DNA from: Auanema rhodensis
Lineage: Eukaryota; Animalia; Nematoda
Assembly (NCBI GenBank): GCA_964057225.1
Contig: OZ059894.1
Location: 10,788,001 to 10,852,000 of the forward strand
Direction: 5' to 3'
Length of the DNA stretch: 64,000 nt
Shown here: positions 1 to 64,000 of the stretch, piece by piece
Layout: each line of letters starts with the position of its first letter
Numbering within the stretch: position 1 is the first letter of the stretch
Made by a program: the position numbers and the translations under genes
The notes under the pieces: generated by a model
Told to the model about the DNA's origin: nothing
Seen by the model: only the letters and a program-made list of their open reading frames with translations
Database searches by the model: none

Positions 1-1089
1 AAAAGTTTATTAACAAGAATATATGTAAACAAAATAAGAATATATTTTTTATACTCGGTCACACATATGCATAAACAAATATATGAACAAGGGTGATAAA
101 TGAATACAATAACACAATTTTCAACAAAAATAAATTATAGAAGAGTCTATTGTTCATCAGTTGGGTTTTCAAGGTTATAGATGGTGAGAACTAATCTACA
201 TTAATTCTCACGCAAAAAATAGTGTTGTACTCTGATATGTATCGCTGTATAACCTATTAAGCGAAAGAAGGTGTTGGTTTGGATACAAAGTAAACTTCCA
301 GTATCAGCACATCAAGGTTGTATGAATCGAATTTCTTAAGAAGTCTTTGAACGTGAAGTCTGATTCCTAAATAATTTTCCATTCGAATATTAGTTTAAAT
401 TGTAGTAATACTCTTATATTTAAAAAAAAGTTTGATAAGTAAATATACTGAGTCAGAACTGACAGTTCCAAAAGTTTTATATTTAAACACATTCTTAATA
501 TTTGATGATGACTTTTCGGTTTAGTACGTATTTCTCACTTTAAAGCTCTATTTAATCTGCTGCTCATATAATATATCAAGTTTATGAGTAAATAACTGTA
601 GTTCAAAAATGATGATTGAACTATAATTATAAAGTTTATGGCATTTTAGTCTATGAAAATTTGAATGCAAGATAAAATTCTACAATACAAGTTCTCCAAT
701 TAGCAAGCGAAAAATGCTCTCTTGTCATTAATGAATTCTTTGATTTGTTAACACCCCATCGTATCTGAAGCTTTTCTAATTTTCTCAAACATTCTTGGCT
801 TCTGTTATTGACAAAGTTCGATCCGCTGTGTGTGTGAGAAGTCAAGTTTTCGTTTTCATCTTTATGCCTCCTTGAATCTTGTTATATTTCTCTCTTATTC
901 CTACCCCTTAACCTGTATTCTACCAAAGCTTTAACGCTGAGTTAGAAAAATCAGTTGTATTCTAACTGATAGAGAAAAAGTGGGAGTGTGAGCTCCTCCT
1001 ACCAAATTCTAGTCCTCCGCTGGCATGCTATATATAAAGTCTTTCCTTGTGACTGCTGACGAACTGTTCTATTCAGATCGACCGCGAAA

Positions 1090-3295
1090 ATGAAGATAAC
1101 TGTATTTCTGTTATTCGGCATTTGTCATATTTGCACAACACAACAACGTAAGTTTCCAGAAATATACTTAGGAATAAAACTTTATTGTAGCATGTACATT
1201 AAAGTTTTATATTCATCTATATTAACATGTTCATTAAATAACACCAAATAACAAACATTTTAAATATAATCTCTGTCTCTTTATTTAAGCAAACACATTT
1301 CAAGTAGTTTCATCATCTGTGACTCAGATCTGTTGTAACTTTTACAAAATTTATAATGCAAAGTTAGAACTTCTTATTCACCGAAGAAGAAAGTTCATCT
1401 AATTTTTATGTTCTCTATGTTTTGTTGTCAAGAAAAAGGATGCTTTATTGATTGCAATACTTCAGATTTCTACGGCTCATACTGATATTTTTCATTTCAG
1501 TAGTAACACACTTGGTCTAAAACCTTTAACTATTCCCTACCTTAACACACCTGAATGTTGAAAAAAACTTCGAACTTATTATATTTTTTACAGTTGGACA
1601 AGATAGTAATGGACAATTTATTCAATCTTCACAATTTATTTATACTTCATCTAATAGAGACAATCCCTCCTCGAGTAATGTTCAAAACGTAACCCCAGTG
1701 TTGAGAGATTCACCATCAGGTGGAAGCAACGGAATCTCAACCACATTCCCCCAATATTATGACACAAGCTCACCCTCCGGAATAAATAGCTATTCTTCCT
1801 CCTCTTTTTCTTCAACAACTATGCCAACTTTAATGTATGGAAATCAGCCAGGGTATAGTAATGGGCAGGATCAATCTGGCCAGTTCCAAAACGACCAATA
1901 TGGCTCTCAACAGCCAGGACAAAATAACCAATATTCTCAGCAGGAACAAAACGTAAATGGAGGAAATCAACAATATCAATCCACTAGTAACAATTATCAA
2001 AACACAAATTTTGCTTCTACTTCTCCCGGACCTCAACAACAATATCAGAATAGCCCAGGAACTCAGCAACAATATCAGAATATTCCTGGATCTCAACAAC
2101 AGTACCAGAGCAGTCCTGCTCCTCAATCACAATATCAAAATGCTCCTGGATCTCAACAGCAATATCAGAATATTCCTGGATCTCAACAACAGTACCAGAG
2201 CAGTCCTGCCCCTCAATCACAATACCAAAATACTCCTGGATCTCAACAACAGTACCAGGGCAGCCCTTCCCCTCAAGCACAATACCAAAATGCTCCAGGG
2301 TCGCAACAACAGTACCAGAATTCTCAAGGTGGAAACCAGAACCAGTACACCCAATATAACGACCAACCAAATCAGTTTGGTCAAAATTTCAATTCTAATC
2401 AGCCGTCGCAAGGAGTTTCAAATGATCAGTATGGATATAACAAAGGCAACTACTATGATCAAGGAAACCAAAACTTGAATCAAAATCAAAACTCTGGCCA
2501 ATTTCCATCAAACACAGCTGGAGCAACAAATGGAGTTGATTCAGGTTATAACAAACATATTTAGTCGCAAGAACAAACTTAAAGAATCATATATCATACA
2601 TATGTAATTTATCAACAAATATCAGCGGCCTTTGCTACTTAAAATCTAAAAACTATCTTGTTCAACAAGTGACATAAAATTGTTTTAGTGTTTTCTGGGC
2701 AAAATACGATGACTGGAAATGGAGGAGTTTACACGAGTGGAAGACAGTTTACATATGGAGGTTGTATATACTCTGTAAGTTGAAAGGTGGGCAAAACTAA
2801 TTATGTTTAAATAATTTAAGAACGGATATGTTACTGAAAATGGGCAAAGGAGACAAGCTACTCAAGAAGAAATTAATAAAGTAAATCAATATGATCAGCA
2901 ATGGAATCAATACCAAGTTCAATTCAACAAAAACGTAAACTTACTGTTATAAATATATTTCAAAAACTATGTTTAGATGAATGAATTCATGAGTAACATC
3001 TTCTCAGGGTCGTTTCCCTTTGGTCCTCAAAAATCTCCACAGGCTCTTCAGGTTCCTGATGTTCCTCAGGTGATTTCTAGTTACCTCATACAGCTTAAAT
3101 CTATATAATTGCAGGCTCCATGTTTGTGCAGCCCCCAAGTTTGCAACCCTGGTTCACAGTTCAATTTTCCAAATAGATTATATGACTCTGATCAACAGCA
3201 ATTCCAGAACAATCAAGTAAGCCTCAATTTTTAATATTTCCACAATTGATCATTCATTTTAGCCCAACGATCCTTATTATCAGCAAGGAAAATAA
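1090..3295 (+). CDS. Secreted Q/N-rich (PQN-like) protein with 10-aa repeats and a C-terminal pepsin-inhibitor-3-like domain; multi-exon
   Basis: ATG 1090 encodes signal peptide MKITVFLLFGICHICTTQ, with a TATA box at ~1029. Large Q/N/S/Y-rich exon (ORF 1698-2564). Downstream exons read GCIYS/NGYVTENGQRRQATQEEINKVNQYDQQWNQYQ...P..APCLC, resembling the nematode aspartic-protease inhibitor (Pepsin-I3) repeat. Stop TAA 3293-3295. Confidence 0.75.
2025..2324 (+). repeat. Coding tandem repeat, 10 x 30 nt (PGSQQQYQNx / PAPQSQYQNx)
   Basis: Visible directly in the DNA and in the ORF 1698-2564 translation. Confidence 0.9.
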
Positions 3296-3660
3296 TTTGA
3301 AGCTTTAATAATATGTCAAGGCTAAAACATTGCTTCGCCGAATAATGATCTACAAAAACATTATATATATATTGCCCATATGGATGAATTGTTCTATTGA
3401 TATCCTAATATTTTATAATTCATAAAAAAACGTTATATATTCTATTATTCAAGTGGTATGATTTAAACTAAACGTGTAAAGAACAATTGAGATTCATACA
3501 CAAGACAAACAGTTTTGAAATCGTATGGGTTTATTGGATTAAACTGTTTGATAAAACTTAAATTATCTGCACTCTGAGCTCAAATTATTCAGACTTTAAA
3601 AAATCATAAAACGTTTATTAAAACATATTTTATGTTTAAGTTCTGTTTTATACATGAATA

Positions 3661-5513
<1,853 letters not shown>

Positions 5514-7561
5514 TTTACTATACATATTCTGAATTATATTATATATTTAGGAAATATTTATATGTAATAGAAATAAAGAAAAATATAAGCGGAGTCTCAT
5601 AGTTGCACGAAACTACCAAGAATTACTTTCTAATGAACAATCTGTGAATTTTCGTACACGAGTACAATATAAAAGGAGATACTATGAGAAATTAACGTAT
5701 ATTCATAACAGAGATAGAAGATGAAATGAATATTCTGGGCTGAATGTCACCTGAGTTCAGCAATATGATCAGATATCATTTTACGTAACAGCATGCTTCT
5801 TTTTTTTACGCAAAACCTTGACAAGCACATTCGAGCCTTGAAACTTCTGTTTCAACGAAAAGCTAAGCAAAATGAACCAAGGAGATGGAAACAAAATGTG
5901 TCAAGTAGATTATAGCATGTTGCATATACGCTATCTATACATGACGGTCCAAAGATGGACTGTAATACTGAACAGTGTCGACGACGACGAAGACGAAGAC
6001 GACGAAGCGTGGGAGGAGAGAAGATGATGATGTAATGATCAGAATAGAGCGGAACATGTATTTCTCTTCATTCTTCATTGTCAATCCTCTTTATCAGTTA
6101 CAGAATCTCTTGGATTGTGAAAAAAGTTTTAGTTTAAAAGGTTAAAGCATTTTTCTTGCAAAGAAACCCAATTAATTATTTTCGAATGAAAACGAGCATT
6201 TCTTCCGATACTCTTCCAAAGCAACATCCTACTAAATGAAATATTGGGAATTATTAAATATTTTCATGTTATAATCTTAAAATTCACAATTTTTGAAATT
6301 CCATTGTCTTTAAACATTAATAAATTCGTTAAATTTAAAATGATTCAATGATCACGAGGTAAAATAAGCACATGGTGTATAGGTTTTGTTGAACTTACGA
6401 TCTTTAGAATTGAATTGATCATCTTATGGATTTGAAGAAAAATGTGTAATAAAGCTGGTTTGTCTTTGGACATACTCTTGATCAACATCTATGTACGAAT
6501 ATATGTATGTTGTGACTAATAGGTTATTTGATACACATATCTATATGTATTTATGTACATAAATATCTTTCAAAAAGCGATAATTTATTAGAAAATTTTA
6601 ATTTTAACTTGAAATGTTGTTTTCCTTAGAACTGGCACGAATTATGCAATACATATACATGCCATCTCAAGTAATCAATAAGTCGGTATTATCTGTAAGC
6701 TGAAAATTTGATAGTTTTATCGATTTTATTCAAACTTCTGACCAATTTTCAATTAATTCCACTTGTGTAAACATCTAACAATCTAAGAATTTAATTTTAA
6801 AAAATAGCTATAATAAACAAATTTTAACAAATTTATTTAGTTTATAGATATGAAATGCCCAACTATAATATATATGTAGTTGATTATATGATGGATATGA
6901 AATGAGTATTTCATATCATTCAGAACTATCAAGGTCAATCAAAATTCATTACAGCAGCTTTATTTGAAGAAGACAAACTGTACGAGTACAGCTTAGGTAC
7001 AATTGAAATGGAGACAGTTCTGAAAATGAATAAATCAAAAAAAAAAGAAAATCAACGCATTATGATTACACAGTTTCATTAAAATTGGTTTTCTTAAAAG
7101 GTGTAAAAGCTTTCAAATATTCTTCATATTCTTATATTCTTGAATTGAGAAAACGTAAAAGAATTTAGTTATCACTATAATAAAAAATATATTTTTATAA
7201 ACAAATAAATGTTGGAAGCGTAGTATGAATGCATAAGATATGCACGTGCATGTACTAAAAAAATAAGAAAAAACTGAATCTCAATGTTTTAGTTAAAATT
7301 ATATTTTGTTCAGAAGATTAGGAATAAATTTGAAATATCAGAAGTAAATCAAAACAATCATTAACTCAATCATATGGCGTCATATGGTTACATATGTTCT
7401 TATCGCACAATACTGAGAACATTATCAGAAGGGGGTTCCACCCGCATTATTCAAACCCTTCTCATCCTAGTTTGTATGTTCATTATGAATTCTCTGTTAA
7501 ACTTATTTTTGAATTTTGAAGTACATAAGTGATGTTATGTAATCTTATTTCAGAACCAACA

Positions 7562-9358
7562 ATGCTTAGAGCTTTTCTTATCCTACTTCTTCTACACAGC
7601 TGTTTAGCTGTTCAGTTACCAATTTCGTATGTTTTAAGAGTAATTTTACATTAAAAAACATACTCTTCTAGTTATACTCCTTCTCTTAAGTTGAAACTTT
7701 ATATGGAAGGAAAGTTAGAAGAATATTTGAAAGAGAAAGCAATATATCGTGCGCGAACAAGTAATGATAATAAAGGAACAACCACCGTTGTTGACTATGA
7801 AGATATGGCTTATATGGGTTGGACTAAACAAAAAGGAAATGTTCATTAGCTATCTGTTATAGTTCGAATTACTTTGGGTACTCCTGCTCAAAACTTTGTG
7901 AATTTTATTGATACAGCTTCTGCTAATCTGTGGGTTCCGGACATTCTTTGCGCAACTGGCAAACAATCTACCTGTGGTACATATTGTAAAAAAGTAAATT
8001 AAACTATTTGTTTTATTAATAATTATTGTTAATTTAGACTCCTTTTGAAACATGTAAAACTTTCTGTGATGCTAGATGTTGTACACCGAATATTGCTTCT
8101 AACCTCGCGTAAGTGATAAAATCTAAATATTTGATCTTAGTTAGGATCACTTTGAAAATATTTCAGAACAAATGGATGCCAAGCCAAACATCGTTTCAAT
8201 TCTTCCGCCTCTACCAGTTATGTAGCACAACAAGGAAAATTTGATATAACTTATCAAACTGGAGATGTGTCTGGTTCTTTGGGTTCCGATACTTTCTGTG
8301 TTTGTTATACTTAATTTTAATTTCGGTTACATTTGAATTGTAGTTCTTTAACACCACAATATGTGCACCTAAACAGGTTTTTGGACAAGCTAAATCAATC
8401 GGAGCAGACTTCGCCAAGCAACCAATCGATGGTAGTGGAAACAGTTTCTAAATCTAATGAAATATCAAAATTTAGGTATCATTGGACTTGGATGGCCTTC
8501 ACTAGCTGTGAACTCCATTGAGCCACCAATGAATAATATCATAAGAAACGGTAACCTAAACAAGGTAAAGTGTTGACTTTTTGTGTGCATAATACTTGAG
8601 CTTTAGCCACTTTTCGTGGTGCATATGGCAGGAATTGGACCAACTTCTACAATAAATGGAGGAACATTCACGATCGGAGACTTGGATACTACTAACTGTG
8701 ATACGGTGAACTGGATTCCACTTACTCAAAAGTCATTTTGGCAATTCAAGCTTGATAAGTATATTTGTTTTCTTCAAAATCAAAGTTTTAATTACTTTTT
8801 TAGAATAAATGTTGGGGATTCATATTCAAAGAGCATCACCGGAGGTTGGCAGGCCATTTCGGATACTGCTTCGACTTTTATTGGTGGACCACTCAGCATT
8901 GTTAATAGCATCGCAAATGCGTAAGTTTTATCTAAAAAAAACTTGTGATAATAATTAGGAAAAATAATTAAAATCAATTTTAGTGTTGGTGCCAAGTATT
9001 ACCCTGAGTTCGAAGCGTACTTTATTGATTGTCAAGCAAAGCCGGCTCCTATTACATTCACTATCAACGGAGTCCAGTATGATATCAACCCCAAAAATTA
9101 TATTATCTCAGTATGACTCCGTTATATTTTATTTTAACTAAAATACAAATGTAGGTTGGTCCTGGACCATGCATGCTTGCATTCTTCCCTAATCAAGCCG
9201 GAGGTTTCTATCCATCATGGATGTTGGGTCCTCCATTAATTCGTGAATATTGCCAGGTTTTCTATATATATATACAACAACTAATTGATATTTATACTTA
9301 GGTATATGATTATGGGAATGCACAACTTGGAATGGCAAAGGTGATCGCCAAACAATAA
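7562..9358 (+). CDS. Secreted pepsin-family (A1) aspartic protease with a nematode-type Cys-rich insert; both catalytic motifs read DTA
   Basis: Signal peptide MLRAFLILLLLHSCLA; ITLGTPAQNF..IDTASANLWVP; GIIGLGW; WIPLTQKSFWQF; AISDTASTFIGGP; WMLGPPLIREYCQVYD. Stop 9356-9358. Confidence 0.9.
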
Positions 9359-9827
9359 AAAGACCATCCAATTCTTTAAATGAGTTAAATGTTAATAAAT
9401 CAGAATGATATAAACATAATAAATGTTAATTAAATGATAATAAATTATGTTCAAATAAAACTTCTTCTCTCAAACTATCAGACAAAACAAGTGTTTAGTT
9501 TTTTGCTAGTTTTCATTCGTACATTTCTTCAAAAAAATATAATCTATGTTTACAGAGTTGAGTAAGGGGGTCCTTCTCAATGATGAGATAATCTTCATCA
9601 TTTGATGCTATCTTTTAAGCATTTTCTTTTGTATCATTCTCTACTTCTCATTTTTTCCCTTATATTTCAATGTGCACTACATTGAATCTATTAAAATATT
9701 TATAAGAGCTATCTTTGGTTTCCTTACTTGGAGAGCAAGCCATGAAATTGTAAAATGGGTTGAATCACCTTCATTTTATATAAAGATAAGAAATAAACTT
9801 GTGCTCAGTTTATGAACATCTGAAACC

Positions 9828-11025
9828 ATGGCTATGTATTATGTAAGAAGAGCTTTCAGGTAATTTTTATAATATTTTAATTATATAAACTAAATTAAGA
9901 ACAGAGTCAACAAATTTTATATATTACAAAGTATTACTGTATATGTTTTTCAGAGTTGTCGATTGCACACGCTATATGGGCTTGCCCACAAGAGTAAGTT
10001 TTGATTTCATTCTTCTTAAATATATAAGTATATTCCTTAAAGACTGCTTGCATCGTATTAACACTCATTGTAACGGCATTAAATCTATTCGCACTTTATT
10101 TCCTACCTGCTGTAGTTTGTATGTTTAAAAATGTAATTATTTGAGTTAGAATAATATTATATTTACAGATGTTATCTTAATGATTTATGCTGGAATTATT
10201 GGATTACTAGGCCTTATAGCCTCTGTTACAAGCATTACTTTTATTACAACTTTATGTATAATTGGTCAAGTGAGTCAAAACAGTAATCATGCCGCTTTTT
10301 GCGTATCTAACCTCCACAGGCCTTCAATCATATTGGTATTAGGGTCTCGGGATCAGTGAAGTAATACCTATGATTCACTGTTAAATGCTTAGATTGTTGT
10401 AAAATACTATCGATTTCCCATATGATCTCCAACATCACTCACTATGGTACTTTCGCGTTAAATACACTTAATAATGAGAGCTGTTCAAAGGTTCTGCAGT
10501 TCTATCAGAAATATCATAAAAAAGCAATCTCCTGTTTCCTTACATACACACAATCTACGGCTGTTTTGCAAGATCTCATTCCTAACTCATCTTAACAGAA
10601 CTTGACAGTAGTGTACTACTTGTTCCATGAGTATATGAAAAGAATGAACTTGATATAAGATTATTTTGAACCTAAAATGTTGCGGTTGCTAATATTCAGA
10701 TTTTAACTTTATAACTTTGAAGAAATGTTTCATTTTTAATTAAAATTTCCCTTTTACAGTCTTTTATGGTACATCCTCACTTATTTCGAGCAACAGAAAA
10801 ACTCATTTGTCATGTACATGGGTCACATTATTTACTTTCAGGGATTATATCCTTCTTTTGCAATGACATCAGCTTTAGTACGAAGTTGTTCTTTTTTTTA
10901 ATTGACGGGAAGGGAAGCGGAATATTAGAAAGTAAGGAAAGGAAGTGGAATGGTAGAAATTATGCGCCTGACGGCAAATGGGGCGGGTACAGTTACGGAA
11001 AAAGAACCGTAATCATACATTAGAA

Positions 11026-11095
<70 letters not shown>

Positions 11096-11940
11096 CTCTA
11101 GTTACTAAGAAGTAAAACATATTTTAACCTTTCCAAAATAATTTTGAATATTCATTTAGAAATTAGAAACATGAACACAAGAAATTAATATTTATATTTT
11201 CAATAATTATTTTAAATTTTGATTCAGGCATTAATGATTATTCCTTTATTGATACTGATGGGATATACAGGATTCGTTGCAAATGACTTTAATTGTGATT
11301 TTTTTTCGCATTATAATTATCATATTATAATGAATAAGGATTATCCTATCGACCCATGTCCTTCTTATTACACTCAATATGAATGCGACTTATGTTTGAA
11401 TTTCAGTATGTTTGGAACTTCTTTTCATTTAAAATGTTTCTAACATTTTTTTCTTCCAGGTGACGGGTGGTTGTGGGGTTGTTTCGCTGGAGCATGTTTG
11501 GCTATTATATTTGGGGCTATCACTAATACAGGATATAATAAGCTACGATTACTTCAATCTGGCAATCACACAGTGTACATATATTCTCATAATATCTTAT
11601 TTTTAAACTCTTAATTATGTGTCATTCAATATTTCCTAATTTGGATTTGCAGATCTCGACCTACCAATGGATACAGAATTGAAACTGTAGCTACTCAACC
11701 TATAGTTTATCACCAACCCACAACTACAGTATACACAACAACAGCTGCTTATCCAACGATGGTCACCCCAAATCCAATTATTACGGTAATTGCTACATAC
11801 ATTAACAAATAATTTATTGAATATTTTAGCAACAAGTTCCACCACCATATGAACCACGACAGACAAATATATATCCACCGGTGCCAGATCAGAGCTTGTA
11901 CAATCAACCACCACAAAATCCTACCTATCAAAACCAATAA
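9828..11940 (+). CDS. Four-transmembrane protein with a Pro/Thr/Tyr-rich tail containing PPPY (LAPTM/tetraspan-like architecture)
   Basis: Splicing joins four hydrophobic segments (TACIVLTLIVTALNLFALYFLPAVV, VILMIYAGIIGLLGLIASV, ALMIIPLLILMGY, WLWGCFAGACLAIIFGA) and the tail QQVPPPYEP. Stop 11938-11940. Confidence 0.6.
10291..11008 (-). mobile_element. Degenerate Merlin (IS1595/ISXO2-like DDE) DNA transposon in an intron
   Basis: 8-bp direct repeat GTAATCAT at 10283-10290 and 11009-11016. Imperfect TIRs GCCGCTTTTTGCGTATCT / GGTTCTTTTTCCGTAACT. Frameshifted minus-strand translation CKETGDCFF..DRTAEPL..STIVSD-WRSY..HLTVNHRYYFTDPET-NTNMIEGLWR matches ISXO2 motifs. Confidence 0.85.
11028..11092. 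repeat. (TA)n microsatellite
   Basis: About 32 perfect TA units. Confidence 0.95.
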
Positions 11941-12202
11941 AATACTAAAATTGTATTTTTGTTTGTAGAATACGTCTTCTGATTGTCTTTTTCAACAAAA
12001 AAAAAGAGATTTACCTACTTTATCGTTTCGAGTGTGATATATTAATATCATTGTTAAGCTTCAATTTTTTCATGCTTCAAAGGAATCCTAAACGTTCATC
12101 TCGTCTGCTACATTGTTATAAAAGTTTGCTCAAAAAAGTTTTAATCCAAGAACACAAAATCATTCTATTGAAAAAAAGAAATAGAGTTTGAGACTTCATA
12201 GT

Positions 12203-12695
12203 TTAGAGTCCACGGTTCAATAGTTCCCCTTCCGAACGAATTTGTTGAATTTCTTTTAACTGTCCAGCATCCAGATGAGCTTTTAAAAACATATCAATAC
12301 GATTGACAACGTCCTGAAATATTTGAATTTGTTGGCACATTATTACTAACTCACACTTCGCGATGCCCCTTGTATCCGTGCTTCTCTAATAACCTGAGCT
12401 AAAGTTTGTCGTTCTTTGTTTGTTTTTAAATATCTGAACAAAATCTTTGAATAAATATAAGTATAATAATATTCAACTTAGCATATGGGACAGGATTCTT
12501 ATAAACTGTTCGATTAGTTTTCAAATTTGGCATTAAAGTTACATTCTCGAAAAAAGAATATTATAATTATTCAAACTTTAATTTTACATTTACCTCCGTT
12601 TTTTCTTTAATTGTGTTTTCTGATATTCCTTGACAATTGAAAACGGGAAAAGAAGATGGTAATAATACAATGGTAATGAATATTATTGAATACAT
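12203..12695 (-). CDS. Small putative secreted protein of unknown function; multi-exon
   Basis: ATG 12695 with signal-like MYSIIFITIVLLPSSFPVFNCQG. Plausible short introns give ...KERQTLAQVIREARIQGASRS/DVVNRIDMFLKAHL. The 3' end is uncertain. Confidence 0.45.
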
Positions 12696-13171
12696 CTCCG
12701 AAAATTAAAGAATTATTACAAAAAGAATTTCATGTGGTAAGTAAATCTAAAACTTTAGTCCTAAACTTGTGAAATGACATGTCTTGCAGTATGCGACGAG
12801 TATATAATAGAAATAATGAATAGTGAGGATTGTTGAATTGGTGAGTAAGAGGTCGATGAAAAAGACTTAACAAGAAGTGGAAGATGGTATGAGAAAAGAG
12901 GAAATAAAATGAAGGAGGACATTCGTGTTCAACTTAAATAATCCGATGTACATGCAATTAATTTGAGTTTGTTTGTTCTTTGTACGATAACTTAAACTAT
13001 TTTCGAAAAACCAACTATTTTTACAAAGTAAAGTTGGTTTTTGAAGGGAAGATAACTATAACAAAATGCAGAAAATTGCAGAAAAAATAAAAAAAACAAA
13101 GATGATACTTCGATCTTTATTAATATAAATTAATGAATATATACAATTAGTAATAACTTATTTAATTATTT

Positions 13172-13693
13172 TTACTGCCGAGTACGGAATGCTGATGGTG
13201 GTGGAGGTCCCATAGGTGGAAGTAAACGACGTACTTCTTCTGGTAGACCAGTTAAAAATTCACGAATCTTGTCCATACGTGTTTGCCAGTTTAGACTTTT
13301 GTCTCTATGTAGACTCTTAAGTTGAGCTCTTACTTCTTGTGGAAGACGGTCGAATCCAGGTGGCTTTGGAAGTCTATCAGCTACTTCTTCAGGAAGATTC
13401 ACTAATATTTGATCAATCTTCTGATGTTTTTCCTACAACAGATATTTGTACAATAAATAAAATACTTAAAATTACCATAGGGGACATGGTTTCACTTTCA
13501 TGGACGGCCTTGAGTTGCTGAACAGTTTCAGCTGGAAGAATCTCAGCGAAACCTGGAGGGAGCTCCTGAAAAATTAAATAACAAACATAAATCCAAAAAA
13601 AGTACTGACTCTTGGAGGGGGTGGTAGCTGCATTCCTGGAGGAAAGGCGGCAATCATTGAAAGAGTTGATAGAAACACGAGCAGAGATATCAT
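13172..13693 (-). CDS. Secreted Pro-rich helical-repeat protein (SXP/RAL-2-like)
   Basis: Signal MISLLVFLSTLSMIAA; two repeats of the form PPGF..LP.E...QLK..H....S; TATA box at ~13739-13746 on the minus strand. Confidence 0.7.
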
Positions 13694-14652
13694 CGTACAA
13701 ATCCAAGAGTACTGAAATATAATGAATTTGATCATTCTTATATAGGGTATCCTACGTTGGTGCCCGCCCAATCTCCAGAAGATCTGTTTGCAGATCGTGT
13801 TGTTGCTCCGACTTGTTTTGTCTGAACTATCAAGAACTAAAAGATTCTCTTTCTCACCTCGTGAGACATTTTTATAAAAATGGAGAGTCCATATTAACAT
13901 GTAGATGAAGAGAATGCTTACTTACCGTTTTTGAGTTAGTTTCCTCTAAATTTTCATAGAAACTGCAAACACTTGATGTTAAGACCTACTGTACGACAAC
14001 AGGACCACTCCAAAATATTTCAGTAGCAGTATCTAACGAACAACTGACCTTCAATAGTAGATTGTATACTTTATTTTATGAAGAATATAGCTTGAAATTT
14101 CAGTTTTTACTAATCAGTATTATCAATAAATTGATTATTGCCTTATTAAAATTCTATTAGGATTTTAAAAAAGGGATTTATTCAATGTTATCCCTATATC
14201 GTTCGCGTGAATGTTAACTTTCACACTTCTATTGACTTGAGCAACTGACGATGAATATTTACACAGCAATTCATCGGAAATTAATCAATTCCCTTCAAAG
14301 AGACCAGCTATTTTCGACATTGAACCAATTTTTATCATCACGATTCTATCGTCAACTATGGTCAATTCAAATATACATATTTCTACTTTGATATTGTTCG
14401 TTATTCCATTGCAGGATTAGTCAAAAATAAAGTTTATTATCATGAAAATGGAATTATATTCACAACAAATTATTCGAATACTCGTGTAAAGATAAAAGAA
14501 AACAAAGTGTAACAATTGCCTGATACTATTATGTAATATTAATATTATACATTCAATTAAAATTAGTTTTCAAAGAAAAATCTAGTTATAATCTTAAATA
14601 TGGAAGAGTTTTGTAATATGGTATAAGATATTTGCTGCTAGTATTTCATTTT

Positions 14653-16717
14653 TCACGATCTTTTTCGAAAAACTCCGTAAATTATAGGGTTGACTATTGA
14701 ATTAGCGCATATTAGAGCATTCAAAAAGCTGACAGGGAATGGTAATCCTCCAAAGCCAAGTAATGATAATACGGCTAACACATTATATGGAGTCCAAAAC
14801 GTTAAATAAGCAAGAATAATCCAAGCTGCTTGTCTTTTAGCATGCTGAAAATCATAATAGAGTTCATTTGATCGTTATTCAGACGGGTGAAAGGCTAAAT
14901 TACCTGTTTAGCTTTATGTATTGTGGTTACAGCTACGGCACCTAACCTATTAGATCCCTTAGATTGAGCCATACTGATACAACGAATGTTCGAATCAAAA
15001 GAATACTCTCTAAGAATATCTATAATTTTCAACTTAAACTAAATCTTACTCTTTAACTTTCACAACACAAGACGAATCCTCGGCTTGCAACATCGTTGAA
15101 CTAGCTGACATAGGATAGTCTACAAAGGTTTTATATTAAAGGATACCCTGATATACTTTCATTTATTTTAATTTAATGGCTAAATTAAACCGTATTTCTT
15201 CAAAATATGGCTAAATTGATTGAATAGTTTGAAAAGAGAGAACGAAGTAAACAAGAAGGAAAAAAATTTAATCAGACAGTTTTTCTCTGACAAAAGGCTA
15301 AAACAAACGAAATTTAATTATAACAGGCTTATAAGAAAGAGATTTTTTGTAAAGAAATTGCCAATTTACGTTGCTTTTAAATTTATAAAATATTTTTAAC
15401 CTAATTTTTCTCCTATTTTCTCACGTTTTGGGCATGATGTGCAGTTGAACACATTGTCTGAATACAAAAAAATATTATGAACAAGAATATAATATTACTT
15501 TCGCTTAAATGTCCTTGAAGAATAAATACAACAGTTAGATAGCTTACAACGATTATAATACAAGGAATCCAAAATACAAAAAGTAGATGAGCAACGTTAT
15601 ATATATGCTCAATATTTTGGATTACTCTTAATTGAGTTGATACCTGAAAATAATGAAAAGTTTGTAATATTTTTAAATAAAGAATATTTTAAAACATACT
15701 GATTCACGTTGATATTCAGGTAATTCCGTATTATTTATAATAGGATATGATTCAAAGACAATAACAGTCCATAAAGGAACACATTGGCTGGAAGAAAAGA
15801 ACAATGGAGAAAAAATATATAGTGAAGGGAAAACCTGAAATTTTCCATAGGCTTGAATATCCTGAATATAAAAACTTGAGGAATACTTAGAAGCAAAGCC
15901 AAAAGCCAGGCGACAGAAAGTAAACTCCGACATCGTCTATAAGATTGCCGATGTGCAGTCAATGAGCTTAAGTCGAATAGAATAAGTTATAAGAACAACT
16001 TAATATAGAAGTTACCTAATATTATAAGCTCCGTATACTCTATCAATTGATATACAAGATATAATAGAAGAAATCAAATAAAATGAGAATGTTGAAAAGA
16101 ATGAGTTGATTCGACATAAAAATTCACCCCCTAACCACTAAAAGAAAATTGAAGAAAATAAAAAAAAATAGTTTTTGTTACTTGATATGTAAGCATCCAA
16201 ATAATTTGTCGAGGTACATATATAAATATAGTTATTAAATCTGCTATATTTAAATTAATTCGAAGAAGTAAGATTGGGCTTTTTGCTTTGTGATTCCTAG
16301 AAAACAATTCAAAAGTAAAACTTGAAAATCAACAGTGAAATTCAAAATAATAAATGAAGATATACCTAAAAGCTCGGAACGACTTTTGAAATGATAAAAC
16401 ATTTAAAGGACCACCCACACAAAGTATGCATATTAATATTGTCACTTCAATCTAAAATCATTTGAAAGTCATTAATCAGTAGTAAGTTTGAATAAATATT
16501 TCTTTTTTTTATTTTTGTTCTTTGAATTCGAATAGCCATAATGTTTTTTAAAAGTCATTTCCAAAGAAAAAACAACGATGTATACCGTTCCTACTGTTCC
16601 CAAGCTCATGTCAACTTGCGAAGTCGATGATGTAACTGTTTCTGAAGTTACATCTATAGACTCCAATGAGGTTGGCATTGTATGATTTGATGTGAAATTA
16701 TTGTTATAATTCATCAT
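14653..16717 (-). CDS. Rhodopsin-family GPCR, GnRH/AKH-receptor-like (gnrr family); multi-exon
   Basis: N-glycosylated N-terminus; GGPLN (TM1), INLNIADL (TM2), WLGGEFLC, CISIDR (TM3), VAWLLALLLSIPQ (TM4), QC, FWIPCIIIVVSY (TM5), FWTPY (TM6), NSIVNPIIYG (TM7). Confidence 0.85.
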
Positions 16718-19486
16718 CTGAATATATAGTTTTTTAGATTTGTAAACAACGCTTAATGATATTCAAAGACATTTTGTTAACATAAATGTACATGTACTTG
16801 TGTATGAATATATTATAAAATAGGAAAACATAACAAAAAATATATTCTAAAGCTATGAAAAACCTAAGTCATGAACGAAGAAACGAATTCAAAAATAAAA
16901 TAAAGAAAAAAACGAGGTTAAGCCAAATAAACAAGAGAAAATGCCGCATTTTCAAAAACTAGAATACACATGTATTTTCAGGTTAGCTTCAACATAACTT
17001 ATGAGTTTTGCATGTAAATGGTTTCTTTCAACAAAGTACAGTTAAGCAGAAAAAGCCCTAATACATATGACTAGGTTCTCTTTTTCTTCAAAAGATTTCC
17101 GAAAAACAATGATCACTTTCAACAAAATACACAAAAATTTCCGTAGGAGGCTGTTTTCATTAATTTATCTTTTTTGTTAGAAGATCATGAGACCCTAAGC
17201 TTTACTTTTATAATCTAATGAAAATATTTCATTTTCTAAGAATATTTGATCTAACGAATACAATAAAATTGAAGGCAAAAAGTTTATGAAAAATTAAATG
17301 AAAGTTTCGTTCTTAAAAGTAATTGAAAAAAATCAAGAATATTAGAAAAAAAGAAAAAAAACAGAAATTACTTGTTTTCTGAAAAACAAAGTGAGTAAAG
17401 GAAGAATTATTCTAAAGTCAATGAGCTCTTCCATGACATGCTTTCATGTGTAAATTTTTGGTTTAAATTGCACCTTCACTAAGAGAAAGGCGTTAAAACA
17501 TCATTTCCAGAAGATAGAAAGAAAGAAACCAAGAAAGGAATGGGTGGAGCTCCATAACAAAGCCAATGATTCCTGTAGACTTTACTGTTTACGCTTTCTT
17601 CATCTGAATAAAAAGAATATGAAAGAAGTCCTCAAATGATACATTTGACGAGAAAATTTCTATAAAAACTATTTTCATGAAGAAAATCATAAAACTATTG
17701 GAAGATTTATTCAATTATAATTATTTTAATAGATTTATCGATTAAGAAAAGATTGAAGCCTATTTTCAATTCATGTAAGTCTGCCAAAATTGAAGTTTTA
17801 TTGTATTGATTAAAATATAATAAAACTTATAATAATAAAAAAATTATTTTATTATTATTATGTTAATGAGGATATGAGAATATTTCAGAAATTCATATAG
17901 TTTAAAGAATCTATGAATATAAACTTAATACAAGTTATAATTTATTTTGACTGAGTAAGAAATTTTATTATAATAACTTGAACTCCCTAATCATCCTAAT
18001 TTAACTAAATTTTCTTTTAATTTGACTTATTATAGTGTATTTCGTATAATAATTTTCAGATAACATTATTTAGGTCGTTGTCCAGCTTGGCAATGATTTT
18101 CCTCAGCTTCTTTGACAGCCAACTTGACGATAATACACGAAATTCACGAAAGTTACGAATAGAGAAATAACAAAATGGAAAACTCGAATAGGATTCATAG
18201 TTCCTAATATACAAAAGAAATTTAAAAAAGAAATTTCATATAATAGGTTGAGTTTATACATACATATGTACATACATACATACATATATTTAAAAGTTAG
18301 AATTGGTTCTTATCCCTAAGATAAAAATAAAAAAATCTGAATTTTCAACATTTTAGTATAAAAGCTCTTTCATATAATGATAAAAAGAAACATTGTGATT
18401 AAAATGGAAGAAAAGCCTTATGATGAAATAAAAGTTGCTGTAAGAGATTAGTATCTCCTCATACAACTTCAACAACTATTTTCATATTCGAATGATCTTT
18501 TGTCTTCGTCGAAGCTTTATTGGTCATAACTTGCTGTATAAGTTAACAATTACATATTTATATTATATTGGATAATTAAAAATACATTTAACTATTAAAA
18601 TTATATGAATATATGTACTTTTCATTACGATTTCATATTTAGATTGAATAGAAAAATAATTTAAAAGATTATGTTATATGATGAATATAATAGTTTGTAG
18701 AAATAAGTAAGAATGAATTCATCGAATATACTATTAGTATTCTTCTGTATAAAACTTCTTCATATCCTAATGGGAACGAAGGTAATTACATTTGAGCACG
18801 TTATCAAGTCTCTGTCTACATTAGCAATTAACTATAAAATTCTAAGAGTTATATATATTTCAGGGAAGTCGGAAATGTCATTTTGAATACGCTTTTTCAG
18901 CACAAGATATTGAAATTGTAAAAATAGATTCATGTATATTCCCTTATAAGCCAACTACTAGTAATTCCAAAAGATTAAAAGAGTTTTGAATGATTAAAAA
19001 CAAGTGATATGAAGATAAAAAGATATATTTCAACTAAAAAATAATATTTACAAGCTTTTTAATAGAATAATTGGACATCATATACATAAAATTTGGTTTT
19101 CAATAATGGAGTTTCTTTTGGAATTTTCAAGAATGCAAGAAGTGAATTTTTGAGAAAAAAAGATGTCGGTTTTCAGAAAGATATCTAAGGAGCCATGGGG
19201 CCAAACTATAATTGCATTAGCTTGTAAAGTTGCAATTTAGTTTTGGAACGTTCTTTCTCTTTCTTTTTCTTTTCTTCCTCTCACTCTTTATTGCTCCCTT
19301 GTTTCTTTTTATCACACTAGACTAATGAATAAAAAACTTTCCAATAATTGAATGAATGATTAAAACAATAACAGGCATTTTCAAGAACTTTCTTGATATT
19401 TCCGTATATATTAAAAGAAATATTCCACTTTCTAGTTTTTGATCTAAACTCTTTTCGGATGAATGGAGCAATTTGTGAGGAATTGA

Positions 19487-20123
19487 TGTTAATACCAATA
19501 ATACGTATTTTGCCGTTCTAGCGCACCTTTTCGACCACATATCAATTTTCACCTTTTTCAGTCATTTTAAGACTTTTTTCATTGATTTTGTGTCCTAACT
19601 CTTTGAAAATGTGTCATTTTCAACAATTTTCAAAAATGGTAAAAAGGTCGAAATGTGTTACTTTAAAAATGTGGTCGAAATCCAGTGGTCGAAATCCAGT
19701 GGTCGAAATCCAGTGGTCGAAATGGTCGAGAAAAGTGAGCTGGAACGGTGAAAAAAAATAATGCTCAATAAATGATCTTTTCAGAAAATCTTAAACCTTT
19801 AACAAATAGTGAGATTGAAGAACTTGTAATATTATTAAAGATAAGAAACTTCAGAGAAATCTTTATGAGAGACACCTTACCACCACAAGGAATTTAAGAA
19901 AATGAAGTTGGAATTATAAATTTAGATACTTCTAGTGGTGAAGGAACTCATTGGGTCTGTTATTCTAAAAATAAAGGAAAGATTTATCACTTTGATTCCT
20001 TCGGACTTGATTCTTCTTTACAACTTCAAGAATATCTCAAGAGTAGAAATAAAAAAGATATAATAGAGTTTCGGTAATCAGCATTGTGGTTATTATTGTT
20101 TGTTACTTTTAAAATTATTAGAA
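19487..20123 (+). repeat. Left arm of long inverted repeat
   Basis: Reverse complement of 25170-25752, e.g. TGTTAATACCAATAATA..TTTTGCCGTTCTAGCGCACCTTTTCGACCAC; near-identical from 19723 to ~20060. Confidence 0.95.
19671..19730 (+). repeat. Tandem 14-bp repeat GTGGTCGAAATCCA (3 full copies plus partials), left arm only
   Basis: Visible directly; absent from the right arm. Confidence 0.9.
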
Positions 20124-20165
20124 AAATATGATTTTCAAAGTAGTGTTTTATCTCAATTTTTATAA
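19772..20165 (+). pseudogene. Adenain-like (Polinton PRO) cysteine protease, left copy
   Basis: MIFSENLKPLTNSEI..FMRDTLP..*..GIINLDTSSGEGTHWVCY..HFDSFG..HCGYYC. In-frame TAA at 19895-19897 and a 23-nt frameshifting deletion relative to the right copy. Confidence 0.85.
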
Positions 20166-23100
20166 CCATATGCCAGAGTCTCAAAAGAATCTGGAAAAAT
20201 AACTCTTTTGAATTGTAGCATTTTCGCTTGAGTCAATTCATTATCAAATACAACGTTTTCCTTTTCTTGGGTGTATAATTGTTGTTTGATACTTCGAATA
20301 CAACATTGTTTCTTTCTAGCAATACTCTTATTAAAAAGACTTTCACGAAAATCTTCAATTTTTAACTTCTTGACAACATTTTTCTTTATTCCTTTACTCT
20401 TTTTAACCTCATCTCCAGGTTTTGGAACTTTTGGAAGTTTAGGATTCTCTATTTCATCTTGAATTCTTTTATTGTAATAACCTACAAACTCTTGACGTCT
20501 TTCTTCAGCAATTTTATATACATATTGTTTGGGTTTCAAGGCTAAAAGTTAATCCATTTAATTCATCTTTGAATTTGCCAACAAATTTTTTATTTTCTTC
20601 ATTATACAATGGATGAACTTTAGGATATTCACGGAAATCGAAATATTTTTTTAATGAAGAATCTTCTAATAGGTCTTCATAAAAGTCAGATGTAAAAATT
20701 TCATAAATAAGGGAATCAGTATCCTGATAGCATAATTTAATGTTATCTCCATATTTTTTCTTCATAACATTGTAATGAAAATCATACATCAGCCACTTAT
20801 TCAACTCCAGGATAGCAAAGCCATCATAAATAGGCTTATCCAGAACTATTTTAGTTTGAGCCATTTCAACAAATCTCAATTCTTTGTTTATTATTATATT
20901 CCTATTAAAGTTAGGTTTCTTTCTTAACTTAGTTATTCTATCTTTCTTTGAAATGTAATGCATTTCACCATTTTCCATACATTCATACTCAGCAGAATAC
21001 ACCAACTTTACATCTACTCTATTACGAACATTCTCCATAGTTTTCCCAAAAACACTATTATTCATCAACTTAAAGAAGTCTTTTTCAAAATCATTTTTAG
21101 CCTTTTTACTAAGGTTAGTATTCAAATCAATATAGCTCGCAAGCCAATTACTCTCATCAAATTTAAGAATTCTCTTAATTTTTTTCAATTTCATTCCAAG
21201 ATCTAAAGCTTGTAGCAAATTTTGATAATGAATAACATAGTTTGTTTTATCTTCTAAAGTATTACACAACTTTTTGATTCCATTACCAAACTCTCTGATT
21301 TCAGGGCATAGAGGGAATTCATTATGCATCTTGTGAATTTCTGTAGGATACTCGAAGTCTACTTCTAATATACAACCTTTTCCTTGTCTATTCAGGTTTT
21401 CAATGTATTTCTGAATCATCACTTTGCTTTCTTCATTCATAGAAATATTTAAAATACTAAGTTGTTTTTGACTTTCGAAAACAAAGTTGTTTTGTGCTAA
21501 TTTCAATTTCATTGCCCAACCATATAAATTGTTTGCATCTAAATACAAAAGGAAGTTTGAACATAGTTTAGGATTAAAATTCTTCATATATTTATTATTA
21601 GCTTTCGTATACCTTTTAACAGCATTCACAATTCCACCTCTAATACCATTTTCAATCATGAAAAACTTCTCAGTATCGTTAATAGTGTCCAGTTTAACTG
21701 TATTTGTATTTTAGCATAGCGTCCCAAGATAATCCTGGACTTGTATAATACCAGCAAGGATCTAATTCATAGACATATCGAGTAACATCCCTAAAGTTCT
21801 CAAAAATATCTGCCAAAAGGAGCACATCATTAATCATATATATTCTAGTATAATCTTCTAAATTAGAGCATCCCATTTTTTTCCAAACTAACTTTGCATA
21901 CAAGTATTCCTTAGTTGTACATTCTTTTCCATTGAGGCTATCATAAAACGAAGAAATACTCGGGAGTTCAGTTTCTTTGTATCTCTCGAATGAGTTAATA
22001 TATTCATATGGATAAACACCCTTTTTCTTCATAGTTTCGAAGATATCCTTACCTTGAGTGGAGTAATAATCTTTTAATCTTTTATCATCTAAATTTTCTG
22101 CAAGCTTATCTAATGAAGATAACATGAAACACATCGAATCTAGAAATCAATAATTGAAGTATTAAACTTTAATACAGCATTATAGCCAACACAAGACTCG
22201 ATGTCGTATATAGTCTTAGTATACGAATCAACTACTAAAATGCAATATGCAGATGGAACATGTTTTCCAACATTTTTAGTCCATTTATCTTTTTCCTTTT
22301 TTTCATCAGTAAGCTTCCTTGGATTATGAATTTTTTCTATCAAACTTTCGAAATCTGAATAGATAACATAACGATGCTTTTGAGTATTCTGATGATTAAC
22401 GTATCAATCAATCGTAATCTTCATTATAAAAGAGGTTAACAGTTCTTTCTTTTTCACATTGTTGAATGTCACAAGTTGAATGACGAATGTTATATATTCT
22501 ATGTTCATAATCATCGGGTGTAGGTTGGTAATTATTTCTCGTTTGAGCATAATTTGAAATAGAGTATTCATATGCAAAAACATGAACACTTAAATTATTC
22601 ATACCCTCAAATTTTTCAATATCTTCAAACTTGAAAGGAAATTCAAGTCCAACAAAATGCAATTTATCCTTAAAAGGCGTGTATTTTGTAACTCTTTCTT
22701 TATCTCTTTTAGCAGGATGTAGATGAGCTAGAATACACCACTTGAGACACATGTTATCTTTGTTCTGGATATTTAAAACAGACCTTTTACTAATAACAAA
22801 CTGAGGATTCGGTATGTATGATGCTCCTATCATTACATCAGTTTTAGTTTGAAACATATTCAATCTCAAAAACCTAGTTATCACTAATCCTGAAGCATGA
22901 TGTTCTCTATTCTCCACGTCATTCATTAATGTGTTACATGATGCTTGATAGAATTCTTCCCTACTTTCACCAGAATGTAAAAGTTGAATTTTCGTATTTA
23001 CATGAAACTTATGCGGATCACTAGAATCATCTTCGTTTCTTTCTGTTTCTTTGTTTCATATTCTAAATATAGCGTTATTCTCACATTATTATTTTTGTAA

Positions 23101-23479
23101 ATATCGTTGACTACAGTATTTTGCTTCTTCTCGAGAAAAAAGTCAATCTCTTTTTTACAATCGTGGTGTAAAATTCAATACCTTTCTCTTCGATCATTTC
23201 AAAAGAATTTTCTAGGAAATCTTTGTTGTTCTTACTTCTATAATTTGTTACTCTTGAATTAGCATTTTCTCTATCTTCTTGTTCCATAAAAATCAAATCA
23301 TCCATAGGAGAAATCTCATCTGGAGGTGGTAATGGATTTTCATGATTTTCTTGAGAATGATCATTAATAAATTGTTTCATTTCATCCACCTTCATCTTTT
23401 TCATTTGAACATCAGTCATTAGTAGTTTTTTCTTTTTATTAATTTTTCTAACTTCACGGAGCAGCTCATCTCTCGACAT
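20153..23479 (-). pseudogene. Protein-primed family B DNA polymerase (Polinton/adintovirus type), fragmented
   Basis: Six consecutive ORF pieces: N-terminal SYIP..NIQNKDNMCLKWCILAHLHP, exoI YSDFES, FLDS.CFMLSSLDKL, KKGVYPYEY, DVLLLADIFENFR, GIRGG, YLDANNLYGWAM, KLMNNSVFGK, YQDTDS, GKFKDE, KSKGI, TLAYGY. Several frameshifts; exoII region apparently deleted at ~22140. Confidence 0.93.
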
Positions 23480-23610
23480 TGTCAGATGAATTGGTTTAAA
23501 ACTAAAAAAGATATAACTTTTTCAAATTCTAGATGGAGTCAAAACTTTCTTTTATATAGAAAATTTTTTTTAAAGAAAAATTCAAATTTCTAACTCAGTG
23601 AAAGTAATGA

Positions 23611-23663
23611 ACGGCAAAAGGGGCGGGGCTAAAATCGGGGGGTATAGAAACGGAAAAAGAACC
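23611..23663. mobile_element. Orphan Merlin-like terminus
   Basis: ACGGCAAAAGGGGCGGG...ACGGAAAAAGAACC matches the right end of the Merlin relic (ACGGCAAATGGGGCGGG..ACGGAAAAAGAACC, 10971-11008). Confidence 0.6.
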
Positions 23664-23691
23664 TTAGTAACTTTATTTAATATTATTTTAG

Positions 23692-24134
23692 AAAAACCTT
23701 CATCATGGTAAAAGCCATACTTCCGAAACTTTTCTGCTATTGTCGAAATTTTTCGTCAAAGTTGGTGATTATCGAATTGCTTGCGAGATTCTTTGGGGGT
23801 TTGCGTCACTTACAATTCAAGGTAAAATGTATTCATTTTCAGAATTTATCAAAAAGTACAAGCTGAAGCTTGTGCTTTGAGCTGAAGCTTCACTCCCACA
23901 ACTCGAAAAGGCTCTTTCAGATGATATTGGAAGGCGATTTCTTGTGTTTGAATTGTGAGTCTGTAATCATGATTTATTGTCATTTGTATTATTTATTTCA
24001 GGTGTCATAATTCGTTTTACACGAATGAACATAACACCGTTGATATGAATAATACATTGAAGGAAGCAAACGAATTCATTCAACAGCTTGGTGCGTTGGA
24101 AATACCAGATGAAAAGAAAACAGAATTAGGTGTG
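23692..24134 (+). pseudogene. Intron-containing PaREP1/HEPN-like gene fragment (putative cargo)
   Basis: Spliced translation VGDYRIACEILWGFASLTIQEFIKKYKLKL-HSHNSKR..SDDIGRRFLVFELCHNSFY...LKEANEFIQQL. GT-AG introns at 23822-23842 (abnormally short) and 23955-24001 (47 nt). Confidence 0.55.
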
Positions 24135-24726
24135 ATTCTTTACTCTAATCCAACCCGGCCAAAGTTTTGGGTTAGCCCAGGAGAGGAAGTTCCTATGACT
24201 CCAAAGGCCAACCCACAAACGGCGAAAAAAGCCCTTTTGTCCGTTTTCTGGAATGAAAACGGAGTTCTCCACTGTGAGCTTTTACCTTACGGTAGAACAG
24301 ATAGATGGAGAGTTTTATTCTGAGCAGCTCAGACGGCTCAATGTTGCCATTGAAGCTCGAGAGGAGCTCAGAAGCAGGCGCGTGACGTTGTTACACGACA
24401 ACGCGCGCCCTCACTGTTGTGCGAAGGCACAGCAAACGCTCCAGGAGCTGAATTGGGAAGTTTTGAAGCATCCCCCTTACTCTCCAGACCTTGCCCCAAC
24501 AGATTATTATCTGTTCAGGTCAATGGAGCATAGTTTGAGAAAAATTTTTCGAGTCTAAATCTAAAATATTTTTCAGAAATGCAATAAGAAATTTGAAGAA
24601 GAGATGGGAGAAAGTGATTGAAAGCGAGGGACAATATTTTCAGAAATAAATTCTTTTCTTTTTTAACAGTTTTTTCGATTTTTTTGACATGAGACACTAT
24701 AGCCGCGTTTTAACTTACACACCTAA
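24135..24726 (+). mobile_element. 5'-truncated mariner (Tc1/mariner, DD34D-type) transposon
   Basis: ILYSN..R..WVSPGE, LLSVFWNENGVLHCELL, LLHDNARPH, WEVLKHPPYSPDLAPTDYYLF, RWEKVIESEGQY. 3' TIR (reverse complement TTAGGTGTGTAAGTTAAAACGCGG) ends at 24726, followed by TA. Confidence 0.9.
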
Positions 24727-25019
24727 TATTAAATGTTTTCTATTAAGGCACTTGTTTGATTTCCTACTTAAACTTTTGCCATTTTTCACCCATTCTCCGT
24801 ATTCTAGGACACACTTTAACTGAAGTTCATTTTTTAAGGACCTTGGTGTCTTGTACAGCAATAAGATCTTTTTTAATGAACACATCAAGTCCATGTCCAA
24901 CAATTCAAAAACAAAACAAACTTGATCTCACTTATACCTAGAGTTTTTTTATGACCATGGTGCCCACAAACCCTTGTGCTATGTATTTTGTGTATTTACG
25001 CTCTATGTGCAAAGAATAA

Positions 25020-25139
25020 AGTATTCAATTAAGACAAGAAAAAGTTTGCAAGTTTGATTATGATAAAAGAATCATCAAATATATTAATGATTGTATTGAT
25101 ACAATGCCTTACGGATTTATTGATAGCCTAAGGCATTAA
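25020..25139 (+). pseudogene. C-terminal remnant of a second, different pPolB
   Basis: SIQLRQEKVCKFDYDKRIIKYINDCIDTMPYGFIDSLRH* contains the YDKR...DT.PYG motif typical of pPolB C-termini. Confidence 0.65.
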
Positions 25140-25544
25140 ATCTAACACGGTTTCTTTGAAGTCATGAAATTCTAATAATTTCAAAAGTAACAAACAATAA
25201 TAACCACAATGATGATTACCGAATTCTTGAATTTGAAATGTTGAAAACTCAATTTTATCTTTTTTATTTCTACTCTTGAGATATTCTTGAAGTTGTAAAG
25301 AAGAATCAAGTCCGAAGGAATTAAAGTGATAAATCTTTCCTTTATTTTTAGAATAACAGACCCAATGAGTTCCTTCACCACTAGAAGTATCTAAATTTAT
25401 AATTCCAACTTCATTTTCTTAAATTCCTTGTGGTGGTAAGGTGTCTCTCATAAAGATTTCTCTGAAGTTTCTTATCTTTAATAATATTACAAGTTCTTCA
25501 ATCTCACTATTTGTTAAAGGTTTAAGGTTTTCTGAAAAGATCAT
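25128..25544 (-). pseudogene. Adenain-like cysteine protease, right copy
   Basis: Same TAA as the left copy (25419-25421); GTHW, HFNSFG (catalytic D to N), intact FQIQEFGNHHCGYYC; ends VLDLMP*. Confidence 0.85.
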
Positions 25545-25752
25545 TTATTGAGCATTATTTTTTTTCACCGTTCCAGCTCACTTTTCTCGACCATCTCCCT
25601 ATTTTTGAAAATTGTTGAAAATGACACATTTTTGAAGAGTTAAGACTTGTTTATGCTAGAAATAAGCATTAAAATGACTGAAAAGGGTGAAAATTGATAT
25701 GTGGTCGAAAAGGTGCGCTAGAACGGCAAAATACATATTATTGGTATTAACA
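25170..25752 (-). repeat. Right arm of long inverted repeat
   Basis: Reverse complement of 19487-20123. Confidence 0.95.
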
Positions 25753-26223
25753 CCATGTCTTTCTTAATATCTTTGGTCATTGACTACTATATATATTTAA
25801 CTAAAAGAGATAAAATTTTATGAAAAAAAAACCGAAATACAAAACTATATGAAATGATTTGTTACTTTCATTCAAAATCTTTTCATAAAAATGAAAAACT
25901 ACTACATTAAACTAATAAAGTTCTCGATTTCCTACTATTTTAGATGTGTTTTGTATATTCCATTAAATGTGTGTATATGTCCCACTATCACGATTTTGTG
26001 ATAACTATTTACTATAACAATTAGAACTCAAGTAAGCAGATCAAGGCTGTTTAGCGAAGTTTTTCAGAAAGTTTTTTTTTATTCTCATTTCTATCGTCAA
26101 ACCTGTGAAGTGATGGTGATAAAGATGACGTTAATTTCAAGATTTTTCAATTTTTTATGTATAATATACTCATATTATATACACATATCTCAAATAATAA
26201 CTTGGATTTCAATATTTTCAGTT

Positions 26224-27079
26224 ATGTTATTTCTCCTTTTGGTAGCTTTGCCCCTCTTTCAAGATTTAGTTCAAGCAGCCTACATTGAAAGAAATGCTGC
26301 TGACTGCGAACTTGCAATGACAAGAGGGACTCCAGGCCCAGATAAAGGATTTCGTGTATGTTATATTGAGAATAGGAGAATGAATGATAATAAGAAAATT
26401 TAGTTTTTCTATGATACTGAATTAGCTATGTGTTTCAAATTCTTCTATGAAGGAAAAAATGAAGGACGGAACTCTTTTAAAACAGAAGACGATTGCACTG
26501 CATATTGTGTCCCCCGTATGAATTCCTACCGAATGTTTTTGAACATTTTGAACTCTTTTCTCTTCAGAAGATTTCAATAGCTGTGGAGCAAATAAAACTC
26601 CTACTGGATTTTGCTCAGATATGATGAACTGTGCTGATCATTCAACTTGCCGTATGGGAAGTTTTGGATTTGGAATTTGCTGCGATAAACAGACAGAAGG
26701 TTAAACTTCGTTTTTGAGAATTAAACTTAAATATATTTTTCCAATCAAAACTCTTATTCAGAGCATTGGGATAAGGATTACTCCCCAAAATGCGCCAACG
26801 GGGCTGAAGTTGTGTCATTGGAACGTTGGTGGGGCCCAGCCGAGCTATTAGGCAAAAGCTGTGATCACAAGTATGTTTACTATTTTATTTATGTCTAAGA
26901 GCTCCTATGCTTTATTCAGATTTTGCCCCGCAAACAGCACATGTCATTCTGGAAAATGGCTTTCTTACTGCTGTAAAACTAGAACTAGAGCTAATCGAAT
27001 CAGAGTAGGTGATTCGAGAAAAATCTTTTCACCCGTTTTGCCTTCAACTTCCGTGATCGCAAATGCTGAAGGGTATTAG
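26224..27079 (+). CDS. Secreted Kunitz/BPTI-like plus Cys-rich domain protein
   Basis: Signal MLFLLLVALPLFQDLVQA; C.L...G / FFYD....CFKFFYEG..GRNSFKTEDDC..YC; followed by CC-containing modules. Confidence 0.75.
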
Positions 27080-27454
27080 ATATAACATGCCACTATATTT
27101 CAAAAAACTCTATTCGAATACTTATACATGTTTACATATCTTAACTTATAATTAGATATAGTTTTAATAATTAATAATTAATAATAAATATAAATTCTAA
27201 TAATTATTTAAACATAAAATAAAATTTTTAACTAGTTATATGTTATGTAATAATTTTATTATTTGTAGATGAATAATGAACAGAATATAGACACATATGC
27301 ATCATATTTCATTCAATATGTGCTTAATGATTTCAGATCATCAGATAAAAATCTTGAAATACAAAGACAATAATTGAATACAAATATTAAAATTAAATTT
27401 CATGAAATGATGTACCTAACTTGTTATATACATACTTCAATTCAATAGTTGAAG

Positions 27455-29171
27455 ATGTGCTATTCCACATATACTATCGTCTTTTTATTCTTTAAATTAA
27501 GTTTCGCCTTGAATGAAAGTAATGATACAATGGTATTACCAGGTTTTCTTTTATTTCTAAAAATTTAGAATCCAATTTTTTCTTTTAGATTTTTTCTATT
27601 TTCAACAAAAATTATTTGACGATACTATTTTTAAAATCAATCCACTGATTCCTCCTATAAATACTAATGGTGAAATGAATAGTAGAAATGTATCTTTATC
27701 TAGATTTCTTAGTAAACTCCAGTGGTTCTACTACACAAGAAAAGTTTCAAGTCCATTTGCATCTTGGCTTCATCAAATTAATCGATTTGGTATAAAATTC
27801 AACAAACAAACAAAGAACTTTATGAATCATTACAGAATGAACCAAATGAAAAAGTTGATTTTGTTATTGAATATATAATAGTAAATTCATTCTTTTTTTT
27901 TTTGTTTTAAAATTTTTGTATATTTAGAGTTACTCAGATCCTAGATTAAGTTGGAATGAAGATAACTATGATGGAATAAGTGTCATTTATCCAAATGAAG
28001 ATTTTATATATAAACCAGATTTAACTCCAACACAAAGGTTTATTTGAAATTAATTAAAATTGTTTATAATAACTCATATTTAGTCAATATTTTGAAGATT
28101 TTCGTCCTAATAATCAAAAATACGCGATGGTTGGTTACTCTATCTCCGACATTAAATTCTTTTTTTTTTATAAAATTTCAGCTTCGTAGTACCGGCGTCA
28201 TCGAAATTTATACAACTTTATTCATATCATGCATCTGTAATATCAATGTATATTCTTTTCATTTCTAGTTATAGATAATTAAATGAAATATTCATTTATT
28301 ATTTTGTAATTTCTAGGTTCGAAAGTTTCCTCATGATTCTCAAACTTGTAGTATCCGATTTTTATCTCAATCACTTTCTGCTGATGTTCAGAATGTTACC
28401 AATAGTATTACAGATCCATATCCCTTTCCTATCGATACTGTAGTAAGTATTGTATTCTTTATGATTTTTCTTTATAATGTTATAGGGTACCGGAGAATGG
28501 TCTGTAATAAACATGAAGCCATTCATTGAGGAAGTTTCTACATCTAGTACAATTCATCTTCAAATTGTGAGTTGTTTTCTTCTTTCCTTTGCTTAATTTC
28601 ACATTTCAGGTTAGATTTGATATAACATTTAAACGAAATTCAATTTACTACTATGCTTTAACAGTTATTCCTTCATTCATCCTCAATGCATTTTCTGTTT
28701 TTGGACTTTTCATCAAATCATCCGACATGATGGGAAAGGTTTGCTCTCATAAAAAATTTAAAAAATATGAAATTATTAAGCTGACTGTTGGTTTAACTAA
28801 CGTTATGTCATTATCATTTATACTCGGAATAATGTCAGAAATGATACCAAAAACTAAAACTTTACCTCTTTTAGGTAAATTATTTCTAATAAGCAATGCT
28901 AATTACATACTTTAAGCCATATATGTGTCCTTTAATTTAATTATCGTTGTGGTATGCTTGTTAGTATCTGCGGCTCTTCCTTGCATGAGCTTTCCTCAAC
29001 TCAAGTGCTCATCAAAGGGTTCACCAAAATTTTCTAAATTGTATGGTAAAATATGAATATTTCTCACAAATATTTTCATTTAGTGTAAATTGGTTTGATC
29101 GTTATGCCGTAGCAATGACTATTGGCCAAATCTTCAATATTATAAATCTGGTTTATTTATTCTTCGGTTAA
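27455..29171 (+). CDS. Divergent Cys-loop ligand-gated ion channel subunit (lgc family)
   Basis: Signal peptide, DPRLSW, IYKPD, Cys-loop CNINVRKFPHDSQTC, GEW, KRNSIYY, TM1 VIPSF, TM2, IPKTKTLPLLA-like M2-M3 loop, short M3-M4 loop, DR before TM4. Confidence 0.85.
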
Positions 29172-29253
29172 ATATTTATTGTATTTCACTAGAATATAAA
29201 TAAAATTAAAATAAAAAAAAACAAAATCTATATAAATGAGTGTAAAGATATAA

Positions 29254-31584
29254 TTATAATTCTATTATGTTATTAGCATTCAGATTCTTTAATTGTTGGT
29301 TTTTTGTCTCATATTCAAGAAATTCTCTTTTATTTTTATGCGTTCGTACAACAAGTCCAGAACTTAAAAAATTGTCGGTTGTTATGATTTCCATGTGCTA
29401 AAAATTAATTTAAATTTATATTTAATAAATATTATTTTACCTTATTAATAAGATCGAGTATAACAGGTTTTTGAAAAACATTATCTTCTGCTTCAGTTCT
29501 ATTTAGTTCTTTTATTGTCGATTGCATTATTTGCATTTGAAGAAGATTATTCTCTAATGATCCCATTTTTTCAAAAAATATATGTAAATTCTATAAAAAT
29601 AACTTTTAGCTATTTTATATGAAATGTTATAGAATACTGAAGGACTATAAATAATATTTGGAGGACCGATATATTCTGTTTCTTCTTTGAAATGACGTAG
29701 AATATCATTAATCAATATTCCATCTTTTGTATTTGATAACTTTGTTAATCTTAACATGAGAATATTTTTAGAATTACATAGTTTACAAACGAAGATCCCA
29801 TTGTAGATGATATGATGTAGGTTTGATTATTTCTGCTAATTAATGAATGAGATACTTGTGGTGGTGATAACTGCAAAAAAGAGTTTTGTTAGGAATAAGA
29901 TATTCTAGAACTTCATCTGAGATTTTTCTTTTGTTTTTCAATTGTTTCTTTAAACTTTTGAATAAATGTTCTTTAGAGAATTCAAAATTATGAATCAAGT
30001 TTCTTCTCATATTCTCATGACACATTTCTGAAAGAATTTAAAACAATAAAATCCAATGTTATATAGACAGTACGATTTTTAGAATCTGTATTTGAACAAA
30101 ATGAATTGATAAATCCAGGAAGAAATGCTGTCAAATCTTTGCTTATCTTCATACTGTCCTTAGTTGAAGATTCAAATTTAATACTTTTAGCTTTAACTGA
30201 AACTTAAAACTATAATCTTATATATATATATATATATATATCTTTTAAAAAATTCTTATTCACCTATTTCAAATCCCATATCTCTATACATTTTGGTAAT
30301 TTCTGACGTGAATTCAATGTTTTGGGGATTATAAAAGGGTTCAGAAGGAGCTTTGATAGCCATTATCCTAGCCAAATTATACGCATAAGTTGAAGAGTTT
30401 TTTACATTTTTCATTTCATCGTAAAAATGTCTAAAATTCCGAGTTATAAACAAAGTTTTTCGTGTTTTACCTCATATAATTAACAGATTTAACTTGTGGA
30501 TAGTACTGATACTCTGTTAGCATATTGTGTAGATCGTTAGGCAGCTTAAAAAGTTTTGAGAAATTTAACTCAAACTTAGGATCAAAAAAAGTTTTTGCAA
30601 GAAAATCTCGCTCTTCTTTATTTAAAGATTCGTACATTATCTTTATCATAAATAGATAATTTGGTACTTGAGCTGGAAACAAATCTAAAATCTCAGATAC
30701 CATAACTGAACTAACTAGTTATACTCTTATGTTTTAATGATTTATACTGTATATCTGTTGATAAACTTTCAAATTTTAGATTTGAGGAATTTCGTCTTGA
30801 ATACAAAATTTTAAATTTTAAAAATTAAAGGAAATATACCCATCTACAAGAAAAATATTAACATATCCACCTACACCATTAGTAGAAGGTGTTTCAAGTA
30901 ATGAGCATATTAATAACATCAGAGTAAGTACAAATGCACTTGTTTTATTATTTTCTTTGTTTCTAAAAAAAACAAATATAAAAAATAGAAAATAAAACAA
31001 AAACCTAATAAAATATTTACATATTTTCGCATTAGTATATATGAAATCATCAAAATCATGATATATAGGAGTAATATGCTTAGTTGAAGTATAATGTTCC
31101 TATAAATTTAGAAATTTTTATAATTTTCTATTCTTATTGTTTTGATACTTACTGTTTTCTTTGCTAAAATACTTTTAAATTTTAATTGTGATGGAATCAT
31201 ATCATTTGATCCTACTCCACTTATGAAAGCATAAAGCAAAGCAACATCTAAAATCAATAATACGACTAAAGGATAAGTCCAAAGAACGGTTCTAATTGGC
31301 TGCTTCTTTCTTAAATTTTGTGTTTTTCAAAACATATTTACTCAATAAACCTTTTATTATTTTTTTGCCGTGACTCAGAAGAGTTACTTTGTGATTTATT
31401 CTAAATACTCTAATTCATTTTTAATTTTAAAATATTTAATTTACCTTTTTTGTTTTTTCTTTCAACTGCAAAAAGTAAAATTAAGTTGTATAAAAATTAA
31501 AAACAATTGTATTAAACTAACTTTATCCTTTGATTCTGACTTGAGATTTTGATTTGTTTCCTTTTCTTCGTTCGATTGAACCAT
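29254..31584 (-). CDS. Uncharacterised multi-exon protein, probably type II membrane
   Basis: Chain of minus-strand ORFs (29554-31000) linked by short GT-AG introns, with an N-terminal hydrophobic segment VLWTYPLVVLLILDVALLYAFI. No family recognised; boundaries approximate. Confidence 0.45.
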
Positions 31585-32141
31585 TTTCTAAAAATGATTC
31601 ACTATCTAACAAAACAAATTAAAGTTTTATACTTATTGACTATTAGATTACGTAAAAATTAGCATATTAAGCTTTATGAACTTTGTGTTTAAACTTAATA
31701 GTTTTCTAATATATTTCAAATATTATGTTTAGTTATTATATATTATATATAAAATAAATTAAAATGAATATTTTGAAATAATTTATTCAAAATTTTATAT
31801 AAGTATGACCATAATAGGTATATGAGTGGTTATAAAAAAGTTTTTAGCTCATCTCTTGAAAAGAATGTATAAATAAGAAAAAAAACAATAAATACTGAAT
31901 AGTTTCTGATTTTAAAAAATAAAAGTATTTTGTATAATATAAAAGAGATTTATCCAATTATAATGCACTTGGTATAGTATATATATATAGTTACATGGGT
32001 ATAATATATCACAATTGAGCTCAATATATCGAGAAAGCTGTTATATCTAATAAACTAAAAGAGAAAAAACTATGTCATTTTATGAATTATACGTATAAGA
32101 ATGACATTATGAAAGTGGAATGAGAATAAGGCTATAAAGAA

Positions 32142-35061
32142 TCACCACCATCCATTGCCCATGTTCATATAGGTTGTGGTGGGAGGTGCCTGAGACAAGT
32201 AATTAGCTGATGGAAGATATCCAGTAGAAGCTGATAAATATCTGAAACTCAATGGATAAAATGTGTTTTTGTATTTTCACTAAATACATAGAAATGTGAA
32301 GTGTATAACAGGGAAAAAACAAATAAACACTATACCCGTTTGCCGTATTTGAGAAAGCGACAGCAGCAGCTTGATACGGTGATGTTGATAATTCCGATAC
32401 TTTACTATCTCTAACCAAGACTGTATTCAAAGACAAATTAGACATTCTAAAGCTGGAAGAATGTTATAAGTTTTGGAGTAAAACACAATTTACTCACCCT
32501 CGTGCACTGAAAGCTGTAGACGAGGCTGGAGAAGGGAAAGCGTTTGTTGCTGTTGGCATGCTAGCAAGAATATTCGTGTTGAGACCTTTGTCTTGCATTG
32601 CCTTTTTAGTTTTATATCTAAAAAGTAAAAGTTTTTCAAAACTAAATGTTTAAGAAATACCTATGATTTTGAAACCATATCTTCACTTGAGTTGGGGTTA
32701 ACCCAATTCGTAGAGCTAACTGTTCTCGTTCTTGGGCAGACAAATACCGAGAAATTTGAAAACATCTTTCTAATTCTTGTGTCTGAGGTTTGGTGAATAG
32801 TACTCGCCGCTTTCTTTTCTTTTTTTTCCCTTGAAATTTGAAAATAATCATGATACACTGAAAAACTTGCTCTTACCGGTGCCATCATCTATCTCATCTC
32901 CATCATCAAGTTCTTCTTCCTCTTCTTCATCTACTTTTGATCTAAAAAATCGTTTTTAGAAAATATTACAATCATTTTACATGAGTAGTTTTATTATTTT
33001 TGTTTTGACATGATAGTAATAACCTACATGCTTTTATCTGGAGTGATATGTTTGTCCTCTTCTGGCAATATCAGCATATTCTCACGACGTTGAAAAGGAT
33101 CAGCAGGAGGTAAGTTGTACATGGAAACAGGAGTTCCTAAAAGTTTGTATTTCCCTGGAACTTTCTGTTTTCTTACCTGTGGTTATTCCATTTTGAAAAT
33201 ACGAAGCATCTTCAATATATGATCTTTGATCCAACGAAAAAGCATGAGCTGTTGAATATCCTAAAATTTTAACTTTCAGAGAACTTAGAGAATATTTCAA
33301 ACTGTTTTAGGAAATGTGAATTACTGTATATTATTTTGGATTACGGTAGCACCGGCTTATATCAAAGAAAGATTTAGAGCATTTAGTGCTGATTGGATAC
33401 AGTATTGATCCCTTTTTGAACAAGGAAGTATTCCTCTAAGCCGCATATACTTTCATCATACGTAAGCTGGGGAGATACAGGCTAAAGATTTTAGATAGAC
33501 TGAGCAATCGAGTGGAAAAGAAACAGAGAGAACGAAGAGAAATATAGTATCTCTCTATATCCAATTGTCTAGATTTGCTGCTCTCCTCTTGTACTTGCGG
33601 CTTCATTCCATCTATTTCTGCTACTGCATCTTCTTCTTCTTCTCTCTTTATCTGTATTTGTTTGTGTTCGTGAACATCTTCTATGTAATGTCAACAGATC
33701 GTCAGCCGGAAAGAGCAACAGAGGAAAAGTCATTCATTACTGAGAGAGTTAGGAAGACAATCATTGTCGTCGTCGTGGTCTTCTTCGTCAAATCTGAAGC
33801 CGTTGTTCCCTCATCACATATCGTCAGCATAGCTTTCCTTAAAATCCGTTACATCCCACCCTTGCTACAGTACCCAGCGACAATACAAATTCAACGGCTT
33901 TTCTCTCGTTCTTCCTCAATCTATCTTCCTCTTTTCCCTTTATGCTCCTCATCTTATTCGATTCGCGAACTTAAACTGGGACCGTTGCTTATAATTTAAC
34001 GAAATCCACTCGAAGAATTCAACTGCGAATATGCGTGTTGATTTTTCTCAATTGAAGTAATATAAAAATAAATTATGAAAACAGAAATCTAAACTGAATA
34101 GGGCAATAACAGAGAAGATATTGAGAAAATTGAAATACAAGAAATATTTGCAGGGAATTACTTGAAATTATGTTTTTTCTTTATAACTATCACTATATAC
34201 TATCACACTTACCAGCTAATAGAGGCAACTGATCGCTCCAATTACCATTGACCCTAGATCGACACACTCCTCTTACTTCATGATCGACTTCATCCCATTT
34301 CAGCTCGTTCCTTGAACTATTTTAAAATGATTTCAAGTCTTTTTTTTCAAAGCGTATTTTCTATTTGAAAATAATAAGATTTTTAATGAAATTATGATAA
34401 ATTTGAGTTTTGTAAGCAAATGCTCGACGCGAAAACGCAAACGTGTTGAAATTGAATGTAGCACTCGAGGTTAGAGAAGTTTTTGAAAATTTGAAATAGC
34501 AAAATATAAATTTGAAATATAATCGAAATTAGAGTCTAGAGAATATACTTAGGTCATCTTCTAACAAAGATTTGAATTGAATAATAAATGGGAAGATAGT
34601 TCAAGATCAACAAAAACTAAAAAAGGAAAGCATAGAAGATAAGTAACATACTTTGGATCCGTGTTTCCAACCAATTGATTCAGTGCAGGAGATGAAATAG
34701 TCGACACATTAGCTGCGCAATTGCTGGCGCTGTTGGCGCCAGCCGGCGCTCCTACTATGCCCGTCGTGGTGGACGTTGTTATATCTCCAGAAGAATGTGA
34801 AACTGTACTAGAAGAGTCTTCTGGCAACGGTTCAGATGATGAATTGGCCAAGTAGCCTGGTACTAGTGGACAGTTTATAGTGTTGTTTGATAGAGATGAA
34901 GAAGCGTGATCAGCAGATCCAGATGCTACAGATCCGTAAAGTGGACCTAAGGAATTAACTGAACTTGAAGAGTTATTACAGCCGATAATAGCTTGCTGAT
35001 GATTAGAGCTGTTCGTGGAAGACGACGTGGAAGTGCCTACAAGGGCTGGCACGTTGAACAT
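32142..35061 (-). CDS. ceh-22: NK-2 class homeobox transcription factor
   Basis: Homeodomain [48 protein letters not shown] with the NK-type Tyr54. N-terminus MFNVPAL resembles the recalled CEH-22 N-terminus. Ends NGWW*. Confidence 0.85.
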
Positions 35062-38000
35062 ACTCAAGATGAGATGAGAGCAATTGACAGGACAGTGACT
35101 CCGCCCTCTGAGCTCAGCGGGCTTTGCTCGGCTCAACACAGAGATGAGCAGTAGCCTTCCCACCCACTCTATATCACTCCCTTATAGACAGTTAAAGATA
35201 ATATGAAATACAATAACAGAGAGAGTATTGTACAAATAAAGAATTGAAGAAATACTAAGTTGATTAAGTCTGAGTTATATATGTGTCTTGATCAGTTTAA
35301 AGATAAGTAGATTAGTGAGTTATTAATTAAAATAAGGCAAATCTGACTAAAAACTATATGATATTATAACTTCATGAACTTCATAATACCAATTCCGCTA
35401 ATGGCTTAGATTTTCAAAGTTTTCATTACATTCTTTTGTTTTCTGTCGGAGATTACGGTATTGGAAAGATTAAAAGAGAGCGTTTTAAAGCCAACTGATT
35501 TACTTAATTTTCTTCAAAATACTATTTTGTTAACAATTAATGGCTATTTAAATGAAACCTGGAACAGCAAAAACAGATATTACAATTGATCCATCTCTTA
35601 AGCTGAAGTGGCCGAGTTCGCAGACTTGTAGAGCTACACGTGTGCATCTCGCTTGAAGAGTATCGGTTAGCTTTATTAGATTGTAAACGACAAGTTTATT
35701 GTAAATGAAAACAGTCTCTTCATAATGGTCAGCAAGCTTAAGACTTCCAATTTTTCATTTAACAAGCACTTATTAAGTAAGTTGTTTTACTTTTAAACGT
35801 TAATATTGATTAGAAAGCTGACAAACTTAGAATTCTTCTATCATGAAATTATAATTGTACTTCAAGAAAAGGAAAAACTTTCTCACAATTTAGCATACTT
35901 TTTATATTTACGGTATAAATTATTTATTTTTAAAATTACAATTCAAGTTACTTTCTCAGCTAATGCTGAACTAAAAATCTTGAATACAACAGAAATATTA
36001 AAAGTCTTCAAACATATAATTCAATTTAATAGTTTGCATATATGGAACATGAAATTCAAAAATATTAGGTATAGATAATGATTGAAAGAGGAAGCAATGT
36101 GGGAGCGTATGAAGAACCACTTAACCACACTCTTCATTCAACAACATGATCAAGATTCACTCCATAGACTCACCGGCTTCTTCTCATTTCATTTTGAATT
36201 TTATTCAGCTATCTTATTCGCATGGAAGAGCAATCTTGAAGAAAATTTCAGTTCTCCTGTTTGAATTTTCATAAACTTTAGTTAATGTTTTAGATAAATT
36301 CAATAATATTTCTTTTCATATATATAATATAATATTTTTAATTTTAACATATGTTCATATGATATAATATATTTTTTTATATTTACATGTAATTCTTATA
36401 TAATTCAGTTTCGAATAGAAATAGATTAAATTATATTCTCTTTCAGTATTATAAAAGTATTTAGCTTTTCATATCGCTTACTGTCATCCAACAAACACTG
36501 TATATCGACATCTCATATTACATGAGAATGGATGTCTGCTTAGTTGCCGTTACAATACCATTTAATATATGTATTTATTACATTTCATTTAAGATCTTTT
36601 CTCTTTTATAACATTTCTTACAGTAAATAAAGGAAAACCGTTAGAATATTAGATACACCTAAACTATCTGTCACGTTATGTATCTATAGTTTCATCTTTA
36701 ACTTTCTTTTGTCTTTTGTCTTTTCTCTCATTGCTTGTTTCGTTATATAATTCATTGTAATTTAGATTAAGAATGGATTACTTCTCTTTTCTAAAAATTC
36801 GTTTTCTCGAAAATATTTCCCACGGATATAGCTTAAGTTCCTATCATTTTACCTGCTGATTCTTTGTAATCAATGAGGTCATAACTACATCAAAAGTTCA
36901 TGTTGACTGTGACGCAATCACCGAGATTACGGTAATATAAATAAAAAAATTAGTTTATTTCGTTGTTAGATGAGACAGTCTAGTTAGAATCATAATACAG
37001 TTACTAATCGGTTAATTCCCAAATAAAGTCATATGATATCATATTTCATATTATTGAGGACTACTATACTTGTAAGTGTGTTTTTTCTTATTTCTATTGC
37101 AATTCTATTTCTAATTAAAGAATTTGTTTTTCAATCAACTTGTGAAAAAGTTGTAAAATCGAAATCCGAATAAGTACTGTAATCAAAGTATATCATCAGC
37201 TTGGCAGCATTGTTTGAGACGAGAGCTTGAAGTGGTAGACAAACATCCTTTCTCTTTCTCGCAACAGCAACTTTGTATTTTCTTTATCATATTCTTTCCT
37301 GCATTCACTATAAAAACAACTTTTAATTTTTTTGTTTCGTACTTTTCTAAAGCCGGAATTTACATGTCTTGTACATAGTTAAATATTTTATTTTGAGTTG
37401 AAAAGCTTAATGATTAAAGATAGTACTTAGAATAGTAAAGTGAAAAAGTTTGCAAAATACAATCTGTTATTCAGGTTAGTTAATGTATTTGTTACTTCGG
37501 AAAAGGAGAAAGAAAATGTATTTCTTGTTTAAATTGAAGAAGGGGAAGAAAGAATTGTGTAGGATATATATTATTTATTTTATAAAGTTAGAGAAATATA
37601 GAGACAAGAGATATTGAGGAGATAGGAGAGCGAAGCCAACACGAATGACTTCTCCTTTATCTCGCCTGCCTGTATGTTCTACCAAGAAGACAGAGTTTTC
37701 GGTGAGAAATAGCATATATATACAAGAGATATTATAAATTCCAAAGAAAAAAGAAGTTAAAAGCAATAAAGGTGTGTCTGTAAACGGTTTGTATAATGCC
37801 GGCACATTCATTTGAACGATTATGTACCAAATGTGCATCTATTCAAACATATATAAAGCTTAGCTTCTTACATGCGACGTTATATACTTATTTCTATACA
37901 AATTAATCATGGGTTTATAAGAAAATCTTACAAACTATTATCTTTTATCATTTGGATTTTATTTATAACTATAATTTATAATAAAAATTTATATAGTTAA

Positions 38001-38095
38001 CATCAAATTATAAATACAAACCCGCATAATTTCATTAAAGTTTCAACATATGGATACAGATAAAGAATGGAAGGTGAACCTAAAATGCATATATT

Positions 38096-41000
38096 TTAAG
38101 TTGAATTATCATGATGATCATCTGATTTTTCTTTGGAAATAATATCAGGCTCATCTAATGAAGACTGTTTCATCACTACGGTATTCGAATATCCAGAATC
38201 AATCATAGCAGAATGCCTTAATTATATTGTTTTTATAAAAAATTCAATTTTAATTAATCAATTAACCTTCGCAAAACATTTTGATCGCTTGAATCTGTAG
38301 GTAAAGCAGGAGAAATCCCTTTCAATATTTCTTCCTTGTTTTTTTGTTCTTCTCGATTACGTGACATAGTAATATTAGATTCAGATGGAAAATGACGAAG
38401 AAGATAATTTGATGTAGAACATGGTACTTCAGATGTTTTTTCCAAATTATCTATTTTGGAATTCTTTAAATATATTATTACATATGATAAATATTAGAAG
38501 ACTTACGTGAGCATTTAAAGATGAATATTTCGCTTGCAATTCTTTTTGAAGATCATCATCATCAGCCTGAACAATATGAATTTAATAGATGTTATAGCTC
38601 TAAGACTGACCTTAAATATTGATAATGTTGATCTTAAATTCAAAATAGGACTTGCTACTTCAGTTGAATAATCAAACTAAAAATTATATTTAAGGAAATA
38701 TTGATTAATAGAAAGATTCACTTTCAAATCACAATACGCTGCAGATAAAAGAGATTCATCATCAATCATCATACTATTAGTATATACTGTAGAATAAGAT
38801 GAATTTGAGTCTATAGATTACATATTATAATTAAAAATAATTTATATTTTCATGTTTTAATACCTTTTCGCATCATTCTCCATCGGCGACCTTTTCTTGA
38901 TCTTTCTAGGTCCTGATAATTTGATTCTATTGGAATAGGTTCAGTTTGAGAACTAGTTGTAATCATCACAGGTGCTTTTGTTGCAGCATCATCAACTAAT
39001 CGATTTAATCGTTCAGATTGAATAAATTTCGAAAAAATCATTCCCCTATCAATTTAAATGTAAATCTTCTTGTGTACAAATTAATAAAATACCTAAAATC
39101 GCCAGGTTGTGGTTTAATTCTATCCAATGTTCTAATGGTGTTGAATAATGGTCTACTTCTATGAAATCTGTATCTCGCCATGTTCAAGGGCAACTTAGCT
39201 GATGATTTTCGTTTTTCTGAAAATTAAAAATTCGACTAAAAAAAAATTTTTATAACCTGTGGCAGGAGATGAAGTTTCTACAGTAGCATCCTTCTCGCAC
39301 TATAACAATTTAATTTGAAATAAATTATTTGAATATAAATAACTTTATTTAATGATGAATCATCTTCACATTCAGAATCAGAATCATTCACTCCACCAAG
39401 ACGAGAAGCCAAAAGATTTTCAGCAATTCTAAAGAAAATATAAATGTTTAACAGACATTTTAATTACCGTTCTGCCATCCATCCCTTAGCCTCATTGAAC
39501 AAACTTGGATCATGTGTTACTTTTTTCATTGGTAAAGTTAGAAGATTACCTAATAGAAGAAGCCAATCAAATTATATAACTTTTCTTAAAGATACCAGTC
39601 ATTTTGAACTCTAATGGTATTGCTTCTTCGTCTAAGCTTTCTTCATTTGCAACGATTTCTGCCATTTTTTCAATTTCTTCAATATATTCTTCTAACAAAC
39701 GATCCAATAATCGTTCTAATGATGCCTTAATAAACAGTAGATTCATAATTCTTCAACTAAATAAAGATTGAACTTTCAACTCTTTTTTCTAACATCTGGG
39801 TGATGAAAGAGAACAATGAAGAGTTGCGTGATTTACTGCCGACAATTATTTCAAATTTATGCTTGCAATTGTGATAAAAAAAAGAAAAAAGAAGAGATGA
39901 AATAGAGATGAGAGAGAAAAAAGAAGGAAATTTTAAAACGACATAATAGCACGAAAATTACGATAATTGCTGAAAATGTTGAAAAGGAATGTTATCTTTC
40001 ACCTGAATCAAGTTGAAGCACATTGACAGGAGTGCTAGTCCTATCAAAATTAGTATAAAATTGAAGATCATCATGTCTGGATTGGAGAATACAATATCAC
40101 CTAGTCCAACAGTGCTAATGTAAAATATAATATAGTTTTCTTTAAAATCTGAATACTAACCTAATAGAAACAAAGAAAAAATAAACGGATGTCAAGAATC
40201 CCCACTGATGTTCCCATATGCAGAACAATGACGCAGAAAATATTATCCACAGAAGAAGAATAGACAAAGCTATAGGAATGGGGAAGCCAGTTTGAGCATG
40301 ATATACGTTTTGTACTGGGTTCTAAATAAAAATATTTTTTCTTCTCATTAAAGAAAAACACCTCTTTTTCCTCTACTCCTGTTCCACTTTCTTCACTATC
40401 TTCGTTGGTTTTTTTGGATTCTATTGTAAGCTTGGTGTTATTTGGTTCCAATTTTTTACGAATCTAGATTTGAAAAAATGTCAAGCCTGTCATAATGATT
40501 CTTGAGCTTACAATTCCGGGCATAGACAATCGTCTTATAGGGGTAACCTCGACAATTTTTCTTTTAGAAGCTCCCATCCTCTTATAAAGCTTTCGCAAAC
40601 CACGAGAAAGCAGTTGTCCCATATCCTAGAAAGCGAGTTAAAAGCAAAACGATCGATGAAAAATCTAGTACTTTTAGTATGATAAGAAAAATTGGAATTC
40701 CAAATAAAATATAAAAAATGGTAGCAACTCTTCCACCAGTGGTCTGAGTTGTTGGATAACCGTAGCCTATAACATATTAGTGAAAAATATAATATTATTG
40801 GTTGTTTTATTTTTAATTTTCAAAGAAAATATGAATGATATAAGTTGTGCATCTAATTTTTTGTTGTTGTAATCATAATAGCTTTGACGAAGTGTGATTA
40901 ATTTTGAGTGAATAGCGAAAAAATATATTGTAATATCCGTTGTATATATGAAATGAGCTCTTATATTTCTTATGAAAGAGATTTAAGAAAAGTCCGAAAA

Positions 41001-41671
41001 CTTCAGGATGATCTGAGAATGAGATAAGCACCTACAGCAACAATATTATCTCCTTCAAAGACACATGCTCTCTTTACGCTTTTAATATCACCACATACAT
41101 ACATACATATGTATATCTGCACCTTTTGTCATTTGATCTTTCAAATAATAAGAATAGTTTGATATATAAACTCAATCATAATCCATTTCAATCACTAACC
41201 GATTGTTGTATACAGCTGACCAGCATAAAACATACTACCTAGCCATGTCCAAGGTGTATCGTCAGTGCGTTCTTCTATTACCTGTGTTAAGTTCAGATGA
41301 TCTAGAAACCAATATAAAGCTTCTTTTGCATGGTGAATCTAAAATTTAGTAATTCTGCATGCTTAGTTGTTACTCAAACTTGTGCATCTCTGTCAGCTTT
41401 TAATAACACATCATGACATCTCACTTCCAACATACGCTCAAGAACCTGAAAGATGTAAAAAAAAAACTTTCTTTAGCTTTAATACCTGTTTCATAGCAAA
41501 GTTAGTTCTATTCCGGTAATTTTCTCTCATTTTTTCATCCCGTTCTCTTTCGAAGGCTTGAAAAATGAAAGCCCCTATTACTGTATATGATATCAAAGCC
41601 AAAAAGGGAAGCCAATAACTTAGATGAAACGTCTGATATAACCACTTTGTTCGGCGATATATTTGAAACAT
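38096..41671 (-). CDS. Two-pore-domain potassium channel (TWK family); many exons, 5' end may extend further
   Basis: TM1 YTVIGAFIFQAFE; pore 1 WTWLGSMFYAGQLYTTI/GYGYP; GRVATIFYILFGIP; pore 2 TVGLGDI; long C-terminal tail. Confidence 0.88.
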
Positions 41672-43513
41672 CTGAATTAGGATTATGACCCTAACCAAAA
41701 TTTGAAATCATTTTTGGGAAAATGAAGAATGATGGCAGCCTTATGCGGTCAAAGAGAGTTGAATGATCAAGAGATTAGAGAAACGAATTTGCATCTTTAT
41801 AAAACACAGGGGTTCTTGATTGGATCTATATCTTAACAACGTATTGTGCTAATAGCTAGAGAAAAAGAATTAAAATAGAGTCAGATGAAAAAAGATTAGG
41901 TTGACTTCCAGATATGGCATTTTGAAAACAACATACACCGATGGGTAAATAAATGGGAGGAAAGGCGAGAAAGAAAACCCAACCAATGGACTCACCGGAA
42001 AGATGATGAAATTGGTAAAATCAAAAGAAAACAACAAAATGTTCAGCTGTTTCACCAGAAGAGGGATGAAAGACTTTAGAGCAGAAAAATCCTAATTCTT
42101 TTCTTTTATCTTCATTTCTTTTTGTTTTTGCAACAGCTGACGATTCCAATTAATGTTCACCGATAGTTGGTTGAAAGATGAAACATTCAAGATATCTTAA
42201 AAGGTAGATTTTTTAATTTTAACTTTTTTTATGTAGCCAACTAAAAGATAAAAAAGAAAATGTTATCTTTTCGAACTCCACCACATAATCGCAGTTTGAT
42301 CTTATTGAATGAACTTCCTTTTATAAACTGAGGTTGCAACAAAGAAATTGCCTATATTTCAAGTATTCACCCAACAAAGTTGTTGAAAATTCGTAAGCAT
42401 TCACGTTTTGAGCTTTATATGAAATACTATTATAAGAACAATTGTAGACAATTTATCATCAAGATATTACAACTTTTCACTTTTTTTCAATGTGCATGGA
42501 TCAACCAGGAATTCGGATTTTTACTTTAGTTTTTTTGAATTTAAAAGCAATTTATTCAATTTTTAAAAAAATTTATATTTATATAGTTTTGCAAAAAAAA
42601 TCAGAATTCTTACCTTTTCAAAGATTGATATTAAAAAATAATTTAAAGTTATTATGTTACCAAGAAGCGTACGTATTTAACCAATTACCTGGAAACTAGT
42701 TTGAATTTTTGTCACATAATTTAGACTTTAGATCCTGGCCAATTAAGATGAAAAAATTATATATAATATTCAGACTTTTATGGTTTTTTAATTAATTGAA
42801 AACATTTTTTTCGCCAAATTCGGTACATTAAAAGAAACAAGTTGATGGAATTGTATTAGTAGTTACATAAACATCTTTTAAAATAAATATGAGAACATAA
42901 GAAATTGCAGAAGTGTGAAGAAACGATTTAAAGAAAATCGTAAAGAAAACAGCAGAAAACCCAATGATATCTTCTTTCCCTCCACTTAGCTCCACCCTAT
43001 CTCTCATATTCTTCAGCTTTCTTTTTTGTTTTAATATAAACCTAAAATTGCCCTAGGGTATTCTCACAACATTTAATAAAAATCAAATACATTTAAATGA
43101 GCGAAGTTCGGGAGAAAGCGCTAGAGTTATAAGAAGTAGGTAGCTTTATATTGATAAATAAATGAAATGAAAAAATAGGTAGTTATATTCGGCACATCAT
43201 CGGGAAGTTAAGAATAAGGCGGAAAATAGAAAATTTTCAGTTTAATTTGTTCGTAGTAAAACTAATTTTTTAAAGTTTCATTCATGTTCCTGCTACGAGT
43301 ATTATACAAAAAGCACACGCTGAAAAACGTAGCTTGACCCAAAAGCAACAGACAGGAGGGATTCAATGCTTAAGCCTGATAGATTATTTTTCTTGAAAAT
43401 CTGACAATACAATTTGTTTTTGTCATTTTTTCCTTATTAGCTATAAACGCTTACTATTTCCATTTTTAATTCTTCATATACATATTATACAATATACATT
43501 TATGGGTAATAAA

Positions 43514-44250
43514 TTAGCGTTGTTGTATTTGAATATGAAATTTCACAGATGGTAAAGACTCAACTGTAGGAGTGACGACAGATTGAATATTCAAGTTTGC
43601 TAGAGCACCACGAATAATACCACTGGGCATAGCTAAGTAGGACCCAGATTCCTTCACGAACTGTGAGCCTTCTGATAAATGTAATAGCACATTGAACTTA
43701 TTGTCCTGGACTACATAGACTCCCTAATATACAAAGAAATAGATTAGAGTACATATTACTGATTACTTGATGATTGGTTCTTAAATTATCCACTTGTTTC
43801 CCAAAAGCAGCAGTCCAAAACTCTTTACATATAAATTTAACAATCTTAAGAACAGTATTTTTGGCACAGTTTCACTGTATATTTATACCTCTAATTCATT
43901 TAAAAGCCTGCCTGAATCTTTCGCCAATTTTTCAGCCAATACATAACCTACGCGATAGCCAATAGACTCTAATTGAGTCTCAAGATTGTTCTGAGAACAT
44001 TGAACAAAAAATATATAACAAAATATAATAACCTACAAATGCAAAGGCTTGATGAACAACAGAAGTATAACTCTCCAGTGAAGGATTGTCGGTGCAGGAA
44101 TCCGCAATCTTTAAAGCAATATTATAAAGATCTTTGCTGTTTTTCAACCTTGTTCCATTGATTTTTTGCAGTATTTCTCCGTTCTTCACTTTCCTTACAA
44201 TAACTAACAATTTCAGCATGCAGCAAATCAAATGGAAAAACTGCTCCCAT
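43514..44250 (-). CDS. trpp-6: TRAPP complex subunit 6 (Trs33)
   Basis: FDLLHAEIV; LESIGYRVG; KFICKEFWTAAFGKQVDNLRTNHQGVYVVQD; GIIRGALANL. Confidence 0.92.
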
Positions 44251-44422
44251 AGTCGAAACTAAAACGTTGATTAAAAACTTGTACAAATATATCAATGAGT
44301 TATTCTAACACTTTAAATATTCTAAATATTGTCATTTATGGATAAAATTATAAAGCAAGCCCGTTTTTCATCAAATAGCTGAAATAAGCCACTCTTTTCG
44401 CTGTGGGACCAATATTATCTAC

Positions 44423-44446
44423 GCGCGCGAAACTGCAAAATTTGAA
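44423..44446 (+). promoter_or_regulatory. Candidate E2F/DP plus CHR (DREAM/DRM) element in a bidirectional promoter
   Basis: GCGCGCGAAA followed by TTTGAA in the ~250-bp gap between trpp-6 and him-10. Confidence 0.5.
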
Positions 44447-44501
44447 TGTTTTCACTAATATCATTGGGAGTTGTTGCTTTCTATAGTCTCCCTGGTTGAA
44501 C

Positions 44502-46435
44502 ATGGATAACATTCGTTCTATATGTGACACTATAAATTGTATGCTTGATTTAGATTTGAAAATAGAAGATATATTGAATCCCGAGGTTAGTTTAATATTG
44601 AGTTATTTTTTTAAATTGACGAATGTCAGTCTGAACGCCTGCAACATGTTCTTCGTACTTTCCTGGTGGCGACCATGAATATACCTGAAAGTTCTCTCAT
44701 CAATTTACCTCTATTGGATTTCGACGCTTCTGATTTTCAAGAAACTCATACCCGATCAATTCCTGTCGCTTTACTTTATGTTACAATGTAATATTCAGAA
44801 AAACTATATATTAGTTATTTTAAAAAAGTATTTCAGGAATAGTTTTGTCACGGACTTTTCCACTGATCCAAATACTGTTCTATCATATTGTGACTTGGTT
44901 AGCCCAGAACCAAAGATGACAAGAAAGCTAATGTATTTAGTCTCAGAGTTTTTGAAGTTTCATTCAGTATATTTGAAAATTCATAAGTCCAATCAAGCAA
45001 TTTTTTTTTAGAAATATGATAAAATTTTTGCTGAGGTTTCAAAAACACATGAAGGACAGAGAAAACAACTGGATGATACTCTAAACCTCGTAAATTTTAA
45101 TAATTTGATTCATACATATCAGTTTTTTAAAGATTGAAAGGGAAGAGAAAAGAAAAGCTGCTTTAAGAGCTCAAGAAGACAGTAGAAAGAGGAAAGAAAA
45201 TGCTGTATGAATTTTTTATAACTAAATGTTACTCGTACTTTTACAGCTCTTGGTTCAAGTGGGCCAGAAAACCAATCAACTTCAGCAGTTGTTGAAACAA
45301 GCTGAAGTGTACGAAGGTAAAAGAGATGAAGCTGTTCGCACTATTGAAGAAAAAAAAAGCGAGAAGGTTTTAAGTTGTTGAAATTATTAAATTATACGCT
45401 TGATTATTTGAAGAGTGAACTACTTTTGGTCAAAGAAGATTTGTCTGCTCAATTAGATCATGTTTCAAAGGGTATTATAAAATCCCCGGAAAGAGTGACA
45501 TCTGAATTACGCCAACAGAGAGAAAATTTAAATGATCTAAGAGAAGATTGTAAGAATACAAGGTTTGTGTCCACAGAAGTATTTGTGTGAAATACAAAAA
45601 AATTCACAGAAAAAAGTTTAACGAAATGAAAAGCCGAATTGATTTGGTTCCTAGTATTGAAAAACAGATTGATTCCCTTTGGGAAGAATATAGGAAACTG
45701 CCTAAACTACGCGTGAGTGGAGAAAAAAAAAGAAAAAATTATATTTAAATTTCAGACCGAATACGAGCAAACAAAGTCCGACAAGGAAGAAAATGAACGT
45801 AACTTAACTGAAGCAGAATGCAAATTAGCCCAAATTGTGGAATCAATTCAAGTTAAAAATTATGACTTATGGTTTTCTTTACTATATTTCCTTATAGAGT
45901 ATTGAAAGACAAATTGATGAAGTCCAAGAGTCCACCAAAAGAGATGAAGAATTTCACAATGAACGCTTAAGGGAACTGAACAATCGTTTAATTGAGCTAG
46001 AAAGTGACATTATTAATCTACGTGAAGTGAACAAAGATGCTAAGTCTGATATCAAAAAACGGCAGAAAGAGTTGGCTAATATTAAGGCTCAAAAAGGCTT
46101 ACTGGTCAAGCTTAAAATTATTTACATTTTTATGGTTATCAAATGTTTCAGATCAGAGAAACCGAAAATGAAATTTGTGGTATGGTAAAAACTTATAAAG
46201 ACATCATGCAGAGAGTTAGTTATTATTATTTTTTCTATATTAATATTTTTCTTTTCAGTGTACTAATGAAAAAGTTATTTTTGAAACGAATATGGAGAAA
46301 CTTAGATCTGTACTAAAAACGATGGAAGCTGCTTTTACGAGTAAGACTCGTTTAATTTGTATTCAACAATATTGTGATACTGTTTCAGGTGAAGATATCT
46401 TTGATATGACAATTGATGCGTCTATTATAATGTAA
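44502..46435 (+). CDS. him-10: Kinetochore protein Nuf2
   Basis: N-terminal CH-like region (DILNP, NIPESSLINLPL, CDLVSPEPK..RKL...SEFLKFH) resembles recalled HIM-10; followed by a long coiled coil containing IIKSPER. Start codon uncertain. Confidence 0.8.
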
Positions 46436-47363
46436 TTATATTTATGCAATTTTCTCCAAGATCAATTGAAATCTATTCTTGAATTATGCCATTGAGAATT
46501 CCTATTATTACTTTCCAGGACTAATCTTCTTGTATCTCATTTTTAAACATAATCTAATAAAAGTACTATTCTTTTAACTGTTATTATTGATCAACTTTTA
46601 ATTGAACATCTGATAAATTTAAGTTGGTAAATATAAACTACCTCGAGTCAGACATCAAAAGGATATCATATCACGTAAGGATTAAAAAGTAATAATACAG
46701 TCGTTCATGTTGGATTTGTTTATACAAGTGTGTGAAAAGTTAGAAACCAGGTCGTTCAATGTTTGCACTCTGAGTTTTTATGAACGGTTTTATTTTAAAT
46801 TTTATTAATAGTCAAAATACTCTGTTCGCTATCACTCTCGTAAACGAATGCTATATTGAAGGATAATATCTTAGCATCCTTCAATAATAGGAATATTTAT
46901 TCTAGGTCGATTTAAATGTTACAATTGTTTTATAAATAATATTAAATTCAATTTTGTTTTAGTTCTATTATATAGCAGTTTAAAAGAATTAACTGTAAAT
47001 CTAGGAGAAGGCGTCAGTTCAATTGTTCAAAGACGTTTCCTCTTTAAAATTCCATTCTGCTTGAAGTGCGCTCCAACTATTACGCTATAAAATATCTTCC
47101 AATGCAGTGATGAATCAACTTTGTGCATCTTTTGTATAACTTCTTTGTATTGTTATTGTTTTACTTCAATCCGCACATCCACATTTTTAGTATTGAGTAG
47201 TTATCATCTATATTTAATAATAGAAGAACATTTGAAAAAAATTTCTGCTCATTAGATACTTAATTCTTCTTTTTATTTTCTTAAATGGTATTAAGCAAAT
47301 TCATCTTCAAAACGTATTTATTTATGTTATTATTAACTTCATTCTATGATGTTTCAGTTGGAA

Positions 47364-48204
47364 ATGTTCAGAGCAGACAATGGATATGAATCATTATTGG
47401 ATGTTTGTGTAAATTCTGCAATGGCTTCTTGTAGAAATATGACAGCAGAGCAATTAAGTGAGCTTCTTCATAATGATACAGCTATTGATGATATCATTCA
47501 TTCTTTACCTCAGGTATTTGTACTATTTGTTTATTTGTGTGATGAAGTATACTTATATTTTAGGTGAAAAATTTGCCATCCGAAAGAGAAATGGGACTTT
47601 CAGAAAATAAGGCGTTAGCAGAGTGGAACCTGGCGCAACAACCTAGATTAGAGAAATTAAAAGAGAAGGTATTTGTTTCTAGAAAATTTTATGAGATTAC
47701 CCGTTGTCAACTATTCAGATGAAAACTACCTATGCTACAGCTTCAAAGCTACAGGATGACGTTGCTGTACTTAAGTCTAAACTTGGTATCAATAAATTTT
47801 TTATAAATTTATAAAGTTGTTTTTTTTTTTTGATGTGGACGGTGGATCACGATCTTTGGATATTGTGAATAATTTATTAATGGTTGCCGCTCAAGAAGCT
47901 GATGACGATGCTGAGGTGTTATTATCTTTTAAAATTTAATTATTATTTTATTTTAGGGAGTTGCTCGAGAGTTTTATGACAGCAATAAATCTGTAGATCT
48001 TTTTTTGAAAGAATTTTTGGAGAAGAAAAAGGTGGCTCATTTGAGGTAATAATTAAGGATTTTATTAGTTATTAAATCTTTTTTTAAAGGAAAATTAAAT
48101 CGGAGAGGCTAAATAGTATACTAAGAGATCAACAATATTCACAGCCTTATGGATTTGGCCAATCAGCTCCTTACCCCGATATACCGAAACACCGCATGTT
48201 TTAA
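47364..48204 (+). CDS. vps-37: ESCRT-I subunit Vps37 (Mod(r) domain)
   Basis: NKALAEWNLAQQPRL; AAQEADDDAE; FLKEFLEKKKVAHLRKIKSERL; Pro/Tyr tail. Confidence 0.88.
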
Positions 48205-48357
48205 TATTTGCGAAATCATGTAATTCTCTTGTAAATATGCTAAAGTAAACATTAAATTTGCTTTCGTGGGATAAAATCTGAAAATATGTCTAGATCATAA
48301 TTATTTTTACCTCTCATAAACTTATTTTTACAATTTCATAGTTCCTTGCAGAAGAAT

Positions 48358-49040
48358 ATGTTACTTAGATGTATTGCCCGAATAGGTAGCGCTAAAAGAT
48401 TTGCTTCTCTTAGGTCAATAGCAGGAGAACAAGATTCTTCATTACTATATGAACCAAAGTTTGTAGATCCTAGGGAATTCCCAGAGTAAACAAATGATAT
48501 GCGCATATTTTCAATTTACTGTTATTTTATAGTCATGATGTATTGAATATTCGCCTTCAAAGTCTTGATTATGTTCCATTGGAAAAATTCCAATCCTATG
48601 CTGATAGAATGGCCAAGAAATTTGGTTTCACTGTTATTGACAGGTACTAAATTCAATTTAACAGCTGTTTTTGAAATTATTAGTTTAGTTATGCAGCTGC
48701 AAGTCAAACTGAAAAGGCTATTACCTATAAACCGAATAGCACAGTAGTAGATAATGAGATGGAATTGTCCCATTATGATAGGTTCGAATACTTGAGTTGC
48801 AGTCGCTCTATCAGAGTTTTCAGAGTTGTCCGGATTGGTAACGTACCCGCTCCACAATTGCAACTTTATGTAAATTTACTGCACACTCATGCTCCAGCAG
48901 GAGTTAGGATTACAGTGAAATCACATGAGAAAATGGATGAAGATTATAGATACATACCTGATATTCTTCTAAAGCAAAAACAAGAAGAATTGAAAGCTTT
49001 AGATGATCCAAATGTTCGAAGAAATCTCGGTTGGGAATAA
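48358..49040 (+). CDS. mrpl-48: Mitochondrial ribosomal protein mL48 (S10-like fold)
   Basis: Arg-rich presequence; LNIRLQSLDYVPLEKFQSY; YDRVVRI; PAGVRITVKSH; YRYIPD. Confidence 0.85.
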
Positions 49041-49190
49041 AAACTCTGTTGTTGATATTGTCATAGTTTATTAATTAGTGAAGATTTTGATTTACTGATG
49101 TTTTGATGTTACTGCTCTCATCAGTCTTGATATTCATATGAAACTTACTTTAATGTATTATCAAATTCAGATTTCTTTAAAGCTTGTGAC

Positions 49191-50417
49191 ATGAGTTCTA
49201 TACTCAGATCAACATGTTTAGAACTTGTAGATATTGGAGCTAACTTAGGGCATCACTTATATACCGCTGATTTGAATCTCGTATTAGAGAGAGCTCAACA
49301 AGCTGGTAACTCTCTCGTAATTTTTACAAATCATTTTCAAACTTAGGTCTCAGCAAGATAATAATAACGGGAACTAGTGTGGAAAAAAGTAGAGAAATTA
49401 TCCCTCTAGTAGAAAAAAATCCGGGATACTTGTACTTTACTGCCGGTAAATTGTTTTTTCTTTGCAAAAGTCTTATTGTTCCTGGAAAGGTGTTCATCCG
49501 CATGATGCAAAAGATTTCCCTGAGAATGGCATTATTGAATTAAAAAAATTACACGAACATCCGCAATGTGTTGCTGTTGGTGAATGTGGACTTGATTATA
49601 ACAGAAATTTTTCACCACAAGATGTACAAAGAGATATCTTCCGGAAGCAAGTTTGTGAAAAATTGTAATACATTTTCTATTTTCTTGTTTTAGTTGGAAT
49701 TAGCCTGTGTATTGAAACGCTCATTATTCATACACGAAAGAGATGCTCATGAAGATATGGTGAAAATCTTAACCGAAATGGGTGAAAGGTTAGATCATAG
49801 ATGATCAAATAAAATCAATATAAAATATTTTTAGATTACCTCCCGCCGTCATACATTGCTTCACTGGTACAGCTGATGAAGCTAAAAAATATATAGACAT
49901 GGGCTTTTATATTGGACTAACTGGTTTCTAGGCATACTTTATTAACAGAAGTATTTCATTTTAGGATTTTTATGGAAAGATCGAGCAGAAAATGGTGTAC
50001 AGTATTGTCTCAAGAATGGTATAATACCTCTGGATCGGTTATTAATCGAAACTGATGCACCTTATATGTATCCAAAAGTATTTTATTTTTTCATTTATTT
50101 TTTTGATGAAATTTTATTTCAGATCAATGACAAAAAATTGTCAAAAGATCTTCAACAATGCTTTACGGAAGAAGCGAAATCTCTTCACAAAGTATCTGAA
50201 GAGAACATCTAATTTGATAAAATCTTATTTTCAGTTTTCTTCTTTTTCGAGAAATGAGCCCTGCTCTTTAGCTGTGATATGTGAGATGATAGCGTTTTTG
50301 ATGGGAAAGGATCCTAAACAGGCTAGTTCCATATCTATTGATTGTTTTTATCTTTCTCTTTATTAGGTAGCAGAAGTAACCACAGCCAATGCTAAGCGCA
50401 TCTATGGACTTGATTGA
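49191..50417 (+). CDS. crn-2: TatD-family DNase
   Basis: DIGANL, ITGT, FTAGVHPHDAK, VAVGECGLDYNRNFS, LFIHERDAH, VIHCFTG, LLIETDAPYM, RNEPC. Confidence 0.92.
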
Positions 50418-50548
50418 TAGATTGTCATATTTTTGAAATTTCCTCTGTTTTCTTTTGTTTTTTGTTTTGAACTTTCTTGGGTTATTACCTTTATCTCTTT
50501 CTAATACTATCAGTTGTGATTCATTGTTAATCTGCACTTAAGGTAGAT

Positions 50549-52648
50549 ATGAATACTTTATGGGAGAAAAGTGTTAGTTCAGGTGAAGGAAGAAATCTTC
50601 TGAGATTAATGCTTAAGCATGAGGTTTAAACTATATTACAGTAATTCTAGTACTGTCAAATGTCTTTGAAGGTATTCAAGTTTGGAAAATTTGAATTGAA
50701 AAGTGGACAAATTTCCCCAATTTATATTGATTTACGGGAATGTTTTGGATTTCCAGAACTGATGGTAATATCTTAATTTGTAAATGTACTTTGGTAAAAT
50801 TAATAGGAATTGGCTTCGAAATGTCTTCAAAATTTAATTTCAAATAGTGGAGCACAATTTCGAGGAATTGTCGGAGTTCCCTACGCTGCTTTGCCATATT
50901 CATCGGTATATAATGTAGATAACATGTTATAAAAGCAAAAAACTTTAGATTGTGTGTCAAAGTTTAAAAGAACCCTTAATCATTATCAGAAAGGAAGCCA
51001 AATCGTATGGAACCAAGAAGCTTATCGAAGGTTTTGTTGTTAAAAACATGTAGTGATAAATCACTATTGTAGGAAAATATGAACCTGGACAGAGGGTTAT
51101 CATTATCGAAGACGTAGTAACTACTGGTGGAAGTATTATTGGGGTTCGTAATGGTTTTAAAATTTTTGTCTTCAGCAGATTTATAGGTTGTTGATACACT
51201 CCGTGGTGACGGACTTATAGTTGAAGATGTCTTTTGCCTCTTAAATAGGGAACAGGGAGGTGCTGAAAAGCTTTCGGAACATGGCATTCGTCTACACAGG
51301 TGTACTATAGATTTGTAAAATGCAACAGAGTATTCTTTTCAGTCTTCTGGATATGCAAACCATCCTCTCTTTCCTCATATCTGTGCAGAAGATTGATCAA
51401 AACACGTGGAATGAGATTGTTCAGGTAAGATAATTTAGATCGTTCATATCAAGCTAGGGATTTAGGCATTGAACCTACCCTTCACGAAAGCCCATGTTTT
51501 CACGATATCTACTGATTTAGAAGATACTTCATGCCTCCCTAAAATTGGATCTGTAAATAATTTTATTTATTGATATGTATATATAGACATAAAATATTAC
51601 AGGGAAGGCTACCTTTAGGTGAAAGATCTCGAGAGAACACCTCTGCTTTAAACAGGCAATTATTCTCTTTGATGCTTAAAAAAGAATCCAATCTATGTTT
51701 AGCAATTGATTACACTGAAACCGAGAAAGTTTTAGAGGTACTAGTTTGAGACCGTTTTATGATATAAATAGAAATGTTATAGCTGGCTGATAAAGCTGGT
51801 CCATTTGTTGTATCCATTAAGATTCATTCTGATATCATAGTTGATTTCAATGATAAATTTATTGAAAAATTTGTTGAACTATCAAAGAAGCACGAATTCT
51901 TGATATTTGAAGACAGGTAGTTCTTTTTTTATCATAAATTCATATAAAGTATTTATCAGAAAGTTTGGAGATATTGGAAATACTAATCTTCTTCAACTCA
52001 AAGGAGCTCACAAAATTGCTGAATGGGCCGACATTGTCACCGTTCATGCAGTCCAAGGATGTGACAGTATTAGTGGAGTATTCAGAGAGGTGATTGTTCA
52101 GCGCTCTGAAGATTCGTAATATTTAATCTTTGAAGATTATTAATGATTCATCGTATCGCTTGAAAGGAATTCTACTTATTGCACAACTCAGCTGTAAAGG
52201 AAATCTTACAAGTTTGAATGGCTATACTGAATGTTTGTTATTCAAATATTAAATTTATATTGATAAAAAATAACTTCAGATGTTTCCGAAATTGGATCTG
52301 AAAATAACGATGTGGTTTGTGGATTTATCTGTCAGAATCGTATTTCTTCCAATAGTGATTTGTTGCATTGGACACCTGGTTTCGTTTCTCTATCTATTAT
52401 ATATTAGATATAATACTTACAGGAGTTAACATTGATGCTCAAAGTGATAATGCTGGACAGAAATGGAGAGGTGTTGAAACGGTATGATTTTCCCTTCACT
52501 TACAAATTTGACCTCATAACAACATTAGGCTATAATTGAACAACAAAATGATATTATTATTGTTGGACGAGGAGTAACTGGTAGTTCTCAACCAATTCAG
52601 GAACTGAAAAGATATCGAGAAGCTGGTTGGGCTGCTTTAACCGGATAA
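50549..52648 (+). CDS. umps-1: UMP synthase (OPRT-OMPDC fusion)
   Basis: FKFGKFELKSGQISPIYIDLR, GVPYAALP, RKEAKSYGTKKLIEG, IIEDVVTTGGS; KESNLCLAID, KIHSD, FEDRKFGDIGNT, TPGVN, IIIVGRG. Confidence 0.95.
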
Positions 52649-53933
52649 AATTTTAAAATGTGTTGTCTGCTCTATTCATTTTGACATGTGGATATTATAT
52701 GTTCATGTTCGTAGCATTTCATTTTGTATTGTTTTTGTTGTTTTTTTACGATTAAATTAGTAATAAAGTTAAAAGTTTCATCTATAGTCAAACATTTTGC
52801 TATGAATTCTTCTTCGTTCATTTACACAGTTTTAAAACAAATTTCATATATCATAATATTGCCGTTCTCTACCAACGCTGTTAGCTACTAGTTTCAATGA
52901 CGCTTCTTCCTATTTGGTCAGATTATAGGCAGTTATCCTACTTAAGAGCTTATGCAATTTCAACGTTCCTTTTTGATATTTGTCATATGTTAAAATTGTT
53001 TCTATTATATTATCTTGTGAAACTGATGGTAAGAGAACTAGTATTTTAAGTTCACTACATGATTGCTAGTATAAACGTTGCTATACTCTCTTAGAGATTA
53101 GCCCAGCTTTCAATTGTCAAACCATACAATATAATGAAAGTGAATATAATAGCTTTCAGTGAAGATTTCGACGTTCAAATTCAGAGAAAATGAAGGATTT
53201 GTGGAAATTTCCTTTTCCGGAAAATAAGAATGCTTAGCAAAAGGCCTATATGTATTTTCTATATACATCTCTTTTTTAGATGAGTGGCTATTGCTCGACA
53301 ATTTCGGTTTAAAATAAACAATTAAGTCTTCTCTATTGTTTTATTTTCAAGAACAACATGACAAATCAAATAAAAAATGAAAGTTGACAACCTTACTAAG
53401 CTGATACTTTGCTACATGGGTTCAAAAACAGGTTATATGCCATGTATGGCATTAGAGTGAAAGTGATAATCTGTATGGTTTTTTCCGACTTTGACAAAAC
53501 ATCTGGTTTTCTAATACATAAATGGTCGGATTAGAGACTTAAAAAAATACAGTTTTGCCTCAGGCAATAGTGAGCAGTAACTCTTTGAAACGTGTTTGTT
53601 TCATAATCTTTTTATCCTTTTCATAGGTATAAAAGAGACTGTATATTTCACTTGAGTGGTCCAATAAGTTTCGGATCTATTCTTGCATGAAAGTGTTTTT
53701 GTGCAATTTACTAGAAATCAATCATTTTTATATTTATAATTTCTGTAACTAGCTAGTTAAGCTTTGCACCACTTGTCTCTTTCTATATCAGGTTATTTTT
53801 AACTGAAGGGGATGTAAATTAAAAACTAGACTCATTTTTAAAATACCAGTTTGTCACATTCATCTCTTCGCTCTATGTATTTTAGTAATATATTTTTGAT
53901 ATTGCAGTCTAATATTTTAGAACTTTCTTCACT

Positions 53934-54451
53934 ATGTCCATCAACAGTACTATATTAATATGTTTAATTGCTGTCAGCTTTACTATGTAAGTTATTATTT
54001 CAACTTGTTTATTATTAATTTATAATCTTCAGGGCTGCTCCTATGTCTAGTTATAACTCTTACGGAATGGGCCTTGGATCATATGGTGGCATGGGTATCA
54101 AGACACTGAAAAAATAGCTCATTTGTTAAAAATGATTTTAGGATCCAATATGGGATTGGGCTCTATGTATGGTATGGGTGGTGGCTATCCCGGTATGGGA
54201 CCAATGGGAATGGGGCCAATGGGCTTTGGATCTATGGGTTTAGGTACAGTTGTTTGCACATTCATTGTTATGGAAAACATTATAGGATCTTATGGAATGT
54301 CTGGTTTACCAATGGGAGGCTATGGAGGAATGGGATCATATGGTAAGTGCTAGATGTTCAGAAAATTCTAAATACTGTCATCATCGCAGGTTCTGGAATG
54401 TCATCTTACAACATGGGACTAGGTTCAATGTCTCCATATTTGAAAAGATAA
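53934..54451 (+). CDS. Small secreted Gly/Met/Tyr-rich protein (5 exons)
   Basis: Signal MSINSTILICLIAVSFT; GMG/YGG repeats; ends YLKR*. Confidence 0.75.
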
Positions 54452-55509
54452 AGCCAACAAAGGCTTTCAAATTCCTCACTACATGAGTATAATGCTTTAG
54501 CAGTTTTGTTATCTCATTCTATTTATTTGTGTCCTGTTCATTGCTTTACATGTTGTGTATACATGTTCATGTATGTATGTATATATTGTGAACTTTGGCA
54601 TTATAGCTGAGCTTAAGATTCATCTATTTCTATTGTAAAAGTTGCAGTATCTCCTCTTTCATCTTGTCGTATAGACTATGCTTTATATACTTTTCTATTT
54701 TATTATTTTATTTTTTTTCTGACTATTATTTTTCACCATCCCTATGAGAACTCTCTAATATGGGAGTTATTTTTCTTTTTATGAATGTCATGCTTCATAT
54801 TTCTTTTTGTTCTGATACTCTTCGTTCTTATATTGATCCCGAGGACTGAAATTCTTATTTGAACTTACTTTTATGCAGACGTACAATCCATATCTGAATT
54901 TCGTTCTAAAGTAAACTGATATGCTCTTTTCATGACGTCTCATTGAAGAAAAAGAATAGAACATACACTGAAGATCGGAAAAGCTCGAATTTCTTTGAAA
55001 AGTAATTGAAGAACAACTACGTTGTACCATTTGAGTTTTTTCTTAAAATTTATACATAAAATCATTTTCATAATCTTTATTTCTTGCACACAAATGATCA
55101 GTTCTTTTCTGTTCCTATAGACTTGCAATAGTTCAGGATGACAAACAGTAAGTGGGACAGAGACATTTAATGAAATTGATTATTGACTTACATTATTCTG
55201 AAATCTAATCAAGATTCTTACGAGAGGGACTTTGAAATATTGAAGAGAACTTAAATTCTTCATTTTTTGAGATCATAAAATCATTGCCTTGTTCGAATAC
55301 ATAAACATATAATGGTGTTTTCAATAAATTAAAGTAAAGCTCGCATAGATGATGCCCGTATTTGAAATAATAAGCTGGAAACGTTTAAGCAGAAAAGGGA
55401 AACTTCAAAACGTAGATGGAAGATATTAGACAGATCTGATTCGATTATCTAGATTTTTGTAAATTGGGGAAAGTATTGTATCAGAGTCTGCTTGTAATAA
55501 TTTGATCAG

Positions 55510-56627
55510 CTAATTGATTGGGCAATCAAAACATTCACATTGAAGAGCTGAAGGAATTCGAATTTGTCGAGGACCATCAACGCACGATAGCTCAGCATTT
55601 ACCTAAAAATGAGAGGTTGGAGTACTTAGTTGGATAGTTTAATAGTAAAAAGTCTTACCCATTCAGTATCGGTCATACGACAACATTTTGACACTCCAGC
55701 TGTTTTTCCGCTACGAGGACTGGGATAGGTCAGGGAGAAGCAGTATCCACTACATCGATTTACTCGCACTATGAGAAGTTCACACCCTTCTTCGTCTATT
55801 AATTCTTCAGCACCTAAAAAACCAATTTCTCTTTCATGTATATTTTATATTTTTTTAATGTGTCCCCATGGAAAATTAGATAATAGGCATACGTTTAGAG
55901 AAGGACAATATAAGCCGGAGTTTCCGTCAACTTTTGGATGGTAAGCCTTTAGCTCCGTGTTCATTGGTCATTAAAAAAACTCGGCTCAAAATTGATCATC
56001 CTGCAAAGATTTTCATGCGTGCAGTTGGGTGTGGATTTTGAGATGGTTTGAGTGGATTTTTGTTAACATGAGCGACAATTAAAAAAGATAGAAGAGTGGA
56101 CAGATAAAAGCAACGATATTTTAGTAATAAAAGAACGGAAATGTTTCGGTTGTATTTTAGAAATAGTGTGGACAGGCAAAGAAATATTTTTAAAGTTTGA
56201 TCTAAAATCATGATGAATCCTGATTTATCAAATTCAACATCACATAGAATCGTCTGATATCATCATGAAATAAACTTATCTTTCAAATGATAAAGGAGAA
56301 ACAGAGATTTGCTATTAGCTCGTAAAAATGGCAAAATCAACCCTAGCTTTAAATGCTTGTGTTTTACGGTCACGATTTTTGCAACAAACTGTGTTTTTGG
56401 AGTAAAAGAATCTGACGTCAATGTTTGGGTCAATTACAAGATATTATTAAAATCTAATTTCCAGTTTCAGTATTCTGAATAACTGAAAAATACTAACCAA
56501 CACGTTTACATTGTTGACCAATGGCGGCTGATATTGATGAAGATAGTAGAAAAAGAATAAATACGAAAAGCGGAGAAATTTTGAAGATATTTCGAAAATC
56601 AATCGGCCATCGTAGCAAAGGAGGCAT
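55510..56627 (-). CDS. flr-2: Glycoprotein hormone alpha-2-like cystine-knot protein (GPA2/FLR-2)
   Basis: Three exons: signal plus CKRV / GAEELIDEEGCELLIVRVNRCSGYCFSLTYPSP..KCCRM / LSCVDG.RQIRIPSALQCECFDC; ten cystine-knot cysteines. Confidence 0.88.
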
Positions 56628-59600
56628 CGCTGAAAAGAATGTTAGCATTATTACGTACTTTTTCGAGTTTGGGAACCATTGACCCACGATGCTTCCAAAA
56701 CATTTTGGAGAGAGATTATGTAGAAAACAGAAATAATTGCAAATATTCGAAGAACAAAACAAAAATCTTTTATAAACAATGCGAAAAAAAGTGTACAGAA
56801 GAGAATTTAAAAAAGTGCAAGAGCAGTGATGTGTTGATGATTCTATGTGTGAAATAGGCAATTTTTCGTTTTAAAAAAGTTGCTTATCATCCTATTAATC
56901 TATCTGTATATACATTTCTACAAGTTTATTTATAAAAGAATGAATAAAACGTATTCAAGAAAAGTAGAAGCGTGGAAATGAAATATAATAGATAGAAAAC
57001 AAAAAGAAGAAAAAAAAGTAGAATATGAACTGTATTTTTTTACTTAAATTTCCTAATAAACATAATTTATTTTTTGATTGTTTGATTGTTAGAAAAAAAA
57101 TAAAATAAATAGATTCTAAGAGAATATGGATCATATGAAATAACAAAAAAAAGTTGAAAATGCCTATGAATACGGTAAGAGACTAGCATAGATCGGAAAG
57201 AGTTAAACGGGATGCAGAGGCGTCTTAATGATATGGAACAAAATCCAAAGCGAGCATGTATATATAACAAGATTCTAAGAGTGCCTCTGGTAATAGATGA
57301 GACTACGCCTATACATATATATGGAGAAGGTCAGTCATCTACTCATATGAAGCATTTTGAGCGGCTTCAATGACGCGATTCAAAAAGAACAAGCTAAGAG
57401 TCAGCAAGCTCAACAATTCAAATTGAATATTTGCATCATCTCGACAGTATTTTTAGTCGGCTCAAAATGATATAGAAAATTCAAAAATTGTTAGAATGAT
57501 CTTTATAATATATCTTTTTTTTAATACCAAGAGCTCTAAAGCCGTATTTTAGAGATTTGATTATAAATATCGAATTTCATTTTTTTTAAAGAATTTTTTT
57601 TCATTCGTTTTGAACTTATTCGTATGTTTTATTCATATCTACTGACTTCTTATAGTTATAAATGGATATTTATTTTATAAAAATTATAAATTGAGAAAAA
57701 GTTTTAAATGAAATCTTGAAGAAGCAGGTAACGTTGCAAATTTAAAACAGCCTTTCCACATAAGAAGTTTATTTCTATTTCATGATAATAAAAGAAACGT
57801 CATGAGGCATATCAAAAGATGAAAATTTTTATTTATAGTGGTCAAAGTTAAATAAACAAAAACTTTTTTTGAAAATAATAAGAATTATTTTTTTGAATAA
57901 AAAGTGTGAAGCATTAGAACTTAATATGAATTGGACAAACTTTAAGAAAAGGTTGTGACGACAATGACGTTTATATATACGTTCTTTATGTTTTTGACTT
58001 TTTTTTCTTTGGTACACATAGGAACATAAACTTGGATTAACAGAAAAAAAAATAAGGACATTGAAAATATAAAATATATTTGAATAATTTAAAAAGAAAA
58101 AGTTAGAAAATGTTTGTTGGATATATCATTTTACAATAACAGAGTAAAAAAAGGAAAAAAAAAAGTTATAGAGAAAACAGATGAGAGATAAAGTAAGAAA
58201 AGTAGACAGAAAACTGAGATACTGATGAGCTCAGCTAATTGATGATGGCTAAACTTTGGAGTTTTTCGGTTTTTTTCTTTTCCATAATGTTACAGAGAGT
58301 CTTGTTTTCTCATTATAGTTATTACTTGAAACTCTTAATCCTCATTGAATATGTTTTGAAAGCAAATAACTAATGGGAAACAATTAGAAAACTTGATTGA
58401 AGGTGAAACTTTGTAAAAGCAATACATGTAATGGAAGAAATATAAAAATCTTTGAAAAATTTTATTTAAAATGAATAATTTACCAATATTTTATAAATTC
58501 CATGAAAAATGAAATATATGTTTACTTGATAAGTTAATCTTCATTTTTTATTTGTAAAACTGAAAAAAACTGATTGAACAATGTGAATATGAGACAGAAA
58601 ACGAATCTAGAGGACTATTTGAGAGTCAATTAGTAGGTGTTTCTCAAACAACTTGAGAACAAGAGGATAGCTTTCAGAAAAGGTCAATCTTACGTCTTTT
58701 AACAAATTGTGTTTGATGGAATTTTTGTGGCTGCCCCTCCCTTTGCAAGAGCATTAACTAAAATAATGACATAGTAATATCTACAGCATTTTGAAATATA
58801 ATATAAAATTATACGATAGGGGTCACGGCAGTGCCTTATCTAAATGTTCGAAAATTTGAACTAAAAATAGAAACTTTGAATTTAATCCCGTATTTGAGAC
58901 AGTATTATTGAAGCATTACTGAAATGTCAACGTTGATTAATGATAATATCAAGAAAACAATATAAACATTTCTTAATATAATATTTTAAATATATTATTA
59001 TTATTATTGATTTTAAATAAAAAAATATATTTAAGAGAAACAAAATATTTTTATAAATATATACAGAGAATAATCTACATATACTATACGTTATACATAT
59101 AATTAATATTATTTGTTTTAAAAGATTTTGAAAACTAATATGAATATCATATGATATTAGATTGAACGTTAACTTAGATTGAACGTTAAAGTGATATATC
59201 TAGCAACTTAAATGCTCAATAATTAATTACTAATGACTAAATACATAGATAAGAGAAGAAAATCAAAAGAAATTGGAAACCAACCAAAACCAATGAGTAA
59301 TGAGCGAAACAATATTTATACATCCTTCATAGTATACATAGTATATATATTATATATTATATAAAACATATATGAAAGGTTCTTTTTTGAAAATAAACTT
59401 CAGATTATTCAAGATAATTAGAAAAAAATAAAGGTTAGCGAGAATTTCACGGAATTATTTTTTGAAATATCGAATTCAATCAGAAAAATGTGTATTTTCT
59501 TTGGGAAAAAAATGAAATAGAAACAGATGATTTCAATTTTCTTGTTGTTGCCATATATAGTTTTGATATTTTCACAACAAAGGAAACTATTTGAAGACAA

Positions 59601-60516
59601 ATTGGTGTGAGAGGAACGAAGTATCAAGTTAAAAACTAAAAATGGAAGTACTCAGTTCCTTCAAGATTGAAAGTTGTTTCAGCGCAGAAATATAATATGA
59701 AATTGGAAGCCGAATGGATTAGACTATATCAATAAGTTGGCATAATAGAGTAAAGAGATAGGTAATATGAAGGGAAACCATTTTACTAAAGAATAGAAGA
59801 GATATTCAAAGACATGGAAGCTGGTGTGTCTGTCTATTTATGCACATATTAATTATAAATTCATCCTTGAATAGTAATTCTAACATATCAAATAGAATTA
59901 ATCTATGCGGGAAAAATATGTTAATTCTCTTGTTGCTCTTACTATATATATAATGAATACGTATTGTATATTTTTTTTCAAAATTTTAAATATCTTTAGA
60001 TTCAAAATTAAATAATTAAACTTACAAATTATAGTAAAACGGTTTATTTATATAATTCTTATAATTTTCAAATTAAAATAACTAATTATATTAATTTATA
60101 TTATTATAATTATATTTATGTATATATAGCTTTAATTCATATTTGAAATTTAAAGATTGTTCATTCATATTTTTCTTTGAAAATTGCTTCCTTGAAGCAG
60201 TACACATCCATCATTATTAGTTATGTAACGAGCTATCTTAGTTAATGTTTTTCAACTTGATAGTTATATAGTTAAAGTCAGTTATTGTTAATCTTCTTAA
60301 TTTTAAGCCTGTTTAGCGTCATCTTCTTGATGATTTTTGATCTCATTAGAAAAATTATGGCGAATGATTCGGCGAATTGTTATGAGCAAGTTGTGATCGT
60401 AAAAGAATTGAACCAGTATTAACAAGTGGGACGATATCCCAATTAGCATCACCTTGGATATATAAAAAGCTATGATTAAGTTCCTTTTTAAACTTTAAGC
60501 TTAATTTTACTAGAAG

Positions 60517-60842
60517 ATGATTCGCCAACTCCTGCTTCTTGCTATACTTGTAACATTTGTTTCTGCCCAATACTATGGTGGATATCCTTATTATGGTGGC
60601 GGATATGGAGGAGGACCTATGATGTACAGACCTTACAGGTGAGATTGAAAATTATTTTGTTTCATCACTTAACTTTTTAAATATAGAGGGGGATACTATG
60701 GTGGTGGATACCCATATGGCGGTGGATACGGATACGGAGGACCATACGGATGGCGAGGAGGCAAATAGAATATTGATAATCAAAAATCATAAACTAATAC
60801 TTTTTAGGTTTCCTTCGACAAATGATGTGGGGAAAAAAATAA
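60517..60842 (+). CDS. Gly/Tyr-rich secreted peptide, NLP-29/CNC-like antimicrobial peptide
   Basis: Signal MIRQLLLLAILVTFVSA then QYYGGY..MMYRPY..YGG; C-terminal WGKK reached via a GC-AG intron; TATA ~60459; AATAAA 60877. Confidence 0.8.
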
Positions 60843-61420
60843 TTACAATTATGTTCTACTATTTATTTGTACGGTGAATAAAGTTTATTTATTCCAACTC
60901 GTTTTCCCTTTTTCTCCTGAATTCTCAAACATGCTGAACAAACACTGGAATATTTGAAAGAAACCATTCTTCCAACTGGTTCTACACCTTTCTTGAGATA
61001 TAAAAAAATATCAGATGTTAAGAATGACAACTTGGTTGTTAATATCGGTTTCCTTGCGCCTGATCCAATATGCTTAAGAGAAACAGGCTTGAATTGATCA
61101 CCAGATTCAACGGTTTTTTCTAAAGTAAACTAATAAAAAAATATTTCTCTACCAGTTATCTTGATGATTAATTGATCTTCTTCATAATGACTCATTCTCG
61201 GTTAATGTGGGAAGGTTCGTGAAAAAATTGGAGGAAAAAATCTGCATTCAGTAATCTTAAAATGATCTTTAGATATTTGCTTAATGTTGTTCGGCAAAAA
61301 TTTCCAGACGCGTCAACGACTAAATATTTGTTAAATGGAGAGTAGAAAAGTGACAGTGAGCTTAGAATCTGTAGAATTATCAACTCGTTCGTGTTCCAAT
61401 AACTTTATAAGCATATTGGC

Positions 61421-62351
61421 ATGATTCTATACATTTTTGCAGTTTTAATTGGTATGATTTCTTCAAAATTTATTTTGAACGGTATTTTTTGTTTCAGCAG
61501 GAGTTTATTCACAATGCCCTTGGGGTTATACAGCATTAAATGGAGAAACAAGATGCCAAAATAGTAATTATTGCCAGGTAATATTATCTAGTTAACCACT
61601 CAAAAAGTTATAATTTCAAGGCTCTAGGTGGTAATACGTATGAATGCTTAAATGGACAATGCTGTAGAATTAATGGATGTATGTTGTCCATGTTTAATTT
61701 CTCTTAAAACTTTTTTATTATTTAGTATGTAATTCCCAAGAAGTAGCTATAAATGGAGAATGTTACCGGATGGCTACTAATGGAGAAAGATGTTCATATT
61801 CAGCTCAATGTCAACCAATGGGATCGTCAGAATGCGATAACGGAATATGTCGTTCAAGATCAAATCAGAATGAAAGTAAGTTACGAGTTTCTTCTATTTT
61901 GTAGTTTTGCGATACGATTATATTATGTTTTTATCGACTACTATTCATAGAATAATAGTTGTTATCCATTCATTTGAACTAATTCTATATTAAGGAGTAT
62001 GTATAAATCCACAAAATGTTGTTGAATATCTTAATAATGGTCAATATAAGAATTGTATGTATAACCAATGCTCATCAGGTTATAACTGTGAATATAGTCA
62101 GCTAGCTCAGCAATATATTTGCTGCGGTTTTGGTCCTGGCTCAACCAGACAGTATGATGATTCATTAGGTAATTTTATTGAAACTTATGAAAACAATATA
62201 AAAACTTAAAGGAAGAGTTCGATTATATCCAAGAACAACAATGCCATTGCAATGCAGCACAAAGAAAGGATGTATGTTTGATGATACTCCAAACTGTGTA
62301 TATTCATCAAGATATGGACATTATGTTTGTTGTACAACTTTTAATTGTTAA
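61421..62351 (+). CDS. Secreted Cys-rich protein with EB/lustrin-like modules
   Basis: Signal peptide; CLNGQCC; INGECY...GERCSYSAQC...SECDNGIC; CSSGYNCEYS..YICCG; CVYS..GHYVCC. Confidence 0.8.
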
Positions 62352-62489
62352 TTTTATACAAAAATTATGAATTTTGAGGAAATTGTTTTGAAACAAAAAA
62401 GAATTCAAATATAGAGTTTGTTGTCTGTTTTCTATCTGAAATATAAAAAATGTATTTAATGATGATGATGATGGCGTTTCTTTACATCT

Positions 62490-62770
62490 TTATCCGGAAG
62501 TATAAGTGTTATAACCGTTGTAATTATATCCATAACCGTTATATCCATTTGTATTATAACCATATTGACTATTGTAGTTATTATATCCATTATAGCCATT
62601 ATTATATCCATTATATCCATTGTTTGTATAGCCTGATGTTCCTGAAAATAAATAAGAAAATTGAAATGCTAATCAAATACCATACCACATCCAGATTCAG
62701 TAGTTATTGTAGGCAAGAAGAAAGCACAAGTGCTCATGATTACCATTAGGAAAACGAAAAGAAAACGCAT
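62490..62770 (-). CDS. Small secreted NGY-repeat peptide (2 exons)
   Basis: Signal MRFLFVFLMVIMSTCA; exon 2 GTSGYTNNGYNGYNNGYNGY...SG*; TATA ~62826-62834 on the minus strand. Confidence 0.75.
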
Positions 62771-63808
62771 GATTATCATAACAATTGAAGAAAATCTGTT
62801 ATCTACTTCTCCTGTTTTTCAGGGGTTTTATATAGCCAAATCTTTGATTAGTTTGAACTTGTATATTAGCTAAATTTTGACTGATTTGTTTATTAGGAAA
62901 CTTAATTCTTTCATTTGTGATGATTAAAAAATTATGAAACATAGAAAACATGGGTTAATTTCAACTATATGCTTCATTTCAGGTGGTAATATACAATAAT
63001 GTTTATAATTTTTAATGTTCGACCTCTGTAGTACTAGATACCTATGTAGATTGCCAAACGTTTCGTCCAATTTGTAGTGCAAGTCACCTTTGATTAATAT
63101 CCCTTAAAAGAGAAAATAACAAAAAAATAACTTTTACAAAGTGTTAAAATATATTTAACTGATATATACATATATATCTAAACTATATTGATTTAATTTC
63201 AACTTTTTATTATATTTTAAAAAAAAAAATTTAAAAATAAATGAATAGTTTGGTTAATAATTGAAAGTATTTCCATGAGAAACTATATTTTCGTATTTGC
63301 AAAACTAGTATTTGCAACAATATATCGTTGTATAAATAGTTCGTATGAATCTTATGTTAAAGTTTTTTTTGGTTAATGTTTCAACCTTAGTGCTTAATTT
63401 TGACCGTTAATTCCGATTCCGTTTTTGTTTTTTTTTTCGGTCTTTACATTTTAATAAAATAATTCTGAAAAATAGTTAAATATACATCTGTTTCCCACAT
63501 CAATTCAAGTTTTTGCTGTCTTAAACCATGTAATGAATTTTCAATCTCAAATTATTTTCTAATATCTGTAATCTAAAAAACAAAATAAAAAATAATTTTT
63601 TAATCATTTTAAGTGAACTTTTGATTTTTTATAATTTTTACTTATTCTGATTATTAAATATTAGATTTATATATTTATTTCAATGTTATTGATATATTTA
63701 AAATTAATTAAATTGAAAAATATTTATTATACATATATATAAGATATTTCAGAATAAAACATATATTTCCAATTAGATAGCTCAAGAAGAATGGGAAAGA
63801 AGTATTGA

Positions 63809-64000
63809 TTACTTTCCATACCAACCTGGAAAAACAATTTAATGAAAAAGTTATTCGTTTTTCATCGAAGAATCAAATGATTGTTCATGCTCATACCTCT
63901 GTATCCGCCTCCCCAAGGACGTCCATATCCATATCTTCCATAACCTCCATATCCTCCGCCATATGGACTATACATTCCGTATGGGCGCATCATGCCATAG
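63809..64000 (-). CDS. 3' part of an NLP-29/CNC-like Gly/Tyr-rich peptide (5' end outside window)
   Basis: YGMMRPYGMYSPYGGGYGGYGRYGYGRPWGGGYRG / WYGK*. Confidence 0.8.

What the first reader, a model, noticed from the sequence alone, without database searches (positions are those of the whole stretch)
19487..25752. Polinton/Maverick-like element whose inverted arms each carry a protease gene and abut two different pPolB genes
Seen: ~600-bp inverted arms, each containing a whole adenain-like protease gene reading inward. On the left it converges with a full-length fragmented pPolB ending FKRVIFPDSFETLAYGYKN*. On the right it converges with the tail of a clearly different pPolB (FDYDKRIIKYINDCIDTMPYGF). 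Known: Polinton TIRs are normally non-coding, and these elements carry one pPolB, one protease, an integrase and capsid genes with a 6-bp TSD; none of the latter three was found here. Inference: either a mirror-image two-polymerase architecture, or a chimera of the equivalent ends of two related virus-like elements.
Basis: partly seen in the sequence, partly recalled or inferred. Interest (0 to 1): 0.85.

Follow-up and report, generated by a model that had tools for sequence, protein, structure and literature searches.

The report
Two decayed Polinton ends, head-to-head
This is likely not a new two-polymerase element but the broken matching ends of two ordinary nematode virus-like transposons (Polintons) lying head to head with other transposon debris between them, whose shared protease region was likely copied from one end onto the other after it had already been inactivated.

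Summary
The inverted arms are real (19487-20134 / 25159-25752), and their unique junctions assemble without differences in runs of three studies. They are not protease-coding TIRs of one element. Each arm looks like the normal pPolB end of a nematode Polinton: a short high-copy terminal repeat, a protease gene, and a converging pPolB. The left piece is a fragmented pPolB (62% to C. briggsae HNH-bearing pPolB2-type proteins, its own HNH region deleted). The right piece is only 39 codons of a different pPolB tail, likely pPolB1 (not testable here). A one-ended mariner and a likely LINE scrap lie between them. There is no TSD, no integrase or capsid gene, and the inner junction is single-copy. 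Both proteases carry the same premature stop, seen at exactly twice single-copy depth and not in the family's other copies, inside a tract with 2 mismatches in 339 nt: the arms were likely homogenised locally after decay. Polymerase-class swapping in nematode Polintons and adjacent multi-replicase insertions are published. Verdict: a one-off composite fossil of a known kind, mildly interesting as a possible trace of exchange between the two polymerase classes. Contiguity across ~23600-23770 was not shown.

The parts
19487..19760 (+). Left terminal-repeat remnant of a Polinton (high-copy; holds a 14-nt tandem unit at 19671-19723); no (AGT)2 end motif nearby
   Evidence: summed depth 19445-19673 about 25-40x flank in X1, X4, X9
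19772..20165 (+). Left adenain-like protease pseudogene (stop at 19895-19897; 23-nt deletion after 20069)
20153..23479 (-). Fragmented pPolB of the nematode pPolB2 (HNH/EndoVII) type; six frame pieces, two internal deletions, HNH region missing
23610..23659 (.). GC-rich 50-nt motif upstream of the pPolB start; multi-copy elsewhere in the genome; role unknown
   Evidence: sequence; depth and loose ends at 23610 and 23659
23680..24726 (+). Mariner (Tc1/mariner) fragment; one likely TIR at about 24699-24726 followed by TA, no inverse partner in the window; left boundary approximate
   Evidence: Pfam PF01359 and PF13358; best inverse match 15 mismatches; TIR likeness recalled
24728..25016 (+). Single-copy spacer with a likely non-LTR retrotransposon scrap (24824-24922)
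   Evidence: depth 1x in X4 and X2; motif recalled; Atlas nearest named family PF09004 at 0.80, a lead only; no Pfam hit
25020..25139 (+). 39-codon tail of a second, different pPolB (likely pPolB1 class, untested)
   Evidence: 15.2 bits on a profile of 104 pPolB2-type tails against a best shuffle of 8.0, left tail 38.5, members 59.9 or more
25128..25544 (-). Right adenain-like protease pseudogene (stop at 25419-25421, same place as in the left copy)
25598..25788 (-). Right terminal-repeat remnant ending in an (ACT)2 motif at 25783-25788, the likely true Polinton terminus
   Evidence: motif described for Mavericks in PMC8097293

Best explanation
The locus holds two decayed pieces, each a terminal repeat, a broken protease gene and part of a converging pPolB, facing each other across a mariner fragment; they are likely the same end of two independently inserted nematode Polintons of different polymerase class, and their shared repeat-protease region was likely copied from one onto the other after the protease had been inactivated. 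Steps: (1) shown: both pieces have the order repeat - protease - converging pPolB, which relatives also have; (2) shown: the left pPolB is pPolB2-type by sequence; inferred: the right tail is pPolB1-type; (3) inferred: deletions removed the integrase, ATPase, capsid and fusogen genes of both elements and one end of the mariner; (4) shown: a stop and other lesions are shared by exactly these two copies; inferred: local ectopic gene conversion or template-switch repair between inverted repeats 5 kb apart. The unit would be dead and immobile as such.
For: Protease converging on pPolB2 with overlapping stops in L003 and antisense protease at the end of C. briggsae CBG03970, E=2e-4; another copy in run X10 spans the protease-pPolB2 junction 20042-20544 with 34 differences. 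Papers place a TIR next to the pPolB end (Widen preprint passage; PMC11414722 passages) and describe pPolB1/pPolB2 classes with conserved other genes and TIRs (PMC10748475). Protease 3' ends differ in 24 of 93 nt and 10 of 31 residues without indels, and nothing aligns further in: two source elements. Core 2 mismatches in 339 columns, 23 in 228 outside, 0 of 20000 shuffles. Core contigs at 1.98x (X2) and 1.99x (X4) flank depth, and at the stop all remaining depth in those runs carries another letter. No TSD at three candidate end pairs; spacer at 1x depth; one other single-copy contig joins mariner sequence to the same pPolB tail in the same order (joint 24126-25097 in X1 and X4), so the right half seems to have its own history.
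Against: The class of the right tail could not be tested: no pPolB1 protein was retrieved. No listed contig bridges about 23600-23770 or the whole locus (tables were cut). The shuffle test overstates the sharpness of the tract: 11 of the 23 outside mismatches sit in one 35-nt patch and the outermost 84 columns have only 2, so the copied tract may be the whole ~570 nt. In X9 the core contig is at about 4x flank depth (40 vs 10.5), though single-copy contigs there range 10-28. Direction of copying is unknown. Summed contig depth is not a true copy number.
Confidence: 0.78

Rival explanations
1. Same two-element origin, but both ends are pPolB2-type (divergent subfamilies), so no exchange between polymerase classes is recorded here.
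For: The right tail scores above shuffles on the pPolB2-type tail profile (15.2 vs 8.0 bits), and 4 of its 5 best weak blastp matches fall at the C-termini of pPolB2-type proteins (E 0.5-2.7).
Against: It scores far below members (59.9 or more) and below the decayed left tail (38.5); 1 of 104 tails has P-Y in the final motif and none has Y-D before K-R; it shares no alignable DNA with the left tail. The YDKR...PYG ending of canonical pPolB1 is recalled, not from a call.
Confidence: 0.1
2. The two halves come from different loci and were joined by the assembler across repeats near 23600-23770.
For: No listed contig spans the locus or that junction; both sides of it are multi-copy.
Against: The 64-kb window has no N; both outer junctions and the mariner-to-protease junction assemble with 0 differences in independent runs; the near-identity private to these two arms is easier to explain if they are neighbours.
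Confidence: 0.07
3. A capsid-less, non-autonomous unit whose TIRs grew to include the protease through panhandle replication and which is moved in trans by Polinton integrase.
For: Both outer ends carry terminal repeats in the right orientation, the arms share 10-13 nt beyond the point where other copies diverge, and a preprint describes replicase modules bracketed by repeats (10.64898/2026.10.13.758929 section 13).
Against: No TSD; (AGT)2 motif on one side only; spacer and tail junction single-copy; every gene broken; mariner lacks one end.
Confidence: 0.04

Closest known systems
Nematode Polintons of the pPolB2 class (Jeong et al. 2023, PMC10748475)
   Same: Left polymerase 60-62% identical to C. 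briggsae CBG25579/CBG03970, relatives carry EndoVII/HNH; protease and terminal repeat next to the pPolB 3' end.
   Different: Only the pPolB end is left; HNH region deleted; no integrase, ATPase, capsid or fusogen gene; no TSD.
Nematode Polintons of the pPolB1 class (Polinton-1_CB type)
   Same: Right half has the same protease and repeat with a different polymerase tail, as expected where the two classes share their other genes and TIRs.
   Different: Only 39 codons remain; class assignment inferred, not tested.
Clustered Polinton remnants at C. elegans eri-6/7 (Zhang et al. 2024, PMC11414722)
   Same: Several remnants from the pPolB end at one locus; recombination between inverted copies proposed.
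   Different: There the repeats are TIRs and rearrange host genes; here the repeat includes the protease and no host exon was seen between the arms.
Tandemly integrated and multi-replicase polisuviruses (bioRxiv 10.64898/2026.10.13.758929)
   Same: Adjacent integration of elements with different replicases, some degraded, proposed as a route to replicase turnover.
   Different: The section read describes tandem cases and the text search found no mention of nematodes; this locus is head-to-head and has lost all virion genes.

Membership tests
Polinton/Maverick (derived from) | Protein-primed DNA polymerase B | tested here: met
   62% to C. briggsae Polinton-type pPolB, E=7e-140; broken in this copy
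Polinton/Maverick (derived from) | Adenovirus-like maturation protease | tested here: met
   PF00770 E=5e-4, below curated cut-off; H-W-V-C and H-C-G-Y motifs align with 17 relatives; both copies broken
Polinton/Maverick (intact element) | Retroviral-like integrase | tested here: not met
   No tblastn match in the window with 2 rve-positive ORFs of distant viral contigs; no such ORF among 21 ORFs of 110 aa or more; distant queries limit sensitivity
Polinton/Maverick (intact element) | Major/minor capsid proteins and packaging ATPase | tested here: not met
   No tblastn match with DJR- and A32-positive ORFs; the space between the arms is accounted for by pPolB, mariner and a 290-nt spacer
Polinton/Maverick (intact element) | TIRs with (AGT)2...(ACT)2 or (AG)3...(CT)3 ends on both sides | tested here: not met
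   (ACT)2 at 25783-25788 only; nearest AGTAGT on the left are 16478 and 20139; motif from PMC8097293, vertebrate elements
Polinton/Maverick (intact element) | 5-8 bp target site duplication | tested here: not met
   None at 19487/25752, 19484/25755 or 19467/25788; 7 chance-like AT-rich pairs of 5-6 nt among 61x61 boundary pairs, none at matching arm ends
Polinton/Maverick (intact element) | Length 13-25 kb | tested here: not met
   6.3 kb against the range in PMC10748475
Nematode pPolB2 class (left half) | Sequence affinity to HNH-bearing nematode pPolB | tested here: met
   Top named hits are Caenorhabditis and Heterorhabditis proteins, most with PF02945; no tree was built
Nematode pPolB2 class (left half) | HNH endonuclease insert | tested here: inconclusive
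   The region is deleted in this copy: residues 362-503 of P0001 have no match
Nematode pPolB1 class (right half) | Sequence affinity to pPolB1 | not testable with these tools
   No pPolB1 comparator retrieved
Tc1/mariner (middle fragment) | DDD transposase and paired TIRs with TA duplication | tested here: inconclusive
   Transposase fragments met; only one likely TIR

The most novel reading that the evidence does not exclude
A capsid-less, mirror-ended Polinton derivative: two ends of different polymerase class fused into one unit whose inverted arms grew to take in the protease gene and were evened out by panhandle replication, and which integrase from intact Polintons can move. A milder reading (about 0.3) is that the locus records sequence exchange between pPolB1- and pPolB2-class Polintons inside a host genome, ending at the protease-polymerase boundary where polymerase swaps would cross over.
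Probability: 0.04. Interest if true: 0.6.

Novelty: new member of a known kind. Interest (0 to 1): 0.2.

Why it matters
Mostly as a caution: head-to-head remnants of the same Polinton end mimic a TIR-bounded element with genes in its repeats. If the right tail proves to be pPolB1, the locus is a small concrete case of exchange between the two nematode Polinton classes within one genome, which Jeong et al. said their data could not track, and it points to the protease 3' end as the edge of shared homology for polymerase swapping.

Tried and rejected
No host genome was held, so copies elsewhere were seen only through run contigs. Searches for relatives of the right tail failed: phmmer over 1.84 billion representatives gave 1 hit, an unrelated repeat protein; the word search found no candidate; Atlas best 0.84, unnamed; Pfam none, NCBIfam one chance hit at E=0.13; two DNA-pattern scans of viral contigs gave 70 and 12 loci, none a pPolB end; supplements of PMC8502044 (cut) and PMC11161782 held no such sequence. 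Viral-contig scans with the single protease and with P0002 found nothing; the metagenome scan gave 2 distant loci at 41%, of which L001 has a different gene order. Of 5 loci from the protease alignment only L003 carries a pPolB next to the protease. Ginger-type ends were considered because the shared arms begin TGTTA and end TAACA (PMC2836005 passage) and rejected: no TSD, no Ginger transposase, and other copies run on past that point. Collapsed-repeat artefact for the 99% core was rejected for X2 and X4 (2x depth). Earlier scan findings: none. Supplementary Table 1 of PMC10748475 gives no gene coordinates and its maps and alignments are pictures, so the published gene order of nematode Polintons was not seen directly. 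The 2006 Polinton paper was not held.
Full report
Observation. The arms are real. Self-comparison gives inverted matches between 19484-20134 and 25159-25755. A global alignment has 25 mismatches in 567 columns, plus gaps, the largest about 75 nt missing on the right and 23 nt missing on the left. Each arm holds an adenain-like gene reading inward (PF00770, E=5e-4; 187 of 231 candidate proteins at E<=0.001, the best 57-70% identical). Neither is whole: both have an in-frame stop at the same place (19895-19897, 25419-25421), both depart from three near-invariant positions of the family alignment in the same way, and the left has the 23-nt deletion.

The left polymerase. The minus-strand gene from 23479 to 20153 is in six frame pieces. 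Its largest piece finds 7529 of 7994 scored candidates; the best named are C. briggsae CBG25579 (62%), CBG03970 (60%) and a Heterorhabditis protein (58%), and most top hits carry EndoVII/HNH. That is the pPolB2 type of Jeong et al. (PMC10748475; I read parts 1-4 of 7 of the text and parts 1 and 261 of the supplement). Residues 217-281 and 362-503 of the best homologue have no match, so the HNH region is deleted here.

The middle. After a GC-rich motif (23610-23659) comes a mariner fragment (PF01359 E=1e-12; PF13358 E=3e-7) with one likely TIR ending at 24726 and no inverse partner in the window (TIR likeness is recalled). A 290-nt single-copy spacer follows, with a motif I recall from LINE reverse transcriptases (weak Atlas lead). 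The second pPolB is a 39-codon tail (25020-25139). It scores 15.2 bits on a profile of 104 of 120 pPolB2-type C-termini, against 8.0 for the best of 200 shuffles (180 scored), 38.5 for the left tail and 59.9 or more for members. It is thus pPolB-like but different. That it is pPolB1 is inferred from its position, its distance from pPolB2 and a recalled motif; all attempts to fetch a pPolB1 comparator failed.

Protease next to polymerase is normal. Viral contig L003 has a 57%-identical protease converging on an open 1300-codon EndoVII-bearing pPolB with overlapping stops. The mis-predicted end of C. briggsae CBG03970 matches the antisense of the window's protease (55%, E=2e-4). A divergent contig in run X10 spans the protease-pPolB2 junction with 34 differences in 503 nt. 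Passages of the Widen preprint place a TIR at the pPolB 3' end, and passages of PMC11414722 describe clustered remnants from the pPolB end with inversions. I could not see the published gene maps, which are pictures.

Where the true repeat ends. I laid contigs of 6 of 20 listed runs; 9 of the 20 hold half the words or more, in three studies, one of which may be the window's source. Against flank depth, two bins of the outer 170 nt of the right arm reach 44-51x in X4, 28-34x in X2 and 39-55x in X9 (the bin between them is lower, 17x in X4); the protease bins 8-17x in X4; the pPolB tail about 2x; the spacer 1x. Summed depth is no copy number, but the step suggests a terminal repeat of about 190 nt with the protease inside it, not part of it. 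Loose ends of other copies just past 25742 hold an (ACT)2 motif in X4 and X2, the window has one at 25783-25788 and none on the left, and this end motif is described for vertebrate Mavericks (passages of PMC8097293). No TSD fits any candidate pair of ends. Ten ORFs from distant viral contigs, among them two integrases, a capsid protein and an ATPase by Pfam, match nothing in the window but the proteases.

Assembly. Contigs with no differences bridge the left flank into the arm (X9 18911-19534, X4 19213-19519), the right arm into the flank (25714 onward in X2, X4, X9) and the mariner end through the tail into the protease (X2 24704-25285; X9 24898-25281). No listed contig spans the whole locus or about 23600-23770, and the tables were cut, so a misjoin there is not excluded.

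Why the arms are so alike. The core 19722-20060 has 2 mismatches in 339 columns against 23 in 228 outside; 0 of 20000 shuffles reach this. The test is generous, since 11 outside mismatches form one patch and the outermost 84 columns have 2, so the copied tract may be the whole outer 570 nt with later damage. Contigs over the core lie at 1.98x and 1.99x flank depth in X2 and X4, and at the stop the rest of the depth in those runs shows another letter; in X9 the core contig is near 4x, where single-copy contigs vary threefold. The stop is therefore private to these two copies in X2 and X4, and the copying postdates decay. The protease 3' ends differ in 24 of 93 nt and 10 of 31 residues in frame, and nothing aligns beyond them, which points to two source elements. 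A further contig joins mariner to the same tail elsewhere, suggesting the right half existed as its own unit.

Mechanism. Most likely (0.78): two Polintons inserted close together in opposite orientation, one of them carrying a mariner; deletions left only the matching pPolB ends; the inverted homology 5 kb apart was then evened out by gene conversion or template-switch repair. Insertion order, deletions and the direction of copying are inferred. Rivals: both ends pPolB2-type (0.10), misjoin (0.07), a mobile mirror-ended unit (0.04).

Known context and novelty. Two polymerase classes on a shared backbone are published for nematodes, and adjacent integration of elements with different replicases is described in a 2026 preprint (passages and section 13). 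Six paper searches with results (listings only, apart from the papers named) showed no report of this head-to-head form, and the scan's own index held nothing. It works like nothing now: it is a fossil derived from Polintons, fails the tests for an intact element, and deserves a low score (0.2), with a small bonus for the possible trace of cross-class exchange.

Noticed in passing
window 24126-25097: A single-copy contig in X1 and X4 joins mariner sequence ending at 24126 to the pPolB tail at 25097 in the same order and strand; a contig with 3 differences at 25134-25142 is in X4, X9 and X2. Likely a sister copy of the right half elsewhere in the genome.
   Followed up: partly
window 19618-22720, 19823-20136, 19638-19800: Joints in other contigs skip these stretches: the genome seems to hold several internally deleted derivatives of the repeat-protease-pPolB2 end.
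   Followed up: no
window 23610-23659: A 50-nt GC-rich motif upstream of the pPolB start has high summed depth and different neighbours in other contigs; promoter or small dispersed repeat, unexplained.
   Followed up: no
window 25162-25720: Run X15, under another organism code, holds protease and repeat copies at about 85-90% identity but none of the flanks: a related Polinton family in another species or strain.
   Followed up: no
window 15700-18400 and 26200-28900: Flanking host genes look like a GPCR (left, + strand), a Kunitz-type secreted protein and a ligand-gated ion channel subunit (right), by eye from translations; the composite appears intergenic.
   Followed up: no
window 1530-2564: A 344-codon Gln/Asn/Ser-rich ORF with internal tandem repeats.
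   Followed up: no
L001 2785-4101: In this metagenome Polinton-like contig the protease domain is at the end of a 438-codon ORF with a different N-terminal part, next to an integrase.
   Followed up: no
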